NCBI GenBank assembly: GCA_030390025.1
Contig: CM059432.1
Coordinates: forward strand, 16,990,001-17,054,000
Direction of reading: 5' to 3'
DNA length: 64,000 bases
Source: Squalus acanthias
Lineage: Eukaryota
Shown: positions 1 to 64,000 of the stretch, piece after piece
Layout: every line of letters starts with the position of its first letter
Numbering within the stretch: position 1 is the first letter of the stretch
Position numbers and translations under genes: made by a program
The notes under the pieces: generated by a model
What the model was told of the DNA's origin: nothing
The model's database searches: none
Seen by the model: the letters and a program-made list of their open reading frames with translations, nothing else

Positions 1-149
1 CCACCTCATTGTCTTAGCTGTATTTTGCTGTGTCTTTGATGTAATGCCTTCCTGACTGGCCTGATTGTATCTCTGCCGAGCTGTGATGGAGGGCAGTCAG
101 AAGGATTTACTGTAGTCGTCTGACATTGTACGCTACACATTGTTCTCTG

Positions 150-270
150 TCTATATATGCTGTGCCGATTTGTATTTCTTCACTTCACCTGACGAAGGAG
201 CAGCGCTCCGAAAGCTCGTGATTTCAAATAAAACTGTTGGACTATAACCTGGTGTTGTGCGACTTCTCAT
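150..270 (+). mobile_element. Penelope-like element terminal remnant
   Basis: cctgacgaaggagcagcgctccgaaagc...aataaaactgttggactataacctggtgttg resembles the CTGA..GA/GAAA hammerhead-like end typical of Penelope-like elements; recognised by eye. Confidence 0.55.
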
Positions 271-971
271 TTTTGACAAATATGAAATTTCGGATCAAAA
301 GTTCTTACATATAACAAGGCACGAGGAGCTAAAAAATATTGTTTAGTTCTCCACTTTTCAAGTACAATAGAATATTCTTACAATGTGTGCATGTAGATAA
401 AAGAGTTACATATAATAGGATGTTCAACGGGCAACTAAACCAATGTTGTCCACCAGAAAATGCTGACGAGCCACAGGTGTGGTTACAGCAACACCGTTTT
501 AGCCACATGTATTAATTTTAGCAGAAAATGCCTCACATAAACTCACACAATGCAGGTAAATGTACTTCACGTGTATATTTACTTATCAAACATCTACCAC
601 CATTCACTCACCAAGGAAGCAAAGCACTCACAACGATCAAAAAACACTTGCAAACTCTGCTTTTAATCAAACCATTTTACCAACTAATGTACAAAAAGTT
701 TAAAGTACACATGTATACACCATGTGAATATGAGTATTGATATCAATCACGTGCCCATGTATGGTATCTATTACTTAATGTTATTTACTAATCAGAAATG
801 CAATTATCCACATCTGGATTCCCAATTAGCCATATGTGGGTAGTAGCTATTATAGTGGACTACACTATGTGAGGACTGAAACTGTTAATTAATAACTTTC
901 ATACGTTACATCATTACCAAGTTTACTTACATTAGGATTTGTAGTTAGCTGAACCATTTAATGCCATTTAA

Positions 972-1770
972 CAACAACAACTTGCATTTATATAGCGCCT
1001 TTAACAGAGTAAAACGTCCCAAGGCGCATCACAAGAGCGTTATCAAACAAAATTTGACACCGAGTCACATAAGGGGATATTAGGGCAAAAAGAGGAAAGT
1101 TTTAAGCAGTGTCTTAAAGGAGGAAAGAGAAGTAGAGGCAGAGGTTTAGGGAGGGAATTCCAGAGCTTGGCAACTGAAGGCATAGCTGCAAATGGTGAAG
1201 CGATTAAAATTGGTGATGCTCAAGAAGCCAGAATTGGAGCGCACATATCTCAAAGGGCTGGAGGGGATTACAGAGATAGGGGGGCAAGGCCATGGCGGGA
1301 TTTGAAAACAAGGGCAAGAATTTTAAAATCGAGGCGTTGCTTAACTGGAAGCCAGTGTAGGTCAGCGAACACAGGGGTGATAGGTGATTGTGTCTTGGTG
1401 CAAGTTAGGGACACAGGCAGCACAGTTTTGGATGAGCTTAAGTTTATGGAGGGTGGAAGATGGGAGGCTGGCCAGTAGTGCATTGTAATAGTCAAGTCTA
1501 GAGGTAACAAAAACACGTATGAGGGTTTCAGCAGCCAATGAGCTGAGGCAGGGGCGATGTTACTGAGGTGGAAATATGAGGTCTTAGTGATGGCATGGAT
1601 ATGTGGTTGGAAGCTCATCTCAGGGTCAAATACGACACCAAGGTTGCGAACAGTCTGGTTCAGCCTCAGGGAGAGAGATAGAGTCGGTGGCTAGGGAACG
1701 GAGTTTGTAACGAGGACCGAAGACAATGGCTTTGGTCTTCCCAATATTTAGTTGGAGGAAATTTCTACTC
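972..1770 (-). mobile_element. L2-clade LINE 3' fragment
   Basis: Minus-strand ORFs HIHAITKTSYFHLSNI, LHWLPVKQRLDFKIL and WMSRNFLQLNIGKTKAIVF; (caa)n tail at 972. Confidence 0.85.
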
Positions 1771-1809
1771 ATCCAGTACTCCTTACCATCTTCAGCAAAG
1801 CTTAATCTT

Positions 1810-2053
1810 CTGACATCCGCAAACAATGCACTTTCCAGGAACGGTCACTGGTCAGTGATCAGAAGTGAGCATTGTGGCTGTTTCCCCCCTCCGCCACCAA
1901 CTCACTAGCCCAGGAATGCTGAGACCAATTGGAATAACCATATTCATGCCTCAGCTGAGTTGAGCTAATTCAGCACAGATAGTGTGGTCAAGTCTCATTT
2001 GTTTAGCTCAGTTTACCAGGCAGTGCATTTACCAACTGAGCCATCTGAGGAGC
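1810..2053 (-). mobile_element. Old tRNA-derived SINE, degenerate
   Basis: Minus strand starts gctcctcagatggctcagttggtaaa (A-box-like head); body decayed. Confidence 0.45.
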
Positions 2054-2854
2054 GAACATGTAATAAAATTTGCAACAGAGTTTGAATTCACGGATGGAAA
2101 ATGGAGCAGGGTGTAGTTTTCACATATGTGCATGGAAACAGTATTTTTTTTTTTCATTTCTAAAGATGTGTGCAGAAGCAAGCAATTTTGTTTACAAAAT
2201 CACCCTGGTACGAAGAAAGAAATCCTATTGTGTTTTATGGAATGCGCTGCTATGGAGCATCCTGAATACTAATGGAACTGAAGCAGTCAAAAAATGTAAA
2301 TGGGAAGTAAGTGGATTTGAGCTCTGAGCACTGTCCTGAGTTCTTTGCTTCCAATGAACTAAAGCTAAATTTAATTTACAAATAACTAACATATCCTCAT
2401 GTGAATGAAAAATATCAATTTGTTTTTGTGGTCCCTGTAGGTACCTTCAGTTCCTGAATTAATGTATTATTCATGTTAGCTTCTTCCACTCATTTCACTG
2501 TGGTTCATTTTTTCACTTGTGTTACCACTGTAACCATTATCTGTGGCTAATCTCAGTTTCCTCTGTCAAAAGACTTACCACAAACTTCCGTTGTGGAGTC
2601 ATGAAAGGAAACTATTATCTTTGCTGGCCTTTCCAGGCGGATACAATGTGGTTACAATGCACGTATTTATTAAAAAAGAATTATAATATGTAAGGCGGCT
2701 GAAAGTTACCTTTCCATACAAATATAACTTTTAAAGAAATAACATTCTGATAATTTCTAAGTACACAAATAAGTAAGATACAGAGAAATGCTTCACTCTT
2801 CTCTTGATTGACTTCCCCCTCCCTACCTCAAAAGGCAGAGTCAAGAGTTGCACC

Positions 2855-4085
2855 TCAACCACATATCCGCAGCATAACAAAGATCGCCTACTTCCACCTC
2901 CGTAACATCGCCCGTCTCCGCCCTTGCCTCAGCTCATTCACTGCTGAAACCCTCATTCAACCCAAACCCTTTGTTACCTCTAGATTTGACTATTCCAATG
3001 CACTCCTGGCTGGCCTCCCACATTCCACCCTACGTAAACATGAGGTCATCCAAAACTCGGCTGCCCGTGTCCTAACCCGCACCAAGTCCCGTTCGCCCAT
3101 CACCCGTGCTCACTGACCTACATTGGCTCCCGGTTAAGCAGCGCCTCGATTTCAAAATTCTCATCCTTGTTTTCAAATCCCTCCATGGCCTCGCCCCTTC
3201 CTATCTCTGTAATCTCCTTCAGCCCCACAACCCCCCCCCCCCGAGATATCTGCACTCCTCTAATTCTTCCCTCTTGAGCATTCCTGATTATAATCACCCA
3301 ACCTTTGGTGATCGTACCTTCTGTTGCCTAGGCCCTAAGCTTTGGAATTCCCTGCCTAAATCTCTCCGCCTCTCTACCTCTTTCCTCCTTTAAGACGTTC
3401 CTTAAAACCTACCTCTTTGGCCAAGCTTTTGGTCACCTGCCCTAATTTATCCTTATGTGGATCAGTGTCAAACACTGTTCCACGGAAGCTCAGCGTAAGC
3501 TCGAGGAACAGCACCTCATCTTTCGTTTAGGCACGCTACAGCCCTCTGGACTCAATATCGAGTTCAACAATTTTAGATCATAACCTCAGCTCCAATCACA
3601 TTTATATTTTATTTTATCCACCCTTTTATTTGTCCCCCCCACCTTTTTTTTCCTCCTAGAAGCTGGCAGCTGTCCTTCATTCTGCCAGTAGATTTCACAC
3701 TTCATTCAGCCTTAATCTGTCACATTAACACCACCTCTAGCTCTTAATGTCTCTTAATGTCTCTTCATCTCCTCTTTTGTTCCTTTATCCCCTCCCCCTT
3801 TTCCCAGCTTTACTCTGGCCTTAAATCTATTTGATTTCCAGCTCTTCCCAGTTCTGATGAAAGGTCATCGACCTGAAACGTCAACTCTCTTTCTCTCTCC
3901 ACGGATGCTGCCTGGCCTGCTGAGTTTTTCCAGCGTTTTCTGTTGTTATTTCGGATTTCCAGCATCTGCAGTATTTTGCTATCGTATCAGTGTCAAATTT
4001 GTTGTCTTAAAATACTCCTGTGCAGCGCCTTGGGATGTTTTACTACGTTAAAGGCGCTATATAAATACAAATTGTTGTTGTTATG
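2855..4085 (+). mobile_element. L2-clade LINE 3' fragment, interrupted by a Penelope insertion
   Basis: ORFs AYFHLRNIARLRP...SRFDYSNALLAG and LHWLPVKQRLDFKIL; tail ggcgctatataaat...ttgttgttg resumes after 3986. Confidence 0.85.
3473..3985 (+). mobile_element. Penelope-like element 3' fragment with 12-bp TSD
   Basis: EAQRKLEEQHLIFRLGTLQPSGLN matches a GIY-YIG endonuclease C-terminus; ctgatgaaagg...ctgaaacg motif; flanking direct repeat ATCAGTGTCAAA at 3461-3472 and 3986-3997. Confidence 0.75.
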
Positions 4086-5482
4086 CTGCAGGCATTATAA
4101 TTTGGCATTTATACAGTCCCCTCAAGATTTCTTACAAAAAATTCTAATCTCATGGTTGCAAAAATTTGTTTCAAAGTCTAATCTAATTGCAGTGTTAAGC
4201 AGCTAACAGAATAGTTGAATTTTTGCCACCTATGCTTGGCATTTTTGTGCTACAATAGGTTATTTTACATAATGTATGTACATAACATCTAGTTAAAAGC
4301 TGATCCAAATGGTACTAAGCATGCTGATTAGCTCAAATTTCACATTCCCGAAAAAGCTACCAATCAAAAAGTATTTAAATACTTATTCACTATCTGCAAA
4401 AAAAAAATCCCAATGAAATGGAACCACTCCTTGCCCGGAATGTTTTCCAAGTCCTTTGATTTGTTGGCCCCTCATTATAAGAGCTTGAATATCTACATTC
4501 CGACTCCTCTGAACTCGAGGCATCCTGAGTTTCCAGGGTCAGACCATTTAAATAATTCAGACGCACATCCGTGATTGTACATTGGTACAACGTGGGGAGA
4601 AGTGGAACTCGAATGCAGTACTGGAAAACTGCCTGTGAGTGCTAAGGCTGCAACGCAAGTTTTTAAATGTTGGCATCGATGAGATCCGCCCCTGTATCAG
4701 GGCACCGACTGAAATTTGGCTTCCTTTAACATCCGGACGTCCCAGCCTTGAACACTCCCGAGGATCCTAGCTCTGCCTCTGCATTGTACTGAACGCACAG
4801 TACGATTGGGCCAGAGAAAGCAAGAGCAGCAGGATATCCGGATGCTGCTCCTCCTCTACCTTTAACGCCAGCCCTCCATGTGGCGGATGGAAGTTCTGAC
4901 CTCGCACTCCCGCAGCAGGAATTCCCTGTGCATCATCTTCAGGCCGGAGACCCATTGCATGCAGGTTTCTTAGCCCCGCAGTAGCTGTACGCCTGACTTC
5001 CACCCCAGGAATGATGCTGGCCTTGAGCAAATTCGGGACCCATATCTCTAAAATAAAATTAATAACATTCCAACGACAAGAAAAATCAACATTTTATTTT
5101 AAAAAAACCACACACAAACGCCCGTCTTATAACTTATAGCAGTTTTCGCCTGCGCAGAACTACCGCTCTTGGGCTTTGTGTTTGCCGTCTGCTTCAGTCC
5201 CAGATCTTGGATTATTAAGGTGGGCGTTGAGTTCCGGTATTTTTCATGCTTCTCGGTGTCTGCAACATTACAGGCTTCTCACATTGACAACAGTTTGACT
5301 TCTGGAAACAAAATTGGGACGTCTAGTGACCGAGCCTAGTAATTTTCCTTTCCCCAAGGTGGAGCACTCGGGTTATATTTCATCTGATGAAGTGAATTAA
5401 GATTGAGAGATAGTCGAAACTACATCTGAAATGGGCTGCGCCTTTGACAAACGAATATAGTTGTCTGCAGACTGAGACTACT

Positions 5483-5501
5483 TGTCACCCTCTAGTGGCG
5501 G
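5483..5501 (-). promoter_or_regulatory. Candidate CTCF site
   Basis: Minus strand CCGCCACTAGAGGGTGACA is close to the CTCF core CCACTAGRGGGC; lies in non-repeat sequence. Confidence 0.4.
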
Positions 5502-6473
5502 CTGGCAACAGCGCAATAATGTTACCATGCATACAAAGAAATAGAATGGCAGTGAGCCCAATTATTCTTTCTTTCATTGTCATTTCTTGCCCTCTGACTT
5601 TTTAAAGGAGTGGTATGCCTTAATTAAAATTGGTAGCTAAATGTTTGCACTGATTTCAAGGGCAGACCACTGTACAGTAAAACTAAAATCACATTTCAGT
5701 AATTTTGGCTTTAAAATGTTTTTTTTGTTCCTTATTCTTTATCTGTCAACAAGTTTGCCAGGGCTGACACTTGTGATTTTCAGCTCATTGGGAGTGGTCA
5801 GACTGATGCCCATTATACCACATTTTCCTCGTTTGGGATATATGCTTATAAAAACCCTTACTATATACTTCCCTTTTAAGTTTCAGTTTAAGTTTAATCT
5901 CTATTTATCCATGGAATTTGTATCATTCGATGTACCTCTTTTTCACCTTATATAATATATCTTATTCCAAGCTCGATCCAGCCCATTTCTGAGGATTTCC
6001 CCACTGCTCATCTGTCAATTTGTAATAATAGGAGTGTTCTGCTATGTAATCCTCTATATATTATCAGGACCACTGATTTACAGTGACTGAGTAAGTCAAA
6101 TTGCATTTTTATGACGCAGGTTTTTACTAATATTTTTGGGATTAAATTCTGCAATCCTGTCCATCTCTCTGTGAAAACTACAAATTACCGGCTTTGATTA
6201 TTTCTATATATTCCTTAATATATGTGCTCAATTTTTTTCTCATCTTTTTTAAGCCCAGAATAAACAGCAAGATGGTAGTCAACAAGTACTTAGCTGGAGG
6301 TAGGCACCTATTTAGCAGCACTTGAAACGTTGTTGCTGACAAAAGTTCCAAAATTCCCTTCTCCTGTTTTCCCTTACTTACATTGCTATATTAATTTAAA
6401 TGTTTTCAATCTAAAAGTTTAAAAAAACACAGCTGTCCATAATTATCCTTTATCTTTGTGAAACGTCTAAAAG

Positions 6474-6680
6474 AAAGAAAAAGAAAGACTTGCATTTGTA
6501 TAGCGCCTTTCACGACCACCGGATGTCCCAAAGCGCTTTACAGCCAATGAAGTACTTTTTTGAAGTGTAGTCACTGTTGTAATGTAGGAAACACGGCAGC
6601 CGATTTGCGCACAGCAAGCTCCCACAAACAGCAATGTGATAATGACCAGATAATCTGTTTTTTAGTGATGTTGATTGATC
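6474..6680 (-). mobile_element. Deu-domain SINE, 3' half
   Basis: Reverse complement of the 3' half of the SINE at 7584-8045. Confidence 0.8.
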
Positions 6681-7583
6681 TACCTGAAAAGATTTCAGTT
6701 TGTTGGAGGAAACAACGAGCTGGAGCATGACTTTTTGAGTCAACATTTCACAGGAAAACTATTTTCAAGTGCCCAATTTTTAATCTTTGCCTCTTGCTCT
6801 CGTTCTCTCTGGTGCTTTCCCTTTGTCACTCATGCTTATTTAGATTATTTATAAATGAAACACCAAATAGATCCAGGACCAGTGTGCAATCTATATTCTG
6901 ACAAGTAAACAGTGAATGCTGTTATCTGAGTAAAACTTTTCAAATTTGTTCTAGCTTTTTTATCATACCTTACCAAGAATGCATGCCTCACAGTTTGAGA
7001 ACTGCTACCCTGGAGGATTGATCAATATGCAAATTGTCCAGCTGCAACGAGAAATGTTTTTAAATTGGTTTGCATTATTGAATCTGAATGCCTATTGGTT
7101 GTTAGACTTTTATTGACAGTGGACCCATTACAAATGTATGCATTGTAGTCAAATTATGCCGAAGTTAAATAATAAGGAATTCGCATGTGCTTGCGTTATT
7201 CTTTGAAAAGGTTGTATTTTGGTTTATATTACTATTTTCCTTCATACTTCGGGATTGTTGTAGCTGACTATGTTGTGTTTAGTTTTCTAAAAGTATGTTG
7301 GATTTACTGAATTAGTAATTCTTTTGGACAACTGAATAACCTGAACTCAGCCGTTAGTCTGACTGTTGGTCTATCAGTACCTGGGTGATGGTCAAGATAA
7401 GTAGAAAACAAATCACCAGGTGATGATGCAAATTGGCAAAACAAGAAATGGGATGGATTTTGCAGTCAGAAAGTACAAGAACTTCAAAGAGGATCTGACA
7501 CTTTTTTTTCAATACAATTGCAGCATAACTATGCATGCACTGTTTGTCCAGCTTTGGCTCACATTTAGATGCCCTAAATGTCA

Positions 7584-8045
7584 GTGTCAGCTGTGGCTCA
7601 GTTGGTAGCACACTCGCCTCTGAGTCAGAAGGTTGTGGGTTCAAGCCCCACTCCAGGGACTTGAGCACATAAACCTAGGCTGACACTCAGTACAGTGCTG
7701 AGGGGGTGCTGCCCTGTCGGAGGTGCCGTCTTTCGGATGAGACGTTAAACCGAGGCCCCGTCTGCTCTCTCAGGTGGACGTAGAAGATCCCATGGCACTA
7801 TTTCGAAGAAGAGCAGGGGAGTTATCCCCGGTGTCCTGGCCAAATATTTATTTCTCAACCAACAGATTATCTGGTCATTATCACATTGCTGTTTGTGGCA
7901 GCTTGCTGTGCGCAAATTGGCTGCTGCGTTTCCCACATTACAACAGTGACTCCACTTCAAAAGTACTTCATTGGCTGTAAAGCGCTTTGAGACATCCGGT
8001 GGTCATGAAAGGCGCTATATAAATGCAAGTCTTTCTTTTCTTTCT
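7584..8045 (+). mobile_element. Full-length tRNA-derived Deu-domain SINE (SacSINE1-like)
   Basis: A box TGGCTCAGTTGG, B box GGTTCAAGCC, central gatcccatggcactatttcgaagaagagcagggg core, L2-like tail ggcgctatataaatgcaagtctttc. Confidence 0.85.
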
Positions 8046-9601
8046 AAATAGGTCAAGCTGAGTTAGGTGCTCACAAATGGTGATGCAGTTACTGCATTAG
8101 TAAGAAACTGCAGCTACATTTTAGGCACATGGGATTAGAACAATTGTTCATGTGGAGGATAAGCACCAAAACAGGCTGGTTGGACCTGTATTGTAACTTC
8201 CATGTAATTCTATACAAAGGTACAATATAAGATTATTCTATTTCTGCCATCAAGTGGTTGGAAGTGGTTATGACAAGATAATAGTAATTTTAGGCTCCAC
8301 TTAAAATTACAATGCGAAGTAATTCTATTTGGGAACATGTAATTTGTTAAGTCATCTGCTGGAAGAACATGATTTAGGCCTCATGGATCAGTTTGCCATT
8401 TTGGTGATGCACTCCACTTACCTCGCCCTGAAGCTGCTTGTAACAACAGCATCTAGAAGATCACAGCTACTTAATAGTGGGAAAATGATCAATACATTCT
8501 GGAGCACCTACATGCTTCCCTCCAGGCTGCCCAGGTCAGGGATTACTATTTCCAGGCTCCTATAACCACATTTTCATCGAAATCACTCCTTTTTGATAAC
8601 TCTGGCCTGCTCCACATCTAAAAACATCTTAACGACATCTTCAGATGTCACTTTCTGCGGTACCTCTTGCCTGCTGCATGACACATCTTGTCTGCTTACC
8701 ACCACCACCACCACCACCAACGATTCTGCTCCATTTCTGGGTCTGGCCACTCCATCACTTGGGACTGTACTCAGAATCTGGGCCTATTTTCGGAGCCTGG
8801 GCCTGGTTTGCTTCAGGTCACACACCCCAGCACCTCCAAACCCACATCACCCCATCAGTGCTTCCAGCTCCCTGCCTCAGTACTCCCAGAATCCTTCAGT
8901 ACTCCCAGTTCCCATCTCCCTCTCCAATGCATCTACCTAAGTACTTCCATATCCCAACTCGCTTCATTCTTCCAACACCTCACCTATGCCCCATTGATCC
9001 GACAGCCCAGGTCCCGACTCCCCCGCACTTTGAGCTCTCAAGTGCTCTGAGCACTGGTCTCCTGCCACTGCCCCCACCCCCGCCCACAAGCTCTTCAGTT
9101 CTCCCAGTCTTCATACTTTTCCTTTGAGTGTTCCACCCCACTACCTTGCGAGTTCTTCCATGGCCTGGCACCTCTGCTCCTAGACTTCACACCCTGCCCT
9201 ATGAGTACTCCCCTTGCCCCAGTCTCCCGATGAGTGCTATCACTACCCAGGAACCCTCAATTCCTACTAAACCTAAACTCCAATTTCACCAAGTGTTCCC
9301 AGACCCCAGCACTCCCATATCTCATCTTCTGTAACTACTTCCAATTTCTATCCCTCTCCCCGTTTCCTCCTATACTCCAATTGCAATACATTGCTTTCTT
9401 GCTGCCACAACCCCCCATCCCCACCTGGTCTGATGCACCACCCCACCTTCCCACTTAACTGTCCAAATAACAGCACCTCTCTGACAGCCTCTCCCTGCCC
9501 CCCACATGCAATCTGATATATGTTGCCTTCCATCTTCATGAACACTTTCAGCGTTGAAACAAGCTAACAGACAATTAGTGACCACTTCAGTAAAGGAACA
9601 T

Positions 9602-10162
9602 GTGTCCTTTCCAACTCTGGTGTTAAAGTCGCCAAGGAGGATCAGCTTGTCGCCCATTGGGACTCGGGATTGTTCGAGGCTGGAGTAGAATTCCTCTTTG
9701 GTCTCACCTGTGGCTTCCAGTGTTGGGGCGTACGCACTGAGTTATAGAGTCATAAAGTTATACAGCACAGAAAAGGCCCTTCGGCCCATCGTGTCTGCAC
9801 CGGCCATCAAGCCCTATCTATTCTAATCCCATTTTCCAGCACTTGGTCTGTAGCCTTGAGCTGGCCTTCCCCTGCCCGCCGGGTCTCACTTAGGGCGGCG
9901 ATGTCAATGTCGAAACGTCTGAGCTCCCGGGCAACAATAGCAGTACGGCGTTCCGGTCTGTCACTGTTGGGGTTGTCCATGAGGGTCCTGAATTTCCAGG
10001 TCCCGAACTTCATTTTAAAGGGTGGAAGATGCCTGTGCGTGAATTCTTTTAACGTGGGGTGGCCGTTGCACACCAGCTACCACACGGGCTTGACAGAGTA
10101 AGGTCTTGGTCCAATGGCAAGGGGATCCAAGACGATTGGAGACCAGGCTCTGCTACAACGGC
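9602..10162 (-). pseudogene. RTE 5' UTR and endonuclease N-terminal half (inverted)
   Basis: MKFGTWKFRTLMD...DIAALSETRRAGEGQLK, then SAYAPT...LILLGDFNTRVGKDT (APE motifs). Confidence 0.85.
9741..9855 (-). mobile_element. Short CR1 3' tail replacing part of the RTE endonuclease
   Basis: gatgggccgaagggcc...tgtgctgtataactttatgactctataac, a CR1-type 3' end. Confidence 0.7.
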
Positions 10163-10313
10163 CTTCTCTGCTGCAAGGAGAACAATCGCTTCTCTAGTCT
10201 CGCCACTTAACTGAAGTCTCTCATCCTTGGTACCATTCTAGTAAACCTCCTCTTCTCTAAGGCCTTGGCATCCTTCCTAAGTGCGGAGCAAAGAATTGGA
10301 CACAATACTCCAG
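10163..10313 (-). mobile_element. CR1 ORF2 fragment, putative cryptic exon
   Basis: LEYCVQF.APH, RRFTRMVP and ttgttctccttgcagcagagaag match CR1 ORF2 C-terminal region seen in other copies here. Confidence 0.8.
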
Positions 10314-10540
10314 CTGGAGTCCTTGTGCTCCAGGATCCACTTCCGTGTCTAAAACAGCGATGAGAACCCCCTTGCCATTGTATTCTGGGTACTGGGAGAA
10401 GAAAGACGCAGCGCCGGACTCTTTCTTCGGTAAAAGTGTCATCGAGATGAGCAGCCATGACTCGACTCTTGCTGCCGGCGCTGTCTGTGCCTGAACGGAG
10501 CGCTGCCGTCGCCTCTCGCCCCTCTCTCACTCGCCGCCAG
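10314..10540 (-). pseudogene. TPP2: TPP2 (tripeptidyl peptidase II) 5' UTR plus first coding exon, retrocopied fragment
   Basis: ATG at 10458 (MAAHLDDT), small frameshifting deletion, then [40 protein letters not shown], matching vertebrate TPP2 [42 protein letters not shown]-rich leader 10459-10540. Confidence 0.92.
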
Positions 10541-13242
10541 ATTGGCAGAGAGGGGGTAGGGAAAGCCAACTCAACGGTACCCTCCTCCTGTCGAAATGCT
10601 TAGAACATGGCCTTGTCATAACCAACACCTTGTTCCATCAGAGAGACAAGTACAAGGCTTCATGGCAGCACCCTCGCTCCAAGCACTGGCATCTGTTGGA
10701 CTACGTCATCGTCCGAGCGACGGACCGCAAGGACGTCCGCATCACCCGCGCCATGACAGGAGCTGACGACTGCTGGACAGACCACCGCCTAATCCGCTCT
10801 GTCATCTCCATCAATGTAGCCCCAAAACAGCGGCGGCAACAGAAACAATGCCGCAGGAAAATCAACGCTGGAGCATTCAAAGACCCCGCTAAGAAGGCCC
10901 TATTCAGCCTGCACCTCACAAACAACCTGACGACTCCCAGTGATGCAGAGACACAGAGTGCCCACAGCGCCTGGTCTGCACTCAAGGCCTCCATAATCAG
11001 CACCTGTGAAGAGACGCTCGGTCACTCGACCAAGAAACACCAAGATTGGTTCGACGAGAACGGCCAGGAGATCCAGGAGCTAATAAGCCGCAAGCGCAAG
11101 GCATTCCTGATCTGGAAACAGCAACACAACTCGAGAACAAGAAAGCAGCTCCACAGACGCCTGAAGGCCGAGGTCCAACAAAAAACTCGCGACCTAAAGA
11201 ACAGATGGTGGGTGGAGAAAGCGCAGGAGATCCAGCAGCTAGCCGACAACCACGACGTGCGTGAATTCTTTAGCGCAGTCAAGACCATCTATGGCCCAAC
11301 CACCCAAGGCCAAGAACGGAGAGGTAATCATCAAGGACAGAGAGGCAGTCAGTGCCAGCTGGAAGGAGCACTTCGAAGATCTCCTTAACCGCGACTCTGT
11401 CTTCGACGCAAGTTACCTCAACTCCATCCCGCAGCATGCTACCCGCCAGCACAACCCCAGCCCAGCATGAGGTTGAAAAGGCCATCCGACAACTGAAGAA
11501 CAACAAGGCCTCAGGAGCAGATGGAATCCCTGCCGAGGCACTAAAGCATGGTGGAGAAGCACTACTGGCGCGAATTCATGAACTCACTTCTCTTATCTGG
11601 AAGGAGGAGAGCATGCCAGGGGATCTCAGAGACGCCGTAATTGTGACCATCTTCAAGAAAGGTGACAAGTCCGATTGCGGTAATTACAGAGGAGTTTCCC
11701 TGCTGTCTGCCACAGGTAAAGTCATCGTAAGAATCCTCCTCAATCGCCTTCTCCCAGTGGCCGAAGAGCTCCTCCCAGAGTTGCAATGCGGATTCCGCCC
11801 ACTAAGGGGCACAATGGACATGATCTTCACCGCACATCAATTACAAGAGAAATGCAGGGAACAGCACCAATCACTGTACATGGCCTTCTTTGATCTCACA
11901 AAGGCCTTCGACACTGTCAACCGTGAGGGATTATGGAGTGTTCTCCTCAAATTCGGCTGCCCTCAAAAGTTTGTCACCATCCTCCGCCTGCTTCACGACG
12001 ACATGCAAGCCGTGATTCCGACCAACGGTTCCACCACAGACCCAATTCACGTACGGACCAGGTCAAGCAAGGCTGTGTCATCGCACCAACGCTCTTCTCG
12101 ATCTTGCTCGCTGCAATGCTTCATCTCACCCTCAGTAAGCTCCCCACTGGAGTGGAGCTAATTTACAAAACAAACAGGAAACTGTTCAACCTCCGTTGCC
12201 TCCAGTACAGATCCAAGGTTGTCCCATCCTCTGTCGTCGAATTACAGTATGCAGACGACGCTTGCGTCTGCGCTCACTCGGAGGTCGAACTCCAAACCAT
12301 CGTCAACACCTTCACCGAAGCGTACGAGAGCATGGGCCTTACACTAAACATCCATAAGACAAACGTCCTCTACCAACCTGCCCCCGCCACACAGTACTGC
12401 CCCCCGATTATCAAAATCCACAACAAGGCCTTGGACAACGTGGACCACTTTCCATATCTCGGGAGCCTACTGTCAACAAGGGCAGACGTCGATGACGAAG
12501 TCCAACACCGCCTTCAGTGTGTCAGTGCAGCCTTCAGTCGCCTGAGGAAGAGAGTGTTTGAAGACCAGGACCTCAAACCCGGCACCAAGCTCATGGTCTA
12601 CAGAGTAGCAGTGATACCCACCCTGCTGTATGCCTCAGAGACATGGACCATGTACAGCAGGCACCTCAAAGCACTGGAGAGGTACCACCAATACTGCCTC
12701 CACAAGATCCTGCAAATCCATTAGCAGGATAGGCGCACCAACGTCAGTGTTCTCGCTCAGGCCAAATCCCCAGCATCGAAGCTTTGACCACGCTCGATCA
12801 GCTCCGATGGACGGGTCACATCGTCCGCATGCCCGATACGAGACTCCCAAAACAAGCGCTCTACTCGGAGCTCCGACACGGCAAGAGAGCCCCAGGTGGG
12901 CAGAGGAAACGCTTCAAGGACACCCTCAAAGCCTCCTTGAAAAAGTGCAACATCCCCACCGACACCTGGGAATCCCTGGCCCAAGACCGCACAAAGTGGA
13001 GGAGAAGCATCCGGGAAGGCGCCGAGCACCTCGAGTCTCTTCGCCGGGAGCAAGCGGAAGCCAAGCGCAAGGAGCGCACGTCAACCCAAGCACCCCACCC
13101 ACCCGCCCCTTCAACCACCGTCTGCCCCACCTGTGACAGAGACTGTAGGTCCCGCACTGGACTCATCAGTCACCTGAGAACTCATTTTTAATGTGGAAGC
13201 AAGTCATCCTCGGTACCGAGGGACTGCCTAAGAAAGAAGAAA
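10541..13242 (+). pseudogene. RTE ORF (rest of endonuclease, RT, C-terminal C2H2 finger), frameshifted
   Basis: IGREGVGKAN..., WHLLDYVIVR, NYRGVSLL, FFDLTKAFDTV, VKQGCVIAP, LQYADD, CPTCDRDCRSRTGLISHLRTH; (aag) tail; several frameshifts and a stop at 12722. Confidence 0.93.
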
Positions 13243-13399
13243 AAAGGAACATAAGTGAGAGTGACGCAGACACACCAAGGATGTAAAAGAGACGAGAAGT
13301 GTACAGGAGAGACTTAGACAAAAAGTGAAATATAAATGAGGAGAAAACAAATCAAACAGAGTGATATTGACACCAGAATGAGAAAAGTGTGTGACAGCC

Positions 13400-13715
13400 A
13401 TACAACAACAACATCCCAAGGCACTTCACAGGAGTGATTAGCAAACTTAATTTGACACTGAGCCACATAAGGAGATATTAGGACAGGAACGCAGAGATCT
13501 CAAAGTCTTGTCGGGCTGGAGGAGGTTACAGGGATAGGGAGAGGCAAGGCCATGATGGGATTTGAAAACAAGGATGAGAATTTTTTAATTGAGATGTTGC
13601 CAGAATGGGAATCAATGTAGGTCAGCAAGTACAGGGTGATGGGTGAACGGGACTTGGTGTGAGTTAGGATACAGGCAACAGAGTTTTGGATGAGCTCAAG
13701 TTTACAGACAGGAAA
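13400..13715 (-). mobile_element. L2 LINE 3' fragment
   Basis: Similar to 972-1450 on the same strand. Confidence 0.75.
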
Positions 13716-14155
13716 GATAGGTGTAAATTTTTCATGACAGTTGCAGATGGGGCTGTAACTTTGTGATGTAGGTTTTGCATCTGTCGGATCCTGATTTATC
13801 TTCTGAGGTCAGTCCTACTTAGATATTCAGTACATAAATTGACCAGTATGAGGTCTCTTGCAAATTTGGGGCAGGATATCTGGTGCTGCAACAGCTATTT
13901 AAAGGTTTAATATTTATTTAAAGGCAGCCGTTTAAGGAAAGGGCCTTTTTTGTTGTCCAAACAATTTTGGAAAGGTCTACATTCTGAACTGTTACTATGT
14001 AGCCGTGTCAAGGAATAGCACCCAGCTTTGTGGATGCAACAGTTGAAGTGATTCTGCAAGAAATGGGGTAAAGGAGCATTGCTCTGTTTGGCTTGCCAGG
14101 GCACTTTCTGCACGGAAGAGTGGTCAACAATGCATGGCAGGAGGTGGCACAATGG

Positions 14156-16515
14156 CCCTATCACTAAGGAAAAAGTACTTGGTAAAATAATGGGACTAAA
14201 AGACAACAAGTCCCCTGGACCAGATGGCCTGCATCCCAGGGTCTTAAAAGAAGTGGCTGCAGAGATAGTGGATGCATTAGTTGCAATATACCAAAATTCC
14301 CTGGACTCTGGAGAGGTCCCAGCGGATTGGAAAACCGCAAATGTAACACCCCTATTTAAGAAAGGAGGGAGACAGAAAGCAGGAAACTATAGACCAGTTA
14401 GCCTAACATCTGTCGTTGGGAAAATGCTGGAGTCCTTGGAAAATCATAATGCAGTCAAGCAGAGTCAGCATGGTTTTATGAAATGGAAATCATGTTTAAC
14501 AAATTTGCTGGAGTTCTTTGAGGATGTAACGAGCAGGTTGGATAAGGGTGAGCCAGTGGAAGTGGTGTATTTGGATTTCCAGAAGGCATTCGATAAGGTG
14601 CCACATAAAAGGTTACTGCATAAGATAAGAGCTCACGGAGTTGGGGGTAATATATTAGCATGGATAGAGAATTGGCTAACTAACAGAAAGCAGAGAGTCG
14701 GGATAAATGGGTCATTTTCCGGTTGGCAAACGGTAACTAGTGGGATGCCACAGGGATCAGTGCTGGGGCCTCAACTATTTACAATTTACATTAATGACTT
14801 GGATGAAGGGACCGAGTGTAATGTAGCCAAGTTTGCGGATGATACAAAGATGGGTGGGAAAGTAAGTTGTGCAGAGGACTCAAAGAATCTGCAAAGGGAT
14901 ACAGACAGGCTAAGTGAGTGGGCAAACATTTGGCAGATGGAGTATAATGTGGGAAAGTGCGAGGTTATCCACTTTATTTATCCACAGGAAAAATAAAAAA
15001 GCAAATTATTATTTTAATGGAGAGAGATTACAAAATGCTACAGTTCAGAGGGACTAGGGGGTCCTTGTGCATGAAACACAAAAAGTTTGCCTGCAGGTAC
15101 AGCAAGTAATCAAAAAGGCAAATGGAATGTTGGCCTTTATTGCAAGGGGGTTGGAGTATAAAAGCAGGGAAGTCCTGCTACAACTGTACAGGGTATTGGT
15201 GAGACCACACCTTGAGTACTGCGTACAGTTTTGGTCTCCTTATTTAAGGAAGGATATACTTGCATTGGAGGCAGTTCAGAGACGATTCACTCGGTTGATT
15301 CCTGAGATGAGGGGGTTGACTTATGAAGAAAGCTTGGGCCTATACTCATTAGAATTTAGAAGAATGAGAGGTGATCGTATTGAAACATATAAGATACTGA
15401 GGGGGCTCGACAAGGTAGATGCAGAGAGGATGTTTCCCCTCGTGGGGAAATCTAGAACTCGGGGGCATAGTTTCAGAATAAAGGGTCGTCCTTTTCGAAC
15501 TGAGATGAGGAGGAATTTCTTCTCTCAGAGGGTCGTAAATCTGTGGAATTCTCTGCCCCAGAGAGCCATGGAGGCTGGGTCATTAAATACATTTAAGGTA
15601 TAGACAGATTTTTGTAAGATAGGGAGTGAAGGGTTATGGGGAGCGGGCAGGGAAGTGGCTTTGAGCCCAAGATCAGCCATGATCTTATTGAATGGCGGAG
15701 CAGGCTTGAGGGGCCAAGTGGCCTATTCCTGCTCCTATTGACTATCTCCAACAAGCAAGAGTCTAACCACCGCCCCTTGGCATTCAACGGCATTACCATC
15801 GCCGAAACTCTCACCATCAACATCCTGGGGGTCACCATTGACCAGAAACTTAACTGGACCAGCCGCATAAATACTGTGGCAACAAGAGCAGGTCAGAGGC
15901 TAGGTATTCTGCGGCGAGTGTCTCACCTCCTGACTCCCCAAAGCCTTTCCACCATCTGCAAGGCACAAGTAAGGAGTGTAATGGAATACTCTCCACTTGC
16001 CTGGATGAGTGCAGCTGCAACAACACTCAAGAAGCTCGACACCATCCAGGACAAAGCAGCCCGTTCGATTGGCACCCCATCCACCACCTTAAACATTCAC
16101 TCCCTCCACCACCGGTGTACCGTGGCTGCAGTGTGTACCATCTACAAGATGCACTGCAGCAACTCGCCAAGGCTTCTTCGGCAGCACCTCCCAAACCCGC
16201 GACCTCTTCTACTTAGAAGGACAAGGGCAGCAGGCGCATGGGAACACCACCACCTCCAAGCTCCCCTCCAAGTCACACACCATCCTGACTTAGAAGTATA
16301 TCGCTGATCCTTCATCGTCGCTGGGTCAAAATCCTGGAACACCCTACCTAATAGCACTGTGGGACTATCTTCACCACACGGTCTGCAGCGGTTCAAGAAG
16401 GCGGCTCACCACCACCTTCTCAAGGGCAACTAGGGATGGGCAATAAATGCTGGCCTTGCCAGCGACGCCCAGATCCCATAAGCGAATTCAAAAAAAATGT
16501 CTTATGTTCTTCTGT
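14156..16515 (+). mobile_element. CR1 LINE, 5'-truncated (RT to 3' tail)
   Basis: [54 protein letters not shown]; tail split by a family-B LINE. Confidence 0.92.
15739..16498 (+). mobile_element. Poly(A)-tailed LINE family B, 5'-truncated, inside the CR1 tail
   Basis: ILGVTIDQKLNW...KAQVRSVMEYSPLAWMSAA; ends caataaatgc...aaaaaaaa. Confidence 0.88.
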
Positions 16516-17479
16516 AATGCATCAATGTGGTCTCCACCAACCAGAAATACTAGCATAAAATTGGGAAGAAGTTTTTGGACCTAAAGTAATCAGATCGATA
16601 GGCAAAGTATGCGCCTCACAAAATGTTCCCTCTTACCCTGCTACACATTGGCTGTCGCTCCATGCAAAACTTTCAAACTACCTGACAACCCTTTGAATGC
16701 TTACCATATGTGTCCTTACTGCAGCAGGGCACAAATTCCGGTTGCAACGTATTACTGATGCCTGGAATATCTCCGATAGGAGATTGGCAGAGCCTGCAGA
16801 AAAACAATGTAATTGGCTAAAAACAGCCATTTTATCTGGGGGTCCTGCCGATCTCCCTCTGAATTTATAGCAGGGATTGGGAGAAATCTGCGGAATTTTA
16901 GGGACTGAAACTGACATCTTAAAAGTGGGCTACACAAAAAGTTGTTCTGACAAAACTCAGTTGCAACATGCATTTTCATGTACTCACAGATATGATGGGT
17001 TGCAGCATGGGCACTAGGGTGTCACTGTATGTTCTCGTAACTCTTCCAATATCTCAATATTGGTGTCATCAATGCCATCTTGATCATTGGGGAACTTGCC
17101 ATAGGATGGCAACTTATTGCTCCCTCATGTTCATCAGGAAAACAATGCAGTTCTTTTTCTGGCAAGCATTGTATCAGTCACCTGTTTAATACACTACAGG
17201 CTGACTTCCCTGACATCCAAAAGTGCTTCTTCTTAGTCCTCCTTGCCTTCTTCCAAGTAGCACATGAATAAAGTATGCTTTTCTGGACCCCCAGTCTTCT
17301 AAGTGAAATGGTGGGGTCCTACATGAAATTTAATTACCATCAGCTATTTGAGGCGCAATGGAGCGATTCCTGCCAGACTTGCTGTTGGAAATGCACAGAG
17401 GAAGTCGAGCCCAGCGCAATGCGTTTCTGCCCCGTTTTCCTCTGCATTGCACCCTGAAAATAGGTGCACATGGGCCTTG

Positions 17480-18390
17480 CTGAAGCACATATCAGTCAAA
17501 GTTTCCAGGATCATCGTGGTCTGCTGGATGGTCATGGTCTGCTGTAGTCTAGGGTGCTTATTGAAAGCTTAGATATCAAGGTAACTGAAGGCACTATTGA
17601 AAGCATAGGGAGTTGAGAGTGATCCAAAATATGGAAGCTGAAAAAATCTATACTAAGAATTGTAGAAAAGATCCAAACATGTAATAGAAGGCTTTGCAGT
17701 TTATGAATGCTATAGCATTGTGTCTGGGGACCATAAGAAAGAAAGAACTTGCAATACATATGGCGTCTTTCATGGCCTCAGGACTTGCCAAAACGTTTTT
17801 CAGCCAATTAAGCACTTTTGAAGTGTAGTCATTGTTGTAATGAAGGCAATAAGGCAGCCAATTTGCATACAGCAAGGTCCCACAAACAGCAATGTGGTAA
17901 TGACCAGATAATCTGTTTTAGGTGTTGGTTGAGGGATAAATATTGGCCAGGACACTGGGGAGATCTCCCCTGCTCTTTTTCGAAATGCTGCCATGGGCTC
18001 TTTTACAGCCACCTGAGAGGGAAGACGTCTCGTCCGCAAGACAGCACCTCCGGCTTTGGGGAATTCTAAGAATCACAAAAATTGCAGCGCTTTGTTATGA
18101 AGATATTTGTCTGAGGTGAACAAAGCATCAGTGACTTGCTTGATTCATCTGTGCAATGCTAATTGATCAATGTTGCATCTGTCTCCTGTGATAAACTGGA
18201 ATGACCAGGTGGCATCAAAGTTGAGGCTGGTTGCGAAGGTGATGTCCCTCTGGTTGAGGTCATATGCAGGCCAACTTGCCACAGTCGCCAAAATTCCATC
18301 ACTGCCAACCTGCTGAATCTTAACCGGCAGAGACAGTTCTTTTCGAACAGTCCCAGGTAGCTGCACAACTTCCGTATCCAATGATGTTTG
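17480..18390 (-). pseudogene. Degenerate Harbinger (HARBI1-like) transposase of H1
   Basis: SYLGLFEKNCLCRLRFSRLAVMEFWRL aligns with SYLQLSKEQCIRRLRFTKEVVTELCRL of the H4 transposase; also LNFDATWSFQ..GD, PRHNAIAFINCKAFY and TIQQTTMILE. Confidence 0.65.
17735..18052 (-). mobile_element. Deu-domain SINE, headless
   Basis: Reverse complement of the body and tail of 7584-8045. Confidence 0.8.
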
Positions 18391-19980
18391 AAAAATTGTG
18401 GTCAGAGGCTCTGCTGTTTGCTTTCTGACTTCCCTCTAGAATGCATGCCAACAGGGCCTGGTGCCGCCTTCTACTTTGAGTTCTACCAATTCTTTCAGTA
18501 CAACTTCCTTATCTATAGCTGTCCTATTTAATTACTTCACTTCCTCCTCTGGTACCCTTTCATTGTCATTACTACACTCTTTTCTGAAAACCCAGGCAAA
18601 GTGCTCATTTAGGATCCCCACCATTCCTTCATCCTCTATAATACATTTTCCTTTTTCATTCTTAATTGGCCCCACTCTTTCTTTAACTATTCTTTTACTT
18701 TTAATGCGATTATAAAATCCTTGACTAATTCCTTTCAAGTTAGCTGCCAATCTTTCTTCATATCTCCCTTAGCCTAAATAATATTTTTTGGTTCTGCTCA
18801 ATATTTGGCTTGAATATCTTTTGTATTATTAACCACAGATTTTCTATATGCTTATTTTTCAAGTTTCATTTAATTTCCCTAGTCATTCAAGGAACACCAT
18901 CATTTCTTGCATCTTCTTGTGGGAATATGTCTTGTCTTAATCATCTCCAGTTTCCCATTGTGCACTGTCTTATTTGCCAATTTTTATTTTCAATTTATCT
19001 GTGCGAGTTCCTTTTAATCTGAATTTGGCTTTTTGTCCAGACAAGTACCTTTATCCTCGTCTGTTCCATCTCATTGTCAATTTTTATGCTGAACCTAACT
19101 ATGTTAGGGTTGCTTTTTCTAGATATTTCCCCTGCCTCCTACATCAGCTACTTGCCCCACTTCATTTCCTCGAACTAGAGCCAGCACTGATTCTTTCCTG
19201 TTGCACCAAAATTGTATTGATCTAGAAAGCAGTCCTGAACACATTGTCAAAACTGCTGTCTTTTGCCACTTATATTACTCTTACCTCAGTTTATCTTGGA
19301 TAATAAAAGTTCTTCCTGCAGTTTTCTTTAATTTGTTTACAGAATCACAGAATCCCCACAGTGCAGATAGAGGCCATTTCGGCCCATCGAGCCTGCACCG
19401 ACACATATCCCACCCTATCCCCGTAACCCCACGTATTTAATCCCCCTAACACTAAGGGTCAATTTATCATAGCCAAATCAACCTAACCCGCACATCTTTG
19501 GACTGTGGGAGGAAACCGGAGCACCCGGAGGAAACCCACGCAGACACGGGGAGAATGTGCAAACTCCACACAGACAGTCACCCGAGGCCGGATTCGAACC
19601 CGGGTCCCTGGCGCTGTGAGGCAACAGTGCTAACCACTATGCCACCGTGTTGCATAGCTCTTCCTCTATCTTCTTTTTTAGTGGGGGTCTATAATATTCT
19701 CCCAATGCAGTAAAAGTTACCTTTTTCTTCCTTAACTCTAACCAAATAGATTCTGCTTTTGCATCATCCCTCATATCATCCTTGTTTGTGCTGTAATGAA
19801 ATCTTTGATTAACACTGCAACCCCCTCCTCCCTTGTTTCCTACTGTATCACTCCTTAATATATTTGTAACCAGGAATGTTAAACTACCAGTCTGTCCTAG
19901 CCTAAACCATGCATCTGTTAATACTATTATATCATAGTCCCCCCACCACAGACATTTGTGCATCCGATTGACCAATTTTA
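18390..19980 (-). mobile_element. Old CR1 ORF2 5' part, highly degenerate
   Basis: FYNRIKSKRIVKERVGPIKNEKG...ILNEHFAWVF; ESIWLELR...YYRPP. Confidence 0.7.
19337..19653 (-). mobile_element. HE1-type V-SINE of elasmobranchs
   Basis: tRNA head gcaacacggtggcatagtggttagcac...gggttcgaatcc; V-domain tgtgtggagtttgcacattctccccgtgtctgcgtgggtttcctccgggtgctccggtttcctccc; CR1-like tail. Confidence 0.88.
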
Positions 19981-21530
19981 CATGGAGCCTGAACTGAAGG
20001 GATTTGAACAGGGAATTTTGGGAGAATGGGCATGGAACTGAGAAATAGTGGCATTCTCAAGGTCCTGAGAGAGGAAAGGGAAGTCAGAGATGGGGTGGTT
20101 GCTGGAGTAGGTGGATGCAAGAATGGGCTTTTTGAGGAGTGATGACAACGGCAATTTTGAAGGGAAGAGGGATGGTGTGTGGGCATAGAGAACCATTAAC
20201 AATGTCAGAAAATGTGAAGGTCAGGAAAGGCATCAGCTGTTGGGTGGAGAGGGGATTGAGGGAGCAGGAGATGGGTCTCATGGAAGAGATGAGTTTGGAA
20301 AGCATCTGATATAATAATTCGGCTGAAAAGAATGAGGCACAGTAGAGACAAATCTGGCGATAGCTGTCCTGGCCAATTGCATGCCAGTATGCTTGAGTTT
20401 GTGGAATTATGGGAGTCAAGATCAGAAATATACTCGAAAAGCAGCAAGATGGGGAAGTGGTGAATGATTTGATGGAACAAGTGTGTCAAAAGCTGAGGCA
20501 AGGGAGCTCTTGAGCAGGTTAACAGCATCGAACACGTGGCATCGTGTAGAGGTCCAGAGAAGATAGAGTTTGAGTGAATTTGAGACAAAGCTGGAGGAAA
20601 TTTTTTTCAGAGATGGAGAGTGGGGCTAGCAGGGTTTGAAGCTGGCAGGGGCACATGAGTAGTCATGTAGATCAAGAGCTTTATGGTGGAGAGAAAGGAA
20701 AGAGCTTGCATTTATACAGCACCTTTCACAACCTCAGGACGTCCCAAGTTCTTCACAGTTGTAACATAGGGAAAGGCTGCAGCCAATTTGTGCACAATGA
20801 TGAGATAAATGGTTGAGAGATAAATGTTGTCCAGGACACTGAGAGAACTCCTCTGCTCTTATTCAGAAAGTGCGTTGGGATCGTTTATGCCCACTTGAGA
20901 CGGCAGAAGGGGTATCAAGGGGTATCTCATCCAAAAGATGACTCTCTCAGTACTGCAACAACAACTTGCATTTATATAGTGCCTTTAACCTAGTAAAACG
21001 TCCCTAAGGCATTTCACAGCAGTGTCAGCCTTGATTATGTGCACAAGTCCAGTAGTGGGGGCTTCACAATCCTCTAACTCAGTGGCGAAAGTGCTGCCAC
21101 TCAGCCAACTCTGACACCCTGGCTGCCAAGAGTGTGGTTGTGAATGTGGGTGGGTGAGTTTGTGTGCAGAGTGAGTTAAGAGTGAGGACAGGTGAAGCAA
21201 GAGGTCGGAAGAAAGAAGGCGAAGGGAGTTCAGGTGTAGGTTAAAATCACCGATGGTGAGTTGTCGCTTAGTGCAGAGGCTTGGGAATAGAAGAGGGAGG
21301 AGGTTGCAGTGATAAAGTCATAATGTGGCTTGGCAAGGAAGTAGACGATTATATGATTTTAAAAGGTAGGAGGGATGAAAAAAGATCAAGAGCTCAAATA
21401 AGAAGGTGCCAGCGGAGTAGGGGGAAAGACCAAGGTAAGATCAAATGGTAAGAGTTAAACCATCACCCCAGCAGTTTGGGTGGTGATGAAATATTTAGCC
21501 AGGATGGAAGGCTTTGGTGACTGGGGGCAG
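19980..21530 (-). mobile_element. Old L2 LINE fragments with a nested degenerate Deu-SINE (about 20690-21115)
   Basis: FSDIVNGSL...PLPFKIAVVITP (L2 RT region); SINE tail gcttgcatttatacagcacc and head gtgctgccactcagcc. Confidence 0.6.
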
Positions 21531-22008
21531 GGTTCAGCCTGTAAACTAGGCTCTATCCAGAGGCTCAGATCGGCATGGCAGCCAATATCTGCACATGAAT
21601 AGGCACAAGAGACCTTAGATTACTTGCGCCAGTAGCAGAGAGCTCGGAAGATTCTTAGAGTAGGAATCTTGATGTGATGATGCAACCAGTTAAATATCAA
21701 AAATCTGTCTTCAGAGAGGCAAGCTAAATCCAGTCTTAGATATGGCTCTATGCAGTGACGCCATGCCTACAATGACAGTTGAACTTCAAATACAAACAAC
21801 TAAAATTCAAAACAAACCAACTAAGTATGCCATTACTCCCTTTCTCCTTATTCTGGTGCAAGCCACGTTGATGTATTAAAATTTAGTCCTGTCTGCACCA
21901 TAAATGTTACACTGTCGGATTAACCTAACTGTCTGTCACTTGTACAGAAGCTAAACTGCAGTAGTTTATTTTTTTTACTAAACACTAATCTTCTGCATTA
22001 AAAACAAA

Positions 22009-22726
22009 GGGGGAAAAATTCCCTAAGAGGGCGCTAACGGGGCGCAAAGCAACTAGCGCCCGGGCGCGGCGCCGCCAACTCCTCCCGCGAAATTCAGCGG
22101 GAGGTTAGCGGCGGCGGTAACCATTAGCGCCCTGCGGTGCTGCGCCGCCGGCGATGACATTATCGGCGTGCACAGCGCCCCGCTCACACCCCGGCCGCGA
22201 TCTTCGGTAGCGCCCCCTGACTTACCGCCGGTCGCTATGTCCGACGGGATCAGGGGGGCCTACCTGTGGCCAGGGTAGCGCTAATTAAAGGCGAGGTGTC
22301 GGGCAGCCATTTTTGTTGCTGGCCGCCTGCCAGCACCTGCCCCCGTTGCCGTCCCCGGCCTCTTCTGCAGCCCCCGCCCCCACGGAGTGCCTGCTGCGCT
22401 CCATGAGCCCGGCACTTCTCTTGAGTGCCGGGCTCTTTTGCCGGCACTCCGATCCCTGATGGCACAGCTGGGCCCCGGGTCACGCTGCGCAAGGCCCCTC
22501 CCCTTTAAGAAGGGGAGGAAGGCCTGCAGTACCGCGGCGCGATGTGCCGTGATATTCCCTCGCAGCGCCCCAAGAGGGAGGTGGGGTGCTTCTAGTAGCG
22601 CCCTGCTTCCCTCTTGGGGCGCTACCGATGAATTTCGGCCGCGGGGGTGCAAATTTTTTCGGGGCGCTAAAAGTAGTGTCCTGGCAAAGTTAGCGCCCCA
22701 AAAGGGGAGTGACTCAATTTTCCCCC
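22009..22726. mobile_element. Harbinger-type MITE, subtype A
   Basis: TIRs GGGGGAAAAATT / AATTTTCCCCC, 3-bp TSD AAA, GC/CpG-rich body with tagcgcc repeats. Confidence 0.85.
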
Positions 22727-22822
22727 AAAGTTTTACAAATTTGACAAAATCTGTCCTTTTCTAAATGACGAATTTTGCATCCCAGTTCAAATGTGTAAAT
22801 CTTGATTCTGAACAGATTCAAA

Positions 22823-24506
22823 GGCCAGAATTTCCCAGGGGGTCATCGGGCAGGATCGGTGGCGGGTCGGCTGGGAAATTAGATTTTTTTTGGCAGCGGG
22901 TCGGGATCCTGCCACAACGCGCCTTTCCCAATGTCGGGTCTGTCAGCGCTGAGCAGACACGGCGGGCGACCCGATTAAACTCATTACCATCTAATTGACA
23001 GATCATTAACAGGCTTTTTTAACTTACCTTTTCACTTTAACTTCATGGCCATGGGAACCATGCTGTTCGGGGACCACGGCTGTCAACCTGAGACGGAAGT
23101 TCAGTGGCCATTGCTCCAGCTGATTACTTGACAGCTTCAAATGTACAGTAAAAGCTCCCACCTATCAGATCATCACTTTCCTCAGCCACAAGCTGTTTCT
23201 GAGTTCATTTCCAGCACAGTATCTGCAGGCTTTCCACTTTCCACTCTCCGTTCACTCTTACCTCATTGGAAGAACTCTCTCACCATTGATAGAATGCTTC
23301 TGTCATCTCTACTTCACCTGCCATCTACTCCATCAACATGGGTGCCCTTTATACTGTCTCACCTTGGTCCTCAGAATCCGACCACAATCACCAGCAACAC
23401 CAACCTTCTCCGCAATCACCTGATGCTGCACAGGACAGAGGGCATCAGCACCCAAGCACATTGCTGATCGGGAGGCCAGGGATGGCCTCACCATGGCCAG
23501 ATTTACTTCACTTGACGCTGTACACCCTGGCTGCCACATGATGCGTCAGGTTGGCACCACCCCACACCAACACCATAAAGCATCCCTACAATGTCTAAGC
23601 CATTCCTTTTACACTCACCACCATTGCAGGGGGTACCGTTATGTCTCACCATTCACTGCAACTCACTAAGCCACTTCCAAAGGTGTACACAAATCTGTCC
23701 AAGAATGAAAAATGTTGAAAATAAAAGTTTCAATGTTTGATAGCACATTAACAGAAACTTTACATGAACATTGGATAAAACACCCAAGTGGCAACCCTTG
23801 TGTGTTGTTAGTTGATATGATTGGACTAGGATGAGGATGAGGGTGAGTGTGAGGGATGGCCAGTGAGATGGGGATGTGATAATGTAGCTAGAGAGAGAGG
23901 GATGGGTGAAGGTGCAAGGTAAGTTGGTGTGAGTAAGGATGTGCAGGGGTAGGGTAGGGAAGGCAGAGTGATGGGGATGTGATGAGAGGCACAGCAGGAT
24001 GAAGGTGAGTGTGGGTTTGTACTAACGTTTCGTGATCTAATGAGATCATTGAAAGTTTTGCACCACTGCACCCAGGTACTCCTGACGACATCCCTGCTTG
24101 TGCCCTCCTGTGCAATGTGCAACCAGGCTGTGTTGGTCTCCTGGGGAGGTCTCTTCCGCCCATCCCTGCGTGCTCTGAGGAGGGAGTCATGGGAGAACTT
24201 GAGTGCAGCCCTGCGCCTCTGTGCAGTGATTGTCGGTGTTTGCAGCATTTCAATGCAGTAGAACACTGACAGCACAAATGTTAAAAGGTGGCCATGATCC
24301 CTTTAAGGAAACCGGCTGATGACGCGTCATGAATGACGTCGCCAGACCCGCTTCCTCTAATTGGTCCGGGAAATGCGCTGGGCGGGCTTAACAAGCCCTA
24401 TCAATGTAAAATCATTTTCCAGAGCAGGATGGAGCCAGCAGCGGGGTCGGGACCTGCCACCGACGTCGCCCACCTTGGACCCACCGAGGTAAGGAAAATC
24501 TCGGCC
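22823..24506. mobile_element. Internally deleted Harbinger element (H2)
   Basis: Imperfect TIRs GGCCAGAATTTCC / GGAAAATCTCGGCC, TSD AAA; minus-strand Myb/SANT exon RRAALKFSHDSL...AWLHIAQE...TWVQWCKTFNDL (about 24030-24230). Confidence 0.75.
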
Positions 24507-24664
24507 AAACAGTTTGAACATCCCAAGATAAATCCAAACAACAGTATTTGCATGAAAGATACTTAAATGGGTTCCCTTCCTGACTCCTTGATTCTGAGAT
24601 GACCCTTTTCCTATTTTCTTTCTTGTCATTCAGAGGTTTCTTGGCCAGACCGAATCAGACCAGA

Positions 24665-27087
24665 CCAGTTAGAGGGGGCAAGGGAGGAGATAGCAGAGGC
24701 ACTATTGCATGTATATGAGGATTTATTGGAAAGGGGAATAGTGCCAGAAGGCGGGCGGACAGCTAATGTTACACCTATATTTAAAAAGGGAGATAAAACA
24801 AGTCCGGGGAACTATAGACCAGTTAGTTTGATATCGGTGGCAGGAAAAATAATGGAATCTTTACTGAAAGATATAATAGAAAAACATCTAGAAATCAAAA
24901 GTATAATAAAGAATAGTCAGCACGGATTCAAAAGGGAAGTTCATGCTTGACCAACCTTATTGAAGTCTTTGAATAAGTAACAGAAAGAGTAGACAAGGAT
25001 AATGTAGTAGATGTAATATATTTGGATTTGCAAAAGGCCTTCAATAAGATACTGCAGAGTAGACTCATGACTAAGGTCAGAGCATGTGGAGTCAGGGGAC
25101 AAGTAGCAGAATGGATAGCAAGCTGGCTACAGAACAGAAAACAGAGAGTAGGGGTTAAGCGTAGCTACTCAGATTGGTAAAAGGTGGGAAGTGGCATTCC
25201 ACAAGGCTTGGTGCTGGGACACTGTCCACAATTTATAAAAATGATTTGGACTTGGGAAGCCGAAGTACAATTTCAAAACTTGCGGATGACACCAAATTGG
25301 GGGGTATAGCTAATATTGAGAAAGACAGCGACAAAATAAAAGAGGACATTAATAAATAAGCTGAATGGCTGTGTATTGGCAAATTAATTTCAATTTATCG
25401 AAGTGTTACATTTCAGTAAGAAGAATAAGGAAGCCACGTACTGTGTGGAAAATAAGGGGGGGAAATTCTGTTGGTTAGTGCCTCCCGTTAGCGCCTCTGG
25501 GGGGCGCTAACGGGGCGCTAGGAATTTAGCACCCAAGCGTGGTGATTTTAGTGCTGCTTGCAAAATTGAGCAGTCATTTTGCGGCGCCGCTAAACACTAC
25601 CTCCACGATCTCCTGCGCCAGCAGATCGTGACGTCAGTCGAGTGTGCAACGCCCCGGTAGCGCCCCGGACCGGAAATTGAGTCGCGCCCCCTACCTTAGC
25701 GCCTGCCGCTATGAGCGATAGGTAGAGGGGAACGTTTTCAAGTCGGGAAGGGGCTGGGGGAGCGCTATTTAAAGGTGTGCGCTTCCTGCTTTTTCTTGTC
25801 AGCAAAGTTTTTGGTACACACAGGTTGAGAGGGAGAGAGACGTCTGGGGAGATTTAATGCTGTCCTGAGAAGTTTGGACCTCAGCACCACTTTTGAGGTT
25901 CCTAAGCGCCGAGTTCTATCCCTGAGCCTATCCATTAGTGCTTCCAACACAATTGCTTTCGAGGTCTCTCCAGGCCGAGATTCAAGGCTGCAATGAGCAG
26001 GGTGTGGCTGGCCAGCAAAATGGCCCCTCCCCTTTAAGAACTGGACAGTGCCAGTCTGTCTGACTTCCATGGTAACTGACCACCTGAGTTTCGGTAGCAT
26101 TCTCAGGTAACGTCTCGCTCCCCGATGTTAGCGCCTTAAGAGAGGTGTGTAGCGCTTGATTTAGTGCTCAAATCATCTCCAGGGGCGATAGAGGCGAATT
26201 TTGCAGTCGGAGGCGATAATTAGTGCTCGAAAATGGGCGATGTCCAATTTTTCCCCCTAAGAGTCTAAATGGGGTAGAGGTGTGAAGGGATCTAGGGGTA
26301 CAGATACACAAATCACTAAAAGTAGCAATGCATGTTAATAAGGCTATAAAAGAAGCAAACAAAGCACTGAAGTTCATTTCCAGAGGGATAGAACTGAAGA
26401 GCAGAGAAGTTATGTTAAACTTGTCTCGAACCTTGGTTAGACCACACTTCTGTGCACAGTTCTGGTCTCCATATTATAAAAAGGATCGTGACATTGGAGA
26501 AGGTGCAAAAAAAGATTTACAAGGATGATACCAGAGCTGAGAGGATATACTTATCAGGAAAGGCTGAATAGGCTGGGCACTTTTCTCTCGAAAAAAGGCT
26601 GAGGGGTGACCTAATAAAGGTCTTTAAATTTATGAAGGGGTTTGATAGGGTAGACGTAATAGAAAAAATGTACCCACTTGTGGGGGAGACCAAAACTAGA
26701 GGCCATTAATATTAGGTAGCACCAAAAAATCCAATAGGGAATTCAGGAGAAACTTCTTTATCCAGAGTGGTAAGAATGTGGAATTCGCTATCACAACGAG
26801 TAGTTGAGGCGAATAGCATAGATGCATTTAACGGGAAGCTAGATAAGCAAATGAGGGAGAAAGGACTAGATGGATATGCTGATAGAATTGAAGATCAGAG
26901 AAATTATGTTAAACTCGTATCGAACTTTGGTTAGACCACACTTGTGCACGGTTCTGGTCTCCATATTATAAAAAGGATAGGGGCACTGGAGATGACGCGA
27001 GGTGGGAGGAGTATTGTGTTCAGCATAAACGCTGGAATAGACCAGTTGGGCTGAATGGCTGTTTCTGTGCTGTAAATTCTATGTAAT
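24665..27087 (+). mobile_element. Degenerate CR1 LINE, 5'-truncated, split by a MITE
   Basis: ANVTPIFKKG...[28 protein letters not shown]; 3' tail ctgtgctgtaaattctatg. Confidence 0.85.
25456..26257. mobile_element. Harbinger-type MITE, subtype B
   Basis: TIRs GGGGGGGAAATT / AATTTTTCCCCC, TSD TAA; host CR1 rejoins across it. Confidence 0.88.
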
Positions 27088-27669
27088 TACCCTCCAGAAT
27101 GTTATTTCACTTGTGAACCAGGCCCTCACTATCCATTGTGGATCACTTGGTCTTGTTGTGGGTCTCTCTTTCTGCTGCTGGTCTGCTTTCAGGGCAATCT
27201 TCCTCTTTGGGGTGCTCTCAGGTCTTTTCTCCCTCTATGGATTGCTCTCAGCACTCACTTAAATATTTAGTGTTGAAATAGAAATGATATCAACACCAGT
27301 TAAATTAAATCATTAAGTGCCTACGGGTTTGAATATAACTGTTATTTTACTTTGACTGATTCAAAGTTTATTTCTGTCATATATTTATTAAGTAATGTTA
27401 GCTTTTAACTGTAGAACTGTGCTTCCTCATTTATTTAGTAAATAGAGTACAGTGGAACCTATAAGTTAAAACTGACTGCCAAGCAAGTAAAAACCAAGTG
27501 TTCAGATTAACTAATTTGTTGATATTAGCTTATCTCTGGTCTTTCAAATAATCAGGATCGAGTGCAAACCAATATGCTGGGTATATTACGTTTAATTGGA
27601 GTTTAAGACGGAATATAACACACTAGTTATACAGCAAAAACATACGACCATGACAAACAGCTGGTACGG

Positions 27670-30600
27670 GTCAGCCCCTCAAAATCAGCTTTTCTCCAAT
27701 CTATTAACCTGGTCTTCGTCATACTTATGTCCTTCTCAATTATCATCTTAAAGCGTATTATATTATGGTCACTATTGCCTAGATGTTCCCCTACTTTTAC
27801 TTCTCTTATCTGCTCTCGTTCATTCCCTATTACTAGTTCCAATAGCGAATCCTCCCTTGTTGGGCTTTTTACATATTGGGTTAGGAAGGAGTCCTGTACA
27901 CATTGTAGGAACTCTATTCCCTTATCCCCTTTACCTCTTCTGTCCAATTAATATCGGGGTAGTTGAAATCCCCCATGATTATTATTCTATGTTTTTTACT
28001 CATTTCCTTAATTTGTCTGCATATTTCTTCCTCCACCTCCCTTCCACTATTAGGTGGTCTGTAGACTACGCCTATTAGTGTGATTGATCCTTTATTATCT
28101 TTTATCTCTATCCATATGGATTCTATTTTTTTAATTCGTTTATGGGATGTGGGCGTCACTGGCAAGGCCAGCATTTATTGCCCATCCCTAATTGCCCTTG
28201 AGGAGGTGGTGGTGAACCACTGCAGTCCGTGTGGTGAAGATAGTCCCACAGTGCTGTTAGGTAGGGAGTTCCAGGATTTTGACCCAGCGACGTTGAAGGA
28301 GTGGCGATATACTTCTAAATCAGGATGGTGTGTGACTTGGAGGGGAACTTGGAGGTGGTGGTGTTCCCATGCGCCTGTTGCCCTTGTCCTTCTAGGTGGA
28401 AGAGGTCGCGGATTTGGGAGGAGCTGCCGAAGAAGCCTTGGTGAGTTGCTGCAGTGCATCTTGTAGATGGTACACACTACAGCCACAGTACGCCGGTGTT
28501 GGAGGGAGTGAATGTTTAAGGTGGTGGATGGGGTGCCAATCAAGCGGGCTGCTTTGTCCTGGATGGTGTCGAGCTTCTTGAGTGTTGTTGCAGCTGCACT
28601 CATCCAGGCAAGTGGAGAGTATTCCATCACACTCCTTACTTGTGCCTTGTAGATGGTGGAAAGGCTTTGGGGAGCCAGGAGGTGAGACACTCGCCGCAGA
28701 AACCTAGCCTCTGACCTGCTCTTGTTGCCACAGTATTTATGTGGCTGGTCCAGTTAAGTTTCTGGTCAATGGTGACACCCAGGATGTTGATTGTGGGGGA
28801 TTTGGTGATAGTAATGCCATTGAATGTCAAGGGCCGGTGGTTAGACTCTCGCTTGTTGGAGATAGTCATTGCCTGGCACTTGTGTGGCGCGAATGTTACC
28901 TGCCACTTATCAGCCCAAGCCTGAACATCGTCCAGGTCTTGTTGCATGTGGGCATGGACTGCTTCATTATCTGAGGAGTTGTGAATGGCGCTGAACACTG
29001 TGCAGTCATCAGCGAACATCCCCATTTCTGACCTTATGTTGGAGGGAAAGTCATTGATGAAGCAGCTGAAGATGGTTGGGCCTAGGACATTGCCCTGAGG
29101 AACTCCTGCAGCGATGTCCTGGGGCTGTGATAACTGACTTTCAACCACCACAACCATCTTCCTTTATGCTAGGTATGACTCCAGCCAGTGGAGAGTTTCT
29201 CACCCCCGATTCCCATTGACTTCAGTTTTACTAGGGCTCCTTGATGCCACACTCGGTCAAATGCTGCCTTGATGTCAAGGGCAGTCACTCTCACCTCACC
29301 TCTGGAATTCAGTTCCTTTGTCCATGTTTGGACCAAGGCTGTAATGAGCTCAGGAGCCGAGTGGTCTTGGCGAAACCCAAACTGGGCATCAGTGAGCAGG
29401 TTATTGGTGAGTAAGTGCCACTTGATAGTACTGTTGACACCTTCCATCACTTTGCTGATGATTTTGTCTTGCTGAAAGCTGCGTCACTTTTTTCTACTGC
29501 CATAATGTTATCCCTACTAAGTACAGCTACTTCACCTCCCCTTTTTCCCTCTCTATCTTTTCTAAATATGTTATACCCTGCAATGTTTAATTCTCAGTCC
29601 TGCTTTTTCTGTAGCCATGTCTCCTACAAGTCTGGTTCCTCGCAACGCATGATTGCCTCCAGCTCCCCTATTTTATTATGGACACGGTGTGCATTGCTGT
29701 ACAGACAGTTTAACTCATTTTTAATAGGATTTCCTCTCACTTTATGTTTAACCATCTTTTTAGACTCCTGTTCTATAACTCTATTTATTCGTTTGTCATC
29801 AATGTCCTCCCTTACTTTATTCTTTCCAATGCTCTCTTTACCTGTTTTGTTTGTATTTCGGCTGGTTACGTTTCTTGTAGATCCCTCCCCCCATCTTACT
29901 AGTTTAAAGCCTTTGCCACCTCCCTATTTACCCTTTTCGCTTGGACACGGGTCCCATCCCAGTTCAGGTGGAACCCGTCCCATCGGTACAGCTCCTTCCT
30001 GTCCCAGAACTGGTGCCAGTGTCCCATGAAAAGGAACCCCTCTTTCCCACACCAGCCCTTTAGCCATGTGTTAATTCTTCTGATCTGTCTGTTTCTATGC
30101 CAATTTGCACATGGCTCGGGTAATAATCCAGAGATTATTACCCTCGAGGTCCTGCTTTTTAATTTAGAGCCTAACTCCTGATACTCTTTCAGCAGGACCT
30201 CCTCCCTGTTCCTACCTATGTTGTTTGTTCCAACATGGACCATGACAACTAGATTTACCCCCTCCATTTCCAAGTTTCTCTCCAGCTGCCATGAGATATC
30301 CCTTACCCGGGAAGGCAACACACCCTTCAGGATTCTTGTTTTTGGCTGCAGAGGACACTATCTATCCCCCTAACTATAGAGTCCCCTATCATTACCACAT
30401 TTCTATTCTGCTCTTCCCCCCCCCTTGGACAGCCTTCTGAGTCACGGTGCCTTGGTCTGCATTGTGGCTGTCCTCCCTGCAGTCTTTCTCCTTGTCCTCA
30501 CAGGTCACGAGTACATCGTACCTGTTAGACAGGACCAGTGTCTGCGGGACCTCCTTCTCAACCTCTCCTAAATCCCTGCTACCCAGCTCCCTAACAGTCA

Positions 30601-30960
30601 CACCCTCCCTTTCCTGAACCTGTGCTTTCCTCTGGATTCTGGATAAAACTGTCCAAAAATTCACCCCCCTCCCTTATGTGTCGGAGTGTCTCCAACTCGC
30701 ACTCCAGTTCAATGACTCTGAGCTGGAGAGATTCGAGATGGAGACATCTCCTGCAGACGTGTCCGCTCAGGACAGTCTCGCTGTCCACAAACTCCCACAT
30801 ACTGCAGTCCAGACACACAACCTGCCCTGCCATATCTTAGTCTAGCCTTATTTTATTTATTTAATTAGTTAAAGTCTTTATTCAGTGATTATTTGTAGTT
30901 ATATTAATTAGTTTAACTAGTTAAGCTATAAATTTAATTCGGTACGTTATAGTTTCCCGG
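27670..30960 (-). mobile_element. CR1 LINE 5' part (ORF1 and endonuclease), 3'-deleted
   Basis: ORF1 starts at 30833 (MAGQVVCLDCSMWE...CRRC zinc finger and leucine zipper); SGNH esterase VHVGTNN...DGFHLN; ORF2 VVYRPPN, MGDFNYP, SDHN. Confidence 0.9.
28127..29460 (-). mobile_element. LINE family B, 5'-truncated, inside CR1 ORF2
   Basis: QFGFR, LDIKAAFDRVWH, VPQGNVLGP, MFADD, MEYSPLAW; poly(T) at the left end. Confidence 0.9.
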
Positions 30961-31449
30961 TCCGAGTTTAAACCACTGTCACAATCATTCGCGTCACAAT
31001 TTCATTCGCATAATCATATACATTTTAGATATCCCTAATTTCTAACAAAGGGAAGTGGTACTTATAATACAGCCTATGGGCATTTGTAATCCTTCCTGCT
31101 TCCCCTCCCATATTTCTCAGCTATCACCCACCGCAGACTTTCTGCTGTGTATCTGTGGCTTTGTTCCAGACCAGTTTGGGCATCATGTGTAGCACTGTTC
31201 CTTCTTTAGACAGAAAGCAATGCAAGCTATGGGGACACAGGCTATACATAAATATTCCTAACACAATTGATGATGCTATTAAAATTGAAGATCGATTTGT
31301 TTGAAGAGTTCCTTCGCAGATTTTGGGATAGCCACACCTTTCAATAGAATTTACTTGCTTTCTGTCCTACTAAACCTGCCCTTTCAGCTGTATCAGTGCC
31401 TTCTTGCTGCTTTGTTGCTGATTCAGGTAGTTTAGTATTATATATTTAT

Positions 31450-33660
31450 CTGATTATTTGACAATTCTCAAGTAGCCTGGATTTCCAGAACAAACATAAA
31501 TAGATTGCAATAAAAAATTTGTTCCATTTGTTACTGTGATAAAAATGCATAACAGCAGATGTTATGCATAGCTGAGATAATTCTCGACTCTCCCCTCCTG
31601 CAAGGTTGAAAACCTTTTTGGAGCAGATGTGGTGAGAAATTTCCTCATACTTCTTTATTTTCAAACCTGGTAACATGTATCTGGAAGATAATTTACCAGA
31701 CTATAGAGCTCTTTTTAAATTGTTTTTGTGCTATGTTTGTGCTGCTGGTTCTTGACATATGGGGGGAAAAATTCAGTTGGTTGCGCCTCCCGTTAGCGCC
31801 TTAAGAGGGCGCTAATGGGGTGCAAAGCATCTAGCACCCAGGCGCGGCGAAGTTTGTGCCGCTCGCGAAATTAACTAGACATTTTGCGGCGGCGCTAAAC
31901 ACTACCGCCACGATCTCCTGCGCCGGCAGATTGTGACGTCAGTCGAGTGCGCAACGCCCCGGAGCGGAAATTGAGTGGCGCCCCCTGCCTTACCGCCTGA
32001 CGCTAGCAATGACAGGTTGAGGGGAGCGTTCTGCAGTCATGAAGGGAAAGGGGGAGCGCTATTTAAAGGTGACCGCTTCCTGCCTTTTATTGTTGGTGCC
32101 ATTTTTGAACTACGCATTCTGAGAGAGAGAGAGAGAGAGAGAGACTTCTGGAGAGATTCAACGTTGTGTGAAGGAGTTTTGGGTACTGAGCAGCACTTTG
32201 CAGGTTCATTTTGATCTGCCATTCCTTGTATCGATTTAGAAGAGTCTGTGGGGGCTGCACTCTGAGCTCTTTGCCTGGTGCTCTCCATTGTTCTTTCCAG
32301 CAGATTTGATGTGCAGGTCTCTCTAGGCCGAGATTCAAGGCTGCAATGAGCAGGATGTGGATGGAAAGCAAGATTAACCATCCCCTTTAAGAACTGGCCC
32401 GGGCCATTGTGTGTGTGTTCCATTGCTGACTGACATCACATGAGCTTCGCCAGCGCTCTGAGGTAGCGCCTCGCTCCTCGGCCTTTGCGCCTTAAGACAG
32501 GTGTGAAGCGCCTGATTTAGCGCTCCAATCACCTCCAGGGGCGATAAAAGTCAAGTTTGCAGTCGGTGGCGATAATTAGCGCCAGGCGCTAATCTTTGCG
32601 CCCGGCCGATAATTGCGGCCCAAATGGGGCGATACTGAATTTCTCCCCCATGGGGTTTTTAATGAATCTTTCTGGGAGTGATTCATCATTAAGCACACTA
32701 TTGAAATGTTGATGCAGCATTTCAGGTGTCTGGATCAATCTGGGGCATCCTGCAATACAGCTCAGCTAAGGTTTCAAGGAATGTTGCCTACTGCACAAAT
32801 TTGTCCTGCAAAGAGGCATCATCAAAGATGTCCTGGAGGAGGAAGGCCCCTACGCACAGCAAGGAAACCACCAAAAGGAGCAGGAGGTGCCCAAAGCAGA
32901 TGCAGCGCTTAACCCCATTCAGGAAGTTTTCAGCAGTCGACTTCCTTTTTACTTTGAAATCTTGCCACTGCACCAACAATCCTGTCCACATCTCTGCCAT
33001 TCTCTCCAAAAATATACCTTTACCTACATTACCTTAAATTTTCCCAGTAACTCTCACATGTCACATTCCTACCACCTGATTTAAACATGCTTGAAAACCT
33101 TTACGAGAACACTCTCTGCATACAAAACTGCAGTGCAACCAGACTGTTAGTCTCAAACCATGTTGTGTGTCACTGCCTTGTGTTTGCTTCCACAGTGCTT
33201 CCTCTTGGTGGCAGTTCGTGATTGCATGCTTTTAAATCTCGTCTTGTACTTTATTTATGTCCAACCTCAGTGGCAGGAGTATGTGATGTAGCTAACTGCT
33301 GTGTGTACGCAAGAACCTCTTGGGATTGAAGTGCCCTTACCTTCTTCCAACTGATGGCCAGAATGAACCTGCTGCAGACTGGAATAGTTCCTCTACCTCC
33401 ATAGGCAGCTTGGCCCTGCATGCTTTCTGCCACATCTGTAGGCATTGGAGTGTGCTGCGAGGAGTGTTTAGATGCGTTCATATCCTGAGGAACACCATCA
33501 TCGTCCATGCCCATACCAGCTATGTCGCTGATGGTTGCAACCTCATGAAGGCCACTGATCAGCATGACAGCAGTTCAAATAGCACTGACAGCAGTGTGGT
33601 CACAGTTCTCTCTAACTGATTTCAAGTCTGTTGAAGCCAGGTAGGATAGCCAGGTATCTG
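31450..33660. mobile_element. Ancient Harbinger relic (H3), split by a MITE
   Basis: Plus strand 32660-32830 gives TIEMLMQHFRCLDQSG / ILQYSSAKVSR, matching the HARBI1-like C-terminus (TIGLLKQRFRCL...LQYSP); outer limits uncertain. Confidence 0.5.
31762..32649. mobile_element. Harbinger-type MITE, subtype B
   Basis: TIRs GGGGGAAAAATTCAGT / ACTGAATTTCTCCCCC, TSD ATG, internal (GA)n; similar to 25456-26257. Confidence 0.88.
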
Positions 33661-33664
33661 TGTC

Positions 33665-34185
33665 AGCAGGGGGAGAGGGGAGAAGAGGAAAAGGAGGAGG
33701 AAGGGGATGAGAAGGCAGAGGGTAAAAGGAAGGAGAGAGAGAGAATGAGGGAGAGAGGGGACTAGGATTAAGGTAGAGGGTGGGGAGTAAGAGAGAGGGA
33801 GGGGAGGAAAAGGGAGGCGCGGGATGAGAGAAAGAGTGCAAAGGGGTGGAGGAGGAGGGTTGGTGGTGTGGAAGACACGAGGGGAGGGGTAGGGAGCAGG
33901 GAGATGTGAGAGGGAGGAAGGGCGGGAGAAAGGAAGGAGAGAAGAGTTTGGGTCAAATGGAAGAGGTAGAGGATAGGGTCATTTTAACATTCTTCTCCTC
34001 TGCTCCCTCTTCTTCCAGTTCCTTTCCTCCCTCTTTCTCTCATCTCCCTTTTACTGGCTCCTTACATCTCCCACTCCCTCTTCCCCTTTCTCCGTTTTCT
34101 CTCCTCCCCTTTCCATCTCTCCTCCCCTTCCCGACCTCTTCTCCCTCCCCATTCTTGGTCCTCCCCTCCCCTTCTCCGTCCTCTT
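33665..34185. repeat. Purine-rich tract followed by pyrimidine-rich tract
   Basis: G/A-rich 33665-33980, C/T-rich 33990-34185. Confidence 0.8.
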
Positions 34186-35130
34186 GACTGGTTGCTCTTA
34201 TTATGTCGGGGGTGAGGAGGGTGGGGAGGGGAGTTGGGCTGCATCTACTTGAGAACCAAGCCACTATGGGGGTGCTTGAGAACCTTGTGAGCAGTATGGT
34301 TGATAACGGGTCAAATGCGATTCAGGTGCTGCTGCTAATTGTGCTCAAGGGCGGGAGGGTGGCTTGAGAATCTGGTCAGTGGGGAGCGGGTAGGTTGTTG
34401 GAGATCCTGCTCAGTGAGGTGTGGTGGGGTGGGGTGATAACTTAAAATTTTCTTTCAACTTTAGAGCTAGAATTATGCAGTTTATGTGTCCTTGAGTTGC
34501 TTATATGATTTGGGTAACGATTTTGGCTTCTGCGGGATGACTTGGGTGGAGTACTACCTGCAATGAGGGGGATGTATTGGGCTGCAGGTTGCACTGTAGA
34601 GTGGAAACATGGGGAGGCCTTTGCCTTAGGCCAATAGATTATGGCATTTAACATTCCAATTAGATTATTCACAATTATTTAACCTCATTGGGCTATTTTG
34701 TTCTTTAGAGAATGTATTTTGTTGCACCAATTCTTAGATCACTACTGACTGACGAGGATATGAAGGGGTAAGATTTGATTTCAACTTGAGGGGTTAAAAA
34801 AAAATCAACAGAATTTAGATTTGAAATGAAAAAAGACCGAGGGCTAGAAATTCGTTATAGTCAAGAAATCGTTCTCATTAAAATGATTGCCATCATGATT
34901 CTAGTCTAAAAACCCAAGCTCATTGGCATTACACTGAAAAGCTTTATTCGTTACAGTTTATTTGTTTTAGTGCACCCAACCAAAAGAGTACACTGAAAAG
35001 CTCGACCAATACTGGGAGCAGTCTAATTGCAAGTCATGATTGCCACAGGCTTTTTTCACTACTTAAAGGGGAGGTTCATTAATGCTGTAGTACCTCATTC
35101 TCATCATTGTTGGGTGTGCAGCTGCCAAAC

Positions 35131-35188
35131 AAGCAGAAGAAGAAGCAGAAGAAGAAGAAGAAGCAGAAGCAGAAGCAGAAGCAGAAGA
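35131..35188 (+). repeat. (GCAGAA)n/(GAA)n microsatellite
   Basis: Directly visible, about 20 bp upstream of the Myb/SANT ATG. Confidence 0.9.
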
Positions 35189-36097
35189 ATCAGTTGCTAA
35201 CAAATCGTGATGGCAGATCATTGCCCCAAGGAGAAAGCCCGGAGGTTCTCCGATGAAGCGTCGGAGGCTTTGGATTTCACGGTCGAGAGAGGACCCACAG
35301 CCAGTGCAGGAAGAAGTTTAACGTCAGGTGAGTGAATGCTTCAACAAATGCTACATACCACCATTTGTACCACAAGTTTCACACACTGCTCAATGCACCA
35401 CACGCCCAGCACTCACCCACCAACAATCTCTACCTAGCAACACTCACACCCACATCTCACACCTTGCACACAATGACAGCTATTCAACTATGCCAGGCAC
35501 ATCACCCAAACACATTGCACCACACTCACACACTTTCCTTTCTTTTGCAGGCCAAGGTGGCTCACAACTGGAGGGAGCAGGAGCGAACAGGCGGGGGCCA
35601 AGCCCACATTGAACAGCTGAGCCAGCTGGAGAGTAGAATCAGAGAAAAATTACGACACAGAAGAAGACCATTCGGCCCATCGTGTGCGTGACGATTGGAA
35701 AAGAGCTACCCAGCCTAATCCCACCTTCCAGCACTAGGTCTGTAGCCCTGTAGGTTATGGCTCTTCAAGTGCACATCCAAGTACTTTTTAAAAGTGATGA
35801 GGGTTTCTGCCTCTACTACCCTTTCCTGACAGTGAGTTCCAGACCCCCACCACCCTTTGGGTGAAATTTTTTTTCCTTATCTCCCCTCTAATCCTTCTAC
35901 CAATTACTTTAAATCTATGCTCCCGGTTCTTGACCCCTCTGCTAAGGGAAATAGGTCCTTCCTATCCACTCTATCTAGGCCCCTCATAATTTTATACATC
36001 TCAATTAAATCTCCCCTCAGCCTCCTCTGTTCCAAGGAAAACACACCCAGCCTATCCAATCTTTCCTTATAGCTAATGTTTTCCAACCCTGGCAACA

Positions 36098-37053
36098 GTA
36101 AAACTAAGTCAATGGGAATCGGGGGGAAAACTCTCCACTGGCTGGAGTCATACCTAGCACAAAGGAAGATGGTTGTGGTGGTTGGTGGTCAATCATCACA
36201 GCCCCAGGACATCGCTGCAGGAGCTCCTCAGGGCAGTATCCTAGGCCCAACCATCTTCAGCTGCTTCATCAATGACCTTCCCTCCAACATAAGGTCAAAA
36301 ATGGGGAAGTTCGATGAGTCTAACCACCGCCCCTTGACATTCGACACATTACCATCGCCGATTCTCCCACCATCGACATCCTGGGGGTAACCATTGACCA
36401 GAAACTTAACTGGACCAGCCACATAAATACTGTGGCAACAAGAGCAGGTCAGAGGCTAGGTATTCTGTGGCGAGTGTCTCACCTCCTGACTCCCCATAGC
36501 CTTTCCATCATCTACAAGGCACAAGTAAGGGGTGTGATGGAATACTCTCCACTTGCCTGGATGAGTGCAGCTGCAACAACACTCAAGAAGCTCGACACCA
36601 TCCAGGACAAAGCAGCCCGCTTGATTGGCCCCCCCATCCACCACCTTAAACATTCACTCCCTCCACCACCAGCGTACCGTGGCTGCAGTGTGTACCATCT
36701 ACAAGATACACTGCAGCAACTCGCCAAGGCTCCTTCGGCAGCACCTCTCAAACCCGTGACCTCTACCACCTGGAAGGACAAGGGCAGCAAGCGCATGGGA
36801 ACACCACCACCTCCAAGTTCTCCATCCAAGTCACACACCATCCTGACTTGGAAGTATATCACCATTCCTTCATCGTCACTAGGTCAAAATCCTGGAACAC
36901 CCTCCCTAACAGCACTGTGGGAGTACTTTCACCACATGGACTGCAGCGGTTCAAGAAGGCGGCTCACCACCACCTTCTCAAGGGCAATTAGGGATGAGCA
37001 ATAAATGCTGGCCTTGCCAGCGACGTCCAGATCCCATGAACGAATAAAAAAAA
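36098..37053 (+). mobile_element. LINE family B, truncated, with internal deletion near 36310
   Basis: WLESYLAQRKM...PQGSILGP, MEYSPLAW, poly(A) tail. Confidence 0.88.
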
Positions 37054-37092
37054 CGTCCTCGTAAATCTCCTCTGCACCCTCTCCAGTGCAAT

Positions 37093-38079
37093 AAGAAATA
37101 GGAGCAGGAGTAGGCCATTTGGCCCTTTGAGCCTGCTCCGCCATTCAATAAGATCATGGCTCATCTTCTGCCTCATCTCCACTTTCCTGAACTATCCCCA
37201 TATCCCTTGATTCCCTTAATATTCAAAAATCTATCGATCTCTGTCTTGCATATACTCAACGACTGAACCTCCACAGCCCTCTGGGGTAGAGAATTCCAAA
37301 GATTCACCACCCTCTGAGTGAAGAAATTTCTTCTCATCTCAGTCCTAAATGTCCGACCCCATAGTCTGAGACTGGTTCTAGAATCCCCAGTCAGGAGAAA
37401 CATCCTCCCTGCATCTACCCTGTCAAGTCCTGTAAGAATTTTGTATCTTTCAATGAGATCACCTCTCATTCTTCTAAACTCTAGAGAATATAGGCCTAGT
37501 CTACTCAATCTGTCCTCATAGGACAATCCCAGGAACCAGTTTGGTGAACCTTCGTTGCACTCCCTCTATGGCAAGTATATCCTTCCTTAGGTAAGGAGAC
37601 CAAAAGTGTACACAATACTCCAGGTGTGGTCTCACCAGGGCCCTATATAATTGCAGTAAGACGTCTTTACTCTTATACTCAAACCTTCTTGTAATAAAGG
37701 CCAACATACCATTTGCTTTCCTAATTGCTTGCTGTACCTGCATGTTAACTTTCAGTGATTCGTGTACAAGGACACCCAGGTCTCTCTGAACACCAACATT
37801 TCCCAATCTCTCACCATGTAAAAAATACTCTGCTTTTCTACTTTTCCTACCAAAGTGGATAACTTCACATTTCTCCACATTATATTCCATTTGCCATGTT
37901 CTTGCCCACTCACTTAGCCTGTCTATATCCCCTTGAAACCTCCTTGCATCCTCCTCACAACTTACATTCCCACCCAGCTTTGTATCATCAGAAAACTTGG
38001 ATGTATTATATTTGGTCCCCTCATCCAAATCATTGATGTAGATTGTGAATAGCTGAGGCCCAAGCACTGATCCTTGCGG
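37093..38079 (-). mobile_element. CR1 LINE 3' part
   Basis: [25 protein letters not shown]; 3' UTR ggcctactcctgctcctatttctt. Confidence 0.9.
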
Positions 38080-39725
38080 TCACATCCTTCCTGTAATGTG
38101 GTGACCAGAACTGCATGCAGTACTCAAGCTGTGGCCTAACCTGTGTTGTATACAGTTCTAGCATAACATCCCTGCTCTTATATTCTATGCCTCGGCTAAT
38201 AAAGGAAAGCATTACGTATGCCTTTTAGAGTGCTGGAGATCATTGGGTGCCAGGTTGTGGGCACCGTGGCCACCGGCGACGTTGACCCCCTTGGGGACAA
38301 CAACGATATGTTGATTCCTACTCCTTCTTCTCACATCCCACATCCCCCTCAGCCCACAATCTTTTCTCACTTTCAAGCTACTCATGCTGTATGCATGCAT
38401 TTCTGCCTTCCTGCCCCCCTCCCCTCACCATAACCCGACTCTTGTGCCTTTCTGCTTTCAGATAATCAGCAAGCACCTGAGCAGCCTGTCCCTGAGGGCA
38501 CCGCAGAGAGCGAGGGGGGAGAAGAGGAGGAAGAAGAAGACACCGCGTCACATGCTGTCACTCGCAGACACCAGCTCAGATACTGGCACTATGCATTCTT
38601 TAGAGGCTAGTGTAGTAGTGGGATCTGCACAGGGTGAGGCAACGGGCATGAGTGGGCTACAGCAAAACCGGGGGAAAGGGTAGCTTGGGGGCCAGCTCCC
38701 TAGAGGGTGGGTTCGTGCGAGAGTTCTGCTCTACAGGACTCAGATGAGGACCTCGATGGGGAGGTCTTCAGAAGAAAGGTGATGGGCATGCACACGGAAA
38801 TGATAGGTGCAATGGCAAGGCTGCCAGAGAGCCTCTCGGCAATGGCAAGGAGTGTGGAGGAGTTTGCCTCCAACATTGCACAAGGCTCTGTGCAGAGCAT
38901 GGAGCCCACCATTTCCAGTCTGCAAATGATGGTACACTCCCCGAGAGACCATGGTGACCCAGACTTGATGGTGCGCATGATGAGCGATGTCACAGCTTCC
39001 ATTGCAGCACAGGCGGAAGCGACCCAACATCTTAATGCTGCAGCGGAAGCTCAGACTGCTCTCAGTCTCTGCTTGGTGACATCCAAGCTCTGACTGCTGC
39101 CATCGTGACTGGGTCTACCACTGTAGACCGGGGCGTTCACGGTTTCGCAGCAGGCCAGCAATCTCTGCTCCAACAGATTGCGAGGAATGCTGAGGTGCTG
39201 CCCCGGAGGAGTGTCAGTGGAGCAGGAACCTGCTGTCCTCTCTCAGGATGAGAGCATTCCTGCTCCCACCACTGCCACTCCGCCATTGCCCTCGTTGCTG
39301 CCTGTCATCCAGCCAGCCCAGACTGCTGCCACACATGCCGAGGTGGTGCAGTCTACAGCCGGGCCTTCTAGGTCCAGAGCTGGTGAAGGTTGTCCTGCAA
39401 GGCCATCTGAAGTCTCCCGCACGGAAACTCAGCAGCCTTCCACCAGCCGTGCTGCAGCTACTGGGGGCGCACTGCGTAGGAGCACTAGAGTAGGAAAAGG
39501 GACACGAACAACAGGCACTAAGGGATTGCACAAGGGTGATTAGTTAATAGTGTTGTGATATGTGTGATATGTGTAGAGATAAATTTATTCATTGTGTTTG
39601 GAATCTTTTGTGGTGTCTCTCATTTCAGCTTTACGCGCAGGAGAACGCTGTGATATGGCCTGCGACAGGGATGGTATGATGGGGATGTGGTGAGCAATGG
39701 GGATCTGGGGTTTCATTCATTCGAA

Positions 39726-40849
39726 TCAGACTCTGAATAGCTGGTCACGGACCGCCCATCCGGAAGGCCGATTGTCTGGCTGCCTCCTCTCTCCCCCTTG
39801 TTCCTCTCCCTCCTCGTCCTCCTCCTGAGGTGGTCCTGCAATCCCTGGTGGCAAGGGCTGCGTCCTCATGATGGCCAAGTTGTGGAGCATGCAGCAGATC
39901 ACCACGAAATGGGACATCCGCTCTGCCGAGTACTGGAGGGCTCCTCCTGTGTGGTCAAGGCAGCGGACTGTTGCTTCAGTAGGCCGATGGTCTGCTCGAT
40001 GATGTTCCTGGTGGCAGCATGGCTCTCATTATCAGAGTGTTGGGCACGAGTATTGGGGTTGCGGAGGGGAGTCATGAGCCAGGTGGAGAGTGGATAGCCC
40101 TTGCCTCCGAGCTGCCACCCTTGAGCTTGACGTGGTGGCTGGAAGAGTGCTGGCACACCGGTCTGGCACAGGAGGAAGGCATCGTGGCTGCTGCCAGGAT
40201 AGCGGGCATTGACATTGAGGATTTGCTGTGTGTGGTCGCACACCAACTGCACATTAAATGAGTGGTAGACTTTGCGGCTACAGAAGATCTCAGGATTGTT
40301 ATGCGGTGCCCGCAAAGCCACATGGGTGCAGTCGATGGCGCCCTGCACCATGGGGAAGCCCGCTATCCTGGCAAAGCCACTTGCATGCTAGTCCTGCTTC
40401 TCTCTGGTGATCAGGAAGCCAATGCAGTCCCTTCTCCTGGTGTAGAGAGCCTCAGTGACCTCCCAGATGCAGCAATGGATGGCGAACTGGGAGATGTTAG
40501 CTACGTCTCCTGCTGCAGACTAGAAGGATCGCTGGCGAAGAAATTGAGGGCCACAGTGCCACTGGAGAGTTGTGGTCACCCTGGTCTGAGGCTGGAGGTC
40601 TGGTTGCAAGAGGCGGCAGAGTTCTGTGACCACCTCCTTGGTGAAGCGAAGCCTCCTAATACACTGCTCCTTGCTTAATTGAAGGTAGGAGATGTGCTGT
40701 TGGAAGACCCTCAGAGGGTAAGGCCTCCTGTTGAGAGCCCTGATGGCCCTCCTCCTCCCTCTGCGCACATGTTCCCGTCTTTCTCGCTGCCTTCGCTCTC
40801 TCCGCCGTAGATCCTGGAGGGTGAGGTCGACTGCCAGTACAGCCCCCAT
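39726..40849 (-). pseudogene. Harbinger (HARBI1-like) DDE transposase, frameshifted
   Basis: GAIDCTHV, YHSFNVQLVCD, YPGSSHDA, GKGYPL..WLMTP, RNIIEQTIGLLK, CCMLHN; ORF broken into three pieces and second Asp (GDKGY) reads GGKGY. Confidence 0.92.
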
Positions 40850-41573
40850 GACTTTCAGCAAGTGTTGTAGTTTGAAGTGTTTCAAAAGTAATGAGGGAGT
40901 TTTGTACTTGCCAGAACACTCCCTGATACTAAATAACCTTGAAATGACTAAAGAAAACTCTTGCAGTAACAGGAATTAGCACACAACCACACAACTTCAA
41001 AACCCTGTCAGGTGTGAGTGATTGGTGAGGATTCCTTTAAATAGCGTCGCTGGAGCTGGCTTCCTGTGGCTGCTCACCACCTCAACCTGTCATTGCTTTC
41101 TCCAGCCAGTAAGTTCAATGGCCAAAACGAAGTTGGGAGATGGGGCGTCAAGTGAGCGTTGCACGCTCACTGACGTCATGATCTCCGTGATTGCGATGTC
41201 ACTGGCGACCGAATTTATCGGCTGCGCTACTGGCAAGACGGATATGGTGTGTGGTGCTGGAACCGCCATCAGCTCATGGTAGAGCTCTGAACGACGTTTT
41301 AGCGCCATCTCGTGGTGCTAACGTGTGGCGCTAAACACACAAATTTCTCCCCGAGTGTATAAACAAGTAGCATAGTAAACTAAACATCTCTGCAGAATCA
41401 TCCAAAATAGTGACTGAAGGCTACATTCTCCCACCACCTCAGTCTTTGCACCAGCTCTCACAACAGGAACTCACATTTCCATGTCATCTCAGGCGTTGAG
41501 CTTCTGGCCTTGAGCCACCACCTACCACCCCTGTATCTGGCGATTTTGTCACATTGGGATGTCTCTGTCCTGC

Positions 41574-41942
41574 TAGGGTTGCTAGCTCTAGAGGATTATC
41601 CTGGACTCTCCAGGAATTAAAGGTTAATCTTCTGGACATTGCTGCAAGCAACCTGGGTGAAAAATCATAGGGGCATTAAAAAAAAGTGTGTTTTCTTCAT
41701 TTTCTTTTAACACTTTTGTTTATTAGTTATAAAAATATTGGGGGAAGAAAAGATTGTTTCACTGACAGGCAAGAATCGTCCAATCGGGTAATGGAGTCTG
41801 TTCGCTTTCTAATTGGTGTGGGGTGGCAGTGAGCTGCGAGGATGGATGTTTTGGGAAACCATTGGTGGGAGATTAGGGTTGGGTAGTTGGAAGTCATGTG
41901 ATGAAGCCTCCCGGAATACGTCCACTAGTGTTGGCAGCCCTA
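41574..41942. mobile_element. hAT-type MITE
   Basis: TIRs TAGGGTTGCTA / TGGCAGCCCTA; decayed 8-bp TSD TGTCCTGC / TATTCTGC. Confidence 0.65.
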
Positions 41943-44517
41943 TATTCTGCTCCTGGTCTCCTAGCTGTGCCTCCTGCCAGCATTTTAATTTTTATTCGTT
42001 CCTGGATGTGAACGTCGCTGGCAAGGCCAGTATTTATTGCCCATCCCTAATTGCCCTTGAAAAGGTGGTGGTGAGCTGCCTGTTGAACCGCTGCAGTCCG
42101 TGTGGTGAAGGTACTCCCGTAGTGCTGTTAGGGAGGGAGTTCCAGGATTCTGACCTAGCGATGATGAAGGAACGGCGACATATTTCCAAGTCAGGATGCT
42201 GTGTGGCTTGGAGAGGAACTTGGAGGTGATGGTGTTCCCATGCGCTTGCTACCCTTGTCCTTCTAGGTGGTAGATGTTGCAGGTTTGGGAGGTGCTTTCG
42301 AAGAAGCCTTGGTGAGTTGCTGCAGTGCATCTTGTAGATGGTACACACTGCAGCCACATTGCGCCGGTCGGTGGTGGAGGGAGTGAATGTTTAAGGTGGT
42401 GGGTGGTGTGCCAAACAAGTGGGCTGCTTTGTACTGGATGATGTCAATCTTCTTGAGTGTTATTGGAGCTGCAGTCATCCAGGCAAGTGAAGAGTATTCC
42501 ATCACACTCCTGACATGTGCCTTGTAGATGGTGGAAAGGCTTTGGGGAGTCAGGAGGTGAGACACTTGTCACAGAATACCCAGCCTCTGCTCTTGTTGCC
42601 ACACTATTTATGTGGCTGGTCCAGTTAATTTTCAGGTGAATGGTGACCCCCCAGGATGTAGATGGTGGGGGATTCGCCGATGGTAATCCCGTTGAATGTC
42701 ATGGGGCAGTGGTTAGACTCTCTCTTATTGGAGATAGTCATTGCCTGACATTTGTGTGGCGCAAATGTTACTTGGCACTTATCAGTCCGAGCCTGAATGT
42801 CGTCCAGGTCTTGCTGCATATGGGCATGGACTGGTTCATTATCTGAGGCGTTGCGAATGGAACTGAACACTTTGCACTCATCAGCGAACATCCTCATTTC
42901 TGACATAATGGAGGGAAGGTCATTGATGAAGCAGCTGAAGATGGTTGGGCCTAGGACACTGCCTTGAGTAACTCCTGCAGCAATGTCCTGGGGCTGAGTT
43001 GATTTGCCTCCGACACCACGACCATCTTCCTTTGTGCTAGGTATGACTCCAGCCAGTGGAGAATTTTCCCCCTGATTCCCATTGACTTCAATTTTACTAA
43101 GGCTACTTGATGCTACATTTGGTCAAATGCTGCCTCGATGTCAAGGGCAGTCACTCTCACCTCACCTCTGGAATTCAGCTCTTTTGTCCATGTTTGCACC
43201 AAGCCTGTAATGAGGTCTGGAGCCGAGTGGTCCTGGCGGAACTGAAACTGAGCATCGGTGAGCAGGTTATTGGTGAGTAAGTGTCACTTGATAGCACTGT
43301 CGACAACACCTTCCATCACTTTGCTGATGATTGAGAGTGGACTGATGGGGCAGTAATTGTCCAGATTGGATTTGTCCTGCTTTTTGTGGACATGACATAC
43401 CTGGGCAGTTTTCCCACTGTCAGGTAGATGCCAGTGTTGTAGCTGTACCAGAACAGCTTGGCTAGAGGCGCAGCTAGTTCTGGAGCACAAGTCTTCAGCA
43501 CGATTGCCAGGATGTTGTTGGGGCCCATAGCCTTTGCTGTATCCAGTGCGCTCAGCCGTTTCTTGATATCACGTGGAGTGAATTGAATTGGCTGAAGACT
43601 GGCTTCTGTGATGGTGCGGACCTCAGGAGGAGGCCGAGATAGATCATCCACTCAGCCCTTTGTCTGAAGCTGGTTGCAAATGCTTCAGCCTTGTCTTTTG
43701 CACTCACATGCTGGGCTTCACCATCATTGAGGATGGGGATATTCATGGAGCTTCTTCCTCTCATTAGTTGTTTAATTGTCCACCACCATTCACGACTGGA
43801 TGTGACAGCACTGCAGAGCTTTGATCTGATCCGTTGGTTAGCTTAGCTTAGCTCTGTCTACAGCATGCTGCTTCCGCTGTTGAGCATGCATGTAATCCTG
43901 TGTTGCAGCTTCCCCAGGTTGGCACCTCATACTTAGGTACGCCTGGTGCTGCTCCTGGCATGCTCTTCTGAACTCCTCACTGAACCAGGGTTAGTCCCCT
44001 GGCTTGATGGTAATGGTAGAGTGAGGGATATGCCGGGCTATGAGGTTACAGATTGTGGTGGAATACTATTCTGCTGCTGCTGATGGCCCACAGCACCTCA
44101 TGGATGCCCAGTTTTGAGCTGCTAGATCTGTTCTGAATCTATCCCATTTAGCACGTTGGTAGTGCCACACAACACGGTGGAGTGTGTGCTCAGTGTGAAG
44201 ACGGGACTTCGTCTCCACAAGGACTGTGCGGTGGTCACTGCTACCAATACTGTCATGGACAGATACATCTGCGACATGTAGATTGGTGAGGACGAGGTCA
44301 AGTAGGTTTTTCCCTCATGTTGGTTCTCCCACCACCTGCGGCAGGCCCAGTCTGGCAGCTACGTCCTTCAGGACTCGGCCAGCTCAGTCAGTAGTGGTGC
44401 TGCCGAGCCACTCTTGGTGATGGACATTGAAGTCCCCCACCCAGAATACATTCTGTGCCCTTGCTACCCTCAGGTAGTGCTCAAGTACTTCCAAGTGGTG
44501 TTCAACATTGAGAAGTA

Positions 44518-45264
44518 TCTCCAACAAGAGAGCATCTAACCACCACTCCTTGACGTTCAACGGCATTACCATCGCTGAATCCCCGAACATCAAAATCCTG
44601 GGGGTCACCATTGACCAGAAACTTTACTGGATCAGCCACATGAATACTGTGGCTACAAGAGCAGGTCAGAGGCTGGGTATTCTGCAGCGAGTATCTCACC
44701 TCCTGACTCCCCAAAGCCTTTCCACCATCTACAAGGCACAAGTCAGGAGTGTGATGGAATAATCTCCACTTGCCTGGATGAGTGCAGCTCCAACAACACT
44801 CAAGAAGCTTGACATCATCCAGGACAAAGCAGCCCGCTTGATTGGCACCCCATCCACCACCTTAAACAATGACTCCCTCCACCACCGGTGCACTGTGGCT
44901 GCAGTGTGTACAATCTACAAAATGCACTGCAGCAACTCACCAAGGCTTCTTCAACAGCACCTCCCAAGCCCATGACCTCTACCACCTCGAAGGACAGGGA
45001 CAGCAGGTGCATGGGAACACCATCACCTCCAAGTTCCCCTCCAAGTCACACACCATCCGGACTTGGAAATATATCACCGTTGCTTCATAGTCGCTGGGTC
45101 AAAATCCTGGAACTCCCTCCCTAACAGCACTGTGGGAGTACTTTCACCACGCGGACTGCACCGGTTCAAGAAGGCGGCTTACCACCACCTTCTCAAGGGC
45201 AATTAGAGATGGCCAATAAATGCTGGCTTTACCAGCGACGCCCACATTCCAGGAACGAATAAAA
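44518..45264 (+). mobile_element. LINE family B 3' fragment inserted antisense into its own family
   Basis: TSD AAGTA (44513-17 and 45265-69); poly(A) tail. Confidence 0.88.
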
Positions 45265-45896
45265 AAGTACTGATTCATCAGCTGAAGGAGGGCGGTAGGT
45301 GGTAATCAGCAGGTTTCCTTGCCCATGCTTCACTTAAAGCCATGAGACTTCATGGGGTCTGAGTCAATGTTGAGGACTCCCAGGGCCACTCCCTACCCAC
45401 TGTATACCACTGTGCCTTCACCTCTGGTGGGTCTGTCTTGCTGGTGGGACAGAACATACCTAGGGATGGTGATGGAGGAGTCTGGGACATTGGCTGAAAG
45501 GTATGATTCTGTGAGTATGACTATGTCAGGCTGTTGCTTGACTAGTCTGTGGGACAACTCTCGCAATTTTGGCACAAGTCCTCAGATGTTAGTGAGGAGG
45601 ACTTTGCAGGGTCGACTGGGCTTGGTGTGCCGTTGTCATGTCCGAAGCTGGTGCCTAGGTCGATGCTGGCTGGTCTGTCCACTTTTACTCTTATTATTGT
45701 TTTTTGTAATGGTTTGTTACAACTGAGTGGCTTGCTAGGCCATTTCAGAGGGCAGTTAAGAGTCAACCACATTGCTGTAGGTCTGGAGTCACATATAGGC
45801 CAGGAAAGGATGGCAGATTTCCTTCCCTAAAGGACATTAGTGAACCAGATGGGTTTTTACGACAATCTGGTAATTTCATGGCCACCATTACTGATA

Positions 45897-46259
45897 CAGG
45901 AAACTCTTTATTAACCGGCACCCAAATATCCGGAAATCTCTCTTAACCAGCAAAATTCTTGAGTAGGTAACCGGGGTTTTCCTTCATCTCTCGTTTAAAA
46001 TTAACTTTAAAAAACACCCGAGGCGTTTGCCTTGTATCGGAGCGTGTAGATTGGGAGGGGAATGTGCAGCCCGGGTAGGCAGCGGACACGACAGATGGTC
46101 AGCTGGCGGTCCCCGGGGAGACGGAGCTCCGAATGCAGGCGCATGTCAATGTGTACGGGGCTCTCGTACGTTGGGAGATATAACTCTCCGTTATCCGGAC
46201 TTTTTGATTAACCGGCACCACGCCGGTCCCGTCGGTGCCGGTTAATAAAGAGTTTCCTG
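45897..46259. mobile_element. Tc1/pogo (Tigger-like) MITE
   Basis: Perfect 26-bp TIR CAGGAAACTCTTTATTAACCGGCACC; TA target duplication. Confidence 0.92.
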
Positions 46260-47711
46260 TACTACCTTTTTATTTAATTCACTGAATTTAAATTCCGCAG
46301 CTGCCATGTTGGGATTTGAATTTACGTCTCTCGATCATTAGTGCAATCCTCTGGATTATTAGTCCAGTAACATTACCACTGTGCTACCGTACCTGATGTG
46401 TTGCCAGGCTATTCATGTTGCCATTTTAATGGTTACCCCATTCCTCAGTAGTATCTCACCACTAAGCTGGAAAACTGAGATTTTTTGTTTTTCAAAGCAC
46501 TTAATAGTGCTATAAAAAAAGAAGTATTTTGCAGTTTAGTGCTTAGAAATCTGGTTCGGGTAGTGGGATTGAGGGAGGAAACAGTAATTGTGTTAGAAGG
46601 ATCAGAAAGATGGAGTAACGTGATTGTTGACTGAAAGATGGGGAACAGGGTTGATAAACAGGTAAGGGAAGGGCGCAACTTGGATAGGGGTAAGGGAGAA
46701 AGGGATTGGGGTATTAGGGAATGGAGGAAATGAGACAAGAGGTGGTTCGGGGATTGAAGAAGAGGATGCGGCAGAAGGGGATATTTATCCTATGTGAAGG
46801 CAATGTGACACACCAGGAAGATGTGGTAAGAACAGCATCAGTCGGGGAACTGATAGGAGCAATGAGATTAGGCAAAGCATGCAGGTGAGGTTGAAGAAGG
46901 AAGGAAGGACAGGGGAGTCAATAATGCTGAGTATGAGGGTGAGCACGATGGAATGGGCGCTGAGGGGTTAGGATGGGATTGAGCGGGAGGGGATAGTAGT
47001 GATGGGGAACGGGTCAGAGTGAGTGAGACAGAGGAGGGAATAGGTATAAGTGGAGCAAGGGGGAGGGTGTGGTTGGAAGGGATAGGAAAGGTAATGGGAA
47101 TGAACAGATGGTGAGAAGGTGACATCATGTGGGGCTAAGGCAGCAGACATTAGGCAACAGGAGTAGAGCACCATTCCCTTCACATTACTTTCTGCTTTTG
47201 CCTTAATGGCTTGTTATCCATCAGCCATAATGTCAAGGGCCACCTGCACCCATTGCTGTAGTCCTCACCCCACCCACAACCTGAAACCTGCCTGCAGACC
47301 TGGCTGGATCCCTCCCTGAATCACCACCTGTATCTCCTACCAATTGGCACCCATACCCACCACCGACCAAAAGAAAACAGAGAGAAGGTAAAAGAATAAC
47401 AGAGAGACAGAAAAACAGAACAGAGAAAGAATTACAAAAGAAAATGACAGAAACTAAAGAGACAACCAGAAAATAGAACAAAGACACAAGATAAAAAATA
47501 CAAAGACAAAAGAGGCACATAAAACAGGGAGAACAATACTCTAACTTTTCATGAATCAAAAAGGTGTTCTATTACATTTATCTATTAATATTTAAAGAAC
47601 AGTAGCTCTAACTTGTTATCCTTTCCTTCACTGCTACAACCTCAATCGTTCCCTTACTAAGCTGCTGCCATACTTCCAGACTTCCCATGAGATCCATTAG
47701 TATAAGATTTT

Positions 47712-47925
47712 GGAAAGAAATAACTTGCATTTATTTAGCACCTTTCACGACCTCAGGACATCCCAAAGTACTTTACAGCCAAATTTTCAAGTACTGTTGT
47801 AATGTAGGAAACACAGCAGCCATTTTATGCACAGCAAGATCTCAAACAGTTAATGAACATCTTTTTAGTGATGTTGGTTGAAGGATAAATATTGGACCGG
47901 GGAGAATTCCCCATCTCTTCATCGA
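47712..47925 (-). mobile_element. Deu-domain SINE 3' fragment
   Basis: acttgcatttatttagcacctttcacgacctcagg tail; more of the SINE body appears at about 55975-56097. Confidence 0.7.
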
Positions 47926-48462
47926 AATACGAACATAAAACATAGGAGCTGGAGTAGGTCATTTGGCCCTTCGAGCCTGCTCCGCCATTCAACAAGATCA
48001 TGGCTGATCTACCTCAACTCCACCTTCCCGCACTATCCCCATATCCCTTAATTCCCTTAGTTCCCAAAAATTTATCGACCTCGGTCTTGAATATACTCAA
48101 CGACTGAGCATCCACAGCTCTCTGGGGTAGAGAATTCCAAAGATTCACAACCCTTTGAGTGAAGAAATTTCTCCTCCTCTCAGTCCTAAATGGCCGACCC
48201 CTTATTCTGAGACTGTGCCCCTGTGTTCTAGATTCCCCAGCCAGGGGAAACATTTTCTCAGCATTAACCCTGTCAAGCTCCTTAAGAATTTTAGATGTTT
48301 CAATGAGATCACCTCTCATTCTTCTAAACTCTAGGGAATATAGGCTGAGTCGACTCAATCTCTCCTCATAGGGCACTTCCTCTCATCCCAGGAACCAGTC
48401 TAGTGAACCTTCGTTGCACTCCCTCTAAGGCAAGCACGTCTTTCCTTAGGTAAGGAGACCAG

Positions 48463-49144
48463 GGGGTTTTAGCGCCCCAAAAAGGTTAGCACCCCCGTGC
48501 CCGAAATTCACTGGTAGCGCCCCAATAGGGAGGCGGGGCGCTGCAGGAAGCGCTCCCCCTCCCTCTTGCTGCGCTGCGAGTGAATATCGCGGCGCTTCGT
48601 GCCGCAGCACCACGTCGCACCACAGGGCTTCCTCCCCTTATTAAAGGGGAGGACCTGGGGCCCAGCTGGGCCACCAAGAATTGGAGTGCTGGCAAAAGAG
48701 CCCAGCACTCAAGAGGAGTGCTGGGCTCACGGAGCGCAGCCGGCAACCAGCGGTGGTGGGTGGGGGCTGCACAGGAGGCCGGGGACAGCAATGGGGGCAG
48801 GTGCTGGCAGGCGGCCAGCAACAAAAATGGCCGCACGGCACCTCCCGTTTAATTTGCCGTGCCCCGGCCGCAGGTAGGCCTGTTAGACATAGCGTCTGGC
48901 AGTAAGTCAGGGGGCGCTACCGAAGATCGCGACCGAGGCGCGAGTGGGGCGTTGCGCACAGCGATGATGTCATCGCCGTAGGCGCAGCGCCGCGGGGCGC
49001 TAACGATTACCACTGCCGTTAACCTCCCGCTGAAATTCGCGGGAGGCGTTAGTGGCGCCGTGCCTGGGCGCTAGTTGCTTTGCGCCCCTTAAGCGCCCTA
49101 ACAGGGCGCTAACGGGAGGCGCAAATCAACCAAATTTTTCCCCC
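48463..49144. mobile_element. Harbinger-type MITE, subtype A, opposite orientation to 22009
   Basis: Reverse complement of the 22009-22726 body; TSD CAG; left TIR shortened. Confidence 0.85.
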
Positions 49145-49858
49145 CAGAACTGTACACAGTACTCCAGGTGTGGCCTCACCAATGCCCTGTATAATTGTAG
49201 TAAGACTTCTTTACTCTTATAGTCTAATCCCTTTGTAACAAAAGCTAATATACCATTTGCTTCCCCAATTGCTTGCTGTACCTGCATGCTAACTCTGTGT
49301 TTCTTGTGTTAGGACACCCAAATCTCTCTGAACACCAACGTTTAATAGTTTCTAACCATTTAAAAAATATTCTGTTTTTCTATTCTTCCGACCAAAGTGA
49401 ATAACCTCACATTTGCCATGTTCTTGCCCACTCAGTCAACCTGTCTATATCTCTCTGCAGTCTCTTTGCGACCTCCTCACAGCTTACTTTCCCACCTAAC
49501 TTTGTATCATCAGCAAACTTGGATATGTTACACTCAGTCCCTTCATCTAAGTCATTAATATAGATTGTGAATAGCTAAGGCCCAAGCACTGATCCTTGCG
49601 GTACCCTGCTAGCTACAGCCTGCCAATTTGAAAAAGTTCCGTTTATTCCCACTCTCTGTTTTCTGTCTATTAACCAATCCTCAATCCATGCTAATATATT
49701 ACCCCCAATCCCATGAGTCCTAATTTTGTGTAATGACCTCTTGTGTGGCACCTTATCGAATGCTTTTTGAAAATCCAAACACACTACATCCACTGGTTCC
49801 CCCTTATCCATCCTACTAGTTACATCATAAAACCATGTTGACTCTGCCGAATCATTGT

Positions 49859-50603
49859 GGCCCGAAAATTAGACCTAATACGCGAGAGTACGCATTGTGT
49901 ACTCTCGCGTTTTAGGTCTCCAATTGCCGGTTTCCAGCATGCACTGCGCATGCGCGGGAAACCGGCACTTCGTGAATTCAAAAGGGGGCGGTTCCTAGGT
50001 GAACCGCGTGTGCGCTACAGGCTGCGCGTACGCAGTGCACTTAGTGCTTTGAACGCGCAGGTAAGCATGGAAGATTTTACACATAAAGAAAGGAGGCGTA
50101 AGACCCTCTTTTAACAAGGTAAGTAGTTAATTAAGTATTATTTAAAAAAATTTTCAACAGGTTTATCTTTTTTAGAGACTTTAAAGAAAGGTAAGTTTAT
50201 TTTTATAACTTTTAAAAAGATTTTAAATTTTTTCAAAAATTTAATTTTTTGTTTAAAGTGGTTAATTTATTTAACTATACTTATTTTATTAATGTGATGG
50301 CTTTTAAAAAAAATTTAATTGAGGTTTAGCTGTTCTTTTGGGGGGGTATATTATTCATAGCTTTGACAGGTCTTCCTGTCAAAACTATGAATGAAAGATG
50401 GTGTGCTGCCATTGGCTCTAACTGAATCACGTGATCCCAGAGCTCGCACGAATTAATTGCGTCTCTGGGTCACGCAAGCACTGCACAGCTGCAGCCTTGA
50501 AACTAAAGTTCGTGTGGGCCCGGAGGAAAAAGGTAGGCGCGGAGTGAGATATCGCGGGGAAGCCTTACCCCCGCGTCAACACTCAGTCTTTAATTTCTGG
50601 GCC
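49859..50603. mobile_element. Harbinger-like MITE, third family
   Basis: TIRs GGCCCGAAAATTA / TAATTTCTGGGCC; CpG-rich arms with AT-rich core; TSD not clean. Confidence 0.7.
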
Positions 50604-51022
50604 ATTACGATTTTCTAAGTGCCCTGTTACCACATCCCTATTAATAGATTCTAGCATTTTGTCTACTACTGATGTCAGGCTAACTGACCTATAGTTCCCC
50701 ATTTTTTCTCTTCCTCCTTTCTTAAATAGCGAGGTTATGTTTGCTACCTTCCAATCCTTGGGGACTGTTCTAGAATCTAGGGAATTCGGGAAGATTAATA
50801 CCAGGGCATTCATTATCTCTGCAGCTACCTCTTTTAAAACCCTAGGATGCAGGTCGTCAGGTCCAGGGGATTTGTCGCCACTCAGTCCCATTAATTTCTC
50901 CAGTACTATTTCTTTACTTATACTTATTTCTTTAAGTTCCTCCTTCTCTCTAGACCCTTGGTTCCGCATTATTTCCAGAATGTTTTTTGTTTCTTCAACT
51001 GTGAAGACAGATACAAAGTATT

Positions 51023-54000
51023 TAAAACATAGAACATAGAACAGTACAGCACAGTACAGGCCTTTTGGCCCTCGATGTTGTGCCGAGCATTGTCCGAAAC
51101 CAAGATCAAGCTATCCCACTCCCTATCATTCTGGTGTGCTCCATGTGCTTATCCAATAACCGCTTGAAAGTTCCTAAAGTGTCCGACTCCACTATCACAG
51201 CAGGCAGTCCATTCCACACCCCAACCACTCTCTGAGTAAAGAATCTACCTCGGACATCCCTTCTATATCTCCCCCCATGCACCTTATAGTTATGCCCCCT
51301 TGTAACAGCTACATCCACCCGAGGAAATAGTCTCTGAACATCCACTCTATCTATCCCCCTCATCATCTTATAAACCTCTATTAAGTCGCCTCTCATCCTC
51401 CTCCGCTCTCAAGAGAAAAGCCCTAGCTCCCTCAATCTTTCCTCATAAGACCTCCCCCCCAAACCAGGCAGCATCCTGGTAAATCTCCTTTGCACTCTTT
51501 CCAATGCTTCCACATCCTTCCTATAGTGAGGTGACCAGAACTGCACACAATATTCCAAATGTGGTCTCACCAAGGTCCTGTACAGTTGCAGCATAACCTC
51601 ATGGTTCTTAGGGGGAAAAATTAGGTCGCGCCCCGTTTGGGGCGCAAATATCGTCTGGACGCAAATATTAGCGCCTGGCGCTAATTATCGCCACTGACCG
51701 GAAACTTCACTTTTACCGCCCCGGGAGGTGAGTGGAGCGCTAAATCAGGTGCTGCACACCTGTCTTAAGGCGCAAAGGCCGAGCAGTGAGGCGCTAACTC
51801 AGCGCGCGAGCGCAGCGCAGGTGCTGCCAGTTAGCGAGGGAACACAGACACACTGGCGCCGGCCAGTTCTTAAAGCCGGGGGGGGCCAACTGTTAGGATC
51901 AGTAGGCAAAACTACCTCACAAAGCGTTGACTCAATGCAGAAGTCTCTCTTTCTCTCTCTCCGAATCTCTCTCTCTCTCTCAGAACGAGTGGTGCAAAAA
52001 TGTCAACCACAGAAAAAGACAGGAAGAGGCCCCCTTTAAATAGCGCCCCCCCCCCAGCCCCACAGCGATTGATAGCGTTCCAGTCTTCCGGTCGTTGGAT
52101 GCGCCAGGCGGTAAGGCAGGGGGCGCCACTCAATTTCCGCTCCGGGGCGCCACAAGGGCGTTGCACCATGGAATGACGTCACAATCTGCGCGCGCAGGTG
52201 GTCGCAGCGGTAAAGTTTAGCGCCGCCGCACAATGTCTAGTTAAGTTCCCGAGCGGCGCAAACATCGCTGCGCCCGGGTGTTAGGGGCTTTGCGCCCCAT
52301 TAGCGCCCTCTTAAGGCGCTAACGGGAGGCGCAACCAACTGAATTTTTACCCCTTAAACTCAAACCCCTTGTTAATAAACGCTAACACACTATAGGCCTT
52401 CTTTACTGCTCTATCCACTTGAGTGGCAACCTTCAGAGATCTGTGGATATGAACCCCCAGATCCCTCTGTTCCTCCACGTTCCTCAGAACCCTGCCGTTG
52501 ACCCTGTAATCCTTATTCAAATTTGCCCTACCAAAATGAATCACCTCGCACTTATCAGGGTTAAATTCCATCTGCCATTTTTCGGCCCAGCTCTGCATCC
52601 TATCAATGTCTCTTTGCAGCCTACAACAGCCCTCCACCTCATCCACTACTCCACCAATCTTGGTGTCATCAGCAAATTTACTGATCCACCCTTCAGTCCC
52701 CTCCTCCAAGTCATTGATAAAAATCACAAACAGCAGAGGACCCAGCACCGACCCCTGTGGCACACCGCTGGTAACTGGTCTCCAGTCCGAAAATTTTCCA
52801 TCCACCACCACCCTCTGCCTTCTATGAGATAGCCAGTTACTTATCCAATCAGCCAAATTTCCCTCTATCCCACAACTCCTTACTTTCTTCATGAGCCGAC
52901 CATGGGGAACCTTATCAAACGCCATCCATGTATACGACATCAACTGCTCTACCTTCATCTACACACTTAGTTACCTCCTCAAAGAATTCAATCAAATTTG
53001 TTAGGCAAGACTTACCCTTCACGAATCCGTGTTGACTATCCCGGATTAAGTTGCATCTTTCCAAATGGTCATAAATCCTATCCCTCAGGACCTTTTCCAT
53101 TATCTTACCAACCACCGAAGTAAGACTAACCGGCCTATAATTACCAGGGTCATTCCTATTTCCTTTCTTGAAGAGAGGAACAACATTCACCACTCTCCAG
53201 TCCTCTGGCACCATCCCCGTGGACAGTGAGGACCCAAAGATCAAAGCCAAAGGCTCTGCAATCTCCTCCCTTGCCTCCCAAAGAATCCTAGGATATATCC
53301 CATCTGGCCCAGGGGACTTATCGACCCTCAGGTTCTTCAAAATTGCTAAAACATCTTCCCTCAGAACATCTACCTCCTCCAGCCTATCCACCTTTATCAC
53401 ACTCTCATCCTCAAAAACATGGCCCCTCTCCTCGGTGAACACTGACGAAAAGTATTCATTCATCACCTCTCCTATCTCTTCTGACTCCATGCACAAGTTC
53501 CCACTACTGTCCTTGACCGGCTCTACCCTCACCCTGGTCATTCTTTTATTTCTCACATAAGAGTAAAAAGCCTTGGGGTTTTCCTTGATCCGACCCACCA
53601 AGGACTTCTCATGCCCCCTCCTAGCTCTCCTAAGCTCTTTTTTTAGCTCATTCCTTGCTACCTTGTACCCCTCAATCGACCCAACTGAACCTTGTTTTCT
53701 CATCCTTACATACGCTTCCTTTTTCCTCTTGACTAGACATTCAACCTCTTTTGTGAACCATGGTTCTCTCACTCGGCCATTTCCTCCCTGCCTGACAGGG
53801 ACATACCTATCAAGGACACGCAGTAATTGCTCCATGAAAAAGCTCCACTTTTCGTTTGTGCCTTTCCCTGATAGTTTCTGTTCCCATCTTATGCTCCCTA
53901 ATTCTTGCCTAATCGCATCATAATTACCCCTCCCCCAATTATAAACCCTGCCCTGCCGTATGGCCCTATCCCTCTCCATTGCAATAGTGAAAGTCACCGA

Positions 54001-54754
54001 ATTGTGGTCACTATCTCCAAAGTGCTGTCCCACATACAAATCAAACACTTGGCCCGGTTCATTACCCAGTACCAAATCCAATGTGGCCCCACCTCTTGTC
54101 GGCCAATCCACATATTGTGTCAGGAAACCCTCCTGCACACACTGTGCAAAAACTATCCCATCCGAACTGTTTGACCTATAAAGGTTCCAATCAATATTTG
54201 GAAAGTTGAAGTCACCCATGACAACTACTCTGTGACCTCCACACCTATTCATAATCTGCTTTGCAATTTCTTCCTCCACATCTCTATTACTATTTGAGGG
54301 CCTGTAGAAAACTCCTAACAACGTGACCGCTCCTTTCCTATTTCTAACTTCAGCCCATATTACCTCAGACGGCAGATCCCCCTCGAACTGCCTTTCTGCT
54401 GCTGTTAAACTATCCTTGATTAACAATGCTACTCCTCCACCTTTCTTACCACCTTCCCTACTCTTACTGAAACATCTATACCCCGGAACTTCCAACAACC
54501 ATTCCTGTCCCTGTTCTAACCATGTCTCCGTAATGGCCACCACATCGTAGTCCCAAGTACCAATCCACGCTCCAAGTTCTCCTACCTTATTCCGGATGCT
54601 CCTTGCATTGAAGTAGACACACTTCAAGCCACCTTCCTGTCTGCCGGTACATTCCTGCGACCTTGATACCCTCCTCAGTACCTCCCTACACTCACCACTG
54701 ACTCCTGGACGACAGCCCTTTTTCCCATCCCCCTGACAAATTAGTTTAAACCCC
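51023..54754 (-). mobile_element. Younger CR1 with complete ORF2 region, truncated at the ORF1/ORF2 junction
   Basis: 613-aa ORF (endonuclease to RT start), frameshift near 52930, KFADD; (ttctatg)n tail. Confidence 0.92.
51611..52353. mobile_element. Harbinger-type MITE, subtype B, opposite orientation
   Basis: TIRs GGGGGAAAAATT / AATTTTTACCCC, TSD TTA. Confidence 0.88.
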
Positions 54755-56100
54755 ATTTCCTTATTGCCTATTATAATTTTCCTGTCTCTAATGGGCCCAC
54801 GTTTACTTTCACTAATCTCTTCCTATTTCCATACCTATAGAAACGTTTACAACCTGTTTTTATGTCTCTTGCTAATTTACTCTCTTTTTTTCTTTCCATA
54901 TCAATTTCTTGGCCCTTCTTTGCTGAATTCTAAAATCCTTCCAATCCTCAGGCTTACTACTTTTTTGGCAACATTATAAGCCTCTTCCTTTGATCTAATA
55001 CTATCTTTAACTTCTCTTAGCCACTTTTCCTGTGGGGTTTTTGTGCCTTAAAGAAATGTATATTTGTTGTAAATTATGTATTAATTCTTTAAATGCTAGC
55101 CATTGCCTGTCTACTGTCATATCTTTTAATGTAGCTTCCCAATCTACCTTAGCCAACTCGCCCCTCATACCTACGTAGTTTGCTTTGTTTAGATTTAAGA
55201 CCCTAGTTTCGGACCTAACTAAATCACTTTCAAACTCAATATAAAATTCTATCATATTATGGTCACTCTTCCCTCAAGGCCTCTTTACTACAAAGTTATT
55301 AATTAACCCTTTCTCATTGCACAATACTAGATTTATACTCTGCCCTACATTACAACTGTCTGGGGGCCTGTTAACAACTCCCACCAATGTTTTCTGCCCC
55401 TTGCTGTTTGTTAGCTCCATCCAAACTGATTCTACTTCTTGATTTTCCAAGCCAAGATCCTTTCTCTCTACTGTCTTTATCCTATCCATTATTATCAGGG
55501 CTACCCTCCTCCTTTTCCATTTTGCCTATCTCTTCTAAAAGTTAAGTATCCTGGAATATTTAGTTCCCAACCTTGGTCACTTTGCAACCACATCTCCGTA
55601 ATGCCTATTAGATCAAACCTATTCATTTCTATCTGCGTTATTAATTCATCTATTTTGTTGCGAATGCTTCGGGCATTCAGATATAGTGCCTTTAGCTTTG
55701 ACTTTTTTCTATTTTTCCCTGATGTCACCTTAGTCACTGATGCCTGATTACATTTATTACTTTTTCTGTCCTTTCCTGACCCACTCTGCTTATTTTACTC
55801 TAAACTCTGCTCTGCTCTGGAGCCTTGACATTTCCCTTGCTGCTTTTAAATTTACTCTTTCCTGAATCCTCCCACATGCCGCCCCTTCATTAGTTTAAAG
55901 CCCTGTCTACTGCCCTAGTTATTCGATTCGTTAGGACACTGGTTCGAGCTCCAGTTTAAGTGGAGCCCGTCCCAACAGAATAGTGCCATGGGATCTTTTA
56001 CATCCACCTATGAAGGCAGACAGGACCTTGGTTTAACGTCTCATCTGACAGCAGCACCTCCAACAGTGCAGCACTCCCTCAATACTGCACTGAAGTGATT

Positions 56101-56663
56101 GGCCCAAAATTTGCTGTCAAAATAATGGCGAGGCGAATAGCACTCACCGTTATTTATGTGCAAATGCCACAGCAACTTCAGGCGAGGGCAGATGCACGAT
56201 TAAACACGGAAATCGAAAAGACGCTGTCGGAGATACGTTGCTCTGCTGTTAGCTTTGCAAAAACGGTATCTTGCTGTCTGGCTCCCCATTCACATGCATT
56301 GAGTGGCGTGAAGCTCCTCTACTTGCATTGTAGATATGAAGTAAGCTCTCCACAGGAAGTTACGTCAAGTCATTTCAGTCTAAGTACGCTTTTAACAATG
56401 TGATAAGTGTTAATTACTGCCAGTCAACCTTTCTGGCACTGAGAATTAACTATTACAAATGTAGAGTCTCATTCTTTCAGGTTTTAATTGTTGTTGGAGA
56501 TTTAATTTTTTTTAAATTAAAACAATCTTTTTACTTTTTCTTTCTCTCTTAATCCAATCTCTCTTTATTTCTCTTTCTGTACCTGATTTGACATTGAACT
56601 CAACCATTCTTACACTTTCTTATCAGACTTTGCGCTGTTAATTTCAGAATCCCTTCAATCTGA
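56101..56663. mobile_element. Left part of a Harbinger-like non-autonomous element, interrupted by CR1
   Basis: Starts GGCCCAAAATTTG like the other Harbinger-type ends; right TIR not in window. Confidence 0.45.
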
Positions 56664-56972
56664 GGTCACAAATTTTTTGGTCTCAGTTTCTTTTCAGCAG
56701 GGCAGGACGGTTACCGGGAGGAGCGGGAAGTCGGCGTAGGACCAAGGGGACACAAGACCGGGAAGTCAGCGAAAGACCAGGGAGGTAAGACTAACTGGTA
56801 AGTACTTTCCTCAAACCTTCCTAGAAAGTAAAACTAAAACTAGTGGGATTTGGTTAGTTTAAAAAGGAATAAGAGGAGTACAGTATACATTGGTCTAAGT
56901 AAGCTTCGGGAAAACAAAAGTCAATAAATAAACTAAAACCAGAAAATTAAAAAGTAATATAAGGGTTAAGTC

Positions 56973-57919
56973 ATGGCAGTAGAGCTCGGACCTGTGTCAT
57001 GCTCCTCCTGTAACATGTGGGAAATCAGGGACGCTTCCTGTGGCCCTGACAACCATGTGTGCGGGAAGTGTGTCCAGCTGCAGCTCATGTGGGACCGCAT
57101 GACGGCCCTTGAGCTGCGGATGGACTCACTTTGGAGCATCCACGATTCTGAGAGGGTTGTGGATAGCACATTTAGTGAGTTGGTCACACCGCAGGTTAAG
57201 GCCAGCGTAGATAGTACATGGGTGACCAAAAGGCAGAGCAAGGGCAGGAAGGTAGTGCAGAAATCCCCTGGGGTTGTCTCCCTTAGCAACAGGTTCACCG
57301 CCTTAGGTGCTGTTGTCGGGGGGGATGACTCATCGGGGGAAGGCACCAGCAGCCAGGCTCATGGCACCATGACTGGCTCTGTTGCAAAGAAGGGAGGGAA
57401 AAAGGTGGCAGGGCTATAGTAATAGGGGATTCGATTGTAAGGGGAATAGATAGGGGTTTCTGTGGTCGCGACCGAGACTCCAGGATGGTATGTTGCCTCC
57501 CTGGTGCAAGGGTCAAGGATGTCTCGGCGCGGGTGCAGAACATTCTGGAGGGGGAGGGGGAACAGCCAGTTGTCGTGATACATGTTGGTACCAACGACGT
57601 AGCTAAAAAAAGGGAAGAGGTCCTACAAGTAGAATTTAGGGAGTTAGGAGCCAAGCTAAAAAGTAGGACCTCGAAGGTAGTAATCTCTGGATTACTACCA
57701 GTGCCACGTGCTAGTAAGAGTACAGAGAACAGGATAGTTAGGCTAAATACGTGGCTTGAGCAGTGGTGTAAGAGGGAGGGTTTTAAATTTTTGAGGCATT
57801 GGAACCAGTTTTGTGGTAGGTGTGACCTATACAAAAGGGACGGTCTACACCTGTGCAAAGATGGAACTGATGTTCTCGGGGTAATTTTTGATAAAGCAGT
57901 TCGGGAGCATTTAAACTAG
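56973..57919 (+). CDS. CR1 ORF1 (zinc finger/leucine zipper plus SGNH esterase), one 1-nt frameshift
   Basis: CSSCNMWE...CGKC, IGDSIV, HVGTND, DGLHL; adding one A to the run at 57399-57403 joins the two ORFs. Confidence 0.85.
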
Positions 57920-60861
57920 TATGGCAGGGGGCTAGAAACCTATGTAGTGAAATAGAGGAAAGTGAAAGGCAGACAGAAATAAATGGTAAAAGGGTGAGGA
58001 ACAAAAAACAAAGGGCCAAACTAATTCATAAAAAATGTGAGCATAAAAAAAGCCTGAGGGTTTTATACCTTAATGCGAGAAGCATCAGGAACAAGGTAGA
58101 TGAATTAGCTGTGGAAATAGAGGTTAATAATTATGATCTAATTGGGATTACGGAAACATGGTTGCAGGGTGAGCAGGGCTGGGAGCTTAACATACAGGGG
58201 TATTCAGTATTTAGGAAGGATCGACAAAAAAGAAAGGGAGGAGGGGTAGCATTGCTGGTAAAAGAGGGGATAAATGCAATTGAAAGGAAGGATATTAACT
58301 CAGTTAATACAGAATCTATATGGGTGGAGCTAAGAAATAGCGAGGGGCGAAAAACATTAATAGGAGTGGTATATAGGCCTCCAAATAGTAAAATAGAGGT
58401 TGGGGAGGGCATCACGAGGGAAATTAGAGAAGCGTGCAATAAGAGCACAGCTGTCATCATAGGTGACTTTAACTTACATATAGATTGGACTAGCCTAATC
58501 AGTAAAAATAATGAGGAGGAGGAATTCCTTGAGTGTTTAAGGGATGGTTATCTGGATCAATATGTCGAGGAACCAACTCGGGAACAGGCTATATTGGACT
58601 GGGTACTGTGCAATGAGAAGGGACTAATTAGTAATCTTGTTGTACGGGGACCCTTGGGTCAGAGCGATCATAACATGATCGATTTCTCACTCGAAATGGA
58701 GAGCGAAGAAATTGACTCAGAGACTAAGGTCCTGAATTTAAACAAGGGGACTTATGATGCCATTAGACGGGAACTGAGTAGGTCTGATTGGACAACGTTC
58801 CTGGGAGGACTGGAGGTAGATAAACAATGGCAAGCATTTAAAGATAGAATGACAAAATTGCAAAAATTGTTTATACCAATCTGGCATAAAAGGAAATCTA
58901 AAAAGGTGACTCAACCGTGGATAACAGGGGAAATTAGAGACAGCATAAAATCCAAAGATAGGGCGTATAAAATAGCCAAAAAAAGCGCCAGAGCGGAAGA
59001 TTGGGAACAGTTTAAGATAGAGCAAAGGAGGACAAAGGGCTTAATCAAGAGGGGCAAAATAGCTTACGAAAGCAAGCTGGCGGAAAATATAAAAACTAAC
59101 TCCAAAAGCTTTTATAAGTATATCAAGAGGAAAAGACTGGTGAAAACCAAAGTTGGTCTATTGCAGTCAGATACGGGGGAATATATAACGGGAAATAAGG
59201 AAATGGCAGACCAACTAAATGCATACTTTGGGTCAGTCTTTACGAAGGAAGACACAAAAAACCTCCCTGGGATATCGGGAAAAATAGGGACATTGGCAAA
59301 GGAGGAACTGACGCAAATCAATATCTCTAAGGATATGGTGTTAAGGAAGCTAAAGGGATTGAAGGCGGACAAATCCCCAGGGCCTGATAACATGCATCCT
59401 AGGGTACTGAAGGAGGTGGCCCTAGAGATAGCGGATGCACTAAGTATGATTTTTCAAAATTCATTAGACTCGGGAACAGTGCCCATGGATTGGAGGGTAG
59501 CTAACGTTACCCCACTATTCAGAAAGGGGGGTAGGGAAAAAGCAGGTAATTACAGACCTGTAAGCCTTACATCAGTTGTGGGCAAAATGCTGGAGTCCAT
59601 CATTAAGGATGAAATAGCGGAGCACTTAGCAAATGGGGACAGGATAGGACAGAGTCAACATGGATTTACAAAGGGTAAATCGTGCTTGACTAATCTATTG
59701 GAATTTTTTGAGGGAGTAACTGGTAAAATAGATGGGGGAGAGCCAGTAGATGTGGTGTACCTGGACTTCCAAAAGGCCTTCGACAAGGTCCCACATAAAA
59801 GATTAGCATGGAAAATTGAAGCTCATGGGATAAAGGGGAAAGTATTGACGTGGATAGAGAACTGGCTGTCAGATAGAAAACAGAGAGTTGGAATAAACGG
59901 CTCATTTTCTGAATGGCAGGCAGTAACAAGTGGGGTACCACAGGGATCTGTCCTGGGTCCCCAGCTGTTCACAATTTACATTAATGACCTGGATCAGGGA
60001 GTCGGATGCAGCATTTCCAAATTTGCAGATGACACTAAACTAGGAGGGGGGGTGGGCTCAGAGGAGGAGACCAGGAAGCTCCAGAGCGATTTGGACAGAC
60101 TGGGTGATTGGGCGGATAAATGGCAGATGCACTATAATGTGGACAAGTGCGAAGTTATCCACCTTGGGTGCAGGAACGGGAGGGCAAATTATTATTTAAA
60201 TGGCAATAAATTGGGAGAGGGGGAAGTACAGAGAGACCTGGGTGTTCTTGTACACCAGTCACTGAAGGCGAGCATGCAGGTGCAACAGGCGGTCAAGAAG
60301 GCAAACGGTATGCTGGCCTTCATAGCAAAAGGGTTGGAATACAGGAACAGGGATACCTTGCTGCAGCTGTACAGGGCACTGGTGAGACCACACCTCGAGT
60401 ACTGTGTACAGTTTTGGTCGCCTCATCTGAGGAAAGATGTTCTTGCCATGGAGGGGGTGCAGCGGCGATTCACCAGGCTGATACCAGGAATGGCGGGATT
60501 GACCTATGAGGAGAGACTATGTAGTTTAGGGATGTACACACTGGAGTTTAGAAGATTGAGAGGGGACCTCATAGAAGTGTATAAAATTCTGACAGGTCTA
60601 GACAGACTAGATGCAGAAGGAATGTTTCCCTTAGCGGGTGAGAACAGAACTAGAGGACATAATTTAAGGATAAGGGCTAAACCATTTAGGACAGAAATGA
60701 GGGGGAATTTCTTCACTCAGAGGGTGGTGAACCTGTGGAACTCATTGCCACAGAGGGCAGTGTACGCCAGCTCATTAAATATATTTAAGAGGGAATTAGA
60801 TATATTTCTACAGGCAAAAGGGGTTAAGGGTTACGGAGAGAAGGCGGGGACGGGATACTGA
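57916..60861 (+). CDS. CR1 ORF2 (APE endonuclease plus reverse transcriptase), uninterrupted
   Basis: 955 aa open from 57994 (GTG) and open upstream to the ORF1 stop; ITETW, GDFN, SDHN, PQGSVLGP, KFADD. Confidence 0.95.
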   Translation, partial: LVWQGARNLCSEIEESERQTEINGKRVRNKKQRAKLIHKKCEHKKSLRVLYLNARSIRNKVDELAVEIEVNNYDLIGITETWLQGEQGWELNIQGYSVFRKDRQKRKGGGVALLVKEGINAIERKDINSVNTESIWVELRNSEGRKTLIGVVYRPPNSKIEVGEGITREIREACNKSTAVIIGDFNLHIDWTSLISKNNEEEEFLECLRDGYLDQYVEEPTREQAILDWVLCNEKGLISNLVVRGPLGQSDHNMIDFSLEMESEEIDSETKVLNLNKGTYDAIRRELSRSDWTTFLGGLEVDKQWQAFKDRMTKLQKLFIPIWHKRKSKKVTQPWITGEIRDSIKSKDRAYKIAKKSARAEDWEQFKIEQRRTKGLIKRGKIAYESKLAENIKTNSKSFYKYIKRKRLVKTKVGLLQSDTGEYITGNKEMADQLNAYFGSVFTKEDTKNLPGISGKIGTLAKEELTQINISKDMVLRKLKGLKADKSPGPDNMHPRVLKEVALEIADALSMIFQNSLDSGTVPMDWRVANVTPLFRKGGREKAGNYRPVSLTSVVGKMLESIIKDEIAEHLANGDRIGQSQHGFTKGKSCLTNLLEFFEGVTGKIDGGEPVDVVYLDFQKAFDKVPHKRLAWKIEAHGIKGKVLTWIENWLSDRKQRVGINGSFSEWQAVTSGVPQGSVLGPQLFTIYINDLDQGVGCSISKFADDTKLGGGVGSEEETRKLQSDLDRLGDWADKWQMHYNVDKCEVIHLGCRNGRANYYLNGNKLGEGEVQRDLGVLVHQSLKASMQVQQAVKKANGMLAFIAKGLEYRNRDTLLQLYRALVRPHLEYCVQFWSPHLRKDVLAMEGVQRRFTRLIPGMAGLTYEERLCSLGMYTLEFRRLRGDLIEVYKILTGLDRLDAEGMFPLAGENRTRGHNLRIRAKPFRTEMRGNFFTQRVVNLWNSLPQRAVYASSLNIFKRELDIFLQAKGVKGYGEKAGTGY

Positions 60862-60977
60862 ATTGGAGGATCAGCCATGATCTCATTGAATGGCGGAGCA
60901 GGCTCGAAGGGCCGGATGGCCTACTCCTGCTCCTATCTTCTATGTATCTATGTATCTGATCGGTTAAGGAGATACAG

Positions 60978-63900
60978 TGCAGTGGACTAGAGTGCAGTTT
61001 GTCACAGAGTGCAGATTGGAACAGAGTGTTAATCTATGAGTTTGGTGAGTGAGGGAGTAAATCTTAAAGGTTAATCTCTTATTTTAGTCTTGTGTGCTTG
61101 CAATTAGCATTTAAATTTACTGTTCCAAGTTTAAGTTTCTTCCAGGCTTGGGCAGGGCTAAGCAAGCTCTGTGCTGGAGAGCAGGTGAGAGTAATTAATT
61201 AATTAACTGGTCTAATCTGGTTCTGTAACTGCCAGAGAGCTCACTTATTTAAATCTCAGCAGTAAAATAAGGGAGACTAGAGTGCAGTTTGTCACGGAGT
61301 GCAGATTGGAACAGAGTGTTAAGCTGCGAGTTTGGTGAGTGAGGGAGTGCGGGGAGGGAGGTGTTCCTTCCTTTTTCCATCTTTGTCAGCTTCCTGGTGC
61401 GGCGGCGGACCTGCATGAGGCGAGGCGGCGGCAGAGGGTTTAAAAGGCTCCAGAGACCAGGTAAGGCGGGACCAGTCTCCGAACTCGGAGGGAGGGAGAG
61501 AGGTAAAAAATAATAGAGGTGTGACGTCACCAGAAAGCAGGTAAGTAATTGGTTGGTGAGCATTTCTCTCTTTTTAAACTTAAACTCTGTGGTTTATAGT
61601 TTCTAAGGTGTGATATTCATCAGGCGGGGCAGAGGGTATTTAAAAAATATTAATAAATTTAATTAATTACATAGAATGGGAGAGCAGGTGATGTGTTACT
61701 GCTGCAATATGTGGGAGCTGGTGGACACCATTGATGCTCACGGTGATCACATTTGCAGTAAGTGTTGGCTGCTCGAGGAACTCCGGCTCCGTGTTGATGA
61801 GCTGGAGTCCGAGCTTCAAACACTGTGACACATCAGGGAGGGGGAGAGTTACCTGGACTCCGTGTTCCAGGAAGTAGTCACACCAATTAGATTAACTAAT
61901 TCAGATGTAGTCCGTGGTCAGGGACAGGAGGGTGTGACTATGAGTGAGGCAGGTACGGGGATCCAGGAGGTAGTGTTGGAGGAGCCGCAGCCCTTGCTCT
62001 TGTCCAACAGGTTCGAGGCTCTTACTCCCTGTGAGGACGGGAGCAGGGACTGCAGGGAGGATGAGCAACCTGGCCACAGCACCGTGGAACGGGGGGCCAT
62101 TCAAGTCGGGGGAGTAAAAAGAAATGTTGTAGTGGTAGGGGATAGTATCATAAGGGGGATAGATAGGGTTCTTTGCAGCCGAGAGCGAGAGTCCCGAAGG
62201 TTGTGTTGCCTGCCCGGTGCCAGGGTTAAGGACATCTCCTCTGGGCTGGAGAGAAACTTGGAGTGGGAGTGGGAGGGGGAGGATCCAGTTGTCGTGGTCC
62301 ATGTTGGTACCAACGACATAGATAGGACAAGGAAAGAGGTTCTGCTGAGGGAGTATGAGCAGCTAGGGGCCAAATTAAAAAGCAGAACCACAAGGGTAAT
62401 AATCTCTGGATTACTACCTGAGCCACGAGCAAATTTGGCTAGGGTAAATAAAATCAGAGAGTTAAATGCGTGGCTCAAAGACTGGTGTGGGAGAAATGGG
62501 TTTTGCTTCTTGGGACACTGGCACCAGTACTGGGACGGGAGAGAGCTGTTCTGTTGGGACGGACTTCACTTGGCCAGTGCTGGGACTAGAATCCTGGCGA
62601 ATCGAATAACTCGGGCTGTAGAGAGGGCTTTAAACTAATTAGTGGGGGGGAGGTTTCAAGAGAGCGAAGAATAAAAATGTCAGCGGAGAAGGCAATAGAG
62701 CAAATTAGCAGTGGGGAAATTAAAAACCAGAGCGTGTCAGGAAGGGACAGAATATATAAAGATAAAGGTAAAGTAGTAAAGGGGGTAAAAGCAGGAATAA
62801 ATTGTCACAAAACATGTTTAAAAGTTCTTTATCTGAATGCATGCAGCATTCGTAACAAAATAGACGAGTTGACAGTACAAATAACTACACATGGGTATGA
62901 TCTGGTGGCCATTACAGAAACATGGCTGCGAGGTGACCATGACTGGGAACTAAACATCCAGGGGTATTTGACTATTAGGAAGGACAGACAGGAAGGAAAG
63001 GGAGGTGGGGTGGCTATGTTAATAAAGGATGGAATCACTGCAATAGTGAGAAATGATATTGGGTCAAAGAATCAGGATGGTGAAACAGTTTGGGTAGAGA
63101 TAAGGAATAATAAGGGGAAAAAGTCACTAGTGGGCGTAGTCTATAGGCCTCCTAACAGTTGTAACTCTATTGGTCGGAGTATAAATCAGGAAATAGTTGG
63201 GGCTTGTAATAAGGGAACAGCTATAATCATGGGAGATTTTAACTTTCATATTGACTGGACAAATCAAATTGGGCAGGGCAGCCTTGAGGAAGAGTTCATA
63301 GAGTGCATTAGGGATGGGTTCCTTGAGCAGTATGTTACTGAACCAACCAGGGGCAGGCAATCTTAGATCTGGTCCTGTGTAATGAGACAGGATTAATAAA
63401 AAATGTCCTAGTAAAGGATCCCCTTGGAATGAGTGACCATAACATGGTTGAATTCCAAATTCAGTTAGAGGGTGAGAGAGTTGGATCTCAAACCAGCGTA
63501 CTAAGCTTAAATAAAGGAGACTATGAAGGTATGAGAGCAGAGTTGACTAAGGTGGACTGGGAAAATAGATTAAGGTGTAAGAAGGTACAGGCGCAGTGGT
63601 GTACATTCAAGGAGGTATTTCACAACTTTCAAGAAAAATATATTCCACTTAGGAAAAAGAGGCGTAAAAGAAAAGACAGCCATCCGTGGCTAAATAAAGT
63701 AATAAAGGATAGTATCCGACTGAAAACAAGGGCATATAAAGTAGCCAAATCTAGTGGGAGGATAGAAGATTGGGAAGCATTTAAAAGCCAGCAAAGAATA
63801 ACTAAAAGATTAATTAAGAAGGGGAAGATAGATTATGAAAGTAAACTAGCAAAAAATAAAAAACAGATAGCAAGAGTTTCTACAGTTATATAAAAAGAAA

Positions 63901-64000
63901 AAGGGTGGCTAAAGTGAATGTTGGTCCCTTAGAGGACGAGACCGGGAAATTAGTAGTGGGGAACACGGAGATGGCAAATACGCTGAACAAATATTTTGTA
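60978..64000 (+). mobile_element. CR1 LINE 5' part, running off the window
   Basis: ORF1 ATG at 61676 with premature TGA near 61826, esterase GDSII/VGTND/DGLHL ending 62638; ORF2 endonuclease with frameshifts. Confidence 0.92.

Follow-up and report, generated by a model that had tools for sequence, protein, structure and literature searches.

Primate SVA and L1 elements are known to capture the first exon of a host gene through splicing and thereby to obtain a new promoter. For SVA_F1 (MAST2 exon 1) and the chimpanzee family pt_SVA_D6 (STK40 exon 1), 84 and 94 members with a common join, respectively, are given in the accessible part of the report (PMC6139936). A clear case in an RTE-type LINE of a shark-type genome would show first-exon capture in a further clade, and in a host remote from primates. 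In the present study, a stretch of 64,000 nucleotides (the window) was analyzed, in which exon 1 of the protease gene TPP2, a CR1-type piece and an RTE-type LINE are all enclosed by one target site duplication (TSD). With moderate confidence, which applies jointly to the splicing, the twin priming and the dispersed-donor origin proposed below, we read this 3.66-kb unit as a single dead RTE-type LINE insertion, the front of which (approximately 940 bases) is inverted, inside a 10-bp duplication. The elements in the window are taken by us to be RTE and CR1 from their motifs and tails, and the features of the unit are as follows, with positions in the window.

9592 to 9601, plus strand: left TSD, AAAGGAACAT (exact repeat search)
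9602 to 9740, minus strand: endonuclease stretch of the RTE-type ORF (SAYAPT...GDFNTRVGKDT), with which the inverted arm ends (weak Exo_endo_phos match, E 0.085)
9741 to 9858, minus strand: 3' tail of the CR1 type, within the RTE ORF (window alignments, contigs)
9859 to 10013, minus strand: beginning of the RTE-type ORF, with its ATG at 10013 (MKFGTW...GEGQLK; Exo_endo_phos, E 0.022)
10014 to 10162, minus strand: RTE 5' UTR from the candidate cryptic acceptor onward (read-run contigs)
10163 to 10313, minus strand: internal CR1-type piece of 151 nt (LEYCVQF...QRR), a candidate cryptic exon with small deletions (window alignments, contigs)
10314 to 10458, minus strand: coding part of TPP2 exon 1, ATG to Gln54 (protein matches)
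10459 to 10539, minus strand: GC-rich leader of 81 nt (GC 0.69, CpG observed/expected 1.1)
10540 to 13242, plus strand: body of the RTE-type LINE, with endonuclease end, RT, C2H2 finger, 3' UTR and GAA-rich tail (profile matches, ORF reading)
13243 to 13252, plus strand: right TSD, AAAGGAACAT (exact repeat search)

The window contains exactly two copies of AAAGGAACAT, both on the plus strand; 0.23 matches per shuffle are expected by chance, and a common 10-mer was obtained in 3 of 20000 random placements with the same geometry. As claimed in the initial annotation, this pair encloses the whole unit; both arms described below lie inside it. The minus-strand order given there holds for TPP2 exon 1, the CR1-type piece and the start of the RTE, but the other 2.7 kb of LINE sequence lie on the plus strand; the unit is not colinear, because the first approximately 560 LINE bases (10162-9602) are on the minus strand and the rest (10540-13242) are on the plus strand. 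In intact copies, the RTE ORF passes from the end of the minus arm (9602) straight into 10540 on the plus strand. Joints between 9601 and 10540, on opposite strands, were observed in all four runs, and loose ends before 10540 provide the skipped RTE bases. The 5' part of the LINE is inverted, which places the head of the unit on the minus strand, and twin priming is the likely mechanism. One letter (9601) is shared between the target end and the internal priming site. A later genomic inversion was rejected, as one breakpoint lies exactly at the TSD. The 5' inversion and the inner CR1 tail had not been recorded in the initial annotation, nor had the 17-nt loss and the amino-acid changes of the TPP2 piece described below.

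The plus arm contains an RT domain (PF00078, E 3.6e-20), and its ORF is split into four frame-shifted pieces with a stop at 13191. Several features of the RTE clade were observed, including a single ORF with an APE endonuclease and RT, a short repeat tail and a 10-bp TSD, with the endonuclease matches under the Pfam cut-off; the accessible parts of two reports place the peak of RTE TSD lengths at 10-12 bp (PMC4245944, PMC6007223). The RTE 5' UTR motif had no match in the genome, viral or metagenome contigs searched. Within the RTE ORF, the inner CR1 tail occupies the place of approximately 70 endonuclease profile positions, the RTE sequence being missing there, and a 5-nt microhomology (CAAGG, 9858-9854) was found at its 5' join.

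The minus-strand translation of 10436-10314 (LLPKKE...PGAQGLQ) matches TPP2 (PDB 3LXU, E 1.5e-7; shark and ray TPP2 at 83%), and a second TPP2 piece was not found elsewhere in the window. The piece has lost 17 nt between 10437 and 10436, in the region of codons 8-13, and several of its amino acids are changed, among them G>E in DTGVD. Neither the 17-nt deletion nor the CR1 continuation was present in any of the shark-like proteins listed from three TPP2 protein searches, and an off-frame reading of the deleted exon returned five protein matches, all of which were unrelated repeat-rich sequences. Contig matches to the leader cover only approximately 10 bases beside the ATG, and 10490-10527 is almost uncovered in four runs, although such a hole proves nothing. 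The exon is apparently more decayed than the RTE (10/145 versus 15/559 differences, p 0.022), but this contrast is not robust, with p 0.10-0.28 once record 20, the gap letters or the CpG changes are treated in another way. The exon depth in run X16, an RNA run by guess only, was low (2.7-11.8) and was not counted as expression.

The captured TPP2 sequence ends at the 3' end of the host exon, and a native AG acceptor stands at the RTE join, where the element's own 5' end is lost. The earlier statement that TPP2 exon 1 ends at this Gln codon has been confirmed in several ways. First, short TPP2-like ORFs exit TPP2 directly after Gln-Val (40/57 and 101/105 in two sets), as expected of an unspliced GT donor. 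Second, a GT...AG intron is present at the same codon boundary in a distant TPP2 gene (L001), the sole locus obtained by scanning metagenome contigs for a TPP2 motif. Third, all seven Mustelus gene models join another exon at this Gln, and this extra exon has no match anywhere in the window. At the other end, a TG-repeat tract in native RTE copies is followed by TAG immediately ahead of 10162, and these copies continue further upstream (TAG in 34 contigs of run X7); in records 4, 6 and 23, the match stops at 10164 and is followed by 12, 611 and 47 further letters upstream, respectively.

The CR1-type piece (10313-10163) is 62-67% identical to the other CR1-type copies in the window. The initial annotation had assumed that this fragment normally follows CCACAG, and the copy near 38130 indeed encodes RPQLEYC and has CCACAG ahead of the Leu codon. 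However, this is one copy out of the six others in the window, the remaining five having CCACAC or CCACAT at that place. For the GT considered possible after the fragment, GGTT in a noisy loose end of seven contigs (0.69 agreement) gives a hint, but GC, GC and GA were read in the three readable window copies. A CR1 donor and acceptor for splicing are weakly supported. In other words, the earlier reading of a spliced 5' transduction fits at the end of exon 1 and at the RTE acceptor, and is weaker at the CR1 splice sites. On the evidence of sequence, TPP2 exon 1, the CR1 piece and the RTE 5' UTR were likely joined, in this order, by RNA splicing. Three letters are shared at each join (CAG; AGG), as template switching would also leave. 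The source locus, or an RNA contig over either join, was not found among the contigs listed. One contig among these, from organism C (record 30), aligns without a gap across the TPP2/CR1 join (9 differences in 200), and may be either an ortholog or a sibling.

Related genomes appear to contain stray copies of TPP2 exon 1, which number from tens to hundreds. Another letter was observed at 10437 in at least 47, 72 and 66 contigs of runs X1, X7 and X13, respectively, and the summed depth over the exon, relative to long low-copy pieces, was 22-312x (X1), 26-220x (X7) and 8-474x (X13), a summed contig depth not being equal to a copy number. Among the six listed pieces that cross the deletion site, three (records 8, 30 and 32) necessarily carry the 17-nt deletion, and records 7, 16 and 31 are uninformative. 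Deletion-bearing paralogous contigs, distant from the window copy, are found in two related organisms, and the identity of records 8 and 32 with the window is just 85-86%. As contigs this divergent share it with the window copy, the deletion probably predates the insertion in the window.

The multi-copy exon and the shared deletion weaken the model of the initial annotation, which placed the source inside intron 1 of a working TPP2, with a CR1 piece and an RTE in the intron and a spliced RNA from the TPP2 promoter, as in RAP1GDS1/L1PA2. The splice signals would be identical in this case, a cis precedent is described in the accessible part of one report (PMC11838501), and the Mustelus models show that the donor can join other exons. 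However, a functional exon cannot be short of 17 nt, and the deletion is nevertheless common to records 8 and 32, which differ from the window by 14-15%, far above the difference of about 3-4% between the RTE part and its relatives. A separate origin of the deletion, or descent of the copies from an earlier retrocopy, would be needed, and we consider this source unlikely. The high copy number and the common deletion might also suggest one master copy, in which the head was pre-assembled. TPP2 exon 1 spliced to CR1 would then itself be an amplified composite retroelement of an SVA_F1-like family, with CR1 or RTE as its carrier, and the CR1 donor of one member would later have been used for splicing into an RTE nearby. 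That the TPP2/CR1 join is also present in organism C is consistent with this explanation, but the depth of record 30 is that of a low-copy sequence (22.5), record 32 has the deletion and yet fails to match from 10320 on, over 34 additional letters, and the ends of records 16 and 31 are at 10315 and 10314, outside the CR1 piece, leaving a pre-assembled head improbable in our assessment. Joining of the parts in trans, either by trans-splicing onto LINE RNA or by RT template switches at 3-letter microhomologies, is similarly doubtful. The 151 nt of the middle piece are typical of an exon, which we count against trans joining of this piece, and template switching requires two coincidences, namely the exact end of exon 1 and the native TAG. 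The letters shared at both joins are in favor of such joining, and precedents are found in the accessible parts of two reports, one on human L1 chimeras, where 15/17 genes are without an intronic L1 and trans-splicing is inferred by the authors (PMC11838501), and one on lizard U6 chimeras of the RTE clade, which are attributed to template switching (PMC4476161). An assembly artefact was rejected, as the TSD is intact and the TPP2/CR1 join is present in a contig of another organism, and so was a processed TPP2 pseudogene, as exon 2 and poly(A) are missing.

Herein, we propose a history for the unit towards which we lean on balance: the exon would come from one of many dispersed, deletion-bearing copies of TPP2 exon 1, and not from the working gene, and splicing would have linked it first to a cryptic CR1 exon and, through this, to a cryptic acceptor in the RTE 5' UTR before a twin-primed insertion. 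First, an old duplicate of TPP2 exon 1, including its splice donor, would have undergone the 17-nt deletion and then multiplied, with tens or hundreds of copies as the result. Second, one exon copy may have been transcribed into downstream DNA containing a sense CR1 and a sense RTE, followed by two splicing events. Third, one target end would have been primed at the RTE tail, giving the plus arm that is observed, and the other target end inside the RNA near 9602, giving the minus arm, with the loss of approximately 17 RTE bases at the break. Finally, the CR1 tail might have entered the RTE ORF earlier or later than the insertion; if it was there before, the RNA would have been mobilised in trans by another RTE.

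The unexpected aspect of the present study is that the captured TPP2 exon itself seems to be a repeat. We tentatively suggest, as a possibility to be treated with caution, an undescribed shark repeat family derived from TPP2 exon 1, in which a CpG-rich gene start with a splice donor, present in hundreds of places, acts as a putative portable promoter and exon trap that attaches itself to downstream LINEs through splicing and is re-mobilised by them. The insertion in the window would be one caught product of an SVA_F1-like route, here in cartilaginous fish and driven by an RTE. If this is true, the first exon of a housekeeping gene has turned into a mobile promoter and splice donor, the TPP2 exon may act as a mobile gene start, and the origin of chimeric transcripts in repeat-rich shark genomes would be concerned, for which the Mustelus gene models may be compared. 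In literature searches lying mostly outside subscription journals, nothing was found on TPP2 with shark or elasmobranch, and among reports on RTE chimeras and shark repeats no title dealt with host exons spliced to an RTE in sharks.

Compared with known systems, the dispersed exon resembles the promoter and first-exon duplicates of Schistosoma japonicum, where a gene start is found at many loci (34 contigs there) with RTE-like repeats and is spliced to new downstream sequence; that case is read as a DNA-level duplication yielding expressed genes, and its abstract is without a retrotransposed spliced product (PMC3434034). The arrangement of the two arms is that of twin-primed L1 insertions, in which the inverted 5' part lies beside the left TSD, the two breakpoints are neighbors in an intact element and little sequence is lost at the break, according to the accessible parts of two reports (PMC2912911, PMC4245944). 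The inversions in the latter are almost exclusively of L1 in human cells, whereas the element here is of the RTE type, with one shared letter at the internal priming site. The mRNA/L1 chimeras, including RAP1GDS1/L1PA2, likewise have one or more sense first exons before a near full-length LINE, one TSD and splice signals at the join; they are human and of the L1 clade, and in the accessible text the source element is identified for RAP1GDS1 only (PMC11838501). In contrast to these chimeras, the exon described here apparently originates from a derivative that exists in many copies, and the unit has an inverted 5' part. The unit shares with SVA_F1 and pt_SVA_D6 a GC-rich host first exon in place of the 5' end of the element, with the 3' end of the exon joined to an AG of the element, and extra exons in front or between are possible in those families, as far as the accessible text extends (PMC6139936). 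Unlike the common joins of those families, the TPP2/CR1 join was observed in just one other contig among those listed. Moreover, SVA_F1 and pt_SVA_D6 are non-autonomous primate families moved by L1, whereas TPP2 exon 1 is carried by an RTE-type LINE of a shark-type genome, with a CR1 piece between the exon and the element.

The 3.66-kb unit at 9592-13252 is a real, well-formed chimeric insertion, composed of TPP2 exon 1 and of parts that we take, from their motifs and tails, to be CR1 and RTE. Positions 9000-14000 of the window were read, reading frames were listed, and every part of the unit was tested separately. Outside evidence was obtained by comparison with protein collections and with contigs drawn from four of the 24 listed public runs, matched to 9540-10660 at 85% likeness: X1 (organism A, DNA, 55% read), X16 (organism A, RNA by guess), X7 (organism C, 96% read) and X13 (organism E, 72% read). 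The best run contains only 0.54 of the sampled words, and organisms A, C and E may therefore each be a relative of the species from which the window derives. Judging by its TPP2 matches, the host is shark-like. The parts of the unit are arranged as follows.

Layout of the unit in window coordinates
Starting at 10539, minus strand: leader of 81 nt, GC 0.69, CpG ratio 1.1 versus 0.25-0.26 in the flanks
After the leader, minus strand: TPP2 codons 1-54
After the TPP2 codons, minus strand: CR1-type piece, 151 nt
After the CR1-type piece, to 9602, minus strand: RTE 5' UTR and ORF start
From 10540, plus strand: remainder of the endonuclease, RT, C2H2 finger and GAA-rich tail

As the initial annotation proposed, the whole unit lies inside one target-site duplication (TSD): both copies of AAAGGAACAT were found (9592-9601 and 13243-13252), the match goes no further, and a 10-mer was shared in 3 of 20,000 random placements of the same geometry. 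The plus arm carries RT (PF00078, E 3.6e-20 and 3e-11), and the LINE copy is dead, because its ORF consists of four frame-shifted pieces. A TSD of 10 bp beginning with A is consistent with RTE, according to the available portions of PMC4245944 and PMC6007223. The minus-strand order described earlier holds from the leader through TPP2 and CR1 to the RTE start, but the strand switch of the LINE, whose remainder lies on plus from 10540, had been left unmentioned. In all four runs, contigs of intact elements connect 9601 with 10540 across opposite strands, contig loose ends before 10540 supply approximately 17 RTE bases absent from the window, and one inversion breakpoint coincides with the left TSD. 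This layout is the anatomy of twin priming, as far as the excerpted text of PMC2912911 describes it; in human cells, inversions of this kind were almost only observed for L1 (PMC4245944, in part).

Several findings concern the two joins and the exon itself. First, the TPP2 identity of the exon is supported by PDB 3LXU (E 1.5e-7) and by shark and ray TPP2 at 83%, and the end of exon 1 at this Gln, as given in the initial annotation, is borne out. Among TPP2-like proteins, mostly machine-called frames on contigs and not independent, 40 of 57 exit TPP2 after Gln-Val, 16 continue into exon-2-like sequence and one joins another exon; in a second search (111 matches, 105 new proteins), 101 exit after Gln-Val, one continues and three do neither. 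These exits indicate the exon end, Val being the product of an unspliced GT, and in L001 (1875-3317), the TPP2 gene of a distant eukaryote on a metagenome-collection contig, codon 54 is followed by GT and AG precedes the next exon. The first intron of this gene lies at the same codon boundary as in vertebrates. In Mustelus asterias, this Gln is connected to a different exon in seven proteins that carry six names; P0004, P0006-P0008, P0087, P0189 and P0190 carry undeleted TPP2 exon 1 with the same non-TPP2 exon (DGGNLVK...), and models with that exon lie partly on the TPP2 chromosome and partly on small scaffolds. Record 30, a contig piece from organism C (depth 22.5), covers 10263-10462 gap-free with 9 differences, and thus the TPP2/CR1 join with its deletion is present in another organism. 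Record 30 may represent either this very insertion, passed down from a shared ancestor, or a sibling copy.

Second, native RTE copies align as far as 10164 and continue upstream from there, indicating that the element's own 5' end was replaced at an AG. In 34 contigs of X7, the native sequence has a TG-repeat tract ending in TAG where the window has the CR1/RTE join, and records 4, 6 and 23 stop there with 12, 611 and 47 further letters. The splice signal at the putative CR1 donor is less sure than the RTE acceptor: GGTT occurs near this spot in a seven-contig loose end of X16 (0.69 agreement), while this position reads GC, GC and GA in three copies of the window. The initial annotation has ccacAG as the normal sequence before the CR1 fragment; CCACAG precedes the matching codon in one of six other window copies. 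Three letters are common to both sides at each of the two joins, and letters alone are also compatible with microhomology, but splicing is favoured because the first join falls exactly on the exon end. Of the six features defining splice capture, the exon end, the AG acceptor and one TSD were found; the signals for AG and GT around the CR1 piece are mixed, a subfamily sharing the join is hinted at by record 30, and the sixth would be a source locus with exon and element in cis.

Other elements were observed in the window. At 37516-38190 (minus), a CR1 piece with RPQLEYC (~38137) is directly followed by an earlier RT part of another CR1 copy, forming a CR1-in-CR1 junction. What is presumably a CR1-type ORF2 (57895-60861, plus, 988 codons open) looks young, with a piece that we take to be an esterase-like ORF1 upstream (57329-57919). 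Frames converge at 38704-40975, where the minus strand, with a GAIDCTHV motif, presumably resembles a Harbinger-type transposase and the plus strand the partner gene of that transposase. Within the unit, 9858-9741 is a CR1-type 3' end, 71% identical to the window copy 35750-35634. Intact RTE copies lack this tail, CAAGG is common to both sides at its 5' join in contig loose ends, and Pfam positions suggest that approximately 70 endonuclease positions are missing; the tail looks like a short insertion of CR1 accompanied by loss of target sequence. If this tail was already in place, the chimeric RNA would have moved in trans, which LINE 3'-end recognition permits (PMC3747384, in the part available).

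Third, TPP2 exon 1 appears to be a repeat. At ten listed positions within the TPP2 piece, summed depth, which is not copy number, was 22-312 (X1), 26-220 (X7) and 8-474 (X13) times the median depth that the long low-copy pieces have in each run, with record 5 (depth 273) left out. Another letter at 10437 occurs in 47, 72 and 66 separate contigs (X1, X7 and X13), more than one gene can give, and at each of seven listed amino-acid-changing positions the contigs' letter encodes the TPP2 residue, identifying these contigs as real TPP2 paralogs. Among the Mustelus models are undeleted duplicates of exon 1, several of which lie on the TPP2 chromosome; thus, at least one shark has had its TPP2 gene start duplicated. 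From the exon in the window, 17 nt are missing. Among six listed pieces crossing this site, the deletion, called from the fewest mismatches possible for an undeleted exon, is required in records 8 (organism A), 30 and 32 (organism C), and this count does not separate deleted from undeleted in records 7, 16 and 31. Identity to the window is only 85-86% in records 8 and 32, whereas between the RTE part and five RNA-run pieces 15 of 559 letters differ (with record 20 included, 23 of 651). This comparison suggests that the deletion is probably older than the insertion and that the exon donor was probably not the working TPP2 gene. The direct age contrast between exon and RTE among the rows listed (10/145 versus 15/559, p 0.022) is not robust, with p 0.10-0.28 under other counts. 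At 10446-10260 (minus), the deletion places TPP2 Leu14 in the frame of an ATG within CTCGATGACA; the frame runs into the CR1 piece (MTLLPKKE...), followed by a frameshift and stop, probably by chance.

Herein, we lean towards a dispersed, deletion-bearing TPP2 exon-1 copy as the most likely origin, the probabilities of all explanations being our own judgement. Transcription would start from this copy, the transcript would be spliced twice (exon 1 to the CR1 piece, and the CR1 piece to RTE), and the spliced RNA would be inserted by twin priming. Joining of the parts in trans seems improbable, despite the lack of intronic L1 in 15 of 17 human genes (PMC11838501) and the RTE template switching to U6 on record (PMC4476161), both as given in the accessible text. 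A source in intron 1 of the working TPP2 gene, as initially proposed, is unlikely, the exon donor being probably another copy, and we give similarly little credence to a ready-made TPP2-CR1 retro-family.

Returning to the dispersed exon-1 copy, the chief value of the unit is the lead that TPP2 exon 1 turned into a repeat in sharks; that it serves there as a mobile promoter and also as an exon trap is a tentative suggestion. In the literature searched, no paper linked TPP2 to shark or elasmobranch, a shark RTE case was absent from the titles found, and a TPP2-derived repeat may already sit unnamed in Repbase or in repeat catalogues supplementing shark genomes. As a precedent for the dispersal of a gene start, PMC3434034 comes closest, in the portion available. 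The unit works like known cases of a host first exon captured by a retroelement, namely SVA_F1 (MAST2 exon 1) and pt_SVA_D6 (STK40 exon 1), as partially documented in PMC6139936, and RAP1GDS1/L1PA2.

Follow-up and report, generated by a model that had tools for sequence, protein, structure and literature searches.

The window, by which we mean the whole 64,000-nucleotide stretch of Squalus acanthias DNA that was analysed, carries copies of LINE elements on both strands, with the following features.

56973..57919, + strand: ORF1 of the main CR1 copy, with N-terminal Cys motifs and an SGNH/GDSL esterase; frameshifted near 57.4 kb; C-terminus ...E-H-L-N-stop
57910..57916, + strand: slippery heptamer U_UUA_AAC of the main copy, made up of one base and the two final codons of ORF1
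57917..57919, + strand: ORF1 stop codon TAG of the main copy, directly 3' of the heptamer
57927..57931, + strand: GGGGG of the main copy, exactly 10 nt past the heptamer, a candidate stimulator
57910..60861, + strand: ORF2 of the main copy in the -1 frame, with a 54-codon linker, APE endonuclease (conserved Asn at 58072) and reverse transcriptase; first AUG at 58675
60938..60957, + strand: 3' tail of the main copy, where short 8-nt-like repeats, read directly from the sequence, close the element
62629..62650, + strand: second junction, with heptamer, TAA and G-run; ORF1 esterase 5', endonuclease 3'
54729..54750, - strand: third junction, with heptamer, TAA and G-run; the copy lies within ORF2 of the 55899 copy, and its 5' end is cut off about 4 nt ahead of the heptamer
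29887..29908, - strand: fourth junction, with heptamer, TAG and G-run; ORF1 esterase upstream
55878..55899, - strand: fifth junction, decayed, with heptamer, TAA overlapping an AUG (TAATG) and an interrupted G-run; about 20 ORF1 codons remain

We assign these elements to the CR1 LINEs of the esterase type from their domains, their 3' repeats and their similarity to bird-type copies. Three ORF1s in the window match PF13472 (SGNH/GDSL esterase), and the ORF2s carry PF03372/PF14529 (APE endonuclease) and PF00078 (reverse transcriptase, RT). CR1 LINEs end in short tandem repeats rather than poly(A), and this typical end is present in the main copy as the 8-nt-like repeats at 60938-60957. Bird-type copies, whose ORF1s match named bird proteins, are 34-55% identical to the window ORF2, depending on the segment. 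An esterase-type ORF1 and an ORF2 with APE and RT are shared with the vertebrate CR1 LINEs described in the excerpted text of PMC13343379.

An earlier, sequence-only reading of this DNA had proposed five ORF1/ORF2 junctions at which TTTAAAC is followed by TAA or TAG. The heptamer and stop are indeed present at all five sites, but two of the copies are 5'-truncated. The one at 54744-50, cut about 4 nt 5' of the heptamer, has no ORF1 in the window, although copies of its family elsewhere in the genome do carry ORF1 and end GGT TTA AAC TAA; the one at 55893-99 has heptamer and stop but keeps some 20 ORF1 codons. The 57910 copy, described as intact, is so in ORF2 (983 codons counted from the heptamer) but not in its frameshifted ORF1. 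As had been noticed, its first in-frame AUG lies late in the endonuclease, at codon 256 (nt 58675), directly after the SDH motif, and four copies run without a stop in the -1 frame into the endonuclease, the 55899 copy stopping after 12 codons. The G-run said to follow each stop by a few nucleotides begins exactly 7 nt past it, or 10 nt past the heptamer, in four copies; in the 55899 copy it has decayed. The 10-mer TTTAAACTAR occurs six times in the window against 0.35 expected, a count never reached in 100 shuffles; the sixth match, on the minus strand at 56854-63, lies in antisense orientation within the 5' part of the 57.9-kb element and marks no junction.

We extended the analysis to junctions located with the ORF1 esterase profile minus its last three residues. 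Of 232 junctions, 5 with too little flank and 13 identical duplicates were left out; the survey covered 200 unique junctions from the shark's own genome and 14 bird-type junctions from metagenome host contigs; the lineages are related, and all counts are therefore of non-independent events. The exact heptamer was found in 191 of the 200 shark junctions, with one mismatch in 7 more (2 showed no junction), and in 8 of the 14 bird-type junctions, the other 6 deviating. The ORF1 stop that follows it in the 200 shark junctions is TAA in 161, TAG in 33 and TGA in 1. In the window, in the survey and in the tree described below, the X_XXY_YYZ heptamer stands in phase with the zero frame. Random genome stretches (200 kb) contained few junctions, and a search of viral contigs with the vertebrate alignments gave no match.

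The heptamer is, as far as sequence comparison can tell, constrained as nucleotides rather than as amino acids, across shark and bird-type lineages. This had been suggested from the window copies, together with a proposal to compare synonymous sites, and the comparison bears the suggestion out. On a tree of 23 of the 29 lineage copies (the other 6 had short or broken ORF1 tails; median DNA identity of the ORF1 tails 0.47), the terminal Leu codon TTA underwent no change, whereas 13 of the 14 other conserved columns changed 3-8 times each and the other conserved Leu codons 5, 8 and 6 times; TTA makes up 14% of ORF1 Leu codons. The residue at position -3 changed 8 times on the same tree (A, G, D, H, C, I, T), and its third base never did. 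At the protein level, 48 of 62 representatives (clustered at 50% identity, with a match reaching the profile end) terminate in LN; in 1 of these 48 the residue before LN is one whose codons never have U as third base (K, Q, E, M, W), and such residues number 16 and 18 of the 48 at the next two positions.

Among the 185 junctions with the endonuclease motif, the domain lies in the -1 frame in 144, in +1 in 31 and in frame 0 in 10, the latter two groups being read here as decay and indels in the G-run. The modal distance from the heptamer to the endonuclease Asn ranges from 117 to 270 nt and is a multiple of 3 in all lineages bar one decayed. Linkers are open in 40/43, 30/33, 27/27 and 23/23 in-frame copies of the four largest lineages. 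Across 17 lineage copies (a table that excludes L112 and L278, which have no junction, and L189 and L229, whose linker is replaced and whose lineage is already included), stops number 2, 79 and 98 in the -1, 0 and +1 frames over 1032 codons, in a sample whose selection favoured open frames; going upstream from the heptamer, the -1 frame meets a stop within 3-15 nt in 16 of the 17.

Start codons vary among families. Two families have no Met before the endonuclease Asn, in 27/27 and 23/23 copies, their first Met lying at codon 256 and codon 167. A linker Met of some kind is found in 12 of the 17 lineage copies; in the 62629 copy an in-frame AUG precedes the endonuclease, and its large family has an AUG at codon 17 in 47 of 54 copies. 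Judged from these sequences, the downstream ORF lies in -1, is open from the heptamer and appears to lack an independent start in some families, not all. In-frame ORF1-ORF2 fusions (L235, L237, L244) were considered as support and dropped: they are not enriched, given that in this lineage the G-run 5' of the heptamer varies from 1 to 13 in length and the frames split 24 (-1), 8 (+1) and 4 (0).

Programmed -1 ribosomal frameshifting at the CR1 ORF1/ORF2 junction is, in our assessment, the best reading of these data, with a probability of roughly 0.85. A conserved heptamer, an adjacent stop and an ORF2 continuing in the -1 frame make it likely that a fraction of ribosomes slips back one base. 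Most ribosomes would terminate and release ORF1p; in a minority, tRNA-Leu (on UUA) and tRNA-Asn (on AAC) would re-pair on UUU and AAA and translation would continue with CUA. The product would be an ORF1-ORF2 fusion (esterase-endonuclease-RT), with ...EHLN-LVWQG... as the predicted junction of the main copy, and one mRNA would yield much ORF1p and little RT, as in gag-pol. A pause may come in addition from slow termination at the stop next to the heptamer; with the stop in the A site, the G-run would be 7 nt away, within the usual spacer of 5-9 nt. The sequence-only reading had arrived at the same mechanism, and every prediction of it that could be put to the sequences here held.

According to the excerpted text of a review (PMC7618472), frameshifting rarely exceeds 1% unless a stimulatory motif is present. 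No conserved stem-loop was found 5-9 nt downstream in 28 80-mers, folded without pseudoknot modelling and in C-poor regions; these 80-mers fold no better than 60 dinucleotide shuffles each (mean z -0.14, 1 of 28 below -2). The Rfam search of the junction returned no match. Long-range pairing of the G-rich motif was rejected because the best partners lie at differing places in the 10 elements compared (an eleventh could not be joined and was left out), with none common to them. The earlier impression that there is no clear pseudoknot agrees with these folds, partner searches and Rfam result. A 7-bp hairpin about 28 nt downstream occurs in some bird-type copies only. By these measures the junction does not look like a structure-stimulated site of the canonical coronavirus or retrovirus type.

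The G-run itself is strongly conserved. GGGGG stands at +11..15 in 176 of 200 shark and 10 of 14 bird-type junctions, often with GG or GGG two bases on. In 29 lineage copies the Gly in this run is encoded by GGG 27 times, compared with 32% of Gly codons elsewhere; the preceding codon has a final G in 28 of the 29 and spans 7 different residues. A two-tier G-quadruplex pattern is present in 18 of 28 copies, a count made without shuffle control, and is absent from the main window copy; no three-tier pattern was evident near the site in these 28. The 10-nt spacer exceeds the usual 5-9 nt and the optimum of 6-8 nt for G-quadruplexes given in the literature excerpts, and GGGGG fits the longer spacer (10-14 nt) of the protein-stimulated sites of arteriviruses and cardioviruses. 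We infer, less surely than the slip itself, that the G-rich motif takes the place of a stem-loop or pseudoknot as stimulator, in all likelihood by binding a protein.

Termination followed by reinitiation would restart translation in the -1 frame at or just past the ORF1 stop, at an AUG or independently of one, with the heptamer and G-run as cis-signals and a separate ORF2p as product. An open linker is expected under this scheme too, and the stop adjoining the heptamer and its near-restriction to UAA/UAG, neither of which a textbook tandem slip requires, speak for it. There are precedents in the available passages: mammalian L1 ORF2 is thought to initiate independently of its AUG (PMC5009743), and SART1 uses a UAAUG overlap (PMC3894237), of which the equivalent TAATG is found in 6 of 194 junctions and in the 55899 copy. 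Yet the codons overlapping the stop (ATT, ACT, GTA, AAA, AAT and others) share no start codon, and reinitiation predicts neither an in-phase exact X_XXY_YYZ with a frozen wobble base in the preceding codon nor the apparent switch to QGN discussed below. We consider it improbable.

Far less probable still is that splicing, editing or transcriptional slippage joins ORF2 to an upstream AUG, with the motif serving as signal for the splice or the slippage. G-runs are able to act as splicing elements, GTAAG-type sites resembling donors occur in the 5' regions of the 57.9-kb and 62.6-kb copies, and the TAG past the heptamer could serve as acceptor in some lineages; but the stop is TAA, which does not end in AG, in 161 of 200 junctions, and TTTAAA has no long homopolymer. 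Raw reads of two RNA runs, and two contig sets, were placed on 56650-61100; neither a joint nor an indel reached a 5% share at the junction, a weak comparison, with copies pooled, a related species label and low depth (36-93 raw reads per strand class in the junction bin). That there is no recoding signal at all, LN being a C-terminal protein constraint or shared ancestry and ORF2 starting from a downstream AUG or internal entry site, is scarcely credible: nearly all these ORF1 proteins do end LN and some families have a linker AUG, but synonymous positions are frozen only at the junction, so that the tree largely refutes this, families whose first AUG comes at codon 167-256 would be left with little of the endonuclease, and the linker stays open and in frame from the heptamer.

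Several known systems bear comparison with the CR1 junctions. U_UUA_AAC is the frameshift site of IBV (PMC5009743, in excerpt), and coronavirus ORF1a/1b and retroviral gag-pol share with CR1 an X_XXY_YYZ heptamer, a 5' structural ORF and a 3' polymerase in -1; CR1 differs by having no stem-loop or pseudoknot 5-9 nt on, by the stop adjoining the heptamer and by being a non-LTR retrotransposon, not a virus. In arterivirus nsp2TF (PRRSV nsp1beta/PCBP), the available text of PMC7618472 describes an unstructured low-complexity stimulator motif 10 nt past the shift site. The CR1 G-run, a candidate stimulator, is also 10 nt downstream, but the arterivirus motif is C-rich and the heptamers differ. Mammalian L1 and SART1 likewise have bicistronic LINE mRNAs, with low ORF2 output. 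L1 has a spacer and an AUG and SART1 couples through UAAUG, whereas the CR1 ORFs overlap in -1, several families having no usable AUG. ORF2 initiation in LINEs is called an open question in the part of PMC3894237 available. The contrast drawn by the sequence-only reading with studied LINEs, said to reinitiate, needs a qualifier, since Dictyostelium TRE5-A and TRE3-A are said to depend on a -1 frameshift for their ORF2 (PMC5911963, in excerpt). Like CR1, these are APE-RT non-LTR elements with two ORFs, but they belong to the L1 clade, live in an amoeba and lack an esterase ORF1; in CR1 there are in addition a canonical heptamer, retained from one vertebrate lineage to another, and a G-run at a constant position. 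Excerpts of the CR1 literature found by term, a set lying apart from the original CR1 descriptions, contain no mention of programmed frameshifting.

The mechanism may reach further. ORF1 proteins of a distant clade end in QGN, which would fit a second classic slippery site, G_GGA_AAC; this heptamer is a guess from protein, because no DNA of the clade was found in the viral or genome contigs searched. A wider proposal, which we regard as tentative and rather unlikely in its entirety, is that esterase-type CR1s from sharks to birds and probably beyond, with the distant clade swapping to G_GGA_AAC, obtain their RT as part of an ORF1-ORF2 fusion by way of a novel type of -1 signal: the heptamer, a pause at the UAA/UAG directly after it and, 10 nt on, a G-run without structure that would be read by a protein, either a host G-tract binder or ORF1p.

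If frameshifting occurs as proposed, the CR1 enzyme would be a gag-pol-like esterase-endonuclease-RT fusion made in fixed proportion to ORF1p. Gene models that begin ORF2 at its first AUG would then, for several families, leave out the greater part of the endonuclease, and CR1 assays would have to retain the junction, a signal of about 30 nt. A G-run constant in position and free of RNA structure suggests a type of stimulator absent from the reviews, as far as their excerpted text goes. The CR1 group is the dominant retrotransposon in most vertebrate species, according to the excerpt of PMC13343379. Should the wider proposal hold, CR1 would provide the first case of protein-stimulated frameshifting in a transposon, and the commonest retrotransposon of non-mammalian vertebrates would have a point of control there.

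Our results suggest, with a probability of about 0.85, that these CR1 LINEs carry a real and deeply conserved signal that, judging from sequence comparison, acts in the manner of a programmed -1 frameshift site. The heptamer U_UUA_AAC (TTTAAAC) and the ORF1 stop were confirmed at all five sites named by the sequence-only reading:

CR1 heptamer sites in the window
57910, + strand: TTTAAAC followed by TAA or TAG (main copy)
62629, + strand: TTTAAAC followed by TAA or TAG
54750, - strand: TTTAAAC followed by TAA or TAG
29908, - strand: TTTAAAC followed by TAA or TAG
55899, - strand: TTTAAAC followed by TAA or TAG

This 10-mer occurs six times in the window against 0.35 expected, the sixth match being antisense in a 5' region. 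Pfam places an SGNH esterase upstream of the junctions and an APE endonuclease and a reverse transcriptase downstream, and the named ORF1 homologues are those of sharks, rays and two bony fishes, plus a single flatworm record, which makes a cartilaginous fish the most probable source of the window. The claim that every site is an ORF1/ORF2 junction must be narrowed: the 54750 copy has the heptamer but is truncated about 4 nt before it and lacks ORF1 in the window (its family has ORF1, with the same ending, elsewhere in the genome), and the ORF1 of the 55899 copy is reduced to about 20 codons. The main copy, described as intact, is so for ORF2 (983 codons open from the heptamer) but not for ORF1, which is frameshifted near 57.4 kb; its first in-frame ORF2 AUG is indeed late, at codon 256 counted from the heptamer. 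The CR1s at 54750-55899 (-) are nested, the 54750 copy lying in ORF2 of the 55899 copy and starting inside the G-run that immediately precedes its heptamer, with a few G common to both sides of the join. Two CR1 5' regions (56690-56970 and 61380-61680, +) each have two GTAAG donor-like sites before the ORF1 AUG, which suggests an intron in the 5' UTR. From their translations, decayed ORFs at 39899-40975 (-) and 10495-13191 (+) resemble what we take to be a Harbinger-type transposase and an RTE-type LINE, respectively.

Junctions were sampled from seven protein searches of the shark's own genome (the best 30 loci of each), from neighbouring and random DNA totalling 200 kb, and from 49 metagenome loci. 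The latter hold bird-type host DNA: of 12 named proteins compared, those of birds match their ORF1s best. Esterase profiles without their last three residues located 232 junctions in this DNA, of which 227 had sufficient flank and 214 were unique. In this sample of best matches, biased to young families and not a census, 191 of 200 own-genome junctions carried the exact heptamer (7 had one mismatch, 2 lacked a junction), as did 8 of 14 bird-type ones (3 had one mismatch, 3 had more than one). TAA and TAG interchange freely as ORF1 stop in the 200 own-genome junctions; TGA occurs only once, although CTA and CTG would both encode Leu in the -1 frame.

The constraint on the heptamer is at the nucleotide rather than the protein level. 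We compared one natural copy per lineage, 29 in total. The copy picker required TTTA near the junction, a demand that some copy satisfied in all 23 linker-defined lineages (those remaining without L112, L278, L189 and L229); the filter was not applied to six additional bird-type copies. On a tree of 23 of these copies, with length 6.3 and a median identity of 0.47, no change fell on the terminal Leu codon and one, synonymous, on the Asn codon, against 5, 8 and 6 at the three further conserved Leu columns. Of 14 other conserved columns, 13 had 3-8 changes and one, a His column, had 1. The preceding residue changes eight times among seven amino acids, always with U as third base, in line with the sequence-only reading. 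LN ends 48 of the 62 protein cluster representatives whose match reaches the profile end, in a wider set whose named members include turtle and monitor lizard. Residues whose codons cannot end in U stand before LN in just 1 of these 48 proteins, but in 16 and 18 of them at the next two positions, a supportive test only, as positions -6, -7 and -10, being hydrophobic, are also low.

The reading frame points the same way. For 144 of 185 junctions the endonuclease motif is in frame -1 (+1 in 31, 0 in 10), and this frame is kept across linkers of 117 to 270 nt with wholly different sequences. In-frame copies were stop-free in 40/43, 30/33, 27/27 and 23/23 cases in the four largest lineages. Across 17 lineage copies, one of them (L055) chimeric, the -1 frame holds 2 stops, against 79 and 98 in the other two, which are never open. 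In 16 of the 17 a stop closes the -1 frame 3-15 nt before the heptamer, so entry must be at about the heptamer or later. Met is absent before the endonuclease Asn in all copies of two families (27/27 and 23/23). Against this pattern, the linker contains a Met in 12 of the 17 copies, though not at the same position, one family has it at codon 17, and TAATG occurs in 6 of 194 junctions. In the family of L235, L237, L244 and other G000 matches, the heptamer is preceded by a long G-run of variable length, and in some copies ORF1 and ORF2 share a single open frame, up to 1290 codons long. Other shifts are about equally common, so the cause is probably an unstable homopolymer or an error of assembly. 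As rival explanations, reinitiation at the junction is unlikely and an RNA-level route very improbable. When two runs of raw reads and two sets of contigs were aligned to 56650-61100, the rows listed included neither a joint nor an indel at the junction. This is weak evidence against splicing and does not bear on translation, as the reads pool many copies and come from material labelled as a related species or only guessed to be RNA. That there is no recoding signal is the least credible reading, given the nucleotide-level constraint.

Downstream folding found no conserved fold, in agreement with the earlier failure to see a clear pseudoknot, nor did a long-range partner search or an Rfam comparison. 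A short hairpin lies about 28 nt past the heptamer in some bird-type lineages only (L088, L104, L085). GGGGG starts exactly 10 nt past the heptamer in 176/200 own-genome and 10/14 bird-type junctions, and two bases beyond it GG is present in 27 and 24 of 29 lineage copies at its two positions. The G-run is kept at synonymous positions: its Gly codon is GGG in 27/29 copies, against 32% of Gly codons elsewhere, the preceding wobble base is G in 28/29, and on the tree its positions changed 0, 0, 1, 2 and 5 times, compared with 4-11 times for positions 26-44. According to a review, spacers usually measure 5-9 nt, but 10 nt in PRRSV, where a protein binds a C-rich motif, and 13-14 nt in cardioviruses (PMC7618472); G-quadruplexes stimulate best at 6-8 nt (PMC3919603). 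Spacing and synonymous conservation together argue for the G-run as a putative stimulator, most likely protein-bound. A G-quadruplex is possible in some lineages; the two-tier pattern is absent from the main copy. Speculatively, slippage might instead occur while the stop codon occupies the A site, the G-run then being 7 nt away, which would also account for the stop always directly following the heptamer. By the test for canonical RNA-structure-stimulated sites the CR1 site is not one of them, and it is like protein-stimulated sites in spacing only.

A distant esterase-ORF1 clade (P0249, P0253, P0260, P0294-P0314) ends QGN, KGN or AGN. Its 21 distinct proteins end G-N after Q (19), K or A; Q never precedes LN among 158 distinct LN-ending proteins. 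Codons for Q, K and A can all end in G, so G_GGA_AAC would fit; PMC5009743 lists both it and U_UUA_AAC with the sites where shifting is most likely. Judged from protein sequence, and for the most part from a single clade, a swap to G_GGA_AAC is possible; viral and genome contigs yielded no DNA of this clade.

TRE5-A and TRE3-A require a -1 frameshift, according to PMC5911963. Passages of PMC5006619, PMC4255032, PMC2734521, PMC13343379, PMC4316615, PMC3905857, PMC5911963, PMC7618472, PMC3919603, PMC3894237 and PMC5009743 (where CR1 is unmentioned in the part covered) describe no CR1 frameshift, nor did a literature search, beyond whose reach lay most subscription journals and the original CR1 descriptions, find a paper on it; the original papers may hold an earlier remark. 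The signal would offer a brief explanation, open to direct testing, of how a major LINE of vertebrates produces its enzyme.
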